A stretch of DNA of 64,000 nucleotides from Escherichia coli (GTDB lineage Bacteria > Pseudomonadota > Gammaproteobacteria > Enterobacterales > Enterobacteriaceae). Position numbers and translations under genes: made by a program. Under the pieces are notes generated by a model. That model saw only the letters and a list, made by a program, of their open reading frames with translations. It made no database searches and was not told the origin of the DNA. Each line of letters begins with the position of its first letter. Position 1 is the first letter of the stretch. Location of the stretch: the NCBI RefSeq assembly GCF_013315695.1, contig NZ_CP054353.1; one strand, written 5' to 3'. Shown here piece by piece: positions 1 through 64,000 of this stretch.

Positions 1-473
1 CAGCGTCAATCTACTGAATTTCGTTGTCAATCCAGAGGATTTACGCAAATTAACCGTCGATGTTTTACCTACCCTGCGAGTTAATTCCGAGCAGGCCTGA
101 AATACCTGTAGGGTGCAATTCCATATCACGCGATAGATTCTATTCATATAAACGCTCCATATACAAACAATACAGCCACGAAAGAGATGAGTCATCAGAC
201 GTTAAAAATGAAACTTATTAAGTTGTCAGAGGTCTGTATTGAGTGTTGGTTGGAGGTGGGAAGGTGTCAATTTGGCTAATTTGCTAATGCTTTCGAATTG
301 ATAGATTAAAAATTGCATAGTTCTTATTTTATTTAAAAATGAACCATGAGTTATTGTTGCTTAATAAGAAAAATATTTCTTTCAATAAGAAAATTACCAT
401 CATCATATTTAACAAAGAATAGCACTAATTGCTAAAAAAGAACTCTATTAAAACTCTTGGTAATGACTCCAAC

Positions 474-977
474 TTATTGATAGTGTTTTATGTTCAGATA
501 ATGCTCGATGACTTTGTCATGCAGCTCCACCGATTTTGAGAACGACAGCGACTTCCGTCCCAGCCGTGCCAGGTGCTGCCTCAGATTCAGGTTATGCCGC
601 TCAATTCGCTGCGTATATCGCTTGCTGATTACGTGCAGCTTTCCCTTCAGGCGGGATTCATACAGCGGCCAGCCATCCGTCATCCATATCACCACGTCAA
701 AGGGTGACAGCAGGCTCATAAGACGCCCCAGCGTCGCCATAGTGCGTTCACCGAATACGTGCGCAACAACCGTCTTCCGGAGCCTGTCATACGCGTAAAA
801 CAGCCAGCGCTGGCGCGATTTAGCCCCGACATAGCCCCACTGTTCGTCCATTTCCGCGCAGACGATGACGTCACTGCCCGGCTGTATGCGCGAGGTTACC
901 GACTGCGGCCTGAGTTTTTTAAGTGACGTAAAATCGTGTTGAGGCCAACGCCCATAATGCGGGCTGTTGCCCGGCAT
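474..977 (-). CDS. insB: IS1 InsB (transposase made as InsAB' fusion by -1 frameshift)
   Basis: 167-aa translation [25 protein letters not shown]... recognised as IS1 InsB; overlaps the insA 3' end in the -1 frame. Confidence 0.95.
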
Positions 978-1171
978 CCAACGCCATTCATGGCCATATC
1001 AATGATTTTCTGGTGCGTACCGGGTTGAGAAGCGGTGTAAGTGAACTGCAGTTGCCATGTTTTACGGCAGTGAGAGCAGAGATAGCGCTGATGTCCGGCG
1101 GTGCTTTTGCCGTTACGCACCACCCCGTCAGTAGCTGAACAGGAGGGACAGCTGATAGAAACAGAAGCCAC
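896..1171 (-). CDS. insA: IS1 InsA (transposition regulator)
   Basis: 91-aa translation [43 protein letters not shown]... recognised as IS1 InsA. Confidence 0.95.
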
Positions 1172-1453
1172 TGGAGCACCTCAAAAACACCATCATACAC
1201 TAAATCAGTAAGTTGGCAGCATCACCAAAACTCTTTTTCATTCATTTATGCCTTTAGGAATATTCGCTATAAAATAAGGGTTATGCTTAATGTTTTAAGA
1301 AAAATAGCAATTTCCCCTTGAATATAGTACTGGCGATGGAACGATGAATCTGCAAGCTGGCATTTAACAAGCCAGCTCTAAAAGAAGGGAAATAAGAATA
1401 ACTATACTCAAAAACTAACAGCCACGGTCATCATGATGTGGCTGTCAATGAAA

Positions 1454-3045
1454 CTATAACCCAGGCGCTTTCCATAACGACGTCGTCAGTCCATGATCAA
1501 CCAGCCCCAGCTGATCCTGATAAACTGCCTGCCACTTATCGCGTGAATCCTGATAAAGTTCATGCTTTTCCGGGTCTGGTGTGTGCGTCCGTTCCCAGCG
1601 AACCAGGCGTTCTCCGGTTTCTGCTATTGATGAAAAAATTCCGGCACCGACGCCAGCTGCAATGGCACATCCTAATGCGGTGGCTTCTTTGACTACCGGA
1701 ATATTGACGGGTAATCCCGAGACATCAGCGAGAATTTGACTCCATAATTTCCCTTTTGAACCTCCGCCAGCAAAAACCAGCGAGGTGGGATGAATATTCG
1801 AGAAATCAGCAATTTGCTGCAAGTTACACGCTGATACAATCGCCGCATTTTCTTCCAGCGCACGAAACAATGTCGCTTTGTTACATTTATCCGGGTCAAT
1901 GGACAAGTTAATAAAGGAAGGTGCGGCGTGATACCAGGTTTTAAAGCGCATTCTGTCGGAGAAGATCGGCATTACGCCCCACGACCCAGGCGGCACCCGA
2001 CTGGCCATCTCTTCCAGCAGCGTATAGGTGTCGATGCCTAAACGTTCGGCAATCAGTTTTTCTTCGGCACAGAAAGCATCGCGGAACCAGCGCATGGTGA
2101 GTCCGGTAAAAAAGCTTATAGATTCAGCTTGTACCATGCCAGGAATAACATGGGGATTAACGCGCACGTTCATTTCTGGGTCTGTCACCGGCGCGGCTAA
2201 GTTTACAACTTGCTGCCAGAATGTACCGCCAAGAACCGCGGTTTGTGCCGGACGGACAACGCCTAACCCCAGGCAACCAAGTTGCACGTCACCTCCTCCA
2301 ACGACCACCGGAGTGCCGCCTTCAGACCGCAGAGTTCCGCCGCTTGTGAACTTACCACGCCCAGCAATGTGCCGGTTTCTTTGACAGGAGAAAGAATATC
2401 GGCACGCAGGCCAGCCATATCCAGCAATGCAGGTTTCCAGTCACGGGTGGTTAGATCAAGAAGTCCCGTGGTGCCAGCGTTAGAGGGATCCACCGCCAGT
2501 TCGCCGCTGAGCATATAGGCCAGCCAGTCGCTGATCATGGTGATGGTCGACGCCTGTCGGTAGATATCGGAACGATGGTGCGCCAGCCAAAGTAATCTGG
2601 GGATGGCACTTAAAGCCAGCGTTTGTCCGGTCGCGCGATAAACTTCGTTTTCAAAGGTATTGTTGTGCAGTTCTTTAAGTTCGCTAACTTCGCGCGCCGC
2701 TCTGGCATCCACATTGGCGCAGGCCCAGATCGGTGTTCCTTCATTATTATATAAAACAATGCCTTCACGCATCGAACATGCCGAAACGGCAGCGATATAC
2801 TCCGGGGCTATGCCGGCGTTGTGCAGCGCCTGGTGCATACACTCACACGCCAGTTGCCAGTTTTTGTTGAGATCAAATTCCATAGAACCAGGAACGTCCG
2901 GTACTGCCAGGTGCCGCCACTCCGCCTGTCCCACGGCTATTTGATTGCCTTCCAGGTCGAATATCACAGCCCGAATACTTCCGGTGCCTGCATCCAGCGC
3001 CATCAGGTAGTACTTTGATTCTGAAGGGGTAAAGAGTCGAGCCAT
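1454..3045 (-). pseudogene. lsrK: Autoinducer-2 kinase LsrK, split by a 1-bp frameshift near 2316
   Basis: Two overlapping ORFs (2263-3045 = FGGY kinase N-domain, 1454-2308 = C-domain) in different frames; restoring one G in ...aaggcg-gcactcc... gives the continuous reading [23 protein letters not shown]. Confidence 0.8.
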
Positions 3046-3123
3046 TAGATTATCCTCGGCTTATGCGTTCTGTCTGTTCCTCTATACGTTCTCCATCATT
3101 CCCGGTAATAAGGCCATGCAAAT

Positions 3124-4077
3124 TTAACTACGTAAAATCGCCGCTGCTGTGTCCTGATCAGTAACCAGTGCGTTGATATAACCGCCTTTCATTGCAGCGG
3201 CAATTGCTTCGGCTTTATTTTCTCCCCCTGCCACGCCAACCCGGACGGGTATGGTCTTCAGCGCGCTTAAAGGTAAGCCAATCAGTTCGTTATGTATTTT
3301 GATATCCGTGACAACGTCACCTTTTGCATCAAAAAAGTAGCCTAAAATGTCGCCAACCGCCCCTTTTCGGCCAATCATTAACTGTTCGCCCTGGCTGATA
3401 TAACCGGAGCGAATGATCGTCGCGTCGTCTTGTTGACTCACGGCCCCAATGCCGACAATCGCCACATCCGCTGCTTGCGCGGCTAACAGAACATCTTTGA
3501 CGCAATTTTCATTTTTTAGCGTACGGGCAATGTCAGCGGAGGATGCCCGCAACGGAGCCGGAATAATATTCACACTGCACGCCGCGTTAAGCTGCCCGAT
3601 ACCCGTCATATAAGAACCGACGCCACCGGAGAGCGTGACCAGGCGAATTTGCTGTGACGAAATAAAACCACTTAAGCGTTGCAGCGTATTCATGATTGCC
3701 TCGCCAAAACCAATCGCCAGCATCTGTTGTGGTTGAAGTAAACTCATCAACATATGCGCCGCGCCTATCCCCAGTCGCCCGCCGACATCAGCATCCGCAA
3801 GCCCAGGGATCACCCGGACATGTTGCAGCGAAAACTGACGACGTAATTGAGTTTCATATTCCAGACAGCCTTCAAAGCGAGAATTAATCTGTACGCGAAT
3901 AATGCCGGACTGATGCCCTTTCTCCAGCAAGCGCGACACTTTCAAACGGGTCAGGCCGAGACGATCGCTGATCTCGCTCTGGGTCAGCCCGTCGTGATAG
4001 TAAAACCACGCGATCCGCGCGACCTGTTCTTCTTCACACATTCCCTGTTCTGAAATTGCCGAATCGTTGATTGTCAT
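3124..4077 (-). CDS. lsrR: LsrR, SorC-family repressor of the lsr operon
   Basis: 317-aa translation [51 protein letters not shown]... recognised as LsrR; divergent from lsrA. Confidence 0.95.
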
Positions 4078-4325
4078 AATTCATTCTTCACTTTGAACAT
4101 ACTTAAATCTTTAATGCAATTGTTCAGTTCTTGCGCATTTATATCTGTGATGGCAACCACAGTTTGACTCTATGAGCATGAACAAACGCAACCGTGAAAA
4201 TCAAAATAGCATAAATTGTGATCTATTCGTCGGAAATATGTGCAATGTCCACCTAAGGTTATGAACAAATTAAAAGCAGAAATACATTTGTTCAAAACTC
4301 ACCTGCAAAACTGAACGGGGGAAAT
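4078..4325. promoter_or_regulatory. lsrR-lsrA divergent promoter/operator region with a CRP-like site
   Basis: 248-bp AT-rich intergenic region between divergent lsrR and lsrA; TGTGA-N6-CCACA motif (tctgtgatggcaaccacag) near 4145-4160. Sites inferred, not tested. Confidence 0.5.
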
Positions 4326-5861
4326 ATGCAAACGAGTGATACCCGCGCGTTACCGCTACTTTGCGCCCGCTCGGTTTATAAACAGTATTCAGGAGTTAAT
4401 GTCCTGAAAGGCATCGATTTTACGTTGCATCAGGGGGAGGTCCACGCCCTGCTCGGCGGCAATGGTGCCGGTAAATCGACGTTAATGAAGATTATTGCCG
4501 GTATTACCCCTGCTGATAGCGGTACGCTGGAGATTGGGGGCAACAACTACGTCAGATTAACGCCAGTTCATGCTCATCAGCTGGGCATTTATCTCGTTCC
4601 CCAGGAACCGCTGCTTTTTCCAAGCCTGTCGATAAAAGAAAACATCCTGTTTGGTCTGGCAAAAAAACAACTCTCCATACAGAAAATGAATAACTTGCTG
4701 GCGGCGCTGGGCTGCCAGTTTGATCTGCATAGTCTGGCAGGATCGCTGGATGTCGCCGATCGCCAAATGGTGGAAATCCTCCGCGGGCTGATGCGCGATT
4801 CGCGAATTCTGATCCTCGATGAACCTACCGCCTCGCTTACTCCCGCCGAAACCGAACGTTTGTTTATTCGCTTGCGGGAGTTGCTTGCTACTGGCGTGGG
4901 TATTGTTTTTATCTCGCATAAGCTGCCGGAAATTCGCCAGATTGCCGACCGAATTAGCGTGATGCGCGACGGAACCATCGCCTTAAGCGGCAAAACCAGC
5001 GAACTGTCTACCGACGACATTATTCAGGCCATTACGCCAGCGCTACGGGAAAAATCGCTCTCTGCCAGCCAAAAATTATGGCTGGAATTACCTGGCAACC
5101 GCCCACAACATGCCGCGGGAACGCCGGTGCTGACACTGGAAAATCTGACCGGCGAAGGTTTCAGGAATGTCAGCCTGACGCTCAATGCCGGAGAAATTCT
5201 GGGCCTGGCTGGGCTGGTGGGAGCCGGACGCACAGAACTGGCCGAGACGCTCTATGGTCTGCGTACTTTGCGTGGCGGACGCATTATGCTGAATGGTAAA
5301 GAGATCAATAGATTATCCACCGGAGAACGTTTACTGCGCGGTCTGGTTTATCTGCCGGAAGATCGCCAGTCATCCGGACTTAATCTCGATGCTTCACTGG
5401 CGTGGAACGTCTGCGCCCTTACTCATAACCTTCGTGGATTCTGGGCGAAAACCGCGAAAGATAATGCCACCCTGGAACGATATCGTCGGGCGCTGAATAT
5501 TAAATTTAACCAACCGGAACAAGCTGCGCGGACCTTATCCGGCGGCAACCAGCAAAAAATCCTGATTGCCAAATGCCTGGAAGCCTCGCCGCAAGTATTG
5601 ATTGTCGATGAGCCGACGCGCGGCGTGGATGTCTCGGCGCGTAATGATATCTACCAACTGTTGCGCAGCATCGCCGCACAGAATGTGGCTGTGCTGCTTA
5701 TCTCCTCTGATCTCGAAGAGATCGAACTGATGGCAGATCGCGTGTATGTGATGCATCAGGGCGAAATTGCCCACTCTGCACTGACCGGGCGCGATATTAA
5801 TGTCGAGACCATTATGCGCGTTGCCTTCGGCGATAGTCAGCGTCAGGAGGCGTCATGCTGA
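4326..5861 (+). CDS. lsrA: LsrA, AI-2 ABC transporter ATP-binding protein
   Basis: 511 aa with duplicated ABC ATPase motifs ([17 protein letters not shown]); first gene of lsrACDBFG. Confidence 0.95.
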
Positions 5862-6883
5862 AATTTATTCAGAACAACCGTGAAATCACGGCACTGCTGG
5901 CGGTGGTGCTGCTGTTTGTATTACCCGGTTTTCTCGACCGTCAGTATTTAAGTGTGCAAACGCTGACCATGGTTTATAGCAGCGCGCAAATCCTGATCCT
6001 GCTGGCAATGGGCGCGACGCTGGTAATGCTTACGCGCAATATTGATGTTTCAGTGGGTTCGATTACCGGAATGTGCGCGGTGCTGTTGGGGATGTTACTG
6101 AACGCGGGGTATTCACTACCTGTTGCTTGTGTCGCGACTTTACTGCTTGGTTTGCTCGCGGGATTTTTCAACGGTGTCCTGCTCGCGTGGCTAAAGATCC
6201 CTGCCATTGTTGCCACGCTCGGTACATTAGGGTTGTACAGAGGCATCATGTTGCTGTGGACTGGCGGTAAATGGATTGAGGGATTACCCGCCGAACTGAA
6301 ACAACTCTCCGCCCCGCTGCTGTTTGGCGTTTCCGCGATTGGTTGGTTGACGATAATTCTGGTGGCATTTATGGCCTGGCTGCTGGCAAAGACGGCGTTT
6401 GGACGCAGTTTTTATGTCACGGGCGATAATTTACAGGGCGCTCGTCAACTGGGCGTTCGTACGGAAGCCATTCGCATTGTGGCATTTTCGTTGAACGGCT
6501 GCATGGCGGCACTGGCGGGAATTGTGTTTGCTTCGCAGATTGGTTTTATCCCCAACCAGACCGGTACCGGGCTGGAGATGAAAGCAATTGCAGCCTGCGT
6601 GCTGGGCGGCATTAGTTTGCTCGGCGGTTCCGGTGCGATCATCGGTGCGGTACTAGGCGCATGGTTCCTGACGCAGATCGATAGCGTACTGGTGCTGTTA
6701 CGCATTCCGGCATGGTGGAATGATTTTATCGCGGGCATGGTTCTGCTGGCGGTGCTGGTGTTTGATGGACGCCTGCGTTGTGCGCTGGAACGTAATCTGC
6801 GGCGGCAAAAATATGCCCGCTTTATGATGCCACCGCCATCCGTTAAACCCGCTTCGTCAGGTAAAAAACGGGAGGCCGCATAA
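5855..6883 (+). CDS. lsrC: LsrC, AI-2 ABC transporter permease
   Basis: 342-aa polytopic membrane protein; start overlaps lsrA stop; synteny. Confidence 0.9.
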
Positions 6884-7875
6884 TGCGTATTCGCTACGGT
6901 TGGGAACTGGCTCTTGCCGCACTGCTCGTTATTGAGATTGTTGCATTTGGTGCAATTAACCCGCGGATGTTAGATCTCAATATGTTGCTGTTCAGCACCA
7001 GTGACTTTATCTGCATTGGCATTGTCGCCCTACCGCTGACGATGGTGATTGTCAGTGGTGGGATCGATATTTCGTTTGGTTCGACTATCGGCCTGTGCGC
7101 CATCGCATTGGGTGTGTTGTTTCAAGGCGGCGTGCCGATGCCGCTGGCGATTATCCTGACGTTACTGCTCGGCGCATTGTGCGGGTTGATCAACGCCGGA
7201 TTAATTATCTATACCAAAGTTAACCCGCTGGTGATTACGCTTGGCACGCTGTATCTGTTTGCCGGAAGCGCCCTGCTGCTTTCCGGGATGGCCGGAGCGA
7301 CGGGGTACGAAGGTATTGGTGGATTCCCGATGGCGTTTACAGATTTCGCTAACCTGGATGTACTGGGACTCCCCGTTCCGCTGATTATCTTCCTGATATG
7401 TCTCCTCGTTTTCTGGCTCTGGCTGCATAAAACCCATGCCGGACGTTACGTGTTTTTAATTGGGCAAAGCCCGCGTGTGGCGGTTTATAGCGCGATTCCA
7501 GTTAACCGCACCTTGTGTGCGCTCTATGCCATGACGGGGCTGGCGTCTGCGGTCGCCGCTGTGCTGCTGGTATCGTATTTTGGTTCAGCACGTTCCGATC
7601 TCGGTGCGTCGTTTCTGATGCCCGCCATCACCGCCGTAGTGCTCGGCGGTGCCAATATTTATGGAGGTTCTGGTTCCATTATCGGCACCGCCATTGCGGT
7701 TTTATTAGTGGGATATTTGCAACAAGGTTTGCAAATGGCAGGAGTGCCAAATCAGGTGTCCAGCGCCCTTTCCGGTGCGCTACTTATCGTCGTTGTCGTA
7801 GGTCGTTCCGTTAGCCTGCATCGCCAGCAAATTAAAGAGTGGCTGGCGCGTCGGGCCAATAACCCATTGCCATAA
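6883..7875 (+). CDS. lsrD: LsrD, AI-2 ABC transporter permease
   Basis: 330-aa membrane protein; ATGA overlap with lsrC; synteny. Confidence 0.9.
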
Positions 7876-7886
7876 AGGATATCTTC

Positions 7887-8909
7887 ATGACACTTCATCG
7901 CTTTAAGAAAATCGCCTTACTTAGCGCTCTTGGCATTGCCGCAATCTCTATGAATGTGCAGGCCGCAGAGCGTATTGCATTTATTCCCAAACTGGTTGGC
8001 GTGGGATTTTTTACCAGCGGTGGCAACGGCGCACAACAAGCGGGTAAAGAGCTGGGCGTTGATGTGACCTACGACGGGCCGACAGAACCCAGTGTTTCTG
8101 GTCAGGTACAGTTGATTAATAACTTCGTCAATCAGGGCTATAACGCCATTATCGTTTCTGCGGTTTCGCCTGATGGCTTGTGTCCGGCACTGAAACGCGC
8201 CATGCAACGTGGTGTGAGAGTGCTGACCTGGGACTCTGATACTAAACCGGAGTGCCGCTCTTACTACATTAATCAGGGAACGCCCGCCCAGTTGGGAGGT
8301 ATGTTGGTGGATATGGCGGCGCGTCAGGTGAATAAAGACAAAGCCAAAGTCGCGTTTTTCTACTCAAGCCCCACCGTTACGGACCAAAACCAGTGGGTGA
8401 AAGAAGCGAAAGCGAAAATCGCCAAAGAGCATCCAGGCTGGGAAATTGTCACTACGCAGTTTGGCTATAACGATGCCACTAAATCGTTACAAACCGCAGA
8501 AGGAATATTAAAAGCCTATAACGATCTCGACGCCATTATCGCCCCCGATGCCAATGCCCTGCCCGCTGCCGCACAAGCCGCAGAAAACCTGAAAAATGAC
8601 AAAGTTGCGATTGTCGGATTCAGTACGCCAAACGTGATGCGTCCATATGTGGAACGCGGCACGGTGAAAGAATTTGGCCTGTGGGATGTGGTTCAGCAAG
8701 GCAAAATATCAGTTTATGTCGCGGATGCATTATTGAAAAAAGGATCAATGAAAACGGGCGACAAGCTGGATATTCAGGGCGTAGGTCAGGTGGAAGTCTC
8801 GCCAAACAGCGTTCAGGGCTATGACTACGAAGCGGATGGTAATGGCATCGTACTGTTACCGGAGCGCGTGATATTCAACAAAGAGAATATCGGCAAATAC
8901 GATTTCTGA
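7887..8909 (+). CDS. lsrB: LsrB, periplasmic AI-2 binding protein
   Basis: 340 aa with signal peptide ([26 protein letters not shown]) and periplasmic sugar-binding fold; synteny. Confidence 0.9.
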
Positions 8910-8935
8910 TGTGCATTACTTAACCGGAGTACGTT

Positions 8936-9811
8936 ATGGCAGATTTAGACGATATTAAAGATGGTAAAGATTTTCGTACCGATCAACCGCAAAAAAATAT
9001 CCCTTTTACCCTGAAAGGTTGCGGTGCACTGGATTGGGGAATGCAGTCACGCTTATCGCGGATATTTAATCCGAAAACGGGTAAAACCGTGATGCTGGCC
9101 TTTGATCATGGTTATTTTCAGGGGCCGACTACTGGACTTGAACGCATTGATATAAATATCGCCCCGCTGTTTGAACATGCCGATGTATTAATGTGTACGC
9201 GCGGCATTTTGCGCAGCGTAGTCCCCCCTGCGACCAATAAGCCGGTGGTACTGCGGGCGTCAGGTGCGAACTCTATTCTGGCGGAATTAAGTAATGAAGC
9301 CGTGGCGTTATCGATGGATGACGCCGTGCGCCTGAACAGTTGCGCGGTGGCGGCGCAGGTTTATATCGGCAGCGAATATGAACATCAGTCGATCAAAAAT
9401 ATTATTCAGCTGGTCGATGCCGGAATGAAAGTGGGAATGCCGACCATGGCCGTGACTGGCGTGGGCAAAGATATGGTGCGCGATCAGCGTTATTTCTCGC
9501 TCGCGACTCGAATCGCCGCTGAAATGGGGGCGCAAATTATCAAAACCTATTATGTCGAAAAAGGTTTTGAACGGATTGTTGCCGGATGTCCGGTACCCAT
9601 TGTTATTGCTGGCGGTAAAAAATTACCGGAGCGCGAGGCGCTGGAAATGTGCTGGCAGGCTATCGATCAGGGCGCTTCTGGTGTGGATATGGGGCGTAAT
9701 ATTTTCCAGTCTGACCATCCGGTGGCGATGATGAAAGCCGTACAGGCGGTGGTACACCATAACGAAACGGCTGATCGGGCATATGAACTCTATCTGAGTG
9801 AAAAACAGTAA
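8936..9811 (+). CDS. lsrF: LsrF, aldolase-like thiolase acting on phospho-AI-2 derivative
   Basis: 291 aa, DhnA/class I aldolase-like; position after lsrB. Confidence 0.9.
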
Positions 9812-9834
9812 CTGCGGATTTAAGGAGAAGAATT

Positions 9835-10125
9835 ATGCACGTCACACTGGTTGAAATTAACGTTCATGAAGACAAGGTTGACGAGTTTATCGAAGTTTTT
9901 CGCCAGAACCACCTGGGCTCGGTACAGGAAGAAGGCAATTTGCGCTTCGATGTCTTACAGGACCCGGAAGTGAATTCGCGCTTTTATATCTACGAAGCTT
10001 ATAAAGATGAAGACGCAGTGGCGTTCCATAAAACCACGCCCCACTACAAAACCTGTGTCGCAAAACTGGAAGCTTTAATGACCGGGCCGCGTAAAAAACG
10101 TCTGTTCAATGGATTGATGCCGTGA
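9835..10125 (+). CDS. lsrG: LsrG, phospho-AI-2 isomerase
   Basis: 96-aa antibiotic-biosynthesis-monooxygenase-like protein; last gene of operon. Confidence 0.9.
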
Positions 10126-10181
10126 GGCGAATTTATCAGTTTTATCTACACTAGGGGTAACGCGCTGACGGGAGTAAAAAT

Positions 10182-10940
10182 ATGTCTGACTGGAACCCCT
10201 CTTTATATCTGCACTTTGCCGCTGAACGATCGCGTCCGGCGATGGAGCTGCTTGCCAGAGTGCCGCTGGAGAATATCGAATACGTTGCCGATCTTGGCTG
10301 TGGCCCAGGTAACAGCACCGCACTGCTGCATCAACGTTGGCCTGCGGCCAGGATAACAGGCATCGACTCGTCTCCGGCGATGATTGCTGAAGCGCGCAGT
10401 GCTTTGCCAGACTGCCAGTTCGTGGAAGCAGACATCCGCAACTGGCAACCGGAACAGGCACTCGATCTGATTTTTGCTAATGCCTCACTGCAATGGCTGC
10501 CCGACCACTACGAATTGTTCCCTCATCTGGTTTCTTTACTTAATTCGCATGGTGTGTTGGCAGTACAGATGCCAGATAACTGGCTGGAGCCGACCCATGT
10601 GCTCATGCGCGAAGTTGCCTGGGAACAAAACTACCCGGATCGCGGGCGTGAGCCGCTGGCTGGCGTTCATGCTTACTACGATATTCTGAGTGAAGCCGGA
10701 TGTGAGGTCGATATCTGGCGAACCACTTACTATCACCAGATGCCGTCGCACCAGGCGATTATCGATTGGGTGACCGCCACTGGATTACGTCCGTGGTTAC
10801 AGGATCTGACCGAGAGCGAACAGCAGCATTTTCTTACGCGCTACCATCAGATGCTGGAAGAGCAATATCCCCTCCAGGAGAACGGACAGATATTGCTGGC
10901 ATTTCCGCGTCTGTTTATTGTTGCCCGCCGTACGGAGTAA
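10182..10940 (+). CDS. tam: Trans-aconitate 2-methyltransferase
   Basis: 252 aa with SAM-binding motif [12 protein letters not shown]; synteny after lsrG. Confidence 0.9.
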
Positions 10941-10943
10941 TTA

Positions 10944-11858
10944 TCACGTCAGCTGGTAATGGCGATCGGGAAGAATTTTCGCTGGAATTTCTGCTTCATC
11001 GTTCATCTGTAACAGGTCAATTTCAATAGCGTTGCAGATGGCATCCAGCGGTAAATCATTGTTTTCAGTACCGAAGGGATCTTCCAGTTCTTCCGCCAGA
11101 CAATCCAGCGAAATAAAAGTGTAGGAAATCAGCACAGAGATAAAAGGCGTCATGTAATGCAGATCCACGACCAGCGCGAACGGCAGCATGATACAAAACA
11201 GATAAACGGTACGATGCAAAATCAGGGTGTAGGCAAAGGGAATTGGCGTATAGGCAATGCGCTCGCAGCCTGCCAGAACCGCTGAAATATCATTAAGCCG
11301 ATCGTTGAGGCTAATAAACAGGATATCTGAAAGCTGCCCATTGCGGCGCTGAACCGCCAACCACTCCCCCATTATTAACAAGATGCGGTTAGCTGGAGAG
11401 TTCGAAGCCAGTACACGCTGAAGATCTTCAGTCTTGAGATAATGAGCCAGCACTTCCGCCTGTGGCTGTTTGCGTAATGTCATGCGTAAACAGTGGGCGA
11501 AGGCGATTTGCAGCCGGGCAAACTCCCTTACACTTGCCGAATCCGGTAATGTCGTTTTTACCTCGCGCAGTAACGACCGCGAGGCAATCATCAACTGCCC
11601 CCAAAGTTTTCGCGCTTCAACGTAACGGGCGTAACCGGCATTATTACGAAAACCAAGAAAAATGGCGATGGCGACACCGAGAATGCTGAACGGTGCGAGG
11701 GTGAATTTGATGCCCAAATGCGTGTACCAGGGCAGCATGAAAATAACAGCGATAGAAAAGAGAAAATTGAGTAGTAAGCGCGAGGATATCTTGGATAATA
11801 CTGAGCCGTGCCAGACAAAAATACGGCGCAGCCAGTGTTGTTGTGGACGAACAATCAT
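10944..11858 (-). CDS. yneE: Bestrophin-family membrane protein YneE
   Basis: ORF 10944-11909; likely start at MIVRPQQHWLRRIF (11858) giving 304 aa; polytopic membrane protein. Confidence 0.8.
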   Translation of the reverse strand: MIVRPQQHWLRRIFVWHGSVLSKISSRLLLNFLFSIAVIFMLPWYTHLGIKFTLAPFSILGVAIAIFLGFRNNAGYARYVEARKLWGQLMIASRSLLREVKTTLPDSASVREFARLQIAFAHCLRMTLRKQPQAEVLAHYLKTEDLQRVLASNSPANRILLIMGEWLAVQRRNGQLSDILFISLNDRLNDISAVLAGCERIAYTPIPFAYTLILHRTVYLFCIMLPFALVVDLHYMTPFISVLISYTFISLDCLAEELEDPFGTENNDLPLDAICNAIEIDLLQMNDEAEIPAKILPDRHYQLT

Positions 11859-12013
11859 GGTTATCTTCAGGCGTGGAAAAGTCGCCCTATTAAACGTGAT
11901 TACGATCACATTCTCAATACGCTACTTACAAATTACCTACAAGCTTACAACATTAACAGGCGCTGCATGTGACACCTGTTAATGATAAAGGCATATAGGA
12001 TGTTGTAACTAAT

Positions 12014-12050
12014 ATAGTAAAATAAGAAACCCGGTCGAAACCGGGTTCAG
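12014..12050 (-). terminator. Rho-independent terminator after uxaB
   Basis: Stem aacccggt/accgggtt followed on the minus strand by a T-rich run (tcttatttt). Confidence 0.6.
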
Positions 12051-12054
12051 AGTA

Positions 12055-13506
12055 TTAGCACAACGGGCGTACTGCTTCGCGCATCCCTTTTTCGAGAATC
12101 GCATCCAGGTCATTAGCCACCTGCTCGACCAGACCAGGCACTTGCGTCAGGTCCTGCTTCCAGTGGTCTTTTTCTGCCAACACAATCGCTACCAGTTCCT
12201 GGGTACCTATAACACGGTCACGATGCTGACTCCAGAGTTGCTGATAACGTTCCAGCCAGTGAGCATCGTCCTGTACCGGATATGTTTCTCCATTACGCTC
12301 ACCGCGATAGAACGCAATCAATGCCGCTAATGCGAAAGTAAGGCGCGCCGGAAGTGTGCCGTTTGCCTTCTGCCCTGCCAGTAGCTGCGGCAGGATGCGG
12401 GTACGGAACTTGGTCATACCGTTGAGCGCGATAGACAGCAGCTGATGCTTGATGTACGGGTTACGGAAACGCCCGGTGACTGCACTGGCGAAAGACTCCA
12501 GTTCATCGCGAGGCAAATCCAGAACCGGAATAATTTCTTCGTAGATGGCTTTCTCAACGAATGCGCAAATTTCAGCATCGTTCATCGCTTCACCTACGGT
12601 ATCCAGCCCTGCCTGGAACGCCACCGGCACCAGCGCGGTGTGTGCACCGTTGAGTATTGCCACTTTGCGTTCTTTATACGGTTTAATATCGTCAACAATC
12701 AGCACGTTGAGCGGATATTTGTCCAGACGCAGTTCAGTCGCTAAGGATTTCGGCCCCTGAATCACAAACAGGTAAAAGTGTTCAGCGGTGTCGAGGAAAC
12801 CATCGTGATAACCCAGTTCTTCTTCCAGTTTAGCCACTTCATCACGCGGATAACCGGTAACGATACGGTCCACCAGCGTAGAACAGAAGCTGTTAGCCTG
12901 ATCCAGCCATTGAATAAATGCTTCTGGCAGTGCCCACTCTTGCGCGTAGCGCAGCACCAGTTCACGCAGTGCATCGCCGTTATAGTCGATCAGTTCACAT
13001 GGTATGATGATCCAACCTTTATCCTGCGCTCCGTTGAAATGGCTAAAACGTTCGAACAGCAGACGGGTCAGTTTTGCCGGATAACTTACCGCTGGCGCGT
13101 CATCGAATTTATCGCCCGCATGGTAGCTGATACCCGCTTCGGTGGTGTTAGAGAAAACAAAGCGCATTTCCGGGTTGTGCGCCAGTTTCAGGAATTCATC
13201 GTATTCACTGTAGACGCTGATTTCACGATTAACAGAGCGAATCAGACGCGCGTCGCTGACCGCTTCCCCCTTCTCGTTCAGACCACGGATAATGGTGGTG
13301 TACAGACCATCCTGCGTGCTCAGTGACGGCGGGAATGAAGTTTCAATCGGACGAACAACGACCACGCCAGAATTCAGATCGGTGTGCTCATTCAGGAGAT
13401 CGATTTGCCAGTCAACAAAGGCGCGCAGGAAGTTACCTTCACCAAACTGAATGATACGTTCTGGATACTGTGCACCGGGAAAATCGCGACGATTTAGTGT
13501 TTTCAC
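12055..13506 (-). CDS. uxaB: Altronate oxidoreductase (tagaturonate reductase)
   Basis: 483 aa, mannitol-dehydrogenase family; sequence recognised as UxaB. Confidence 0.9.
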
Positions 13507-13733
13507 AATGGGTTCCCTTCTGATTAGTCATACAACCTGTTTGAATTGGTACGACAGGTTAGCAAACTTTAATACGCCGAACCCCTGTTTTGATCAACTC
13601 CTGATGATTAATGAGCAGTTTTATGAGAAAAGTGTGGCGCGGATCATGGTTTAATCGAGGAACTACGCCTTTTATTCGCTCAATAAAGTGGTAGAACACA
13701 TTCCATTTAAATCGCTGTGAATGAATAAAGATG

Positions 13734-15152
13734 TCAGACAACTTCCTCACCGTAACGCATAGTGCTGGTACGGTTGCGCCCATCTTTCTTCGAGCGATAC
13801 AGACATGTATCGGCTTCGACCATCAATTTATTAAAGTCATCGGTCAGCGTTCGGTACGATGCGCAACCACTACCGACGCCAATACTTACCGTGAGATAAA
13901 GCGTTTTTTGTTGCCAGGTGAACGGTTGCAGTTCAACGCCTTTACGGATTTTTTCCGCCATTAGCAGACCATCGACAGGATTCACCGATGGCACTGCAAC
14001 AGCAAATTCCTCGCCGCCCATTCGCGCCACCAGCCCCTTATCACCGACAATCTTCTGAATATGCTGGGCAAACACGCTTAACACTTTATCGCCACATTCA
14101 TGTCCATAGTTATCGTTAATGCTTTTGAAATAGTCGATATCAAGCAGCATGACAGTCAGATGTTGTGTCTGTTTCAGCGATGGACTTTTCAGCGCCTCAT
14201 AAAGACCGGACCGTGAGTAAACCTGAGTCAGAAAATCAAAGTCGGCTCGCAGCGCAACTTGCTTCATTAGCGAATTGATCGCTGCCACGCTAAAAGAAAC
14301 CATAATTGGGCATATCGCCATCGTGGCAATACCGAGACGTGCGGAGAACATTTCTGGAATGGAGAATGGCGAACCGACCGAGATATCAATCACCGAATTT
14401 GCCACCAGTACGATTTCCACCGCACCGGTGACAAAGGTCAACAGACATGTTACCTGCGGCGTATAGCGCACTGCACACCAGATTAATGCAGGCAGCGGGA
14501 ACGCCAGACTCCCCGCTCCGCCAATGACTACCGAGGCAATAACCGACACAATAAGCGCGATGGCGGGCATCATCTGTTCTGCTTTAAAGCGCGGCAGCAC
14601 TCCCGGAATAGCCAACGTCAGCATACAAGGCACGATCAACACGCCCGTTGAGAATTGCTCACTGAACCAGTCCGCAAGCAAAGGCCAGAAATCCAGACTA
14701 TCAATACTGACCGAACCAATCGCCCCGACAATAGCGCATAATAATGCGGCAATCAGACAGTAATTAAATAGCCGTAAGGCACTTACTGGCTCATACTTAT
14801 TTTTCCCCAAACGCTTATCCCGCACGACCAGTAAGGCGACGGTAACAATAAACATCATATTGGAGAAATTGATAGCCAGTGAAACCAGCCCCCATTCGGT
14901 GGTTATGGCATCATAAACCAGCATTGCCACATAACTGATCGCATAGTAATGCAGTCGATTAAGCCAGACATAGCGGGCAAACACCCCCGCCATTACGCCA
15001 TTCAGCGGCCAGAAAAGAGAAAGTTCGTGAACCAGCCGTAACTCTGCACCAATGAAATAGAACAGCGTGGTTAGCGCAAAAATAGCGATGCTATTACGTA
15101 GCAGATGACCTTCCAGGAACAAACGGAAAGTTGAAATGGGCTGTACATGCAT
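13734..15152 (-). CDS. dgcF: Membrane-anchored diguanylate cyclase DgcF (YneF)
   Basis: 472 aa; N-terminal membrane domain plus C-terminal GGDEF domain containing GGEEF. Confidence 0.85.
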   Translation of the reverse strand: MHVQPISTFRLFLEGHLLRNSIAIFALTTLFYFIGAELRLVHELSLFWPLNGVMAGVFARYVWLNRLHYYAISYVAMLVYDAITTEWGLVSLAINFSNMMFIVTVALLVVRDKRLGKNKYEPVSALRLFNYCLIAALLCAIVGAIGSVSIDSLDFWPLLADWFSEQFSTGVLIVPCMLTLAIPGVLPRFKAEQMMPAIALIVSVIASVVIGGAGSLAFPLPALIWCAVRYTPQVTCLLTFVTGAVEIVLVANSVIDISVGSPFSIPEMFSARLGIATMAICPIMVSFSVAAINSLMKQVALRADFDFLTQVYSRSGLYEALKSPSLKQTQHLTVMLLDIDYFKSINDNYGHECGDKVLSVFAQHIQKIVGDKGLVARMGGEEFAVAVPSVNPVDGLLMAEKIRKGVELQPFTWQQKTLYLTVSIGVGSGCASYRTLTDDFNKLMVEADTCLYRSKKDGRNRTSTMRYGEEVV

Positions 15153-15290
15153 TAATTATCTGTCCATACAATTGCGGATGGCAATTATCTCAACGTAATA
15201 AGTAAATTCTCATAAAGGATAGCATGTTCGCTGACAGCGGCGGCAAATAAAGATATCCTGGGAATGCTATTTTATCGTTTTCCGCAATTA

Positions 15291-15650
15291 TCATGGCTGA
15301 TTCATCTGTATAACCAACCAGTGATAGATTACCGCCACGATATAACGTTGTTGTTCTTCGCTTAACGAAACACCCTGCGGAATGTTATGCCACTTAGCCA
15401 GACAACCGCGACAACAGGTTGCAGTGGCGTGCTGAGCGATAAACACCGGATGCCCGCGCATGGGGGTTTGCTTACCGTCATTAGTCGGTAATGCCGGAGC
15501 AAGACGTTTAGCGACAAAATCTGCCGCATGTTGTTCAATGACTGGCGCGCCTTTCTCCAGACAATACTGACGCTCTTTCACACCCAAACGAAAGCGAGAG
15601 CGAAATTTTGAACGGGATAAACGCGCGAAGAGTGGATCGAGAGACTGCAT
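15291..15650 (-). CDS. yneG: Uncharacterised protein YneG
   Basis: 119-aa ORF immediately downstream of glsB, stop/start abutting; synteny. Confidence 0.75.
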   Translation of the reverse strand: MQSLDPLFARLSRSKFRSRFRLGVKERQYCLEKGAPVIEQHAADFVAKRLAPALPTNDGKQTPMRGHPVFIAQHATATCCRGCLAKWHNIPQGVSLSEEQQRYIVAVIYHWLVIQMNQP

Positions 15651-16576
15651 TAATAAACTGAACGCCCTAATTGTTTCGTCAATTGTTCAAGGACAGCAAT
15701 GCCCGCAAGCGAGTTACCGGCATCATCCAGTTCCGGGCTCCAGACTGCGATGGCCATTTCATGCGGAACAATCGCCACAATACCGCCACCAACGCCAGAT
15801 TTTGCCGGTAGTCCCACCCGCCAGGCAAACTCCCCCGCGTTCTGGTACATACCACTGGTCGCCATCAGCGCGTTAATTTGCCGCGCCTGCATTGGCGTCA
15901 CCACAGGTTCATCAATATGAATAGCTTTACCCTGATTAGCCAGAAAGACAAACGTCCGGGCCAGCTCTACACAGCTCATTTTCAGAGCGCAGTAATGAAA
16001 GTAGTTTTGCAGAACGGTTGTCACATCATGATGGAAATTGCCAAACGACTTCATCAGCCAGGCGATAGCCGCATTTCGCGCGGAGTGTTCAAATTCGGAA
16101 CGCGCTACCACCGTATCGTAGGAAATATCAGACACACCGCTTAAGCCGCGCACGACTTCCAGCATACGTTGCCGAGGAGCGCTTAATCGCCCTTGCAACA
16201 TATCGCAGACCACCAGCGCACCGGCATTAATAAACGGATTACGCGGAATACCCTGCTCCATTTCCAGTTGCACTAAAGAATTGAACGGTGATCCAGACGG
16301 ATCTTTGCCGACGCGTTGCCAGATTTCCTCTTCGGAGTAATGACGCATGGCGACAACGAGACTCAGCACTTTGGAAATAGACTGAATGGAAAAACGTTCT
16401 TGCGCGTCTCCGGCCTGAAAAAGCTGTCCGTCAACGGTACAGATAGCAATCCCCAATCGGGAACCGTCTACCGTAGCCAGCGCCGGAATATAATCCGCGA
16501 CTTTACCCTGACCAATGAGCGGCCGCACTTGCCGCAAGATGTTTTCTAAAATTGCATTATCCATGGCGACTGCCAC
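15650..16576 (-). CDS. glsB: Glutaminase 2
   Basis: 308-aa serine-dependent glutaminase family protein; synteny. Confidence 0.9.
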
Positions 16577-16639
16577 TTTCTACTCCTGGACCGCAGGTCT
16601 GAAAAGACCTGCGAGTATATCAGAGCTGAATATATAGCG

Positions 16640-18028
16640 TCAGACCCGGTCTTTCCACACCGTCTGGATATTACAGAATTCGTGTAAGCCAAAATGGGAA
16701 AGCTCACGCCCAAAGCCACTCTTCTTCACGCCACCAAAGGCCACTCGCGCATCGCTGGCACAATAACCATTGATAAACACCCCACCGCATTCCAGACGTG
16801 CCGCCATCTGTCTGGCCTGTGTTTCGTCAGTGGTAAAAATGGTCGCTGAAAGGCCGAACTCGCTATCATTAGCCAGTTCCAGTGCATGTTCTGCATCTTT
16901 CGCAATGGTGATTGCCGCAACGGGGCCAAACATTTCTTCCCGAAACGCGGTCATTTCTGGGGTAACATTCGCCAGAACCGTTGGCGGATAGTAGTTACCT
17001 GCCCCAGCCATCTTTTCCCCGCCCAGTAACAAACGCGCACCCTGCGCCAGGGTTTTCTCCACCTGATGATGCAGCTCATCACGTAAATCAAAACGAGCCA
17101 TTGGTCCGAGAGTGTTCTCTTCGTCACGGGGATCGCCCATTTTCAAGGCTGCCGCAGCTGCCACAAAACGTTCGGTAAATGCCGAAGCAATTCCCTCTTC
17201 GATGATAAAGCGTTTTGCCGCTGCACAAACCTGTCCGGTATTCTGATAACGTCCGGCTACCGCCGCTTTAACCGCCAGTTCCAGATCGGCATCGTTAAGC
17301 ACAATAAATGGATCCGAACCGCCAAGTTCCAGTACGCATTTTTTCAGTGCCGCTCCAGCCTGTGCGCCAATAGCCGCTCCCGCACGAACACTTCCGGTCA
17401 CCGTGACAGCAGCAATGCGCGAGTCTTTAATCATCTGACTGACGCCGTCGTTGTCGGCATTCAGCCAGCCATATACGCCTTGTGGGATACCCGCATCTTT
17501 AAACACCTGGGCAATGAGCTGTGCACAGCCCATCACATTCGGCGCATGTTTAAGTAAGTAGCCGTTACCTGCAAGAATGATGGGAACCGCGCCACGCATC
17601 ACCTGCCATAACGGAAAATTCCACGGCATAATCGCCAGAATTGTCCCCAACGGTCGATACTCAATAACTGCCTGCTGATTTTCCACCAGCGCAGGTTCCG
17701 CCTTCAGCATTGCCGGACCATGTTCTGCATACCAGTCACACAAATTCGCCGATTTCGCCACTTCAGCGCGCGCCTGGTTGATTGGTTTGCCCATTTCACG
17801 GGTGATCATTTGCGCCATTTCTTCGCTACGGACACGCAGAGCCTTACCGATATCACGCAGTTTTTCAGCACGATAATCTATATTTGTCTCGCGCCAGTCG
17901 CGAAAGCCTGCTGCCGCCAGCTGAAGTGCGTTTTCGATATCATCAGCGCCAGCCCACGGCAGCACAGAAAGTTGTTCACCGGTGGCAGGATTTATCGAAA
18001 TTGCATGAGTTGCCGGAGTAATGGTCAT
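16640..18028 (-). CDS. sad: NAD-dependent succinate-semialdehyde dehydrogenase
   Basis: 462-aa aldehyde dehydrogenase family; synteny (yneI). Confidence 0.9.
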
Positions 18029-18128
18029 CGGGGTATCTCCTTTATGGGTTATGGTAAAAAGATACGTAGATTTACTCTTGCTTGAAAATGAATAATATTA
18101 AGCCACTTATTCACGAATCGAGAATATT

Positions 18129-19010
18129 ATGGATCTGACCCAACTGGAGATGTTCAACGCGGTTGCCGAAGCTGGCAGCATTACCCAGGCTGCAGCAAAA
18201 GTGCATCGCGTGCCGTCGAATCTCACTACCCGTCTACGCCAGCTGGAAACAGAACTGGGGGTTGATCTGTTTATTCGCGAGAATCAGCGTTTACGTCTCT
18301 CGCCTGCCGGGCATAACTTTTTACGCTATAGCCAACAAATTCTCGCGTTAGTGGATGAAGCGCGGAGCGTTGTCGCTGGCGATGAGCCGCAAGGTTTATT
18401 TTCTCTTGGTTCGCTGGAAAGCACCGCAGCAGTACGCATTCCGGCCACGCTGGCGGAATTTAACCGTCGATATCCCAAAATTCAGTTTTCACTTTCCACC
18501 GGCCCTTCCGGCACTATGCTGGAAGGGGTGCTGGAGGGAAAACTGAATGCAGCGTTTATTGATGGGCCCATTAACCATACTGCCATTGACGGGATACCGG
18601 TCTACCGCGAGGAGCTGATGATCGTCACGTCACAAGGACATGCGCCAGTAACCCGCGCCAGTCAGGTTAATGGCAGTAACATTTATGCCTTCCGCGCCAA
18701 TTGTTCGTATCGTCGCCACTTCGAGAGCTGGTTTCATGCTGACGGTGCCGCTCCGGGAACTATCCATGAGATGGAGTCTTATCACGGAATGTTGGCCTGT
18801 GTGGTCGCAGGAGCAGGTATTGCGCTTATTCCGCGTTCTATGCTGGAAAGTATGCCGGGGCATCACCAGGTTGAAGCGTGGCCGTTAGCTGAGCAATGGC
18901 GTTGGTTAACAACCTGGCTGGTCTGGCGTCGTGGTGCGAAAACGCGTCCGCTCGAGGCATTTATTCAACTGCTGGATGTGCCTGACTCGGCAAAACAGGG
19001 TTACCAATGA
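18129..19010 (+). CDS. yneJ: LysR-family transcriptional regulator YneJ
   Basis: 293 aa with N-terminal LysR HTH; divergent from sad. Confidence 0.85.
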
Positions 19011-19087
19011 GCTATTTTTGATAGTTCTTGCGGCTAATATGCTCTATATAGTGATGTTCCGATGACTTATGACTATATGGGGCAAAT

Positions 19088-20203
19088 ATGGTTACGCCAG
19101 TAAGCATCAGCAATTACATATCTCTTCCTGATGATTTTCCCGTACGTAATATTGCACCGCAGGTAAAAGAAGTTTTAAAGGATTTCATTGATGCACTTAG
19201 TACAATAATATGTGATGAAGAGTGGCGCACGTCTTTAAACATCAACTCAGCCACAAAAAAGATATTTAATAACCTTGACAACTTATCATATATTCAGAGG
19301 ACTTCTTTTCGGGGTAACGACACGCTATACAATGAAAAGGTTCAGTTTAAACTCACTTATCCCGTCAAGAATGGAAGACACAAAGAAAATATTGAATTTC
19401 AGGTAGTAATAAATTTAAGCCCTATTTATTTAGATAATTTCCGCCATGATGGGGAAATTAATATTTTTTGCGCTCCCAACCCAAAGCCTGTCACTATGGG
19501 GCGCGTATTTCAGACCGGCGTCGAGCGTGTGCTCTTTCTGTTTCTGAATGACTTTATAGAACAATTTCCAATGATCAACCCTGGCGTTCCTATCAAAAGA
19601 GCGCATACGCCACATATTGAACCCCTGCATCCGGATCACCATACCGCTGCAGATTACATACGCCAGTTTGATTTGCTTGTCCTGAATTTTATCTCTCGCG
19701 GTAATTTTGTCATACTCCCCCGATTATGGAATAACTCTGAGGTTCACAGATGGTTCGGGAATAAAGAACCTAACTTGCTCACCGCTATTCTCGACATAAC
19801 GGACAGCGAATTAAAAGAGGATTTATTGCAAAGTCTGATGGATTCACTAGGTTCTAACAAACATGTACTACCCGAAGTCTGCATCTGCTTTTTATCCCTT
19901 TTAGCAGAACAAGATTTTCCACATTTTCAGGAGTTGTTTTTATTTTTCGCCAATATGTTATTGCACTATCACCAATTTATGAATCCCAATGAAAGTGATT
20001 TGATTGACGTGTTGATGCCAGCATCATTAAGTGATGATAAAATTATCAAACATATGGCGCGCAAGACCCTCAAACTTTTTGTAAAAAATGAAACGCCGCC
20101 AAAAGTTACTCATGAAGACCTGGTGAAAAACAGGCCTCGCTCCCCTGTCAGACCACCTATACCCGCAACCTCCAAAACGCCAGACCTCCCTGAACGTCAT
20201 TAA
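19088..20203 (+). CDS. yneK: Uncharacterised protein YneK
   Basis: 371-aa ORF at the yneK position; no recognisable domain by eye. Confidence 0.7.
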   Translation: MVTPVSISNYISLPDDFPVRNIAPQVKEVLKDFIDALSTIICDEEWRTSLNINSATKKIFNNLDNLSYIQRTSFRGNDTLYNEKVQFKLTYPVKNGRHKENIEFQVVINLSPIYLDNFRHDGEINIFCAPNPKPVTMGRVFQTGVERVLFLFLNDFIEQFPMINPGVPIKRAHTPHIEPLHPDHHTAADYIRQFDLLVLNFISRGNFVILPRLWNNSEVHRWFGNKEPNLLTAILDITDSELKEDLLQSLMDSLGSNKHVLPEVCICFLSLLAEQDFPHFQELFLFFANMLLHYHQFMNPNESDLIDVLMPASLSDDKIIKHMARKTLKLFVKNETPPKVTHEDLVKNRPRSPVRPPIPATSKTPDLPERH

Positions 20204-20352
20204 ACCGTGATGTGACCGACTCTCTGACGCGTGAAAGAATCAGCGTCAGAGAAACGGAAAACGCGATCCAGATCACAAATGCATTGTATTCACATCATTA
20301 ACCGTTTTAAGATCATTTCATCACTTTTTCGCAACTCACCCGATAATCTGTT

Positions 20353-21543
20353 ATGACAACAAACACTGTTTCCCGCAAAGTGGCGTGGCTACGGGTCGTT
20401 ACGCTGGCAGTCGCCGCCTTCATCTTCAACACCACCGAATTTGTCCCAGTTGGCCTGCTCTCTGACATTGCGCAAAGTTTTCACATGCAAACCGCTCAGG
20501 TCGGCATTATGTTGACCATTTACGCATGGGTAGTAGCGCTAATGTCATTGCCTTTTATGTTAATGACCAGCCAGGTTGAACGGCGCAAATTACTGATCTG
20601 CCTGTTTGTGGTGTTTATTGCCAGCCACGTACTGTCGTTTTTATCGTGGAGTTTTACCGTTCTGGTGATCAGTCGCATTGGTGTGGCTTTTGCACATGCG
20701 ATTTTCTGGTCGATTACGGCGTCTCTGGCGATCCGTATGGCTCCGGCCGGGAAGCGAGCACAGGCATTGAGTTTAATTGCCACCGGTACTGCACTGGCGA
20801 TGGTCTTAGGTTTACCTCTCGGGCGCATTGTGGGGCAGTATTTCGGTTGGCGAATGACCTTCTTCGCGATTGGTATCGGGGCGCTTATCACCCTTTTGTG
20901 CCTGATTAAGTTACTTCCCTTACTGCCCAGTGAGCATTCCGGTTCGCTGAAAAGCCTCCCGCTATTATTCCGCCGCCCGGCATTGATGAGCATTTATTTG
21001 TTAACTGTGGTAGTTGTCACCGCCCATTACACGGCATACAGCTATATCGAGCCTTTTGTGCAAAACATTGCGGGATTCAGCGCCAACTTTGCCACGGCAT
21101 TACTGTTATTACTCGGTGGTGCGGGCATTATTGGCAGCGTGATTTTCGGTAAACTGGGTAATCAGTATGCGTCTACGCTGGTAAGTACGGCGATTGCGCT
21201 GTTGCTGGTGTGCCTGGCACTGCTGCTACCTGCGGCGAACAGTGAAATACACCTCGGGGTGCTGAGTATTTTCTGGGGGATCGCGATGATGATCATCGGG
21301 CTTGGTATGCAGGTTAAAGTGCTGGCGCTGGCACCAGATGCTACCGACGTCGCGATGGCGCTATTCTCCGGGATATTTAATATTGGAATCGGCGCGGGTG
21401 CGTTGGTAGGTAATCAGGTCAGTCTGCACTGGTCAATGTCGATGATTGGTTATGTGGGCGCGGTGCCTGCTTTTGCCGCGTTAATATGGTCAATCATCAT
21501 TTTCCGCCGCTGGCCAGTGACACTCGAAGAACAGACGCAATAG
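20353..21543 (+). CDS. ydeA: MFS sugar efflux transporter YdeA
   Basis: 396-aa 12-TM MFS protein; synteny. Confidence 0.85.
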
Positions 21544-21545
21544 TT

Positions 21546-21572
21546 GAAAGGCCCATTCGGGCCTTTTTTAGT
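21546..21572 (+). terminator. Rho-independent terminator after ydeA
   Basis: Stem aaaggccc/gggccttt followed by a T-run. Confidence 0.6.
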
Positions 21573-22233
21573 GGTACGTTTTAATGATTTCCAGGATGCC
21601 GTTAATAATAAACTGCACCCCCATACATACCAGCAGGAATCCCATCAGACGGGAGATCGCTTCAATGCCCCCCTTACCCACCAGCCGCATAATTGCGCCA
21701 GAGCTGCGTAGACTTCCCCACAAAATAACCGCCACCAGGAAAAAGATCAGCGGCGGCGCAACCATCAGTACCCAATCAGCAAAGGTTGAACTCTGACGCA
21801 CTGTGGAGGCCGAGCTAATAATCATCGCTATGGTTCCCGGACCCGCGGTACTTGGCATTGCCAGTGGTACAAAAGCAATATTGGCGCTGGGTTCATCTTC
21901 CAGCTCTTCCGACTTGCTTTTCGCTTCCGGTGAATCAATCGCTTTCTGTTGCGGAAAGAGCATCCGAAAACCGATAAACGCGACGATTAAGCCGCCTGCA
22001 ATTCGCAGACCGGGAATCGAAATGCCAAATGTATCCATCACCAGTTGCCCGGCGTAATACGCCACCATCATGATGGCAAATACGTACACCGAGGCCATCA
22101 ACGACTGACGATTACGTTCAGCACTGTTCATGTTGCCTGCCAGGCCAAGAAATAACGCGACAGTTGTTAATGGGTTAGCTAACGGTAGTAACACCACCAG
22201 CCCCAGGCCTATTGCTTTAAACAAATCTAACAT
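21568..22233 (-). CDS. marC: MarC inner membrane protein
   Basis: 221-aa membrane protein divergent from marRAB. Confidence 0.9.
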
Positions 22234-22444
22234 TGGTGGTTGTTATCCTGTGTATCTGGTTTATCAGCGAAAAGTATAAGGGGTAAACAACGATAAAGTG
22301 TCACTCTTTAGCTAACCTTGCATCGCATTGACCAAAACTTGAACCGATTTAGCAAAACGTGGCATCGGTCAATTCATTCATTTGACTTATACTTGCCTGG
22401 GCAATATTATCCCCTGCAACTAATTACTTGCCAGGGCAACTAAT
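22234..22444 (+). promoter_or_regulatory. marO: marO: marbox, PmarRAB -35/-10 and two MarR operator sites
   Basis: marbox ATTTAGCAAAACGTGGCATC at 22347-22366; -35 TTGACT 22382-22387; -10 TATTAT 22405-22410; MarR palindromes TTGCCTGGGCAA (site I) and TTGCCAGGGCAA (site II) at about 22392-22403 and 22428-22439. Confidence 0.9.
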
Positions 22445-22879
22445 GTGAAAAGTACCAGCGATCTGTTCAATGAAATTATTCCATTGGGTCGCTTAATCCA
22501 TATGGTTAATCAGAAGAAAGATCGCCTGCTTAACGAGTATCTGTCTCCGCTGGATATTACCGCGGCACAGTTTAAGGTGCTCTGCTCTATCCGCTGCGCG
22601 GCGTGTATTACTCCGGTTGAACTGAAAAAGGTATTGTCGGTCGACCTGGGGGCGCTGACCCGTATGCTGGATCGCCTGGTCTGTAAAGGCTGGGTGGAAA
22701 GGTTGCCGAACCCGAATGACAAGCGCGGCGTACTGGTAAAACTTACCACCAGCGGCGCGGCAATATGTGAACAATGCCATCAATTAGTTGGCCAGGACCT
22801 GCATCAAGAATTAACAAAAAACCTGACGGCGGACGAAGTGGCAACACTTGAGCATTTGCTTAAGAAAGTCCTGCCGTAA
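22445..22879 (+). CDS. marR: MarR repressor (GTG start)
   Basis: 144-aa winged-helix repressor; sequence recognised. Confidence 0.95.
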
Positions 22880-22899
22880 ACAAAAAAAGAGGTATGACG

Positions 22900-23283
22900 A
22901 TGTCCAGACGCAATACTGACGCTATTACCATTCATAGCATTTTGGACTGGATCGAGGACAACCTGGAATCGCCACTGTCACTGGAGAAAGTGTCAGAGCG
23001 TTCGGGTTACTCCAAATGGCACCTGCAACGGATGTTTAAAAAAGAAACCGGTCATTCATTAGGCCAATACATCCGCAGCCGTAAGATGACGGAAATCGCG
23101 CAAAAGCTGAAGGAAAGTAACGAGCCGATACTCTATCTGGCAGAACGATATGGCTTCGAGTCGCAACAAACTCTGACCCGAACCTTCAAAAATTACTTTG
23201 ATGTTCCGCCACATAAATACCGGATGACCAATATGCAGGGCGAATCGCGCTTTTTACATCCATTAAATCATTACAACAGCTAG
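22900..23283 (+). CDS. marA: MarA AraC-family activator
   Basis: Translation [70 protein letters not shown]... recognised (ORF track begins 6 nt earlier). Confidence 0.95.
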
Positions 23284-23314
23284 TTGATAACGTGACAACG
23301 TCACTGAGGCAATC

Positions 23315-23533
23315 ATGAAACCACTTTTATCCGCAATTGCAGCTGCGCTTATTCTCTTTTCCACGCAGGGCATTGCGGAACAAACCACGCAGCCGGTTGT
23401 TACTTCCTGTGCCAATGTCGTGGTTGTTCCCCCATCGCAGGAACAACCACCGTTTGATTTAAATCACATGGGTACTGGCAGTGATAAGTCGGATGCGCTC
23501 GGCGTGCCCTATTATAATCAACACGCTATGTAG
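23315..23533 (+). CDS. marB: MarB periplasmic protein
   Basis: 72 aa with signal peptide; last gene of marRAB. Confidence 0.9.
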   Translation: MKPLLSAIAAALILFSTQGIAEQTTQPVVTSCANVVVVPPSQEQPPFDLNHMGTGSDKSDALGVPYYNQHAM

Positions 23534-23589
23534 TTATTGTCAGGCTCTGATCACAGAGCCTGACATCTCCGTAATATCTTTTTGAAGTC

Positions 23590-26730
<3,141 letters not shown>

Positions 26731-26782
26731 TTATCCTTAAGAGTGTAATAATTTCCTCCAGCTATCGCACTGGAGGAAAAAA

Positions 26783-27100
26783 TCAGGCATGGAGCTCTTT
26801 TCTTAATGAAATGATTTCCCTGGCTAAATCCTGGCATAATATTGCATTCATCAAATGATCCTGTGCATGTACCAGAATGAGATTAACTTTTATTTTGCCA
26901 CAGCCTTCATCCTGACTAATTAACGCGGTCTGAATCTTATGCGCCTGAAGACAGGCGGATTCAGAACTGGCCATTAGCTGAGTTGCGCCCTGCCAGTCTT
27001 TTTGCCCGGCACAACGTATGGCTTCCATCGCATCAGAACGGGCCTGTCCTGCGTTGACCAGTAACTCCATAACAAGTTCTTCATCTGCAAACATCAACAT
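26783..27100 (-). CDS. PTS lactose/cellobiose-family EIIA
   Basis: 105-aa helical IIA resembling ChbA. Confidence 0.8.
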   Translation of the reverse strand: MLMFADEELVMELLVNAGQARSDAMEAIRCAGQKDWQGATQLMASSESACLQAHKIQTALISQDEGCGKIKVNLILVHAQDHLMNAILCQDLAREIISLRKELHA

Positions 27101-27121
27101 CTCCTTCCTGTGTAAATGGCA

Positions 27122-28444
27122 TTATCCGTTAGTTGTTAAGTTATTGACCTTGTTGGCGGCAATAACAAAAGGTAAATAGATCATTGTCGCCACACCTAAA
27201 CATAAAAAACCCACCAGTAACGCCAGCCAGTTTCCCCCGGTTCCGAGGAAAGCAATTAAAGGTCCGGGCGTAGTCCAGGGCACGGCATAAGCAACCGGTG
27301 GAATAATTTCCATCGAAACAAAGAAGTAACCAATGGCACAGTTAACAATAGGAACCATAATAAACGGCACCATCATGATGGGGTTAAGTACAATAGGAAG
27401 GCCGAACATTATCGGTTCATTGATATTGAAAATACCGGGGATAAATGACATTTTTGCCAGATCACGGTATTCCGCACGCTTAGAAGCGATAAAAATAGCC
27501 AACAATAACCCCAACGTCATACCTGAACCGCCGCAGTTGGCGAATGCATCATTAATAGAAGTCCAGGTAATCGGATATGGCGCGCCCCAGGTAGTGCCGT
27601 GTTGAGCGACCCAGGAGAGATTCTCCAGATTAGCCTCAGAAAAAACAGTTTCTCGAATTGCCGAGGTGGTATTAGGTCCGTGGATCCCCAGCACCCACAG
27701 GAAATTACCCACAGCCCCCAGGATAATTACCGCAAAGATATTCGTTCCCATATGTTTGAGCGGCGTCTGGATTAATGTGTAAATGAGGTCGTTTAATCCT
27801 GCCGGGGATATCAGTGTCAGGCAATAATTAAGTGCGGAAAAGAACACCATGACAAAAAATATTGGCAATAAAACTTTAAATGAACGCGCTACCGCAGGAG
27901 GTACAGCTGCCGGCATCGTGATGGTGATTTTGGGGTTTCGAGCTAAGCGACAAAATATTTCACTGGTGATCAGTGCAACGATAACAGCAACAAATAACCC
28001 CTGCGCGCCGAGATATTTGGTCGTCAGGAATGCTTGCCCATCTATCATCTGATATGGCGTATATACAATAAAAAATGCTCCTATTGCCGTTAATCCGCAT
28101 AAAAGATCATCTTGCTCATAGCTAATCGCCATATTCCTGGCGACCAGGAAAGCAATCATAATTGACATGATATTTACAGAACCATTCATTACCGGAGTAA
28201 AAATAGCTTGTGCTTTTTCAAGGTTGGGGAAAACGCTGTTCAGATGCAGCAGCCCGGCAATAAAGCCGTCGGGCGATAATATGGCAAAGTTAATTAATAT
28301 AATTAATGAGCTTGCCATGATAATTGGAAACGTAAAAACGAATCCATCTCTCACCGCTGCAACATGTTTTTGTGAGTTTAACTTGATAGCAACTGGAACA
28401 AGAAAACGTTCCATTCCACGTTCGAATGAGGCCATTAATCCCAT
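27122..28444 (-). CDS. PTS lactose/cellobiose-family EIIC permease
   Basis: 440-aa polytopic membrane protein resembling ChbC/CelB. Confidence 0.85.
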   Translation of the reverse strand: MGLMASFERGMERFLVPVAIKLNSQKHVAAVRDGFVFTFPIIMASSLIILINFAILSPDGFIAGLLHLNSVFPNLEKAQAIFTPVMNGSVNIMSIMIAFLVARNMAISYEQDDLLCGLTAIGAFFIVYTPYQMIDGQAFLTTKYLGAQGLFVAVIVALITSEIFCRLARNPKITITMPAAVPPAVARSFKVLLPIFFVMVFFSALNYCLTLISPAGLNDLIYTLIQTPLKHMGTNIFAVIILGAVGNFLWVLGIHGPNTTSAIRETVFSEANLENLSWVAQHGTTWGAPYPITWTSINDAFANCGGSGMTLGLLLAIFIASKRAEYRDLAKMSFIPGIFNINEPIMFGLPIVLNPIMMVPFIMVPIVNCAIGYFFVSMEIIPPVAYAVPWTTPGPLIAFLGTGGNWLALLVGFLCLGVATMIYLPFVIAANKVNNLTTNG

Positions 28445-28527
28445 TTTTTATACCTGTTGTTTTGGATATTTATACATCCCAATAAAGCATGTATGCCATA
28501 TCCATTTTATGATGAGTGAAAAGTTAG

Positions 28528-29722
<1,195 letters not shown>

Positions 29723-29756
29723 TTAGTTCAGGTAATAGTTTAATAAAATTAGATTC

Positions 29757-30068
29757 TTACTCTTGCAGTAGTTTCATCGCAAATTCAAGAACTGCCTGTC
29801 CGTTCATGCTGCCATAGTCTTTCATCTCGATAACAGCTACAGGCATTTTCCCCTGTGCAACAGCTTCAATCTCTGGTTTCTGAAAGCGAACTTGCGGGCC
29901 AAGTAAAACAACGTCAACTTCGTTATTTTTAATTTTCCCTTTAGCCTCTGCAATCGCCAATGCGGAAATATTAACTTCAAGTGAAATAGCGTTAGCATGA
30001 TCAATCATACGTTTAACCAGCATACTGGTTGACATGCCCGCAGCGCAAACTAACAATATCTTTTTCAT
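29757..30068 (-). CDS. PTS lactose/cellobiose-family EIIB
   Basis: 103 aa with N-terminal MKKILLVCAAGMSTS phosphocysteine motif (ChbB-like). Confidence 0.85.
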   Translation of the reverse strand: MKKILLVCAAGMSTSMLVKRMIDHANAISLEVNISALAIAEAKGKIKNNEVDVVLLGPQVRFQKPEIEAVAQGKMPVAVIEMKDYGSMNGQAVLEFAMKLLQE

Positions 30069-30266
30069 ATTTTCCCTTACTGGTATATAACAGATTACAT
30101 TGTGTAAATATCATATCCCGCAGTAGCTATACGTCCTGGTACATTGATCACAGTAATACAGCACTAAAGTTGTTCAACATCAGGGTGATAATTAAACGAC
30201 TCGGCCATAGGATAAACCAATCAGGACTCAACTCCTTGTTTTCAATGGCTCTTAAAAGGTGCAAAA

Positions 30267-30965
30267 GTGATTTTTCAAAAGATTGCCCGCTTACTTAAAT
30301 CCGAGATCAATGGCTATTCATGGCATGTTGGTGATTTGTTGCCGTCAGAAGCTGAACTCGCTGTTCGTTATAATGTTTCGCGTAATACCCTGCGTAAGGC
30401 ATTATCCTTGCTGGAAGGCGAAGGAATTATTCATAGAAAGCATGGTTCAGGAACATACATTCAAAAAAAGAATTTTGTTGCACACATTGATCACATGAAC
30501 AGCTTCAGTGAAATTGCGCATAAAAGCGGCAAGGAGGCAGGAAGTCAGATTATGAAATTTGAAGTGCAGGATGCTTCTCCCCCTATTGCGACTGAGCTGA
30601 ATTTAGTGACTGGTGAGCAGGTTTATTACATAAAGAGACTGCGATTCATTGAGGATAATGCAGCACAATTAGAAGAAACGTGGATGTCAGTGGCACGTTT
30701 TCCTGATTTAACCGTAGCACATATGCAAAAATCCAAATTTTCGTATATTGAGAACGAATGCGGGATCAAAATCATTGGCACCTTTGAAACTTTCTCCCCT
30801 ACTTTTCCTACCCCAGAAATCGCCAGTATTTTACGGATCAGCCCACGGGATCCCATACTTAAAATTCAGACCCAGGCTGTGGACAGTAACTCTATTCCGC
30901 TGGATTATTCGTTACTTTACAGCAATATTTTCGAGTTCCAGGTAAAGTACTTTTTCCCGCGATAA
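30267..30965 (+). CDS. GntR-family transcriptional regulator divergent from the PTS operon
   Basis: 232 aa; N-terminal GntR HTH (LPSEAELAVRYNVSRNTLRKAL) plus UTRA-like effector domain; start codon uncertain. Confidence 0.75.
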   Translation: MIFQKIARLLKSEINGYSWHVGDLLPSEAELAVRYNVSRNTLRKALSLLEGEGIIHRKHGSGTYIQKKNFVAHIDHMNSFSEIAHKSGKEAGSQIMKFEVQDASPPIATELNLVTGEQVYYIKRLRFIEDNAAQLEETWMSVARFPDLTVAHMQKSKFSYIENECGIKIIGTFETFSPTFPTPEIASILRISPRDPILKIQTQAVDSNSIPLDYSLLYSNIFEFQVKYFFPR

Positions 30966-31009
30966 AAGCAGACGCACAGAGTGCTGACATCACATTCTGT
31001 GCGTATGGT

Positions 31010-31909
31010 TTAGCCTCTAACCTTTACCGCCTTACGCCACCGCAAGCCAAATACATTGATATACAGCCCGGTCATAATGAGCACCGCACCGAAAAATTGC
31101 AGACCCGTTAAGCGTTCATCCAGCAATAGTGCCGCACTTGCCAGTCCAACTACAGGCACCAGTAACGATAACGGTGCAACCCGCCAGGTTTCATAGCGTC
31201 CCAGTAACGTCCCCCAGATCCCATAACCAACAATTGTCGCCACAAACGCCAGATACATCAGAGACAAGATGGTGGTCATATCGATAGTAACCAGACTGTG
31301 AATCATGGTTGCGGAACCATCGAGAATCAGCGAGGCAACAAAGAAGGGAATGATTGGGATTAAAGCGCTCCAGATTACCAGCGACATCACCGCCGGACGT
31401 GTTGCGTGCGACATGATCTTTTTATTGAAGATGTTGCCACACGCCCAACTAAATGCTGCCGCCAGGGTCAACATAAAGCCGAGCATCGCCACATGCTGAC
31501 CGTTCAGACTATCTTCGATTAACACCAGTACGCCAAAAATCGCTAAGGCGATCCCCGCCAATTGTTTGCCATGCAGTCGCTCACCGAAAGTAAACGCGCC
31601 AAGCACGATAGTAAAAAACGCCTGAGCCTGTAACACCAGTGAAGCCAGTCCAGCAGGCATACCGAAGTTAATGGCACAAAAAAGAAAAGCAAACTGCGCA
31701 AAACTGATGGTTAATCCATACCCCAGCAGCAAATTCAGTGGTACTTTCGGTCGTGCGACAAAAAAGATAGCCGGAAAAGCAACCAGCATAAAGCGCAAAC
31801 CGGCCAACATCAGCGGTGGCATGTTATGAAGCCCCACTTTGATGACCACAAAATTTAGCCCCCATACGACCACTACCAGTAGCGCCAACACCCCATCTTT
31901 TCGCGACAT
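31010..31909 (-). CDS. eamA: EamA (YdeD) cysteine/O-acetylserine exporter
   Basis: DMT-family membrane protein; likely start at MSRKDGVLALL (ORF track starts 21 nt upstream). Confidence 0.85.
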   Translation of the reverse strand: MSRKDGVLALLVVVVWGLNFVVIKVGLHNMPPLMLAGLRFMLVAFPAIFFVARPKVPLNLLLGYGLTISFAQFAFLFCAINFGMPAGLASLVLQAQAFFTIVLGAFTFGERLHGKQLAGIALAIFGVLVLIEDSLNGQHVAMLGFMLTLAAAFSWACGNIFNKKIMSHATRPAVMSLVIWSALIPIIPFFVASLILDGSATMIHSLVTIDMTTILSLMYLAFVATIVGYGIWGTLLGRYETWRVAPLSLLVPVVGLASAALLLDERLTGLQFFGAVLIMTGLYINVFGLRWRKAVKVRG

Positions 31910-32103
31910 TCTACCGCCTCTGAATTTCATCTTTTGTAAGCAATCAACTTAGCTGAATTTACTTTTCTTTAACAGTTGATTCGTTAGTCGCCGATTACGA
32001 CGGCATTAATGCGCAAATAAGTCGCTATACTTCGGATTTTTGCCATGCTATTTCTTTACATCTCTAAAACAAAACATAACGAAACGCACTGCCGGACAGA
32101 CAA

Positions 32104-33291
32104 ATGAACTTATCCCTACGACGCTCTACCAGCGCCCTTCTTGCCTCGTCGTTGTTATTAACCATCGGACGCGGCGCTACGCTGCCGTTTATGACCATTT
32201 ACTTGAGTCGCCAGTACAGCCTGAGTGTCGATCTAATCGGTTATGCGATGACAATTGCGCTCACTATTGGCGTCGTTTTTAGCCTCGGTTTTGGTATCCT
32301 GGCGGATAAGTTCGACAAGAAACGCTATATGTTACTGGCAATTACCGCCTTCGCCAGCGGTTTTATTGCCATTCCTTTAGTGAATAACGTGACGCTGGTG
32401 GTGCTCTTTTTTGCCCTTATTAACTGCGCCTATTCCGTCTTTGCTACCGTGTTGAAAGCCTGGTTTGCCGACAATCTTTCGTCCACCAGCAAAACGAAAA
32501 TCTTCTCAATCAACTACACCATGCTCAACATTGGCTGGACCATCGGTCCGCCGCTAGGCACGCTGTTGGTGATGCAGAGCATCAATCTGCCCTTCTGGCT
32601 GGCAGCTATCTGTTCCGCGTTTCCCATGCTTTTCATTCAAATTTGGGTAAAGCGCAGCGAGAAAATCATCGCTACGGAAACAGGCAGTGTCTGGTCGCCG
32701 AAAGTTTTATTACAAGATAAAGCACTGTTGTGGTTTACCTGCTCTGGCTTTCTGGCTTCTTTTGTTAGCGGCGCATTTGCTTCATGCATTTCACAATATG
32801 TGATGGTGATTGCTGATGGTGATTTTGCCGAAAAGGTGGTCGCGGTTGTTCTTCCGGTGAATGCTGCCATGGTGGTTACGTTGCAATATTCCGTGGGCCG
32901 CCGCCTTAACCCGGCTAACATCCGCGCGCTGATGACAGCAGGCACCCTCTGTTTCGTCATCGGGCTGGTCGGTTTTATTTTTTCCGGCAACAGCCTGCTA
33001 ATGTGGGGTATGTCAGCTGCGGTATTTACTGTCGGTGAAATCATTTATGCGCCGGGCGAGTATATGTTGATTGACCATATTGCACCGCCAGGAATGAAAG
33101 CCAGCTATTTTTCCGCTCAGTCTTTAGGCTGGCTTGGTGCGGCGATTAACCCATTAGTGAGTGGCATAGTGCTTACCAGTCTGCCGCCTTTCTCGCTGTT
33201 TATCATCTTAGCGTTGGTGATCGTTGCTGCGTGGGTGCTGATGTTAAAAGGAATTCGTGCAAGACCGTGGGGGCAGCCCGCGCTTTGTTGA
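32104..33291 (+). CDS. ydeE: MFS transporter YdeE
   Basis: 395-aa 12-TM MFS protein; synteny. Confidence 0.85.
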   Translation: MNLSLRRSTSALLASSLLLTIGRGATLPFMTIYLSRQYSLSVDLIGYAMTIALTIGVVFSLGFGILADKFDKKRYMLLAITAFASGFIAIPLVNNVTLVVLFFALINCAYSVFATVLKAWFADNLSSTSKTKIFSINYTMLNIGWTIGPPLGTLLVMQSINLPFWLAAICSAFPMLFIQIWVKRSEKIIATETGSVWSPKVLLQDKALLWFTCSGFLASFVSGAFASCISQYVMVIADGDFAEKVVAVVLPVNAAMVVTLQYSVGRRLNPANIRALMTAGTLCFVIGLVGFIFSGNSLLMWGMSAAVFTVGEIIYAPGEYMLIDHIAPPGMKASYFSAQSLGWLGAAINPLVSGIVLTSLPPFSLFIILALVIVAAWVLMLKGIRARPWGQPALC

Positions 33292-33417
33292 TTTAAGTCG
33301 AACACAATAAAAATTTAATTCAGCCTTCGTTTAGGTTACCTCTGCTAATATCTTTCTCATTGAGATGAAAATTAAGGTAAGCGAGGAAACACACCACACC
33401 ATAAACGGAGGCAAATA

Positions 33418-33513
33418 ATGCTGGGTAATATGAATGTTTTTATGGCCGTACTGGGAATAATTTTATTTTCTGGGTTTCTGGCCGCGTATTTCAGCCACAA
33501 ATGGGATGACTAA
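33418..33513 (+). CDS. mgtS: Small membrane protein MgtS (YneM), 31 aa
   Basis: ATG preceded by RBS (aacggaggcaaataATG); translation MLGNMNVFMAVLGIILFSGFLAAYFSHKWDD; below the 60-aa cutoff of the ORF track. Confidence 0.85.
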   Translation: MLGNMNVFMAVLGIILFSGFLAAYFSHKWDD

Positions 33514-33540
33514 TGAACGGAGATAATCCCTCACCTAACC

Positions 33541-33580
33541 GGCCCCTTGTTACAACTGTGTACAAGGGGCCTGATTTTTA
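33541..33580 (+). terminator. Rho-independent terminator after mgtS
   Basis: Stem ggccccttgt/acaaggggcc followed by tgattttta. Confidence 0.7.
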
Positions 33581-33588
33581 TGACGGCG

Positions 33589-33705
33589 AAAAAAAACCGC
33601 CAGTAAACCGGCGGTGAATGCTTGCATGGATAGATTTGTGTTTTGCTTTTACGCTAACAGGCATTTTCCTGCACTGATAACGGATCGTTGACACAGTAGC
33701 ATCAG
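33589..33705 (-). ncRNA. mgrR: Probable PhoP-dependent sRNA MgrR
   Basis: Minus-strand unit between mgtS and dgcZ: PhoP box upstream, then terminator stem (plus 33597-33614) and U8 (plus 33589-33596). 5' end not determined. Confidence 0.6.
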
Positions 33706-33720
33706 TTTTCTCAATGAATG

Positions 33721-33737
33721 TTAAACGGAGCTTAAAC
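33721..33737 (-). promoter_or_regulatory. PhoP box (GTTTAA-N5-GTTTAA) of the mgrR promoter
   Basis: Minus strand reads GTTTAAgctccGTTTAA, a perfect direct-repeat PhoP box; it overlaps the dgcZ stop codon. Confidence 0.65.
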
Positions 33738-34622
33738 TCGGTGAATCACGTTTTGTTCGTCAATAAACATGCAGCGATTCCTTCCGGTTTGCTTACCCTC
33801 ATACATTGCCCGGTCCGCTCTTCCAATGACCACATCCAGAGGCTCTTCAGGAAATGCGCGACTCACACCTGCTGTCACGGTAATGTTGATATGCCCTTCA
33901 GAATGTGTGATGGCATGGTTATCGACTAACTGGCAAATTCTGATACCTGCACGACATGCTTCTTCATCATTAGCCGCTTTGACAATAATGATAAATTCTT
34001 CGCCACCGTAGCGATAAACCGTTTCGTAATCGCGCGTCCAACTGGCTAAGTAAGTTGCCAGGGTGCGTAATACTACATCGCCGATTAAATGCCCGTAGGT
34101 ATCATTAACCAATTTAAATCGGTCAATATCCAACAACATTAAATAAAGATTCAGAGGATCAGCATTGCGTAACTGATGATCGAAGGATTCATCAAGAACC
34201 CGACGACCCGGCAATCCCGTCAGAACATCCATATTGCTACGGATCGTCAGCAAATAAATTTTGTAATCGGTTAATGCCGCAGTAAAAGAAAGCAACCCTT
34301 CCTGAAAAGCGTCGAAATGCGCGTCCTGCCAGTGATTTTCAACAATAGCCAGCATTAATTCCCGACCACAGTTATGCATATGTTGATGGGCAGAATCCAT
34401 TAGCCGAACGTAAGGTAATTCATCGTTATCGAGTGGCCCCAGATGATCAATCCACCGACCAAACTGGCACAGTCCATAAGAATGGTTATCCGTTATTTCT
34501 GGCTTACTGGCATCTCTCGCGACCACGCTGTGAAACATACTTACCAGCCACTGGTAGTGGGCATCGATAGCCTTATTGAGATTTAACAAGATGGCATCAA
34601 TTTCCGTTGTCTTCTTGATCAT
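33732..34622 (-). CDS. dgcZ: Zinc-sensing diguanylate cyclase DgcZ (YdeH)
   Basis: CZB domain plus GGDEF domain (GGEEF); likely start at MIKKTTEIDAIL. Confidence 0.9.
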   Translation of the reverse strand: MIKKTTEIDAILLNLNKAIDAHYQWLVSMFHSVVARDASKPEITDNHSYGLCQFGRWIDHLGPLDNDELPYVRLMDSAHQHMHNCGRELMLAIVENHWQDAHFDAFQEGLLSFTAALTDYKIYLLTIRSNMDVLTGLPGRRVLDESFDHQLRNADPLNLYLMLLDIDRFKLVNDTYGHLIGDVVLRTLATYLASWTRDYETVYRYGGEEFIIIVKAANDEEACRAGIRICQLVDNHAITHSEGHINITVTAGVSRAFPEEPLDVVIGRADRAMYEGKQTGRNRCMFIDEQNVIHRV

Positions 34623-34876
34623 TGCCACTCCTTTTTCACAGTTCCTTGTGCGCGCTATTCTAACGGGAGAAAAGCAAAATTACGTCAATATTTTCATAGA
34701 AATCCGAAGTTATGAGCCATCTCTGAGATAACATTGTGATTTAAAACAAAATCAGCAGATAAAAAAGTGTTTAATTCTATAAATTAACTCTGCATTATCG
34801 CAATTAAAAGGATGACAAATAGCATAACCCAATACCCTAATGGCCCAGTAGTTCAGGCCATCAGGCTAATTTATTT

Positions 34877-35269
34877 TTATTTCTGCAAATGAGTGACCCG
34901 AACGACGGCCGGCGCGCTTTTCTTATCCAGACTGCCGCTAATGTTGATCATCTGGTCCGGCTGAACTTCTCGTCCATCAAAGACGGCCGCAGGAATAACA
35001 ACATTAATTTCACCGCTCTTATCGCGAAAAACGTAACGGTCCTCTCCTTTGTGAGAAATCAAATTACCGCGTAGTGAAACCGAAGCGCCATCGTGCATGG
35101 TTTTTGCGAAATCAACGGTCATTTTTTTTGCATCGTCGGTTCCGCGATAGCCATCTTCTATTGCATGAGGCGGCGGTGGCGCTGCATCCTGTTTTAAACC
35201 GCCCGGGTCATCTGCCAACGCATAAGGCATGACAAGAAAACTTGCTAATACAATGGCCTGAAATTTCAT
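34877..35269 (-). CDS. ydeI: YdeI, periplasmic OB-fold (BOF/YgiW-family) protein
   Basis: 130 aa with signal peptide; synteny. Confidence 0.85.
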
Positions 35270-35634
35270 ACTGACTCCTTAATTGCGTTTGGTTTGACTT
35301 ATTAAGTCTGGTTGCTATTTTTATAATTGCCAAATAAGATTACTGCCAATTGTTATAAGGCATTTAAAATCAGGCAACTAGCTGTCAAATATTCAGAGAA
35401 TTTAACTCACTAAAGTTAAGAAGAAGATTAAAGAGTCTTAAACATATTTCAGAATAATCAGATTTATAAATTTGAAAATTATTATAACGGAAGGGTATAC
35501 AAAAAAAGTAATTTTGCTGGCGACTGCGAAACGGCATTCGCATTAGCGGTGAAGTTTGCCCTCGCCCAGCTGCTGCAATTACTGCTATAACGAGGCTGGT
35601 CTGGCGATAAATCCAGGCCAGCCATTGGTTGTGT

Positions 35635-37680
35635 TTATACGTTCAAGCCACGATGTTGCAGCATCGGCATAATCTGAGGTGCCTTACCGCGCCATTGTCG
35701 ATACAGGCGTTCCAGATCCTCGCTGTTACCTCTGGAAAGGATCGCCTCGCGAAAACGCAGCCCATTTTCACGCGTTAATCCGCCCTGCTCAACAAACCAC
35801 TGATAACCATCATCGGCCAACATTTGCGTCCACAGATAAGCGTAATAACCCGCGGCATATCCGCCACCAAAAATATGGGCGAAATAACTGCTGCGATAGC
35901 GTGGCGGTATAGCAGGAAGATCCATATTTTCCGCCACCAGCGCCCGCAATTCGAAATCATCGACATCCTGCATTGCTTCGTTTTCTTCCAGGCAATGCCA
36001 GCGCATATCGAGAAGTGCGGCGCTAAGCAGTTCGCTCATCTCATACCCTTTATTGAACAGGCTGGCATTACGCATTTTCTGTTGCAGTTCGTCAGGCATT
36101 GCTGCCCCGCTCTGATAATGCCGGGCGTAGCGAGCGAATACCTGCGGATGCGTTGCCCAGTGTTCGTTGATTTGCGACGGAAATTCGACAAAATCACGCG
36201 GCGTGTTGGTGCCGGAAAGCGTGGCATAACGCTGGCGGGCAAAAAGGCCGTGCAGCGTATGACCAAATTCATGGAATAAGGTTATTACATCATCCCAGAG
36301 TAACAACGCAGGCTCCCCAGCAGCGGGTTTCTGATAATTGCAGACGTTATAAATTACCGGGTGCGTTTCATTCAGCGTTGATTGCTCAACAAAATTGCCC
36401 ATCCATGCGCCGCCGCTTTTTGAATCACGGGCGAAGAAATCACCGTAAAATAACGCCAGCCCCACACCATTATGATCAAAAATTTCCCACACACGAACGT
36501 CAGGATGGTAGACAGGAATATCAAAACGTTCGACAAACTTAATACCGAAGAGCTGATTCGCAGTCCAGAATACGCCTTCATTCAACACCGTGTTTAATTC
36601 GAAATAAGGCTTGAGCTGCGCTTCATCGAGATCGAATTTATCACGTCTTACCTGCTCGGCATAAAATGCCCAGTCCCACGGCTGCGCGCTAAACCCGCCC
36701 TGCTGCTTATCGATAACCGCCTGTATGGAGGCTAATTCATCGCTCGCACGTTGACGCGCCGCTGGAACAATTTCCCGCATAAAGTTGAGCGCTGCTTCTG
36801 GCGTTTTTGCCATCTGATCGGCGATTTTCCATGCGGCATAATGAGGAAAACCAAGCAGTTTCGCCTGCTGCGCGCGGATCTCCACCAGACGTTGAATGAT
36901 AGCGCGGGTATCATTGGCATCATTTTTTTCCGCTCGCATCCAGCCCGCAGTAAACAGTTTTTCACGCGTCGCACGATCGCGCATTTCGGCAAGCGCCGGT
37001 TGTTGGGTGGTATTCAGCAGCGGAATCAGCCATTTGTTATCCAGACCTTTCTCGCGAGCCGCCTCTGCCGCCAGCACAATCTCTTGCTCACTCATTCCTG
37101 CCAGCTGCGCGATATCGTTCACAACCAGACCGCCGGATTTATTTGCTGCCAGTAACCGCTGGTTAAACTGGCTGGTCAGGGTCGCAGCTTCTGTATTCAG
37201 TACTTTTAATTTTGCTTTATCAGCTTGCGCAAGTTTGGCTCCGGCAAGGACAAAACGTTGATGAATCACCTCCACCAGGCGGATGGATTCACTATCAAGC
37301 CCCAGGGATTCACGGCGCTGCCAGACAGCATCTACCCGCGCGAATAATTCACCGTTCAGATAGATATCATTAGCCAGTTCCGCCAGTTCAGCGGAAAACT
37401 GTTCATCAAGACGCTGTAATTCATCATTGGTATGCGCCGCAGTCATCGCAAAAAAGACGCTGGTAACGCGGGTAAGTAATTCTCCGCTTTGTTCCAGTGC
37501 CAGAATAGTATTGTTGAAATCAGGCGTTTGCGAGTTAAGCGCGATGGCAGTAATTTCTGCCCGCTTTTGCAGCATTCCCTCATCGAATGCCGGGCGATAG
37601 TGATGATTGGCAATTTGATCAAAATGGGGAGCCAGATACGGCAGTGTGCTTTGCACAAGGAAAGGATTCATTGTTGTCAT
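35635..37680 (-). CDS. dcp: Dipeptidyl carboxypeptidase II (peptidase M3)
   Basis: HEFGH zinc motif; likely start at MTTMNPFLV with RBS ggagaag (ORF track extends 66 nt upstream). Confidence 0.9.
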   Translation of the reverse strand: MTTMNPFLVQSTLPYLAPHFDQIANHHYRPAFDEGMLQKRAEITAIALNSQTPDFNNTILALEQSGELLTRVTSVFFAMTAAHTNDELQRLDEQFSAELAELANDIYLNGELFARVDAVWQRRESLGLDSESIRLVEVIHQRFVLAGAKLAQADKAKLKVLNTEAATLTSQFNQRLLAANKSGGLVVNDIAQLAGMSEQEIVLAAEAAREKGLDNKWLIPLLNTTQQPALAEMRDRATREKLFTAGWMRAEKNDANDTRAIIQRLVEIRAQQAKLLGFPHYAAWKIADQMAKTPEAALNFMREIVPAARQRASDELASIQAVIDKQQGGFSAQPWDWAFYAEQVRRDKFDLDEAQLKPYFELNTVLNEGVFWTANQLFGIKFVERFDIPVYHPDVRVWEIFDHNGVGLALFYGDFFARDSKSGGAWMGNFVEQSTLNETHPVIYNVCNYQKPAAGEPALLLWDDVITLFHEFGHTLHGLFARQRYATLSGTNTPRDFVEFPSQINEHWATHPQVFARYARHYQSGAAMPDELQQKMRNASLFNKGYEMSELLSAALLDMRWHCLEENEAMQDVDDFELRALVAENMDLPAIPPRYRSSYFAHIFGGGYAAGYYAYLWTQMLADDGYQWFVEQGGLTRENGLRFREAILSRGNSEDLERLYRQWRGKAPQIMPMLQHRGLNV

Positions 37681-37816
37681 TTTCTTCTCCTGAACGCGAG
37701 GTGTTCCATAGCGTAGGCTTACTGATAACGGAGTGCAATCTTGCAAACCAGTATTACCCGCTCTTAAGCATCACGTGCTATGTTATTGACACACAAAAGC
37801 GTTGAGGAACAGTGAG

Positions 37817-38563
37817 ATGATCGTTTTAGTAACTGGAGCAACGGCAGGTTTTGGTGAATGCATTACTCGTCGTTTTATTCAACAAGGGCATAAAGTTATC
37901 GCCACTGGCCGTCGCCAGGAGCGGTTGCAGGAGTTAAAAGATGAACTGGGAGATAATCTGTATATCGCCCAACTGGACGTTCGCAACCGCGCCGCTATTG
38001 AAGAGATGCTGGCATCGCTCCCTGCCGAGTGGAGCAATATTGATATCCTGGTAAACAATGCCGGCCTGGCGTTGGGCATGGAGCCTGCGCATAAAGCCAG
38101 CATTGAAGACTGGGAAACGATGATTGATACCAACAACAAAGGCCTGGTATATATGACGCGCGCCGTCTTACCGGGTATGGTTGAACGTAATCATGGTCAT
38201 ATTATTAACATTGGCTCAACGGCAGGCAGCTGGCCGTATGCCGGTGGTAACGTTTACGGTGCGACGAAAGCGTTTGTTCGTCAGTTTAGCCTGAATCTGC
38301 GTACGGACCTGCATGGTACGGCGGTGCGCGTCACCGACATCGAACCGGGTCTGGTGGGTGGCACCGAGTTTTCCAATGTCCGCTTTAAAGGCGATGACGG
38401 TAAAGCGGAAAAAACCTATCAAAATACCGTTGCATTGACGCCAGAAGATGTCAGCGAAGCCGTCTGGTGGGTGTCAACGCTGCCTGCTCACGTCAATATC
38501 AATACCCTGGAAATGATGCCGGTTACCCAAAGCTATGCCGGACTGAATGTCCACCGTCAGTAA
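37817..38563 (+). CDS. ydfG: NADP-dependent 3-hydroxy acid dehydrogenase YdfG (SDR family)
   Basis: TGATAGFG Rossmann motif and YxxxK; likely start at MIVLVTGA. Confidence 0.9.
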   Translation: MIVLVTGATAGFGECITRRFIQQGHKVIATGRRQERLQELKDELGDNLYIAQLDVRNRAAIEEMLASLPAEWSNIDILVNNAGLALGMEPAHKASIEDWETMIDTNNKGLVYMTRAVLPGMVERNHGHIINIGSTAGSWPYAGGNVYGATKAFVRQFSLNLRTDLHGTAVRVTDIEPGLVGGTEFSNVRFKGDDGKAEKTYQNTVALTPEDVSEAVWWVSTLPAHVNINTLEMMPVTQSYAGLNVHRQ

Positions 38564-38651
38564 TTTTTATACCCGGCGTAACTGCCGGGTTATTGCTTGT
38601 CACAAAAAAGTGGTAGACTCATGCAGTTAACTCACTCACAAGCAAGAACGA

Positions 38652-39338
38652 ATGACCGTCGAAACGCAACTTAATCCCACACAGCCTGTCAATCAGCAGA
38701 TTTATCGTATTCTTCGTCGCGACATTGTCCATTGCCTGATTGCTCCAGGCACACCGTTGTCGGAAAAAGAAGTTTCTGTTCGTTTCAATGTGTCACGCCA
38801 GCCGGTTCGTGAAGCCTTTATTAAACTGGCGGAAAACGGTCTGATTCAAATTCGTCCGCAGCGTGGCAGCTACGTCAACAAAATTTCCATGGCCCAGGTG
38901 CGCAACGGCAGTTTTATCCGTCAGGCCATTGAGTGCGCGGTGGCGCGTCGGGCGGCGAGCATGATTACCGAAAGCCAGTGCTACCAACTGGAACAAAATC
39001 TTCACCAGCAACGCATTGCCATTGAGCGCAAGCAACTGGATGATTTTTTTGAACTTGATGACAACTTCCATCAACTCCTGACGCAGATTGCCGACTGTCA
39101 ACTGGCGTGGGATACCATTGAGAACCTGAAAGCGACCGTTGATCGCGTGCGCTATATGAGTTTCGACCACGTTTCTCCACCAGAAATGCTGTTACGCCAG
39201 CATCTTGAGATTTTCTCTGCCCTGCAAAAACGTGATGGCGATGCGGTAGAACGTGCAATGACGCAACATTTGCAGGAAATCAGCGAATCCGTGCGCCAGA
39301 TCCGCCAGGAAAACAGCGACTGGTTTAGCGAAGAGTAG
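38652..39338 (+). CDS. ydfH: GntR/FadR-family regulator YdfH (RspR)
   Basis: 228 aa; N-terminal GntR HTH and FCD domain; synteny. Confidence 0.85.
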
Positions 39339-39515
39339 TTCATTTCCTCTCATCCCATCCGGGGTGAGAGTCTATTCGCCCCGCCTTATGGCTCATGCAT
39401 GCATCAAAAAAGATGTGAGCTTGATCAAAAACAAAAAATATTTCACTCGACAGGAGTATTTATATTGCGCCCGTTACGTGGGCTTCGACTGTAAATCAGA
39501 AAGGAGAAAACACCT

Positions 39516-39719
39516 ATGACGACCTACGATCGTAACCGTAACGCAATCACCACTGGCAGCCGTGTTATGGTTAGCGGCACCGGTCACACTGGCAAGATCC
39601 TGTCGATTGATACTGAAGGTCTGACCGCTGAGCAAATCCGCCGCGGAAAAACCGTAGTTGTTGAAGGTTGTGAAGAGAAACTGGCACCTCTGGACCTGAT
39701 TCGTCTCGGCATGAACTAA
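39516..39719 (+). CDS. ydfZ: YdfZ, small selenium-binding protein
   Basis: 67-aa ORF with strong RBS (aaaggagaaaacacctATG); synteny. Confidence 0.85.
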
Positions 39720-39726
39720 GCGTGTG

Positions 39727-39757
39727 AATGCCGCCGATGGCGGCATTGCTTTTTTTA
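39727..39757 (+). terminator. Bidirectional rho-independent terminator between ydfZ and ydfI
   Basis: Stem aatgccgcc/ggcggcatt followed by gcttttttt. Confidence 0.7.
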
Positions 39758-41215
39758 CTTCACGGAATATTTCGCCACGGTCGCTTTCGCACCATGCGCT
39801 AATAAAGACAAGTACGCTTCCGTCACTTTTGCAGTAAACAAGCTATTGTCTGGCAAATCATCACCAAAGATCGCCTTAATCGCCAGCAATGACTGGACGC
39901 GCGCTTTCCCTTCGGCACTACTTTGTACAGCCTTCTGAATAACAGGTAACAGTGGGTCACTGATTTCTATCGGATTTCCCTGTTCATCAACACCACCGAC
40001 ATAACGCATCCAACCTGCGACGCCCAGCGCCAGCAGATCGAACTTGCTGTCATGCGCCAGATGCCAGCGAACAGAATCCAACATCCGCTGTGGCAATTTC
40101 TGGCTGCCATCCATAGCAATCTGCCAGGTTCGATGACGTAGCGCCGGGTTGCTATAGCGTTCAATTAATCGGTTAGCGTAATCTTGCAAATCAACGCCCT
40201 GCACTTTCAACGTCGGCGCTTGTTCCTGCAACATCAAGGCATACGCTGCATGACGATAATGTTCATCTTCCATGCAGTCATTAATGTGCTGATATCCGGC
40301 AAGATAACCCAGATACGCCAGGAATGAATGACTGCCGTTGAGCATGCGCAACTTCATCTCTTCATAAGGCAGCACATCACTAACCAGTTCGGCTCCCGCT
40401 TTTTCCCATTCCGGACGTCCGGCAACAAAGTTATCTTCTATTACCCACTGGCGGAAAGGTTCACAGGCAACGCCAGCAGGATCGCGCACACCGGTAAGTT
40501 GTTCGATTTTCGTCAGCATATCCTCTGTCACTGCGGGCACAATACGGTCCACCATTGTTGATGGGAAAGTCACGTTTTCTTCGATCCATTGTGCCAGTTT
40601 TACATCAACAGCTTGCGCGTAGGAAGTGACAACGTCACGCATAACATGACCGTTTTCTGGCATGTTGTCACATGACATGACGGTAAATGCGGGAAGTCCT
40701 GCCGCTTTACGGCGAGCCAGCGCCTCGACAATCACCCCTGTTGCAGTTTTCGGCTGGTGGGGATTTTGAACGTCGGCAACGACCATCGGGTGATCGAGCA
40801 TTAACTGTCCGGTCGCCGGAGAGTGGAAATACCCTTTTTCGGTGATTGTCAGAGAGACAATCGCGATTTGCGGTTCACACATCGCAGCCAACACGGTTTC
40901 TAAGCCATCAATCTGTACGTGCAAGGCTTTTTTAACGACGCCAACGACGCGAGCCGTCCACGCATCGGCCGACATTTCCGCAACGGTATAAAGATTATCT
41001 TGCTGTTGTAAATCGGCAATTTGCTGTTCGCCGCCGATTAAATTGACCTCATAATATCCCCAGTCACTGAAATGTTTTGTAGCAAGAATATCGGCATACA
41101 CGCCCTGATGCGCACGGTGAAATGCACCAAAGCCTAAATGAACAATTCTTGGGGCCAGGTTATTACGATCATAAACAGGGAGCGTCGCTTTTGCTGATAA
41201 CAAATTATTTCCCAT
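39755..41215 (-). CDS. ydfI: Mannitol-dehydrogenase-family oxidoreductase YdfI
   Basis: 486 aa; mannitol DH Rossmann and C-terminal domains; synteny. Confidence 0.85.
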
Positions 41216-41303
41216 AACAATTCCTTAAATATAAATATGGCAAGCTACATGTTTTGTTATATGAATAAAAATCCCCTCTCCGGTAAGAGAAGGGATTGAG
41301 GAT

Positions 41304-42587
41304 TTAAAGACTTCTGGAAGGTTGCGCAGCTCTGACAACACGAAGTTGATCTTCCGCAGCGTCTTCCAGCGCACTTAAATCACGGTCTTTCACTTCTGGC
41401 ATTTTCAGCGCAGAGATTAAACCAATCACTGAATATGCCATGATCATAATGGCGATCGGATACCAGGATTCCGTCATGGTGCAGAAAATACCCGCCAGGA
41501 TAGGACCAAAACCGGAAGCGATAAGACCACCAATTTCTTTAGAAATAGCCATCCGGGTAAAGCGGTTTTTACAGCCGAACATTTCTGCCATGGTAATGTT
41601 TTCCAGAGCAAATAATCCCAGCACCGCACAGTTATGAATCACAATCAGTGCAACCATAATGGTGCTCGGGGCATAGCTTTTATCTACGATGATAGAAAGC
41701 ATTGGCCACGCCAGCACAATCGCAGAGGTATTCATAATAATATACGGGATCCGGCGACCTATTTTATCGGATAACCAACCAAGGAACGGAATGGTCATAA
41801 AGCCGAGAATCGAACTGATCATCAATGCATCTGTTGGAATTGCTTTGTTAAACAATAACGTCTGCACTAAATAGCCTGCAAGGAAAGTCTGAATTAAACC
41901 GGAGTTACCAGCCTGACCAAAACGCAGCCCTGTTGCCAGCCAGAAGGATTTGCTCTGGAACATGCTACCAGCAGGTGCAGGTTTTGCTGTCGGTTGGTTG
42001 CTGTCGTTAACCTTCTCAAAGACCGGGCTTTCTTTCAGATTCATACGCAACCAGATAGCAAAGACCATCACGACAACGCTCGCCAGGAACGGTATACGCC
42101 ATCCCCACGCCAGCAGTTCCTCTTTACTGAGAATGAAGAACATAAAGGCCCAGATTGCCGTTGCGCTTAAGGTTCCGCAGTTAGTTCCCATAGCCACAAA
42201 TGAGGAGATAATTCCGCGCTTACCTTTTGGCGCATATTCCGCCAGCATCGTACCGGCACCGGAAATTTCCGCGCCTGCCCCCAGCCCCTGAATAATACGC
42301 AGCGTCACCAGCAAAATTGGCGCAAACACACCAATTTGTGCATAGGTCGGCAGCACACCAATTAAGGTGGTACAGATCCCCATCATAGTTATGGTAATAA
42401 AGAGCACTTTTTTACGCCCGATTCTGTCGCCCATTTTGCCGAAAATAAATGCTCCGACAATACGCGCCACATAACCTGCACCGTAGGTTCCCATTGCCAG
42501 AATTAACGCCATTGCCGTTGATGATTCAGGAAAAAATATTTCATGAAACACTAACGCTGCGCCGAGCGAATATAACTGGAAATCCAT
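41304..42587 (-). pseudogene. ydfJ: MFS metabolite:H+ symporter YdfJ, 5'-truncated at the prophage junction
   Basis: 427-aa ORF begins MDFQLYS, i.e. inside the conserved N-terminal EWxDF region of this transporter family; prophage-side DNA starts immediately upstream. Confidence 0.7.
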
Positions 42588-43190
42588 AATTCACAGGTGT
42601 TTTTTCCCATCCTGTGGTTTCCTTGGCGTTTTCTAGGTTTTTTCAGATAGTTGCATTTTTTAAAAAGCATCCTAAGTTCGATCTCAGTGTCTATCTGGGG
42701 CCTATTTCTGTCCCATATATGCCCCAAAAAAACTCCTCAACAGATAAGTAGTTTTTTCATGGAGTTACGCGTAAAATCAATAACGGCTGGAAATCATTCA
42801 ATACTCGCACTATCGAAAAATTTACCAGCCAACCGCAGCACGTTCTTGCATAAGGCGTGTCTGCGGTTTTTCAACTATTCAGATACATCACTCCCATCAC
42901 ATTCATTCCTCCGCATCAAAGGCATATAGGCTATATCACCTTGATATTTTTCTTCTTCAGATAAAAACTGTTATCTATGTATACTTTTAAACCCAATCCG
43001 TGTAGAGTCTCTGCATAAGATAGTTTGCAGTTGCCACTTCAGCTTGCGCCATAAACCGCCTGATTTTTGCCGCCATCTGTTAGCATTCCTGTATACCTGA
43101 AACGACAATGTTTATCTACGAACTTTAAGAACACCCAGGATAAAAATTGTCAACTATATCATATATAACACATTACTAATTCGAGGCTAT

Positions 43191-43304
43191 ATGAACAGCA
43201 TACTGATAATCACTTCGCTCCTTATCATATTCAGCATTTTTAGTCATGCTCTAATAAAATTAGGGATTGGCATATCCAATAACCCAGACAAAACCGATGT
43301 ATAA
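43191..43304 (+). CDS. Candidate small hydrophobic protein, 37 aa
   Basis: ATG with RBS (cgaggctatATG); translation [37 protein letters not shown]; prediction only. Confidence 0.3.
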
Positions 43305-43372
43305 GTCAACATATCCTGAATCAGACATACAATATCGCAATGAAAATCAATAATATTTTAAGGAATATATTC

Positions 43373-43606
43373 ATGAAATCAAAAGACACCCTAAAGTGGT
43401 TCCCTGCGCAGCTTCCTGAAGTCAGAATTATCCTAGGGGATGCTGTAGTGGAAGTAGCAAAACAGGGAAGACCTATCAATACCAGAACATTGCTTGATTA
43501 CATTGAAGGAAACATAAAGAAAAAATCATGGCTGGATAACAAAGAATTATTACAAACAGCGATATCAGTTCTTAAAGACAACCAAAATTTAAATGGTAAA
43601 ATGTAA
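43373..43606 (+). CDS. ydfK: YdfK, prophage cold-shock-associated protein
   Basis: Translation MKSKDTLKWFPAQLPEVRIILGDAVVEVAKQGRPINTRTLLDYIEGNIKKK... recognised (YdfK/YnaE family). Confidence 0.9.
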   Translation: MKSKDTLKWFPAQLPEVRIILGDAVVEVAKQGRPINTRTLLDYIEGNIKKKSWLDNKELLQTAISVLKDNQNLNGKM

Positions 43607-43922
43607 TATAATAAACTTACTTTTTTATCATTTTTCCACTTTAACAACATTTTGCTCCACTTTTCCACGACCAAACAACTTGAAATCTGGTTAAAATAAC
43701 ACGCAACACTATTCTTCTTCCTTGAGTCCGCCCGGAACTCGAAAAACAAACCGAGTTAAAGCCATTTTTCACAAAATCGATTTTGGGTCTCACCAAAATT
43801 ACGGGGTTGCATACGCATTCGTTTATTTTCGAACGTGTACATACAAACATGCACAAAAATAATCAAAATTATTTTCTGAGATGCATTATGATATGAACAC
43901 CAATTTCGTATAGAGTCTCACT

Positions 43923-44513
43923 ATGTCTCGAATTTTTGCTTACTGTCGGATATCAACGCTGGATCAGACCACCGAAAATCAACGCCGGGAAATCGAAAGT
44001 GCAGGTTTTAAAATCAAACCTCAGCAAATAATCGAAGAACACATTAGCGGCTCAGCAGCAACCAGTGAGCGTCCTGGTTTTAACCGGTTGCTTGCTCGCC
44101 TGAAATGTGGTGATCAATTGATTGTGACAAAACTGGATCGCCTTGGTTGTAATGCAATGGATATCAGGAAAACAGTGGAACAACTGACCGAAACAGGTAT
44201 CAGAGTGCATTGCTTAGCATTGGGGGGCATTGACCTGACCAGTCCAACAGGAAAAATGATGATGCAAGTAATTTCAGCAGTCGCTGAATTTGAACGAGAC
44301 CTTTTACTTGAACGCACTCATTCCGGGATAGTAAGAGCCCGGGGCGCAGGGAAACGTTTTGGTCGACCACCTGTGTTAAATGAAGAACAGAAACAGGTGG
44401 TATTCGAACGGATTAAGTCAGGTGTAAGTATAAGTGCCATTGCCCGGGAATTCAAAACCTCGCGGCAAACCATTTTAAGAGCCAAAGCAAAACTTCAGAC
44501 ACCTGACATATAA
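43923..44513 (+). CDS. pinQ: Serine-recombinase DNA invertase (Pin/Gin/Hin family)
   Basis: 196 aa; N-terminal resolvase catalytic domain (YCRISTLDQ) and C-terminal HTH; prophage context. Confidence 0.9.
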
Positions 44514-44740
44514 AAAATAATCTCGGTGTGAGATGCCTTACGTCTTCCAAGCCCCCTTCCTTGCCGTAAATGGAAAGATACATCTAATTATAGAATTTAT
44601 ATGTTTTACCCTACGGCAGTGCTGGCCATTCAATATCCTGTGCAGTTGACGTATCAACACGGTTCAGCAACACCCGATACTTCTTCCAGGCTTCCCGCAA
44701 CGAGGTTTCTTCCTCCGTTGCATATACAGCTCACCTTTTT

Positions 44741-45034
44741 TCACCCACGATTAACCAACAGCCAGACCAGCAGACACGCCACCACCGGCACAGCAAAATC
44801 CATCAGGCTTGCCACATCCCACGCACGCGGATCAAAACCGCCCCACCACGGCATATTCATACGCTTGCCATGCCCGAACATTTCAATCCAGCGATATTCT
44901 GCCTGGGTATGTTCACGCGCAATGAAGAACGTACAACCAGCTATCGCCCCGTAAGCCCAGTTTCCGGTAAAAAGACCAACCAGTACCTGCGCAGCCACAG
45001 CACAAAGTGCATGAAGGAAAGGTGTTATATCCAT
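44741..45034 (-). CDS. Hypothetical small membrane protein, 97 aa
   Basis: Two hydrophobic segments flank a charged W/R-rich loop; start 11 nt after the stop of the 234-aa ORF. Confidence 0.5.
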   Translation of the reverse strand: MDITPFLHALCAVAAQVLVGLFTGNWAYGAIAGCTFFIAREHTQAEYRWIEMFGHGKRMNMPWWGGFDPRAWDVASLMDFAVPVVACLLVWLLVNRG

Positions 45035-45044
45035 TACGCCTCCT

Positions 45045-45749
45045 TTATCCGATATCGCTTCGGGAAACGGATAACAACTTTAATTCTGACTCAAGTTCAT
45101 CAACTCTTTCAGTCAGCTTCTGGATATGGTGAATCAGTGGAACAACCAGACGTTCGTACATTACACCTTCGGCAACAAGGCCATTGCTGGAAATGGTTTC
45201 CGGTGCATCATCTTCGTTGGCTGGTCGCCAGTGAACAAACTGAGGGGCAATTTCTCCTACTTCCTCGGCAATCAATCCATAGAATCCCCAGTCACGCCTG
45301 TCATTTTCGCATTGCGACCTGTACCACACAGGGCGCATCCTGAAAATGAGATCGGCGTGCTCTGAATCTATCGTCTCTACTGAATGTTTATAGCGGATAG
45401 ACGATGTTGACCGCAGCACAGACGAAATTGCAGGGTCAGGATTAAGATAAAGATTTGCCGCCGCTGTAGTTGTGCCCAATCCCCATAAATAAAACGCTTC
45501 ACGGCCAGTCAGCGGGTAAAAATCTCCGCCATAACGACCACTTTCCAGATCGTTCACTTCCACTTTGTTTTTCAGCTTATTATCAACTTCAGTTTTTGTG
45601 TATCTGGTGCTGATATCCTGCTTTGCACTGGCCATATCAGTCTGAAGCGTTGATACTTTTCCGTTAATAGAGGAAATATCTTCCTTTGCTTTACTAACAT
45701 CTCCCTTCAGCGTGGTGATGTCTCCCGGAATTACTGTTGATGTAGCCAT
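45045..45749 (-). CDS. Tail fibre/tailspike-like protein with C-terminal intramolecular-chaperone (peptidase S74-like) domain, 234 aa
   Basis: N-terminal coiled-coil-like region; C-terminal TSSIRYKHSVETID...GLIAEEVGEIAPQFV...YERLVVPLIHHIQKLTERVDELESEL resembles the autoproteolytic chaperone of endosialidase-type fibres. Motif-level recognition only. Confidence 0.5.
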   Translation of the reverse strand: MATSTVIPGDITTLKGDVSKAKEDISSINGKVSTLQTDMASAKQDISTRYTKTEVDNKLKNKVEVNDLESGRYGGDFYPLTGREAFYLWGLGTTTAAANLYLNPDPAISSVLRSTSSIRYKHSVETIDSEHADLIFRMRPVWYRSQCENDRRDWGFYGLIAEEVGEIAPQFVHWRPANEDDAPETISSNGLVAEGVMYERLVVPLIHHIQKLTERVDELESELKLLSVSRSDIG

Positions 45750-45758
45750 TTCTCTACC

Positions 45759-46040
45759 TCACATCCAGCCACGAAGTTGATGCTCAACAGCAACCGCGTA
45801 TTCATCGAATAATGACGATATTTGCGTATCCTTAATAATGCGCACGTTTACAAAATATCCATCTTCCTTAACACATACCGGTTCGCCATCTTCAGTCAGC
45901 TCTCCGGTTTCTTTGTACACGTTACCTATCACATCAATCAGAATATCATCCTGCATCGACTCGTCATTATAATAGCCAATACTTCCCATAAAGGCCGAAA
46001 AGTCGGCCCTGTCGGCAAATTTGAGTGTTAAATCTTTCAT
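45759..46040 (-). CDS. Hypothetical acidic protein, 93 aa, translationally coupled to the native stf stop
   Basis: ATG overlaps the TAA of the reconstructed stf reading frame (TAATG); no recognisable domain. Confidence 0.45.
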   Translation of the reverse strand: MKDLTLKFADRADFSAFMGSIGYYNDESMQDDILIDVIGNVYKETGELTEDGEPVCVKEDGYFVNVRIIKDTQISSLFDEYAVAVEHQLRGWM

Positions 46041-46246
46041 TAGATTGACTCCCCCATCTGAGCATCAGTCAATGCCTTGTGCCAAATACGCAGATTTCGA
46101 ACGTGTCCAAATAGGTGACGGTTGCCGGATGATGATTGACCACCAATATTAATGAAGCCTCCTGTATATTTGTGTTTTTTATAAGGAGAAAGGTGATGCT
46201 GCCAACTTACTGATTTAGTGTATGATGGTGTTTTTGAGGTGCTCCA

Positions 46247-46522
46247 GTGGCTTCTGTTTCTATCAGCTGTCCCTCCTGTTCAGCTACTGACGGGGTGGTG
46301 CGTAACGGCAAAAGCACCGCCGGACATCAGCGCTATCTCTGCTCTCACTGCCGTAAAACATGGCAACTGCAGTTCACTTACACCGCTTCTCAACCCGGTA
46401 CGCACCAGAAAATCATTGATATGGCCATGAATGGCGTTGGATGCCGGGCAACAGCCCGCATTATGGGCGTTGGCCTCAACACGATTTTACGTCACTTAAA
46501 AAACTCAGGCCGCAGTCGGTAA
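46247..46522 (+). CDS. insA: IS1 InsA
   Basis: Identical 91-aa InsA translation to copy A. Confidence 0.95.
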
Positions 46523-46944
46523 CCTCGCGCATACAGCCGGGCAGTGACGTCATCGTCTGCGCGGAAATGGACGAACAGTGGGGCTATGTCGGGGCTAAAT
46601 CGCGCCAGCGCTGGCTGTTTTACGCGTATGACAGGCTCCGGAAGACGGTTGTTGCGCACGTATTCGGTGAACGCACTATGGCGACGCTGGGGCGTCTTAT
46701 GAGCCTGCTGTCACCCTTTGACGTGGTGATATGGATGACGGATGGCTGGCCGCTGTATGAATCCCGCCTGAAGGGAAAGCTGCACGTAATCAGCAAGCGA
46801 TATACGCAGCGAATTGAGCGGCATAACCTGAATCTGAGGCAGCACCTGGCACGGCTGGGACGGAAGTCGCTGTCGTTCTCAAAATCGGTGGAGCTGCATG
46901 ACAAAGTCATCGGGCATTATCTGAACATAAAACACTATCAATAA
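46441..46944 (+). CDS. insB: IS1 InsB
   Basis: 167-aa InsB; one residue differs from copy A (G versus E near the C-terminus). Confidence 0.95.
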
Positions 46945-48379
46945 GTTGGAGTCATTACCAAGGAGAAACTACCTTAGCACCAATATTACCGTTAACCACA
47001 ACACACAATTCTCGACTTTCTGTGAATCTAAAGCCGATAATGCTTTTTCTCTCTGGTCGTTCTATAACGCTTTTATATTCTATTTTAGTGCCTTTACCAT
47101 TTGTAATGATTGCGCGTGCTCCCAAAGATGTATACCCCAAATACATATAACTTTCATCTGCAATTTCAGTTGTATCTCCCGTAGTGGAAATATTAAGAAT
47201 ACGTGCGCTACCTTCTTTGTTTGGCGATTCATCCCAATTGGTATTAACTTCTGCTAATGAACTAATAGCGGGATTGCACCAATTTAGAGAAATGGGGACC
47301 GTTACAATATCGCTGGCGCGTGTTACAGGGGATGCGCCTGTTATAATAAACGATGAAGCGCATGCCCCACCTTCAACTTGAGGGGTCGCAATATAAATAT
47401 AATCATCCGCGCCAGTGCCCACTCCTTTTGCCGGGGCATACTGAACCATTCCACCTATCATATTTTCTGTATCAAGTGCCTTAATTGTCGCCTCAAAAAA
47501 GATCCATTTGCTTGCTTCATCTTTAACAGCCCTTGCAGTAATGCGATTAGCGGCACCACCCGTCTTATCAATAGATAAATCTGTCGTATTTAAGTAAGCG
47601 TCACCTAAGAATGTGTAGGTAGAACCATCATAGTTTTCAAATCGTAATCGGCATCTTAAATTTGGAGTGCCACTTTGCACCCTGCATGATATGGTTACAT
47701 ACTTTTCTCCGCCTGTTACATCAAAACCTTTACTGCCGGAAACGGTTACTATGTTAATCGCTGAAATTTGCCCTACCATTTCTGGTTTTAATGTAAATTT
47801 TGCGTACTGGAATCCGAAATCATCTACACCTGATGCACTTAAGATCATATTTGACGACTTGTTCCATTTAGTCGGATTTGTTGAATTGATTAGCAGGTTA
47901 GTTCTTTGCCCCTCAATAAGCAGGCCATCACGTTCAAATCGTGGCTCGTCAATGGCAGCCTCTGTCAGCACACCAGATTTATTAATGTAAGTTGCTTTCG
48001 ATGCGCGTTTAAACTTTACAATCTTGTCGCCAGGCATTGTTATTTCATCGTCGCCAATAACAATTTTTTTATATGATGGCGAAAAGCCCGTAATCATATC
48101 CAGTGAATCATTAAACGGTATCCACACATCGGGCAACGGCTGCAAAACTTGTTTATACGGCTCCGCTGCCTGGCTTGCATACTCTCTGGCTGCGTCTTCA
48201 CTTGCTTTAGCTGCTGTCTGGCTTGCTGCCGATGCTTGCGCCGAGTTCGCCGCCGCAGTCTCGCTCGCCTTTGCGTTGGTTTCACTGGTTTTTGCTGCTT
48301 TTTGACTGTTAGCTGATGCAGTGGCAGAAGCAGCCGCCGCGCTTGCAGAACTGGCTGCGGCACTCTCGCTTTGGGCCGC

Positions 48380-48700
48380 TGCATCCTGACTGCTTTTCGC
48401 CGCAGTTTCACTGGCTTTGGCATTCGTTTCGCTGGTCTTCGCTGCCGTCTGGCTGGACTTTGCGTTAGTTTCACTCGTCTTCGCAGCTTTCTGGCTGTTA
48501 GCCGCAGCAGTTGCTGATCCAGCTGCTGAAGTCGCAGAACCGGCTGCCGCGCTCTCGCTTTGGGCTGCTGCAACCTGGCTGTTTTTTGCCGCAGTTTCAC
48601 TGGCTTTGGCATTCGTTTCGCTGGTTTTCGCTGCCGTCTGGCTGGACTTTGCGTTGGTTTCGCTCGTCTTTGCGGCTGTCTCGCTATTTTTCGCGTTGGT
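48380..48700 (-). repeat. Tandem 189-bp (63-codon) direct repeats inside stf
   Basis: gcagtttcactggctttggcattcgtttcgctgg... recurs at 48402 and 48591 (offset 189 bp); a more diverged copy lies upstream. Confidence 0.8.
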
Positions 48701-49229
48701 TTCTGATTTTTTGGCTGCTGTCGCGGAGTTTGCCGATGCAGTCTTTGAGGTCGCTGCCGCCTGTGCACTATTAGCTGCATTCGTTTCTGAGGTTTTCGCC
48801 GCGTTCTTCGATGATGCCGCTGCAGTTTCGGATTTCTTTGCCGCCGCTGCGCTCTGAGAGGCGGCTTCAGCGTTGCGTGCCGCTTCTTCCACCATTTCCT
48901 CAAAACGACGCAATGCCTCCGGCATGACATCATCTTCCGTCATGGCACCGAGAAAATCATTCAGCGTACCTGGTCTGGAACCTTCATAGACGGTAATGGT
49001 TCCGGCATGTGAAGGCGGAAAACCTTCAACCAGCAGGGTGACGCTGTACTGGCCATACTCAACATCCATGCTGTAACGCCCGGCTTCATCCGGATTTTCA
49101 GAGGCCACTGTGTTGACCAGTACCGTGGTGCTGTTACGCTTTGCCTTCAGTTGAATAGTGCAGTTCTGTATTGGTTTTCCCGCACCATCTTTCAGCACAC
49201 CTGAGATTTTTACTGCTGCCATATCCACT

Positions 49230-49262
49230 CCACAAAAAAGCCCGCCTGAACCGGCGGGCTGT
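49230..49262 (-). terminator. Rho-independent terminator downstream of lom
   Basis: Stem agcccgcc/ggcgggct; minus strand continues tttttgtgg. Confidence 0.7.
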
Positions 49263-49286
49263 CATAACACTGTGTTACCTGGCTAA

Positions 49287-49886
49287 TCAGAATTTATAAC
49301 CGACACCAACGATGAAACCGTCAGTGCGCCAGTCGCCACTGCCGGAACCTTCATAAGCAATATCAATGGCCACGGATTCGGTCGGGTTAAACTGCACGCC
49401 AGCCCCCCATGCCAGAGACGTGTCGCTGTGGCGACCGTCATCACTTCCGGTCAGCACATCGTGCGTTTTCCCCTTGTTGTCAGTTACGCGGATATAATCT
49501 CCGGAGAAAGTCGAAACACGGCTGTAAGCCATACCCGCCATCGCATACGCGCTGAACCATTCATTCACGCGCACAGACGGCCCCACCATCACGCTGAACC
49601 AGCGGTTACGCACGGAATCTTCATGCCAGCGGGTATCGCTGTAACGGGTAAGCTGGCGATTCTTGTCTCCTGCATAGCTGAATGACGTCACCATCCCCAG
49701 TGTGTCCGTAAACTCATAACGGTATTTCACGTTAATCCCGTTCAGATCATCGCTGCCGGGAACGTTCGTCGAGGCATGAAGATACCCCGCGCTCAGCGTG
49801 GACTGATGTTCAGATGCCCATGCAGGCGCACCGGATACGGCCAGACAAATGGCTGCGGAAAAAATGGCGGCACAAACTTTACGCAT
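49287..49886 (-). CDS. lom: Lom-like outer membrane protein (Ail/PagC/OmpX family)
   Basis: 199-aa beta-barrel with signal peptide; position between J and stf as in lambda. Confidence 0.9.
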
Positions 49887-49953
49887 AATTACCTCTCGCT
49901 TTTCTGCAATAAAAAAGGCGCCATTTCTGGCGCCCGTATATGGGTTATAAAAT

Positions 49954-50793
49954 TCAGCTGATACTGATGCCTGCGGTGGCTTTCTTCATCACCACAACCA
50001 GCAGATCGCTGATACTTGCTGTGGGATACCAGTCATTTACCAGCCATGCTGACACCGAAAACTCCAGCGTCATGTGACCGTGACCGGCAGGCATATCAAT
50101 AACGCCACTGTAAATCAGCGTATTATCCAGCGCGGTACGGTTATAAATTTCAGCACCGTTTTTCCGCACTATCAGACGGCATGAGGAGTAAATATCAGTA
50201 TGCTCTCTCTCATGTTTAGCGCCGCTGAATGCCACCGCCGGAATAACAATCTGCCGGTCAAACGGCTGATCGTCATAAACCCTGACGGTAATGGTCCCTG
50301 ATGGCCACCGTTCCGGTGCACGGGAGTCCCGGGGGAAAGCTTTGCCCACTGTTTTAACGAGATCGCCTTCAATCTGGTTCGCGGACAGTTTTCCCAGAAC
50401 CCGACAGTTCTCGTTAATCGTGACGTTGTTGAGCGTCCCGGAGTTCGCATTCACGTTACCACTGATATCCGCATTTTTAGCAGTCAGCTTTCCGTCCGGT
50501 GTCAGGGAAAATGCCGGTGGATTTCCACCACTGGTAATGGTGGGGGCCGTCAGGCGCTTCAGGAACACGTCGTTCATGAATATCTGGTTGCCCTGCGCCA
50601 CAAACATCGGCGTTTCATTCCCGTTTGCCGGGTCAATAAACGCGATACGATTGGCGGCAACCAGAAACTGACTCAGTTTGCCTTCCTCTGTATCCTCCAT
50701 GCTGAGGCCAATACCCGCGACATAATGTTTGCCGTCTTTGGTCTGCTCAATTTTGACAGCCCACATGGCATTCCATTTATCGTTGGCATCCTT
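49954..50793 (-). pseudogene. J: C-terminal 280 codons of tail tip protein J, N-terminal part deleted
   Basis: Translation ends like lambda J (...[36 protein letters not shown]); upstream boundary is the IS3-family terminus at 50794; no ATG start. Confidence 0.85.
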
Positions 50794-50801
50794 TGTAGTG
50801 G

Positions 50802-54127
<3,326 letters not shown>

Positions 54128-54142
54128 CGCTGACTCTCCGGA

Positions 54143-54883
54143 TTAACTGGCGGTGACGGTGATTTCTGCAACCGCAGCAAACTCACCATTACCGGATACA
54201 ACCGGAATGTTGACCTTGCCTGCAGCAACGCCGTTCACGGTGATGGTCATACCACTGACCGACACGGTGGCTTTTGTTTTATCCGCTGACACCGCACGGA
54301 AGCTCTTGTCGGTTGCGCCTTCCGGCTGGAAGGCCACGGTCAGCGTGGTGCTCTGCCCTTTCACTACGGAAGCACTGGCTGGCGTTACCGTCATGCCGGT
54401 GGCCGCTGTTACCGTGCTGCGATCTTCTGCCATCGACGGGCGTCCCACATTGGTGACCTTCACCGTGCGGGTGATCACTTCCTTCGCCGTCACCGCTTTA
54501 CCGATACTGCTGACCCAGCCACGGAACACATCGACCGTGCCGTTCGGGAAGCGGATTTTATAGGCACGGGTATCACCTTCATTAAACCACGCCAGCAGCG
54601 CCTGCTGCCCCTGCTCTCCGGGCATCCACGCCAGCGTGAAGCTGGTATCTCCGGCTGATTTCTGCCCCTGCCCGGTCGCAGTCCAGTCCGCATCCTCATC
54701 ATCGAGATAACTGTCGTCATAGGACTCAGCGGTCAGTTCGCCGGGCGTCAGGTCTTTAACTTTTGCCAGACGCGACCAGTCAACGTCTGAAAGCGGGTTC
54801 GCATAAGGGTCACCGCTCCCCTTATAAACCCACAGGGTGGTCCCGGCACCTTTCACCGGCATTACAGGATTTGGTACAGGCAT
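54143..54883 (-). CDS. V: Major tail protein gpV
   Basis: [45 protein letters not shown]... recognised as lambda V; C-terminal Ig-like domain. Confidence 0.9.
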
Positions 54884-54890
54884 AGCGTCC

Positions 54891-55286
54891 TCACATTTCA
54901 TAGGTAATGACATAAGTCAGATCGGCTGAACTCCACAGGCCCGCATCATCGTCGCGCCGGTAGTCATAGCCACTGGCCACCATACTGGTGATCAAATCTG
55001 ACAGTGCCGGGATATCGCTCATCACCGGATAAATCCGGGACTCCATCCACGAATCCAGCTCTGAATCCGGCACCTGAGCAGGCAGGAAAACTTCAATATG
55101 CAGCTCCGCCTGCCAGGTATCGCTGTCCAGCTCTTCGCCCGTGTATTCAGCGCCGGTGAGATAAACGGCAATTGCCGGAAAATCTTCCTCATCAAAAACA
55201 GCGGGGCGACCATCAAAAAGCGTCGCCCCGGTGTCATGCTTCTCCAGTGCATCCAGTACGGCTGCACGGAGTTCAGTATGTTTCAT
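54891..55286 (-). CDS. U: Tail terminator gpU
   Basis: 131 aa, [43 protein letters not shown]... recognised as lambda U. Confidence 0.9.
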
Positions 55287-55861
55287 CGCTTTATTACCAT
55301 TCTCAGTTGATGCTGCAGCGCATAGCCCAGCTCTTTCGGAAGACGCTCACGCCGTATCCGTTCAATATTCTGTTTAAACGCCGTGGTCAGTGGCACCGCC
55401 ATCGGGATTTTCACCACATCAATGGGGTAACGGTTTTTCCCGGCCACACGCTGCATGACATGCCACCGGCCATTTTTCAGTTGCTGAATAAACGCGCCGG
55501 GAATACGACGGTTTCCCACCACAAGCACGCTGCCGCCACCTTTCAGGGATGAACGCTGCCCCTTTTTACGACGCCTGCGTCGGGACAGGACAACCCGCGC
55601 ATTACCCAGCTTGATTACGGGCAAATCCCCCCGGTTAACCTTGATTCTGGCCTGCGGATTTTTAACCGTGGCCCTTTTCAGCCTGGCCCTTTCCTTTACC
55701 AGTTTCCGGCGTACCTTTGTCTCACGGGCAACCTGTGACGCCGACTGCGATATCGCGGATGAAGCAACGCGGTTAATGGCCATTGCGGCGGCACCAGGCA
55801 CCGCCGTTTTGCTGATACGGCTGAGGTTTTCAACGGCCTGCTCAAGACCCTGTATGGCCAT
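55283..55861 (-). CDS. Z: Tail completion protein gpZ
   Basis: MAIQGLEQAVENLSRISKTAVPGAAAMAINRVASS... recognised as lambda Z; start taken as the ATG at 55861 in the second copy of a 43-bp duplication. Confidence 0.85.
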   Translation of the reverse strand: MAIQGLEQAVENLSRISKTAVPGAAAMAINRVASSAISQSASQVARETKVRRKLVKERARLKRATVKNPQARIKVNRGDLPVIKLGNARVVLSRRRRRKKGQRSSLKGGGSVLVVGNRRIPGAFIQQLKNGRWHVMQRVAGKNRYPIDVVKIPMAVPLTTAFKQNIERIRRERLPKELGYALQHQLRMVIKR

Positions 55862-55914
55862 ACATCCCCCTTTCAACGGCCTGCTCAAGACCTTTTATGG
55901 CCATACATCCCCCT
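55829..55914 (-). repeat. 43-bp tandem duplication spanning the gpZ RBS and start codon
   Basis: 55829-55871 and 55872-55914 match at 41 of 43 positions; each copy carries aggggg-ATG-tATGGCCATA. Confidence 0.85.
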
Positions 55915-55915
55915 T

Positions 55916-56269
55916 TCAGCGGCGACGGTTAACGGCAGGCGGAACGCCACGCCCAAGCCAGAGATGACAGCTTCCGCCATCATCCGGCGATACCCGGTCT
56001 ATCCAGAAGTTTTCCTCACCGATGGTCAGCGTGTCTCCACGCCGCAGCTGCCGCACCTCATCAGTCCGGACAAACAGGGACGGGCTGGAGCCTTCAACGC
56101 GCACGCCCTGTCCGGCATAGCTGATATTTTCAGGGTCATCAAAAACACCACGTATTACTGCGCCGGACTGCTCACCGGATGTCATGGTGGCTGACGTTCC
56201 CATGTACCCGCGTATCGTTTCATCGGCGCGGGCAATGGCAGCATCGAACAGGTTATCGAAATCAGCCAC
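55916..56269 (-). CDS. FII: Head-tail joining protein gpFII
   Basis: 117 aa, MADFDNLFDAAIARADETIRGYMGTSATMTSGEQSG... recognised as lambda FII. Confidence 0.9.
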   Translation of the reverse strand: MADFDNLFDAAIARADETIRGYMGTSATMTSGEQSGAVIRGVFDDPENISYAGQGVRVEGSSPSLFVRTDEVRQLRRGDTLTIGEENFWIDRVSPDDGGSCHLWLGRGVPPAVNRRR

Positions 56270-56280
56270 AGCGCCTCCCG

Positions 56281-56676
56281 TTATTGCATTCTGGCCAGGC
56301 CACGTTCTGTCATTTCAGCTGCCACACCGGCAGAGACACGGAACGCCGTTCCCGGCAGCACAAATGCCACAGCCTCATCCCGCGTGGCGTGAAGTGCATC
56401 AGTATGCAGCGTCACCAGTGCCACAACCGTGACCAGATCAGCCGTATCAGTCACGGTATCCGGCTGCGCTGATACAACCTCATTTTCATGTCCGGTCAGC
56501 GCATTTTCCGGGCTGACAGATGTGTCCTGACCGGCAGCGTCATCCGTGTCATCAAGCTCCTCTTCCAGCTCTGCCACACGGAGCACCAGTTCTTCTTTCG
56601 TCCCCGTCAGGCTGACATCACGGTTCAGTTGCTCACCCAGCACCTGAAGACGGGCAATCAGTTCATCTTTCGTCAT
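56281..56676 (-). CDS. FI: DNA-packaging protein gpFI
   Basis: MTKDELIARLQVLGEQLNRDVSLTGTKEEL... recognised as lambda FI; ORF track extends further upstream. Confidence 0.85.
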   Translation of the reverse strand: MTKDELIARLQVLGEQLNRDVSLTGTKEELVLRVAELEEELDDTDDAAGQDTSVSPENALTGHENEVVSAQPDTVTDTADLVTVVALVTLHTDALHATRDEAVAFVLPGTAFRVSAGVAAEMTERGLARMQ

Positions 56677-56717
56677 GGACTCCTCCACAAAGAGAAAATG
56701 GCCCCGAAGGGCCATGA

Positions 56718-57743
56718 TTACGCCAGTTGTACGGACACGAACGCATCAGGGTCAGCCAGCAGCATCAGCGGTGCTGACTGAATCATGGTGAACTCACGCG
56801 CCGGATCGCCGGTGGTCACCCAGTTTTTCGGGTAGCGGGCAGAAGCGTTAATACCTTCGCGCTGTGCGTCCGCATCCTGAATGCAGCCATAGGTGCGCAG
56901 ACCGCGTGCCTGAGTGTTCCCCAGCACCATCGTGTTGTCCGGAAGGAAGTTCTTTTTGACGTCGTTTTCCACGTACTGTCCGGAATACACGACGATCGCC
57001 GTATCGCCATACATCCCCTTATAGGACACCGCTTCGCCCAGGTCTTTTACCGCTGTCTCCAGCTCGGAATGAGAGCCGCGACGGGTATCCAGCTTCTCCC
57101 TGACGGCTTTGAAGGAACGGAACAGCGCCCAGCCTTTCGGATCAAACACGATGATATTCACCACGCCGCTGGCGTTCAGCGCATAGGCTTCGATATCGTC
57201 GGTCGGGTCATACGTGGACTTGTCACGCTTGCTCCACTCCGTACCACCGGACTGTGTGATGTTGTTCGCCGCACTGCGGCCCATATCCACTTCAACCGGA
57301 TCGAAGGCTTCACCGGTCATGGTGTATTTGCCCTTAAGCACGGCAGAAACTGCCTGCATCTCTTCGACCTGAGCAATGGCCAGCTCTTCGTCTCGCATGT
57401 TCTGCATGATGATGCGACGGCGGCGGTAAGCCGGGTCCGCCAGATTCTGCGGATCTTCATCCGGCAGGCGACGCAGGGTCATCTGCGGATTCACCTCATG
57501 CTTCGGCTTGACATATCCCGGTGTAAATTCAGAGGTGGAGCCGCCACGGGAGCGGATAACCTCACCGGAAACAATCGGCGAAACGTACAGCGCCATGTTT
57601 ACCAGTCCCGGAATTTGTGAGAGATAGACTTTCTCCGTGGTGAAGGGATAGCTCTCACGGAAAAAGAGACGCAGAAACAGCGGATCAAACTTAAATTTCT
57701 GCTCATTTGCCGCCAGCAGCTGGGCGGTTGTGTACATCGACAT
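56718..57743 (-). CDS. E: Major capsid protein gpE
   Basis: MSMYTTAQLLAANEQKFKFDPLFLRLFFRESYPFTTEKVYLSQIPGLVNMALYVSP... recognised as lambda E. Confidence 0.95.
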   Translation of the reverse strand: MSMYTTAQLLAANEQKFKFDPLFLRLFFRESYPFTTEKVYLSQIPGLVNMALYVSPIVSGEVIRSRGGSTSEFTPGYVKPKHEVNPQMTLRRLPDEDPQNLADPAYRRRRIIMQNMRDEELAIAQVEEMQAVSAVLKGKYTMTGEAFDPVEVDMGRSAANNITQSGGTEWSKRDKSTYDPTDDIEAYALNASGVVNIIVFDPKGWALFRSFKAVREKLDTRRGSHSELETAVKDLGEAVSYKGMYGDTAIVVYSGQYVENDVKKNFLPDNTMVLGNTQARGLRTYGCIQDADAQREGINASARYPKNWVTTGDPAREFTMIQSAPLMLLADPDAFVSVQLA

Positions 57744-57798
57744 AAAAAAATCCCGTAAAAAAAGCCGCACAGGCGGCCTTTAGTGATGAAGGGTAAAG

Positions 57799-58131
57799 TT
57801 AAACGATGCTGATTGCCGTTCCGGCAAACGCGGTCCGTTTTTTCGTCTCGTCGCTGGCAGCCTCCGGCCAGAGCACATCCTCATAACGGAACGTGCCGGA
57901 CTTGTAGAACGTCAGCGTGGTGCTGGTCTGGTCAGCTGCAACAGCCAGAATGCCAACGGCAGCACCGTCGGTGGTGCCATCCCACGCAACCAGCTTACGG
58001 GTGGCGGTGTCAAGCATCAGCGGAGTCATTGCAGGCGCTTTCGCACTCAATCCGCCGGGCGCGGTTGCGGTATGAGCCGGGTCACTGTTGCCCAGCGGCT
58101 GGTAATGGGTAAAGGTTTCTTTGCTCGTCAT
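57799..58131 (-). CDS. D: Capsid decoration protein gpD
   Basis: [41 protein letters not shown]... recognised as lambda D. Confidence 0.95.
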
Positions 58132-58140
58132 AAACATCCC

Positions 58141-59440
58141 TTACACTGGTGTGTTCAGCAAATCGTTAACGGCATCAGATGCCGGGTTACCTGCAGCCAG
58201 TGGTGCCGGTGCACCCTGCATCAGACGATCCAGCGCAGTGTCACTGCGCGCCTGTGCACTCTGTGGTGCTGCGGCCAGAATGCGGCGGGCCGTTTCCACG
58301 GTCATTCCGGGGGTTTCTGCCAGCACGCGCGCCTGTTCTTCGCGTCCGTGAGCCTCCTCACAGTTGAGGATCCCCATAATGCGGCTGTTTTCTGCCGCAA
58401 CCGCTGCGGTGATCTGCGTGTTCACGTCCGGCTGCGCCGCGCTGGCGTTTTCGCCCTCCGTCGCTTGCACCACGTCAGTAACGTCAGCCTGCGAAGCGGT
58501 GGCTGAAACAGTTGTTGATTGAGTCTCTTTGGTCATTCGCCCTCCTGAGAGACGGGATTTACGTGCATCCAGTGCATCACGCATGACGGTGATCGCATCG
58601 GTGCTGTTAACAAGTTCATCAGCCAGTCCGGCATCAATGGCCTCCTGACCGCTGTACACTGCAGCCTCGGTATCCAGCACAGCCTGCACGGACAGGCCGG
58701 TATATGCCGACACCTTCTGCGCAAACATCCGGCGGGTTGCATCCATCCGGGACTGCAGTGTCTCCCGGACGTCATCCGGAAGATGGCTGTAGGGGTTGCC
58801 ATCCACCTTATGGCTGCCGCTGTAAATCAGCGTGATTTCCACGCCCTGTTTCTCCAGCGCAGCACCGTAATTACTGTGAGCCATCATGACGCCGATGGAG
58901 CCTGTCCGGGCGGTCTGCGTGACCAGACGCCGGGAGGCGGCACTGGCAAGCAGCTGACCTGCGCTGCAGTTCATGTCATTGGCCAGCGCCCATACCGGCT
59001 TTATGTCACGCACACGGGCGATGATGTCAGCGCAGTCAAATGCCCCTGCCACCATCCCGCCTGGCGTATCCATATCGAGCAGAATGCCGTCCACCATCGG
59101 GTCGCTGGCAGCCTGTTGCAGACGGGCGATAATGCCGTTGTAACCGGTCATCCCCGAATACGGCTGCAGCGCCCGCGTCCGGCTGACCAGCGTGCCGGAC
59201 ACCGGCAGCACGGCGATGCCGTTCATGACCTGATAACTGCGGGCCTGCCGTGGTCCGTCATCATCAACGGATAACGCCAGCGCCGCGGGTGCCTCTCCGG
59301 CAGTCAGGCTGTCGCCGGATACCGCATCCGTCAGGCGGCTGATCCCAAGCTGGCCTGCAAGCGCACAAAAGAAAACCCGCGCATAGGCGGGTTCAAGCAT
59401 CAGCGGCTCATTAAAGGCCATACTGGTAATATGCGGGAGA

Positions 59441-59460
<20 letters not shown>
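58141..59460 (-). CDS. C: Capsid maturation protease gpC (scaffold Nu3 nested in frame at its 3' end)
   Basis: S49-family ClpP-like domain; start set at the GTG aligned with lambda C (VTAELRNLPHI), overlapping the B stop by 20 nt. Confidence 0.85.
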
Positions 59461-63141
<3,681 letters not shown>

Positions 63142-63167
<26 letters not shown>

Positions 63168-63687
63168 TCAGCAACCCCGGTATCAGTTCATCCAGCGCGG
63201 CTGCTTTGTTCATGGCTTTGATGATATCCCGTTTCAGGAAATCAACATGTCGGTTTTCCAGTTCCGGAAAACGCCGCTGCACCGACAGGGGGATCCCGTC
63301 GAGAATACTGGCAATTTCACCTGCGATCCGCGACAACACGAAAGTACAGAATGCGGTTTCCACCACTTCAGCGGAGTCTCTGGCATTCTTCAGTTCCTGT
63401 GCGTCGGCCTGCGCACGCGTAAGTCGGTGGCGTTCGTACTCAATAGTCCCTGGCTGGAGATCTGCCTCGCTGGCCTGCCGCAGTTCTTCAACCTCCCGGC
63501 GCAGCTTTTCGTTCTCAATTTCAGCATCCCTTTCGGCATACCATTTTATGACGGCGGCAGAGTCATAAAGCACCTCATTACCCTTGCCACCGCCTCGCAG
63601 AACGGGCATTCCCTGTTCCTGCCAGTTCTGAATGGTACGGATACTCGCACCGAAAATGTCAGCCAGCTGCTTTTTGTTGACTTCCAT
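63142..63687 (-). CDS. Nu1: Terminase small subunit gpNu1
   Basis: 181 aa, MEVNKKQLADIFGASIRTIQNWQEQGMPVLRGGGKGNEVLYDSAAVIKWYAERD... recognised as lambda Nu1. Confidence 0.95.
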
Positions 63688-63877
63688 TGCTCATTCCACG
63701 GACAAAAACAGAGAAAGGAAACGACAGAGGCCAAAAAGCTCGCTTTCAGCACCTGTCGTTTCCTTTCTTTTCAGGGGGTATTTTAAATAAAAACATTAAG
63801 TTACGACGAAGAAGAACGGAAACGCCTTAAACCGGAAAATTTTCATAAATAGCGAAAACCCGCGAGGTCGCCGCCCC
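63688..63877 (-). other. cos: cos site: cosB between Nu1 and cosN, cosN 12-nt cohesive-end sequence at 63866-63877
   Basis: Minus strand reads GGGCGGCGACCTCGCGGGTTTTCGCTATTTATGAAAATTTTCCGGTTTAAGGCG (lambda left end); the preceding ...CGATCCGACAGGTTACG matches the lambda right end. Confidence 0.9.
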
Positions 63878-64000
63878 GTAACCTGTCGGATCGCCGGAAA
63901 GGACCCGAAAAATGATAATAATTATCATCTACATGTCACAACGTGCATCTACGCCATCAAACCACGTCAAATAATCAATTATGACGCAGGTATCGTATTA

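Follow-up and report, generated by a model that had tools for sequence, protein, structure and literature searches.

What do three small genes contribute to an Escherichia coli prophage when they lie between the orphan invertase gene pinQ and the side tail fibre gene stf, a place where prophages of the Qin/Rac type normally carry tfa and an invertible fibre cassette? In the window, by which we mean the whole stretch of 64,000 nucleotides that was analysed, the earlier note had described ORFs of 93, 234 and 97 aa at this place as one module, either an alternative receptor-binding tip with its own chaperone or a moron such as a superinfection-exclusion function. All three ORFs were confirmed there on the minus strand, and the interval and its neighbours are laid out as follows.

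43923..44513, plus strand: pinQ, orphan serine invertase, convergent with the fibre genes (phrog_125)
44611-44721, minus strand: 3' remnant of tfa, last ~36 codons, a pseudogene recognised by translation
44741-45034, minus strand: 97-aa ORF
45045-45749, minus strand: 234-aa ORF
45048..45404, minus strand: codons 116-234 of the 234-aa ORF, intramolecular chaperone domain (position 1 of the Pfam model aligns to Ser116)
45654..45749, minus strand: codons 1-32 of the 234-aa gene, N-terminal motif MATSTVIPGDITTLKGDV..., a proposed docking element
45759-46040, minus strand: 93-aa ORF
46040..46191, minus strand: stf 3' end, encoding the conserved C-terminus ...GGQSSSGNRHLFGHVRNLRIWHKALTDAQMGESI*
46192-46959: IS1, 768 bp, with the 9-bp target duplication TTTCTCCTT
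46960..49228, minus strand: stf 5' part, codons 1-756, side tail fibre cut by IS1 (phrog_1419)

The gaps between the 93-, 234- and 97-aa ORFs are 9 and 10 nt, and AGGAGG-type ribosome-binding sites are present. In each of the three the substitutions relative to phage orthologues are biased towards the third codon position, which marks them as coding genes. The block is carried by ~13% of complete E. coli genomes, where its products are labelled 'hypothetical protein' twice and 'tail fiber domain-containing protein' once. Consensus scans, which a weak or non-canonical promoter could escape, found no sigma-70-like or terminator-like site on the minus strand of 44741-46191, and the G+C of this segment (~0.50) is like that of its neighbours; on these scans of the coding strand, the idea of a promoter belonging to the block itself was dropped. 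Instead of the single module proposed earlier, the interval consists of two evolutionary units. The first joins the stf 3' end with the 93- and 234-aa genes, which keep together in virulent phages as well; the second is the 97-aa gene, found behind receptor-binding genes that are unrelated to one another. We consider it probable, though far from assured, that the interval represents the distal end of a multi-protein side tail fibre locus, the first unit providing a two-part fibre and the second a membrane protein.

The stf gene itself is interrupted in this genome. The ends of the IS1 and its target duplication, of which a copy stands at 46960-46968, were read directly, and IS-less loci with 100% identity are present in other E. 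coli genomes. In silico removal of the IS1 yields a Stf of 803 aa. Its 5' part matches PHROG phrog_1419 ('tail protein') over residues 4-755 (E 0), with other PHROG tail fibre families also matching from residue 4, and an NCBIfam head-spike-fibre domain lies at residues 437-638; the RefSeq name is 'prophage tail fiber N-terminal domain-containing protein'. Stf is the first fibre of the locus and has the virion-anchoring N-terminus, a domain that the second fibre gene, encoding the 234-aa protein, does not have. It would form the proximal fibre, ending in a conserved lectin-like C-terminal domain (...RIWHKALTDAQ). Rebuilt stf runs with its TAA into the start codon of the 93-aa ORF (TAATG), so that the coupling of this ORF to the reconstructed stf stop, as seen in the earlier note, is borne out by the IS1-free reconstruction. 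Only the last 283 codons of J remain, adjoining IS3- and IS30-family elements. With stf split by IS1 and J truncated by IS elements, the locus in this genome is a relic in a dead prophage, and no phenotype is expected from it here.

The junction between fibre and 93-aa gene is common to the family. Stop/start coupling of a fibre to the 93-aa homologue was found in 87 of 90 loci, and the fibre upstream carried a RIWHxxLTD C-terminus in 80 of the 90, the fibres preceding 93-aa homologues ending in ...RIWHKxLTDxQ. The 93-aa protein appears to be tied, as an obligate downstream partner, to Stf-type fibres with a RIWHKxLTD end. It is acidic (pI 4.2) and soluble, takes an alpha/beta fold with three helices in a confident AlphaFold2 model, and belongs to phrog_1361, listed in PHROG as of 'unknown function'. 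Pfam and NCBIfam gave no match, no defence or exclusion family was matched in PADLOC (0 families at E 0.1), comparison with PDB sequences returned noise only, and a first, word-indexed homologue search retrieved only proteins more than 80% identical to the query. Multi-stretch profile matches of the family to PKD-like repeats in giant proteins were judged to be compositional, and a PKD or Ig-like beta-sandwich was rejected because the AlphaFold2 model is alpha/beta and Pfam reports no PKD domain. The 93-aa gene is present without a second fibre in phage 21, in many Lambda_ev phages and in the rV5-like phage naswa. Since the protein is tied to the C-terminal domain of the upstream Stf and phage 21 has it with no second fibre, it is not the chaperone of the 234-aa protein, and since the gene is kept where the second fibre is absent, it cannot be solely an adaptor for that fibre. 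The 93-aa ORF is coupled in translation to the stf stop, and we propose that its product works on or with the C-terminal domain of Stf, either as an assembly helper or as a component of a joint.

The 234-aa protein, as judged by its domains, is a short second fibre composed of an N-terminal motif, a coiled coil, a small tip and a Peptidase_S74 chaperone. The resemblance of its C-terminal region to the chaperone of tailspike and endosialidase proteins, which had been noticed before, is real: residues 116-172 match Pfam PF13884 (Peptidase_S74) over model positions 1-57 of 58 (E 2.2e-5), the same domain is precomputed on close homologues, and the best solved relative of the region in the PDB is DT57C LtfA (8hqz, aligned at 952-1068), the other PDB match of the protein being the P22 gp26 coiled coil. 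In PHROG the protein matches phrog_3299 and phrog_454, which are tail fibre families. Self-cleavage is predicted just before Ser116 by a dyad of Ser116 and Lys121 (S-x-x-x-x-K), which is conserved in four of five aligned second-fibre proteins, namely the four with the chaperone domain. Endosialidase and T5 pb1 share this domain (PF13884), with Ser and Lys five residues apart and a preceding coiled coil like that of trimeric fibres, but in the 234-aa protein the passenger is only 115 aa long and both cleavage and trimerisation are predicted. Full-length orthologues with 57-62% identity occur in ~40 virulent Drexlerviridae, and residues ~60-234 recur at the C-terminus of fibres with different N-terminal domains, e.g. 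PF12571.

The earlier note held that this protein lacks any virion-attachment domain, which is contradicted by the N-terminal motif of all second-fibre alleles. In an alignment of five proteins that differ elsewhere and range from 98 to 586 aa, taken from lambdoid, Drexlerviridae, Dhillonvirus and T5-like phages, the motif reads M.T.T.IP.DI..LK, with M1, T3, T5, I7, P8, D10, I11, L14 and K15 invariant, and we propose to read it as an anchoring or docking element. We infer that the motif docks the 234-aa protein onto the Stf/93-aa end; the coiled coil and the C-terminal chaperone would drive trimerisation, and the chaperone may cut itself off before Ser116 to leave a ~12-kDa tip, which would give a second, exchangeable receptor specificity. 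The suggestion of a receptor-binding tip with its own chaperone survives in part, as the 234-aa fibre carries a chaperone within itself, and fails for the 93-aa protein, which does not serve as that chaperone.

The exchange of the tip is evident from a comparison of phages. Active phages PhiR49_1 and IdasGreatGrand have the same series of stf, 93-, 234- and 97-aa genes, while in Tritos, HannyBb, 2G7b and PhiR63_1 a 346-aa fibre stands between the 93- and 97-aa genes. Tritos is homologous through the stf 3' end and the 93-aa gene into the fibre gene, where the match is lost after the first ~20 codons, to return where the 97-aa gene starts. In 80 prophage loci from IMG/VR the middle gene encodes 234 aa in ~37, 346 aa in ~24 and 229-323 aa in a few, and almost all of these middle genes have the N-terminal motif. 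By these sequence comparisons, the 234-aa gene is swapped as a cassette with the 346-aa allele.

The chaperone domain makes up half of the 234-aa protein and leaves only 115 aa for the rest, which could also mean that the protein is a free-standing, trans-acting trimerisation chaperone for Stf, an endosialidase-type chaperone in detached form, with the 93-aa protein as a second assembly factor and neither of them in the virion. Orthologues are annotated accordingly, as 'putative lateral tail fiber chaperone' in BASEL phages and as 'chaperone of endosialidase' elsewhere, and Stf, having no Peptidase_S74 domain and no Tfa gene behind it, needs some folding aid. However, proteins of 346, 348, 574 and 586 aa occupy this position and begin with this N-terminal motif, and they bear large receptor-binding-type domains between motif and chaperone, and the swapping of the middle as a cassette between constant flanks is the pattern of a specificity determinant. 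Moreover, phage 21 and many lambda-like phages have this Stf type and the 93-aa gene with no 234-aa-type protein, thus Stf folds without one, and the known members of the Peptidase_S74 family, such as endosialidase and T5 pb1, act in cis. We regard a trans-acting chaperone as rather unlikely and continue to read the 234-aa protein as a second fibre.

The first unit was also found in the virulent phages tunus, PeterMerian, KarlBarth, JenP2, phC11 and IrisVonRoten, the virulent groups that carry it being Drexlerviridae, Dhillonvirus, Nonagvirus and T5-like phages. Nucleotide identity to tunus, at 64%, begins with the stf 3' end and extends over most of the 234-aa gene but leaves out the 97-aa gene. 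This distribution bears on the proposal that all three genes work for the lysogen, as a moron or superinfection-exclusion cassette, and have nothing to do with the structure of the virion. Such a cassette would suit the position of the genes at the end of the late region, on the side of the attachment site where morons accumulate, and the prediction that the 97-aa product is a membrane protein. However, phage families that are strictly virulent conserve the 93- and 234-aa genes, their order and their coupling, and the occurrence of the two genes there excludes a moron or exclusion role for these two. The clear tail-fibre homology of the 234-aa protein, the lack of PADLOC matches, and a block with neither a promoter-like site nor a deviating G+C likewise speak against the proposal, which for the three genes together we find hardly credible; a moron or exclusion function may apply to the 97-aa gene alone.

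The 97-aa protein, named Ybl63 in UniProt and assigned to phrog_1443 ('unknown function', E 4e-59), is predicted to be a three-helix membrane protein. Two helices had been expected, but the AlphaFold2 model (pLDDT 93.5) has three, at 4-23, 26-52 and 74-96, with hydropathy peaks at 5-24 and 74-96. The family comprises 2293 clusters in public data. H8, R40, E41, Q44, E46, Y47, R48, W72, D79 and P83 are invariant, and H8 / R40-E41-x2-Q44-x-E46-Y47-R48 / W72 / D79 / P83 is proposed as its signature. Searches of PHROG, NCBIfam, Pfam, PADLOC, PDB and AFDB linked it to no named family by sequence or profile: Pfam and NCBIfam gave no match, PADLOC gave no defence or exclusion family (0 families at E 0.1), comparison with PDB sequences gave noise only, and Foldseek of the model against AFDB50 gave only 'Ybl63' or uncharacterised family members together with weak DUF2238, DUF2784 and DUF1772 neighbours. 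We found no paper that mentions the name Ybl63, and the Eligo lambda-Stf preprint and the PhageMaP preprint contain nothing on any of the three genes.

Intact copies of the 97-aa gene stand directly behind receptor-binding genes of sipho-, myo- and podovirus-type phages, among them those for a P22-like tailspike, a P2/HP1-like fibre or Tfa, a J-like tip protein and an SSU5-like Stf, with its start 0-10 nt after the stop of the preceding fibre, Tfa or tailspike, or overlapping that stop; in HP1/P2-like prophages it lies inside the tail operon. Its carriers are nearly all temperate phages or prophages, and it is absent from the virulent carriers of the first unit that were examined (tunus, PeterMerian, KarlBarth, JenP2, phC11 and IrisVonRoten). 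Phage HC6 has a degenerate remnant after its tailspike and no integrase in the stretch examined, and an Aeromonas jumbo phage has an intact-looking homologue of 87 aa adjoining a DarB-like gene. A three-helix inner-membrane protein with such a place behind receptor-binding genes, and with carriers that are almost always temperate phages or prophages, would most likely serve the lysogen or the infected cell and not the assembly of fibres; it could, for instance, exclude superinfecting phage at the membrane. Small inner-membrane exclusion proteins, like those of prophages such as HK97 gp15, or T4 Imm, are known, and the 97-aa protein is likewise small, helical and predicted to be in the membrane, and its gene, which is mostly one of temperate phages and prophages, lies within or behind the tail genes. 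A role in exclusion or lysogeny is nonetheless a guess.

The same neighbourhood would also fit a late-expressed helper of the receptor-binding proteins that has no lysogeny function, and which might keep new fibres, spikes or released virions off the envelope of the producing cell, or couple fibre maturation to the membrane. Because the gene has no promoter-like site here, abuts the preceding stop, and lies inside the tail operon in HP1/P2-like prophages, it looks late co-expressed rather than like a moron expressed in the lysogen, and its linkage to the receptor-binding genes of all three tail types points in the same direction. On the other hand, the virulent carriers of the Stf/93-aa/second-fibre unit that were examined have no 97-aa gene, so that their fibres assemble and work without its product; the gene has decayed to a remnant behind the HC6 tailspike; and, by the positive-inside rule, the conserved charged loop probably faces the cytoplasm and not the envelope targets of the fibres. 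A helper role seems to us quite improbable, and a function in the lysogen or infected cell is preferred.

The two-part fibre has a counterpart in the gp22-gp23-gp24 genes of IrisVonRoten (Bas32, Tequintavirus), whose order and overlaps are as here. The proximal fibre gp22 ends in ...RIWHKELTD, the same C-terminal motif as in Stf, gp23 (92 aa) shares 38% identity with the 93-aa protein (E 5e-24), and gp24 combines the N-terminal motif with a Peptidase_S74 chaperone, as the 234-aa protein does. A published multimer prediction, which covers the IrisVonRoten orthologues only, has the distal fibre gp24 attached to the proximal gp22 with a protruding galectin-like C-terminal domain, and the same BASEL-completion preprint does not discuss the small gp23 (10.1101/2024.09.12.612763). 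While the distal fibre of IrisVonRoten is 574 aa long and predicted to be T-shaped with two binding domains, that of the present locus is a minimal 234 aa; IrisVonRoten also differs in being virulent and in lacking a 97-aa gene.

That a second fibre can dock by means of a short conserved N-terminus has a genetic precedent in DT57C LtfA/LtfB and phiEco32 gp14/gp15 (PMC4728585). In the branched L-shaped fibres of DT57C and DT571/2 and in phiEco32 gp14/gp15 the second fibre has no virion anchor of its own, as here (PMC4728585, PMC10713586). The fibre proteins of DT57C, DT571/2 and phiEco32 likewise carry self-cleaving C-terminal chaperones, the cleavage being predicted for the 234-aa protein. The N-terminal motif of the 234-aa protein has no detectable similarity to LtfB or gp15, however. 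LtfA ends in a chaperone domain of its own whereas Stf ends in a lectin-like domain, and a 93-aa partner gene has not been described for fibres of the DT57C type.

Compared with the stf-tfa genes of Lambda, Rac and Qin (K-12 type), the locus has the same genome position, after J and lom, and its Stf has the same N-terminal virion-anchoring part, but the C-terminal half of Stf is of another type, and in place of a Tfa chaperone the 93-, 234- and 97-aa genes are encoded, with the tfa 3' remnant and the orphan pinQ surviving beside them. That none of the three ORFs resembles lambda Tfa holds, as no Tfa family is among their Pfam, PHROG and NCBIfam matches; the sole Tfa-like part of the interval is the non-coding remnant at 44611-44721. 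This remnant had been overlooked before. RefSeq annotates an incomplete tail fiber assembly protein (pseudogene) at the same place in the identical locus of GABEEC10, and phage 21, Tritos and PhiR49_1 have inherited the remnant together with the 97-aa gene. The pinQ product matches phrog_125, DNA invertase (E 7e-69). An invertible fibre cassette of the Gin/Pin type was considered and rejected: a consensus pattern allowing up to 3 mismatches gave 0 matches to a Gin/Pin-type crossover site in the window, and no inverted repeat brackets the fibre genes.

Taken as the outer end of a common multi-protein side-tail-fibre locus, the three genes are a largely ordinary finding, which corrects an annotation gap, the block being labelled mostly 'hypothetical protein' in E. 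coli genomes. The compact self-folding tip module could be used for engineering lambda-type particles. The 93- and 97-aa families are common, confidently folded in AlphaFold2 models and never studied, and both are cheap genetic targets in the available phages PhiR49_1, Tritos, PeterMerian and IrisVonRoten. We tentatively suggest, as a prospect that is more doubtful than not, that Ybl63 represents a new and very widespread class of membrane protein behind receptor-binding genes of temperate sipho-, myo- and podoviruses, which may act independently of the receptor, e.g. by blocking the entry of superinfecting genomes at the inner membrane, and, separately, that the 93-aa family is an unrecognised structural component of the joint in lateral fibres with a lectin-like end. 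To read the block as a side fibre in two parts, with a tip of 234 or 346 aa that can be exchanged, helps to predict the host range of prophages and phages.

Between the orphan serine invertase gene pinQ and the IS1 copy that splits the side tail fibre gene (stf), three closely packed ORFs of 93, 234 and 97 aa lie on the minus strand.

Features of the pinQ-stf interval and of the J region
43923-44513, plus strand, pinQ, orphan serine invertase
44611-44721, minus strand, 3' remnant of tfa (last ~36 codons), 19 nt downstream of the 97-aa stop
44741-45034, minus strand, 97-aa ORF
45045-45749, minus strand, 234-aa ORF
45759-46040, minus strand, 93-aa ORF
46192-46959, IS1 (768 bp), flanked by the 9-bp duplication TTTCTCCTT
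49954-50805, last 283 codons of J (lambda_TipJ positions 878-1163)
50802-51548, minus strand, IS3-family transposase ORF abutting the remainder of J
51772-52923, plus strand, IS30 transposase gene, next after the IS3-family ORF

With IS1 and one duplication copy taken out, stf encodes an 803-aa protein with the C-terminus ...GGQSSSGNRHLFGHVRNLRIWHKALTDAQMGESI before its stop, and the TAA of the rebuilt gene overlaps the ATG of the 93-aa ORF (TAATG), the coupling that the earlier note had described. In all three ORFs substitutions relative to phage orthologues cluster at third codon positions, thus the ORFs recognized in that note are genuine coding genes. The tfa remnant had been missed; it is a pseudogene in RefSeq at the 100% identical IS-free locus of strain GABEEC10. 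Phage 21, Tritos and PhiR49_1 inherit its junction along with the 97-aa gene, so a single old recombination event lies behind it. Neither a Gin/Pin-type crossover site nor an inverted repeat bracketing the genes was found, thus pinQ is an orphan with nothing to invert here.

While the three genes had been regarded as a single module, DNA comparison with three phages divides them. Against the temperate phage Tritos, homology extends from the stf 3' end across the 93-aa gene as far as codon 20 of the middle (second fibre) gene, breaks there, restarts exactly at the 97-aa gene and runs on into pin. The virulent Drexlerviridae phage tunus shares 64% nucleotide identity over a stretch that begins in the stf 3' end, takes in most of the 234-aa gene and ends before the 97-aa gene, and phage 21 matches just the 97-aa gene plus a portion of the tfa remnant. 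These breaks indicate that the stf end with the 93-aa and 234-aa genes forms one unit, and the 97-aa gene with the tfa remnant another. The first unit has the same locus organization as phage IrisVonRoten (Bas32), in which gp22 has the C-terminus ...RIWHKELTDRQM, gp23 is 38% identical to the 93-aa protein (E 5e-24), and gp24 begins with MVTKTVIPTDITKLKN and ends in a chaperone domain. An AlphaFold-Multimer prediction in the BASEL-completion preprint (10.1101/2024.09.12.612763) places gp24 as a distal fibre on the proximal fibre gp22, whose galectin-like C-terminal domain protrudes. The first BASEL paper described lateral fibres of these siphoviruses as made of one, two or more proteins, and the genetics of Golomidova et al. 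(PMC4728585) showed that LtfB of DT57C is attached via LtfA; the same authors noted a conserved N-terminus of 45 residues shared with phiEco32 gp15. The likeness to IrisVonRoten and the published models thus place the first unit, as a lambdoid representative, in an already known class of two-part fibres, and the interval is an ordinary, widespread variant of the multi-protein side tail fibre locus rather than a novel system.

The chaperone-like C-terminal region proposed for the 234-aa protein corresponds to a Pfam Peptidase_S74 match at residues 116-172, and by alignment self-cleavage would take place before Ser116, leaving a mature protein of 12.4 kDa. Among solved structures it is best matched by LtfA, the lateral fibre of DT57C, its first 60 residues look like the P22 gp26 trimeric coiled coil, and its PHROG matches are tail fibre families, phrog_4563 sharing residues 1-32 only. 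When it was aligned with the same-position proteins of Tritos (346 aa), tunus (245 aa), KarlBarth (98 aa) and phC11 (586 aa), nine N-terminal positions (M1, T3, T5, I7, P8, D10, I11, L14 and K15) were invariant in all five, the bodies of the second-fibre proteins differed, and the Ser and Lys of the chaperone dyad were kept in every aligned protein with the domain. The protein had been said to lack any attachment element; this conservation signature argues instead for a receptor-binding tip that can be exchanged while its docking element stays constant, in line with the alternative tip suggested earlier. Residues ~60-234 recur C-terminally in other fibre proteins, behind N-terminal domains that differ, and ~40 virulent Drexlerviridae carry full-length orthologues (57-62% identity). 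In IMG/VR, 80 E. coli prophage loci have a middle gene of 234 aa (~37 loci), 346 aa (~24) or, in a few, 229-323 aa, and a member of the 97-aa family nearly always comes next. Some annotations call the 234-aa orthologue a chaperone, as if a small Peptidase_S74 protein acted in trans, a proposal weakened by the longer alleles that fill the same slot and by phages that have the same Stf and lack the protein altogether.

Acidic (pI 4.2) and non-hydrophobic, the 93-aa protein falls in phrog_1361, a family of unknown function, and had no match in Pfam, NCBIfam or PADLOC. Homologues were found by tblastn in 181 phage records, including lambdoid phages (phage 21, Tritos, PhiR49_1), an SSU5-like plasmid prophage, and virulent Drexlerviridae, Dhillonvirus, Nonagvirus, T5-like and rV5-like phages. 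In 87 of 90 loci examined, a long ORF upstream terminates 1 or 4 nt into the start codon of the gene, and closes with R[IVL]W[HN]..L[TN]D in 80 of them; the C-terminus shared by the upstream fibres is IRIGGQTxTGxRHLFGHVRNFRIWHKxLTDxQ (alignment, n=9). Since the gene occurs without a second fibre gene downstream in phage 21, Lambda_4C10 and naswa, its product is the partner of the lectin-like Stf C-terminal domain rather than of the 234-aa protein, either as an assembly helper or as a structural joint. The family profile also matched 5-13 stretches per protein in PKD-like tandem repeats of 1300-6100-aa proteins; kinship was rejected on the alpha/beta fold of the AF2 model, and the matches are probably a compositional artefact of the predicted ...Y.V.VR.LDD.. 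strand.

The 97-aa protein (phrog_1443; Ybl63 in UniProt, a name not found in the literature searched) likewise had no match in Pfam, NCBIfam or PADLOC. A profile search recovered 2293 clusters from Enterobacteriaceae, Aeromonas, Comamonas, Halomonas and others, with 14 invariant positions (n=58 sequences), including H8, R40, E41, Q44, E46, Y47, R48, W72, D79 and P83. Rather than the two-helix membrane protein first supposed, the AF2 model (pLDDT 93.5) has three helices (4-23, 26-52, 74-96), and hydropathy gives two strongly and one moderately hydrophobic segment. The gene directly adjoins some receptor-binding gene upstream, namely Stf/93-aa in phage 21 and the SSU5-like plasmid prophage, a tailspike in P22-like JEP4 (just before int), Tfa in phiHAP-1, a P2/HP1-type fibre in Aeromonas and Leclercia prophages, and a J-like protein in Comamonas. 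An exception is an intact-looking 87-aa homologue in Aeromonas jumbo phage PS1 (3429-3692 of the examined stretch; phrog_1443 E 5e-15), located after a DarB-like antirestriction gene. Downstream, the active lambdoid phages PhiR49_1 (7601-11432), Lambda_4C10 and phage 21 differ in what they carry: a YbcY-like gene, an omptin protease precursor, or the sitABCD manganese/iron transporter operon.

All virulent carriers of the first unit that were examined lack the 97-aa gene, and Escherichia phage HC6 has only a degenerate, unannotated remnant (…RRANIPWWGGFDWRAWDLPSLLD; 3465-3620 of the examined stretch), suggesting that the protein is dispensable for fibres and serves the temperate lifestyle. The HC6 remnant directly follows a tailspike with an endosialidase-type chaperone end, apparently because the membrane gene moved together with the spike cassette before degenerating. 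Exclusion at the membrane, a role raised in the earlier note, is a guess for the 97-aa protein that draws on analogy with other small membrane proteins of prophages. Three features point away from it, to late co-expression: no promoter-like site of its own was detected, the start tightly abuts the preceding gene, and the gene is located inside HP1-like tail operons; the PS1 homologue does not fit the temperate-lifestyle reading neatly either.

The prophage in this genome is heavily decayed, its tail region largely deleted; with J truncated and stf split by IS1, the three ORFs are intact yet have no virion role here. At 48000-48950 or so (minus strand), stf contains a long repetitive Ala/Ser/Thr-rich stretch (AAKTSETNAKSSQTAAKTSETNAKASETAAK...) with an AT skew as extreme as -0.59, G+C of 0.55 and long spurious ORFs in other frames. 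The AT-rich segment at 42500-43900 (G+C 0.34-0.39), with small genes resembling ydfK and ynfT, separates pinQ from a ydfJ whose N-terminus is missing owing to the prophage inserted in it. At least 80% of the 1.3-kb block was present in 722 of 5426 complete E. coli genomes and part of it, mostly the 97-aa gene, in 1924; RefSeq names its genes 'tail fiber domain-containing protein' and 'hypothetical protein'.

Taken as a whole, the original observation holds and its interpretation was half right. The 93-aa and 97-aa families are both small, common and confidently folded in their predicted models.

Follow-up and report, generated by a model that had tools for sequence, protein, structure and literature searches.

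The question raised by this locus is what a tandem repeat of 189 bp does within a phage tail fibre gene: whether it is an unstable element by which fibre length is adjusted, or an established part of the fibre itself. The repeat lies in a stretch of 64,000 nucleotides from Escherichia coli (contig NZ_CP054353.1), hereafter called the window. We consider it probable, and hold with good confidence, that it represents an old in-frame duplication of nine heptads in the coiled-coil shaft of a side tail fibre of the lambda Stf type. Published work or existing annotation already covers the gene, its family and the coiled-coil character of the Stf shaft, which leaves the 63-residue duplication and the recombinant one-unit allele as small new details.

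The initial annotation described the gene as encoding an Stf-type side tail fibre, and this identification holds. The N-terminus matches the phage_tail_N collar domain (Table 1) as well as the structure of the lambda Stf N-domain (PDB 9e7m/9mgh, residues 2-94; E 8.4e-49), and the whole protein matches the tail protein PHROG 1419 from end to end (E 0). Further along, a 'phage head spike fiber' domain (GTA_spike_fiber, NCBIfam NF048003, E 1.8e-16) covers aa 435-636 of an intact homologue, and PHROG 5939 covers aa 368-799. The automatic ORF call on the minus strand (46955..49228, 757 codons) begins at a GTG at 49228. A gene of the Lom family (Ail_Lom, E 6.6e-120) at 49287-49886 lies directly before stf and is itself preceded by C-terminal domains of the central fibre J at 49954-50805, the order J, lom, stf being the same as in lambda; likewise, Ur-lambda Stf has a homologous collar domain and its gene comes after J and lom. 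The distal part of lambda Stf is gp37-like and is followed by tfa (tail fibre assembly), whereas the window gene has the GTA-type domain, and beyond it come a 93-aa protein and a Peptidase_S74 fibre gene. Its N-domain, gene position and heptad shaft together place the window gene in the lambda Stf / phage_tail_N family.

Table 1. Coordinates of stf, its repeats and the overlapping or inserted features in the window.
Feature	Position	Strand	Remarks
stf, 5' part (2263 nt)	46960..49222	-	ATG at 49222; ends at the IS1 junction, about 754 of 801 codons
phage_tail_N collar domain	48827..49216	-	Pfam PF08400, aa 5-134; E 6.8e-67, 224 bits (cut-off 26.6)
Heptad array, 33 units of S-x-x-(A/N)-A-x-x	48182-48874	-	aa 119-349, no break; predicted trimeric coiled-coil shaft
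Unit 1 (189 bp)	48497-48685	-	aa 182-244, nine heptads
Unit 2 (189 bp)	48308-48496	-	aa 245-307, nine heptads; 85.2% identical to unit 1
Partial third copy, three heptads	48245-48307	-	from 2.3 copies in Tandem Repeats Finder and per-heptad identity at lag 189
C-terminal, putative receptor-binding region	46960..48160	-	'phage head spike fiber' (GTA_spike_fiber) domain; shortened by IS1
IS1 (768 bp)	46192..46959	+	inserted in stf; transposase models E 1.8e-42 and 7.5e-26
Displaced 3' remnant of stf	46040..46191	-	last ~45 codons and stop
279-aa ORF	48094..48933	-	Arg/Gln/Lys/Pro-rich; +1 frame of stf; 65 Arg
146-aa ORF	48417..48857	+	antisense to stf; Ala/Leu/Phe/Val-rich, 49 Ala

The window copy of stf is a relic, a pseudogene disrupted by IS1. 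Target duplications of 9 bp (AAGGAGAAA) flank the element at 46183-46191 and 46960-46968. Colinearity with locus L001 breaks at 46960 and at 46191, with both sides sharing L001 positions 7261-7269, and window positions 46191..45709 align to L001 7261-7743, where the gene ends at 7412. The insertion cuts stf near codon 754-756 of 801, so that the reading frame with its distal receptor-binding domain has lost the last ~45 of 801 codons. J is damaged as well, since its homology to the J gene of E. coli strain 755 starts only at window position 50793; an IS3-family transposase gene (50802-51548) adjoins this truncation, and an IS30 transposase gene comes next. An stf cut by IS1 together with a J truncated at an IS3-family element indicates that the prophage is defective. 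The junction of IS1 and stf was absent from all complete E. coli genomes searched. The gene itself occurs intact elsewhere: strain 755 carries an allele of 801 aa (WP_418511184.1; 99.6% nucleotide identity over 2269 nt) in a prophage near pinQ, ydfK and ydfJ, and the cultured lambda-like phage 2G7b has a 33-heptad allele that is 98% identical. The intact alleles, of 801 or 792 aa, resemble the window copy in having the same two-and-a-bit units of 189 bp and 33 heptads, and differ from it in lacking the IS1 cut.

The repeat itself was located in the stf shaft by the initial annotation, as tandem units of 63 codons, and both points are borne out by several independent measures. The array of which it is part directly follows the N-domain. 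Tandem Repeats Finder gives a period of 189 at 48251-48685, with 2.3 copies that match at 83% without indels (score 604) and with shorter periods of 42 and 21 bp nested inside, and a second, independent search for repeats sets 48251-48439 against 48440-48628, which are 82% identical. Periodicity, on which the repeat had been staked in the form of a dot-plot, is plain in the autocorrelation, which peaks at a lag of 189 nt (0.59) for 48100-48900 and, for the protein, at 63 residues (0.69), multiples of 7 coming next; the codon register agrees. Each of the two complete units spans nine heptads, and the three heptads of the partial third copy share 15, 18 and 15 nucleotides out of 21 with the start of unit 2. 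The motif KTSETNAK occurs about five times. The interval first given for the repeat (48230-48700) fits the unit coordinates, but it missed the more basic periodicity of 21 nt, or one heptad, by which the array extends to the limits in Table 1: 21 nt divides 19 of the 20 strongest lags and, without exception, the spacings between copies in the families of 31-60 nt recovered by the second repeat search.

The two units had been described as near-identical in DNA sequence, which does not stand. Units 1 and 2 differ at 28 of 189 nucleotides, 19 of them in third codon positions, and their longest in-register identical tract is 38 nt; at the protein level they are 85.7% identical, with 15 synonymous and nine non-synonymous codon differences. 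Even so, the duplication is more than a side effect of similarity between heptads, given that 5000 shuffles of the order of the 33 heptads yielded a best adjacent-block identity of 53.9±3.5% (maximum 67.7%) and none reached 85%, far below the 85.2% observed. The 189-bp repeat is therefore a real internal duplication, moderately diverged, and neither a near-identical slippage-prone repeat nor a contingency locus.

The duplicated segment is embedded in an array of 33 consecutive heptads without a phase break, the uninterrupted periodicity of a coiled coil. The first position of the heptad is Ser in 32 of the 33, the fourth is Ala or Asn in 32 (25 and 7, respectively) and the fifth is Ala in 30, with Glu frequent at the second position and Lys at the sixth. 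Ala makes up 37% and Ser 19% of the array, and hydrophobic residues are almost absent (a single Val in 231 residues); the Leu, Ile or Val that occupy core positions a and d of a canonical coiled coil are replaced at the periodic positions by Ser, Ala/Asn and Ala, an arrangement closer to trimers with small or polar cores than to leucine zippers. When the array was compared with that of an allele about 91% identical (L006), 16 synonymous and five non-synonymous differences were counted, for a dN/dS of about 0.09, which is close to the 0.10 of the N-domain in the same comparison and shows that the amino acid sequence is constrained beyond its composition. The C-terminal domains of these two alleles are so divergent that dN/dS is saturated there. 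Lambda Stf has an uninterrupted S-x-x-A-A-x-x array in the same register and with the same start, of about 35 heptads against 33 in the window, and it differs in having no recent 63-residue duplication. Within the window, no second array of the form S-x-x-(A/N)-A-x-x was found. Scans of Pfam, NCBIfam and PHROG gave no named repeat family over the shaft, the matches being to the N-domain, GTA_spike_fiber and whole-protein PHROGs.

The initial annotation also held the repeat to be prone to slippage and recombination, and it proposed comparing repeat number among Stf-like genes. This comparison was made among the 120 closest protein clusters, using those with the same junction after the array (YASQAAEPYK...), and it proved informative: 41 clusters have 33 heptads, seven are shorter by exactly 63 residues (24 heptads), and single clusters are shorter by 28 residues (29 heptads) and by 14 residues (31 heptads). 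Deletions of 4, 12, 30, 41 and 68 aa, each seen in one cluster, break the heptad phase, and a strict coiled coil might be unable to accommodate them; these out-of-phase variants may be sequencing errors or dead genes. The one-unit allele of 24 heptads, seen also on contig DABRZQ010000067, is an intact gene of 735 aa in E. coli AVS0655 (WP_283187771.1), whose genome is complete. This allele has the N-domain, flanks and heptad motif of the window gene, and differs from it in being shorter by 189 bp (nine heptads), which appear in the alignment as a single exact gap, in its chimeric unit and in a divergent allele of the C-terminal domain. When its unit was compared with those of its closest two-unit relative (L005), 20 sites were informative, the four at the 5' side matching unit 1 and the sixteen at the 3' side matching unit 2, and the two groups are separated by about 135 nt that are identical between the L005 units. 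Such a chimera is what unequal homologous recombination between units would be expected to leave. The one-unit allele is thus probably a deletion product, the direction of change being read from this pattern; a duplication followed by clustered divergence would be less parsimonious.

Recombination between units therefore appears real in kind, as the chimeric allele and the alleles shorter by two and four heptads indicate, but weak in rate, for change in array length is rare. The array was found in 968 of 5426 complete E. coli genomes. In a spread sample of matches from complete genomes, limited to those in which 99% or more of an 861-nt query across the array was covered, all 23 full-length matches were colinear and had the same array span at 92.9-99.8% identity, and not the frequent change of copy number among close relatives that marks a contingency locus. 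For these reasons, we regard as unlikely an alternative in which repeat number is an actively variable device for tuning length, with frequent slippage or recombination and with fibre lengths selected for different host surfaces. It would account for variants of 24, 29, 31 and 33 heptads between the same flanks and for the intact state of the recombinant allele, and shafts of other phage_tail_N proteins do vary in length and carry independent internal duplications. Against it stand the constant span of the sampled matches despite up to 7% divergence, the fact that the 25 best matches of the one-unit allele include a single one-unit allele, and the units themselves, which at 85% identity and with no identical tract above 38 nt are a poor substrate for slippage; moreover, no link of length to host was seen. 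In the wider phage_tail_N family, a crude measure on 149 representatives puts the length of the Ala/Ser-rich shaft anywhere between about 20 and 322 aa; as the C-terminal anchors differ, this measure is blind to conservation of heptad phase. Other members have internal duplications of their own, with lags of 14, 42, 56, 63 and 140 residues, and block duplication is thus a general route to change in shaft length over evolution.

Structural work on lambda gives the array a likely form. In a 2025 study of Ur-lambda by cryo-EM, cryo-ET and AF3, twelve Stf N-domains are resolved as a collar on the tail, and the four side fibres per virion are each modelled as a trimer (PMC12617516). [quoted passage not shown] AF3 folds full-length gpStf inconsistently with those tomograms, and the model of the proximal part combines AF3 with tomography of low resolution (PMC12617516). 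The window array corresponds to this proximal coiled coil. In an AF2 prediction of a single chain (aa 91-367; mean pLDDT 81), helices extend over aa 98-233 and 239-361 and fold back on each other as a hairpin at aa 234-238; the fold-back probably arises because only one chain was predicted, and it was not taken as evidence on architecture. A sequence search of the PDB found no solved structure that resolves an S/A heptad shaft. Outside the N-domain, its matches were weak and came from depolymerases in which the matching residues are unmodelled; matches to the RNA polymerase II CTD were discarded as compositional, low-complexity noise.

The array thus most likely forms a thin, parallel and, as we infer, trimeric coiled coil with a core of Ser, Ala and Asn. 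Small or polar cores of this kind are familiar from other proteins, as the alanine zipper of E. coli Lpp-56 is a trimeric coiled coil with a small core, and layers with Asn at position d occur in the trimeric coiled coils of autotransporter adhesin stalks. The window array shares with these proteins heptads that have Ala, Ser or Asn in the core; there is no sequence homology, and in the window, unlike in Lpp-56 and the stalks, the core consists almost throughout of these three residues for 33 heptads. Stable coiled coils rarely have a core restricted to Ser, Ala and Asn, and such a core poses a modest structural question of its own. With residues rising by about 0.148 nm each, the standard value, the array of 231 residues would measure about 34 nm and a unit of 63 residues about 9.3 nm, so that one unit should lengthen the fibre by about 9 nm. 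On this estimate, the proposal of the initial annotation that the repeat would set fibre length is a reasonable one. A literature search on how the number of heptads relates to the length of tail fibres returned nothing specific.

A different possibility would be that the segment is a flexible, disordered linker of low complexity in which the 189-bp repeat is neutral filler. A stretch so rich in Ala and Ser and almost devoid of hydrophobic residues, and for which no solved structure gives high-resolution density, would agree with such a linker. However, disorder and neutrality are difficult to reconcile with heptads that run on 33 times in phase, in a register that lambda Stf keeps despite its divergence, with the low dN/dS and with the predicted helix, and they conflict with the straight, rigid proximal fibres in the tomograms of Ur-lambda (PMC12617516); we consider this reading very improbable.

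Returning to the nine-heptad duplication in a coiled-coil shaft, we propose that three Stf chains would be anchored to the tail by their N-terminal collar domains, and that their 33 heptads would wind together as a slender rod whose core is of small or polar residues (Ser, Ala and Asn). This rod would keep the C-terminal receptor-binding domain at a distance from the tail. Unequal homologous recombination, made possible by stretches of DNA that are identical in the two units, can occasionally delete one of them and leave a shorter, intact fibre gene; array length is otherwise stable and the sequence is kept under purifying selection. The significance of this proposal is mostly one of annotation, in that the Ala/Ser-rich stretch of Stf-like genes would be a strictly phased heptad rod and not junk. 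In addition, the alleles of 24 and 33 heptads offer a natural pair in which the effect of shaft length on adsorption can be studied.

Similar heptads are found in fibres of other phages. The depolymerase DpK2 of a Klebsiella phage (7LZJ) has the same motif at residues 130-172, upstream of its first modelled residue (191), where the density was described as an extended, unmodelled N-terminal triple helical bundle (7LZJ). The T5-like L-shaped fibre of Salmonella phage Kenya-K15 has SETNAKA/SETAAKT heptads at aa ~109-200. Unlike the window protein, T5-like fibres and DpK2 have unrelated attachment and distal domains and no phage_tail_N domain, and the likeness of their heptads may reflect either exchange of a module or convergence in a sequence of low complexity. 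It is conceivable, although we regard it as rather doubtful, that the heptad array is a portable trimeric spacer of adjustable length, common to the fibres of lambdoid and T5-type phages and to depolymerases, that tunes their reach through O-antigen or capsule. The length of such a spacer could change by nine, four or two heptads through unequal recombination.

Finally, the array is overlapped by two long additional ORFs (Table 1), which are by-products of its codon composition. A stop codon in the +1 frame needs T at the second codon position of stf, a base that occurs there in only one of the 231 array codons (Val219), so that this frame is open across the array, with no stops, and needs no selection to stay so. 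The initial annotation had rightly taken the Arg-rich ORFs for spurious products of the repeats, which the frame analysis supports, but had placed them antisense; the 279-aa Arg-rich ORF lies on the same strand as stf. That either this ORF or the antisense one is a real overlapping gene is scarcely credible: their length and the annotation of an antisense ORF both in lambda and in E. coli AMSCJX02 speak for it, but the openness of the +1 frame follows from codon composition, the compositions are extreme (65 Arg in 279 residues, 49 Ala in 146), each alternative frame of the C-terminal half of stf carries 9-44 stops (27-44 in the shifted sense frames), and strong purifying selection acts on the stf frame. 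Accordingly, overlapping Arg-rich and Ala/Phe-rich ORFs of this kind should not be annotated as genes. Existing annotated examples are a RefSeq 'hypothetical protein' in AMSCJX02 and lambda orf206b (NP_040603.1), which lies antisense within the stf shaft and, although it belongs to a different allele, is Ala/Ser/Val/Phe-rich, a composition similar to that of the antisense ORF in the window. The +1 frame does surface once in the database, in protein P0115, where a frameshift briefly reads it and leaves a short stretch '...RPRRLHRQ...'.

In this window, the prophage tail module has been heavily degraded by IS elements (see the table below). The side tail fibre gene stf is interrupted by a complete IS1 at approximately codon 756 of 801, and a search of the complete E. 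coli genomes of the collection returned no record matching this IS1-stf junction at 80% coverage or more; the window may accordingly stem from a strain or species outside that set, for example Shigella. On the upstream side, the central tail fibre gene J appears, from the sequence comparison, to be truncated, since homology to the J gene of E. coli strain 755 starts only at window position 50793, and the open part of J comprises the last 283 codons only.

Features of the tail fibre region and its surroundings (window positions)
Feature	Position	Strand	Remarks
Pin-type serine invertase, 196 aa	43923-44513	plus	just past the fibre genes
Fibre gene with Peptidase_S74 intramolecular-chaperone domain	45045-45749 (ORF)	minus	downstream of stf
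Conserved 93-aa protein	45759-46040	minus	PHROG 1361, E 2.7e-44
IS1, complete, 768 bp	within 46183-46968, including target duplications		9-bp target duplication AAGGAGAAA
IS3-family transposase gene	50802-51548	minus	adjoins the start of J homology
IS30-family transposase gene	51772-52923		beyond the IS3-family transposase gene

The second fibre gene, which carries the Peptidase_S74 domain, is present in different alleles in the window (234 aa) and in strain 755 (346 aa). No nucleotide similarity was found between window positions 45035-45709 and positions 7743-8785 of the strain 755 locus, whereas the flanks of this cassette match at 98% on both sides. The tip of a second fibre or tailspike has thus been exchanged here as a mosaic cassette. 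The conserved 93-aa protein, for which Pfam and NCBIfam gave no matches, lies between the stf-like and S74 fibre genes in all four loci compared (the window, strain 755, E. coli AVS0655 and the lambda-like phage 2G7b), and it might be an adaptor or assembly factor. The invertase occupies the position held by pinQ in strain 755, and is matched by NCBIfam serine-recombinase models with scores under the model cut-offs. Recent papers link PinQ/PinR inversion of cryptic-prophage fibre genes to a block of T2 adsorption.

The two 189-bp units of the stf shaft are 85% identical in the window, with a longest identical tract of 38 nt, in contrast to 91% and a perfect-identity tract of about 135 nt in the allele of E. 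coli AMSCJX02 (locus L005, 1222-3618). Because the units of the latter are closer to each other, their sequences suggest gene conversion between units in some lineages. The AMSCJX02 stf is frameshifted and annotated as several pieces, apparently split by these frameshifts. Within its shaft, an antisense RefSeq 'hypothetical protein' is recorded (WP_096211417.1; L005, 1587-1838), and in phage lambda the gene orf206b (NP_040603.1; L004, 3495-4115) is likewise annotated antisense within the stf shaft; both are likely annotation artefacts of repeat composition. The database protein P0115, of the stf family, contains AAARPRRLHRQTSATAAKK, where the reading switches briefly to the Arg-rich +1 frame and then comes back with the heptad phase shifted. 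An error in sequencing or assembly probably accounts for this excursion, which illustrates how readily the open +1 frame hides frameshifts in the shaft region.

Heptads of the SETNAKx/SETAAKT type also occur near the N-terminus of the T5-type L-shaped tail fibre protein of the T5-like Salmonella phage Kenya-K15 (L007, 2180-5261; aa ~46-200) and of Klebsiella depolymerase tailspikes (PDB 7LZJ, residues 130-172). Since these proteins, unlike stf, are without the phage_tail_N domain, the shaft motif is common to unrelated fibre families.

Follow-up and report, generated by a model that had tools for sequence, protein, structure and literature searches.

A rare tandem duplication of the gene Z start region in lambda-type prophages of Escherichia coli

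The ribosome-binding site and start codon of the tail completion gene Z are present twice, head to tail, in a lambda-type prophage of Escherichia coli. The duplication is real, heritable and rare. It is an ordinary structural polymorphism, and the kind of event is well known. The variant is apparently tolerated and compatible with infectious phage; it is probably near-neutral, with Z still made from the second start. The account as a whole, that of a heritable direct-repeat duplication which joins two alleles, has one origin, is tolerated and is near-neutral, is considered likely. A literature search found no earlier description of a duplicated Z start. Coordinates refer to the window, which is the whole 64,000-nt stretch of DNA analysed; the genes and repeat units described are on its minus strand.

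Structure and distribution of the duplicated start region

Two 43-nt copies, 55828-55870 and 55871-55913, are identical at 41 of 43 positions (95%) in a repeat search of the window. The spacer is zero, the start-to-start distance of the copies (43) being equal to the unit length. TRF run on the array gives a period of 43, 2.2 copies, 94% matches, 0% indels and a score of 171. Both searches agree with the original prediction, which had described a tandem duplication of the ribosome-binding site and start of Z. The chance expectation for such a tandem pair in 64 kb of random sequence is about 7e-18.

The duplicated unit contains the whole Z Shine-Dalgarno (SD) sequence, the ATG and the first 10-11 codons. 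Copy 1 (55871..55913, minus strand) has the SD GGGGGA at 55913-55908, the ATG at 55904-55902, codons 2-11, and Lys4 AAA at 55895-55893. Copy 2 (55828..55870, minus strand) has the SD GGGGGA at 55870-55865, the ATG at 55861-55859, codons 2-11, and Gln4 CAG at 55852-55850. The order on the minus strand is therefore FII stop TGA (55918-55916), first SD, ATG 55904, second SD, ATG 55861. The 3' end of FII reads AAC CGT CGC CGC TGA. Copy 1, with the two nucleotides before it, reads AA GGGGGA TGT ATG GCC ATA AAA GGT CTT GAG CAG GCC GTT GAA A; copy 2 follows directly as GGGGGA TGT ATG GCC ATA CAG GGT CTT GAG CAG GCC GTT GAA AAC CTC and continues into Z.

Z belongs to a lambda-type late operon, in which it is flanked by FII (head closure) on one side and U (tail terminator) on the other. 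FII, a head-tail joining or head closure protein of 117 aa (55916..56269, minus strand), matches NCBIfam tail_join_FII (3e-19) and PHROG 82 head closure Hc1 (3.8e-53) and is colinear with lambda Fii. U, a tail terminator of 131 aa (54891..55286, minus strand), matches PHROG 37 tail terminator (3.1e-62) and overlaps the Z stop, as in lambda. Z itself (55283..55861, minus strand) is intact, starts at the copy-2 ATG and encodes a tail completion protein of 192 aa, WP_001520551.1. Its length from ATG 55861 is that of lambda Z (192 aa), and 14 of 579 nt differ from lambda Z. The protein matches PHROG 27 'tail completion or Neck1' over residues 1-192 (7.4e-69), and Pfam PF06763 Minor_tail_Z is recorded for a protein identical to it. 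A profile search of NCBIfam gave no model matching Z or U, which PHROGs and Pfam do match. That the second ATG is the one in the Z frame, as had been proposed, is confirmed by the 192-aa ORF running to 55283 and by RefSeq and GenBank annotation, which starts Z at the second ATG in all carrier records fetched.

The upstream ATG at 55904 occupies the ancestral position claimed for it, 11 nt after the FII stop and leading to a Lys4 codon as in lambda; the gap from the FII stop to the Z start is 54 nt. It is out of the Z frame because 43 = 3 × 14 + 1. It opens a 20-codon ORF, MAIKGLEQAVERGMYGHTGS (55842..55904, minus strand), with the stop TGA at 55844-55842, as the ORF listing confirms. This ORF crosses the SD and ATG of copy 2 and ends 14 nt after the Z ATG, so that the second ATG does lie within it (55861 inside 55842..55904). 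Its product had zero family matches in a profile search of PHROGs. The Z start is self-sufficient, because copy 2 has a complete native SD (GGGGGA) and native spacing. Copy 1 should load ribosomes too, to judge from its ancestral position 11 nt past the FII stop and its identical SD. A TTG-start ORF of 201 aa (55283..55888) was rejected as a Z start; it results from prolonging the Z frame mechanically into copy 1 and is without an SD.

Some features go beyond the original prediction: the mismatches are a Lys4/Gln4 allelic pair, direct repeats flank the unit, and the prophage lacks H through J.

Carriers were sought with a 49-nt junction probe, built so that single-copy genomes give no 28-nt seed. 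The probe matches 6 of 5,426 complete E. coli genomes, namely ST3 (Italy), CEA212U (France), KK19-02 (Germany), AF3 (UK) and MSB1_4I (Australia); KK19-02 counts twice among the six matches, as two records of one genome. The phage records PhiR49_1 and PhiR49_1_star are matched as well. A second probe place in PhiR49_1 and MSB1_4I, considered as a triplication, is a 28-nt shifted-register match within the same duplication. When the exact Z protein was looked up, four further NCBI assemblies (L017-L020) proved to have 54 nt between FII and Z, and others the normal 11 nt. The 86 bp recur unchanged, both differences between the copies included, in ten independent assemblies or records other than the window, among them an NCTC genome and a purified phage. 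For carrier searches, the 40-mer GGTCTTGAGCAGGCCGTTGAAAGGGGGATGTATGGCCATA could serve as search sequence.

With a 231-nt query, lambda and most of its relatives match as two pieces spanning 188 bp, which corresponds to one copy, and few records match as a single 231-bp piece. Alignment of lambda and lambdoid Z upstream regions shows the single-copy region in lambda and in about 3,480 complete E. coli genomes. The duplication occurs in about 0.2% of the complete genomes having the region and is absent from about 99.8%; it is not universal in lambda-like phages, a possibility raised by the original prediction. These prevalence figures cover sequenced E. coli isolates. Exact-junction scans of IMG/VR viral contigs and of JGI metagenome contigs did not find the duplication junction.

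Prophage context and translation of Z

By blastn, the window and PhiR49_1 are colinear over the stretch from cos/Nu1 to G-T (64000..53273) at 97.7% identity. Colinearity breaks eight codons into the tape-measure gene H. There, an IS3-family element interrupted by IS30 (50792..53273; IS30 3e-82, IS3 2.1e-78) takes the place of H, after about eight codons, and of all that follows as far as about 75% of J. What is left of J is its last ~283 residues; the genes H, M, L, K and I are gone, as is the greater part of J. The T/H-IS junction is common to AF3 and MSB1_4I. From its gene content, the prophage of the window is defective and would be unable to build tails. With H through J lost, the level of Z would be without consequence for virion production in this genome. 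Discussion of the function of the duplication applies to intact carriers, e.g. PhiR49.1.

Intact carriers are known. The ST3 prophage has complete, uninterrupted head and tail genes. The GenBank record of PhiR49_1 gives ECOR13 as the host, and its head and tail modules are complete. Supplementary file 3 of PMC13190303 lists PhiR49.1 and PhiR49.1* as temperate phages isolated by Brenes and Laub 2025, and both were used there in an efficiency-of-plaquing panel with ECOR13 strains. Lambda particles without gpZ are about 500-fold less infectious (PMC11661146), so a plaquing carrier must make functional Z. The homologous tail completion protein of phage 80alpha is a monomer per tail (PMC11661146); little Z may therefore suffice, and a several-fold change of Z could escape notice from viability alone. 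That PhiR49.1 is viable shows Z to be sufficient; it does not show an unchanged level of Z.

An effect on Z dosage is the first alternative to near-neutrality; it is a sharpened form of the original prediction, by which the duplication should lower or recouple translation of Z. The proximal start would capture ribosomes, including those ending at FII, and gpZ dosage would be changed and under selection; in detail, initiation of Z would depend on translation of the short ORF through helix opening and termination-reinitiation. The dosage effect is judged unlikely, and the same low probability is given to the detailed form. SD and spacing are identical in both copies, and the short ORF covers the Z start, SD included, and ends 14 nt after the AUG. 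Ribosomes that terminate near a start codon can reinitiate there, e.g. at the MS2 lysis gene. The arrangement also persists across at least four recombined backgrounds.

The same reading draws on a predicted RNA helix. A 12-nt inverted repeat, 100% complementary, pairs the first AUG region with the second. Its 5' arm is UGUAUGGCCAUA (55896..55907, minus strand); its 3' arm is UAUGGCCAUACA (55851..55862, minus strand), which covers the Z AUG. The predicted start-to-start helix is present in the MFE structure with pair probabilities of 0.9-0.99. It is predicted only for the duplicated form, because the doubled palindrome TATGGCCATA gives the 12-nt perfect inverted repeat, and it is absent from the fold of the lambda region. 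The Gln4 allele in copy 2 extends it by 2 bp, from 10 to 12 bp.

Against a dosage effect, the predicted opening energies of the Z start (-15 to +12 around the AUG) overlap between the forms. They are 8.4-14.9 kcal/mol in the duplicated form vs 10.9-15.5 kcal/mol in single-copy forms, which are reconstructed with K or Q, and the sign of the difference shifts with the context chosen. Neither a decrease nor an increase of Z initiation is therefore predictable. The single-copy start is predicted to pair with the FII 3' end. Fold stability of the whole region is not unusual (z = -0.9 duplicated, -1.1 lambda). The carriers are identical by descent, so that comparing them cannot speak for selection on either the ORF or the helix. 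Moreover, the variant is rare (about 0.2%), is lost in sister genomes, and is present in a tail-less prophage, where no role is possible.

A stricter form of the same idea is an accidental translational switch, modelled as a 12-bp helix that would lock both AUGs until short-ORF ribosomes derived from FII melt it and reinitiate at Z. This switch is held to be quite improbable. If it existed, gpZ output would be strictly proportional to FII translation, and a new mode of coupling would have been selected in an infectious lambdoid lineage.

The duplication, probably near-neutral, is a clean, datable example of phage gene-start evolution, in which a ribosome-binding site was copied whole, apparently without harm since the distal copy is self-sufficient. 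For annotators, it is a reason to start Z at the second ATG in this lineage. It is also a natural construct for the effects of an overlapping upstream ORF and a start-to-start helix on bacterial initiation; isogenic forms with one copy and with two exist, and the culturable PhiR49.1 has the duplication. Knowledge of lambda tail assembly is unchanged by it.

Formation, alleles and spread

Short direct repeats bound the unit. TGAAA ends each 43-nt unit and occurs three times in carriers, at each unit boundary. Genomes with one copy, lambda among them, have TGAAA at two places 43 bp from each other, the FII stop and Z codons 11-12. In the window, the left boundary repeat GCCGCTGAAA (55914..55923, minus strand) takes in the FII stop and amounts to part of a third copy; the TRF array reaches 55923. 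In 10 of the 11 carriers, the boundary repeat is a perfect 10-nt GCCGTTGAAA, present three times, and CGT is the last codon of FII. Among carriers, only the window has C in place of T at 55919, its last FII codon being CGC; back-mutation, or conversion from another prophage, could account for this C. Among single-copy genomes T at 55919 is very rare, being found in one of about 3,500 Lys4 genomes (A36) and in two Gln4 genomes (L021, L024). These three could be ancestors or collapse products.

Mispairing or template switch between direct repeats 43 bp apart would give the 43-bp tandem duplication, a mechanism suggested by the direct-repeat signature. The repeats used would be TGAAA, or GCCGTTGAAA in most carriers, one over the FII stop and the other over Z codons 9-12. 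The distal copy would restore a complete, normally equipped Z, and the proximal copy would become the 20-codon ORF ending 14 nt within Z.

Codon 4 accounts for both differences between the copies: copy 1 has AAA (Lys4), whereas copy 2 has CAG (Gln4). Lambda itself is single-copy with Lys4. At least 30 complete genomes have one copy with Gln4, whose start matches copy 2 at 100% over 67 nt, and the identical 192-aa Z protein is encoded after single-copy and after duplicated starts. The two mismatches thus correspond to pre-existing Z alleles, with drift after duplication not required. Since the copies differ by Lys4/Gln4, a single intramolecular slip is insufficient; two lambdoid genomes or a second exchange are needed. 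A Lys4 genome would supply FII and copy 1, and a Gln4 genome copy 2 and the body of Z, by template switch or unequal exchange. Exchange between Lys4 and Gln4 genomes is the most economical reading, and duplication followed by exchange of a patch is equally allowed. Exchange partners are available, as E. coli genomes have up to five copies of the FII-Z region. On either course, the two copies appear to record an exchange between two Z alleles.

The 86 bp are identical in each of the 11 carriers, with K in the first copy and Q in the second. Their flanking 3 kb differ by up to 89 substitutions, in mosaic blocks, and fall into at least four backgrounds: window/AF3; MSB1_4I; PhiR49_1; and ST3/CEA212U/KK19-02. 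The K-then-Q order common to all 11 carriers in mosaic flanks makes a single origin likely, with later recombination into several mosaic prophage backgrounds. Repeated, independent duplication at the 10-nt direct repeats is very improbable. Slippage would have a natural substrate in direct repeats spaced 43 bp, carriers occur in several flank haplotypes, and the CGT variant that perfects the 10-nt repeat is also in single-copy A36, L021 and L024. However, independent intramolecular events would yield K-K or Q-Q. Mosaic flanks are expected anyway from recombination among lambdoid prophages, which is well known.

After a single origin, the duplication would have moved into several mosaic prophages and would occasionally have been lost. 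Only one copy, with Lys4, is present in AF14 and AF10, which share the T/H-IS junction of the window; the K/Q codon, one SNP and a one-base G-run indel are all that separates their Z body from that of the window. The duplication appears to have been lost in the AF14/AF10 lineage by collapse or replacement, a gain there being less likely.

Recoding in the manner of prfB is extremely improbable. Ribosomes from the first ATG would shift +1 near UCU UGA G and make an N-terminally extended Z. The Z frame is indeed +1 relative to the short ORF, the terminal UGA of the ORF overlaps CUU GAG of the Z frame, and an SD-like AGGGGG lies upstream. The frameshift was nevertheless rejected on inspection of the site: the P-site UCU cannot re-pair on CUU, failing at the first position, and the SD-like element is too far away. 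Conservation gives it no support, and Z is already served by a complete start of its own, 43 nt beyond the first.

An assembly or sequencing artefact in the window has next to no probability, for although short tandem duplications can arise as assembly errors, the identical 86 bp recurs in the ten other records, which come from separate sequencing projects, laboratories and countries and include the isolated phage, and the near-identical AF3 (11 differences in about 3,050 aligned bases around the duplication) is duplicated too. An assembly error was the other refuting possibility that the original prediction had named.

Comparison with known systems

Leader ORFs with translational coupling are alike in that a short ORF with its own SD extends over the SD and start codon of the gene that follows, ends no more than 14 nt from that downstream AUG, and has a predicted helix that involves this AUG. 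They are unlike in that the 20-codon ORF is an accidental by-product of duplication in one rare lineage, and Z keeps a full SD. The short ORF shows no conservation beyond identity by descent, the 11 carriers being identical over 86 bp. The likeness to a coupling leader ORF is one of anatomy only.

The prfB frameshift site is CUU UGA C, and an SD-like stimulator precedes its shift codon by about 3 nt. The Z start region resembles it in having an in-frame UGA where the +1 frame enters a long ORF, and an SD-like sequence upstream. It differs in that UCU in the P site is not slippery toward +1, and that AGGGGG is 16 nt upstream, not 3 nt.

The lambda FII-Z junction (NC_001416 7965-7977) has the same gene order (E, FI, FII, Z, U, V, G/T), the same SD GGGGGA and spacing, and the same 11-nt gap from the FII stop to the first ATG. 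Lambda has one copy, whereas here the FII-proximal ATG no longer leads into Z.

Microhomology tandem duplications, products of replication slippage, template switching or unequal exchange at short direct repeats, are alike in being head-to-tail without spacer, with a unit bounded by a 5-10-nt direct repeat; in having this repeat at both sites, one unit apart, in the unduplicated allele; and in having known unduplicated sister genomes, also within the same prophage lineage. The Z-start copies are unlike these in differing at two bases, which correspond to two natural Z alleles. The Z-start feature has the tested properties of a microhomology-mediated tandem duplication, and its copies keep two alleles.

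Disrupted tail region of the prophage

The lambda-like prophage in the window is defective. The tape-measure gene H (from about 8 codons in) through about 75% of J is replaced by an IS3-family element and IS30, which together occupy window 50792-53273. The IS3-family element retains orfA on the minus strand, starting at about 53201, and a remnant of orfB (50802-51548), and is interrupted by IS30, whose transposase gene lies on the plus strand (51772-52923). The C-terminal ~283 aa (49954-50805) is the only part of J left. Downstream of this remnant, a side-tail-fibre-like gene on the minus strand (ORF 46955-49228) hosts a tandem repeat at 48251-48685, with a period of 189 bp, 2.3 copies and 83% matches (TRF score 604). 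Periodicities of 42 and 21 bp are nested within it. The IS junction is also present in E. coli AF3, MSB1_4I, AF14 and AF10.

Annotated gene disruptions in related genomes

In the single-copy sisters AF14 and AF10, Z is annotated as frameshifted (597-1176 in both L011 and L012) because a G-run has one extra G (CAGGGG versus CAGGG), and IS30 is annotated with an internal stop. Both features may reflect either genuine decay or sequencing errors in homopolymers. For PhiR49_1, a phage that forms plaques, the GenBank record (L010) divides H between two CDSs that overlap, 27991-28290 and 28257-30551, and splits lom (36407-37020) into two CDSs as well. True frameshifts, recoding or sequence errors may each account for these split annotations.

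Boundary repeat and palindrome of the duplicated Z start

The final codon of FII, the gene upstream of Z, is CGC in the window (position 55919) and CGT in all ten other carriers of the 43-bp duplication, in which it makes the 10-nt repeat at the boundary, GCCGTTGAAA, perfect. Among single-copy genomes the T of CGT is nearly missing, occurring only in A36, L021 and L024. The window's C at 55919 may have arisen by reversion or through conversion from a different prophage. The Z start is contained in a 10-nt palindrome, TATGGCCATA (window 55853-55862 and 55896-55905), so its duplication automatically yields a predicted start-to-start helix. The Gln4 allele lengthens the palindrome to 14 nt, TGTATGGCCATACA. 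The 10-nt form is also present in lambda.
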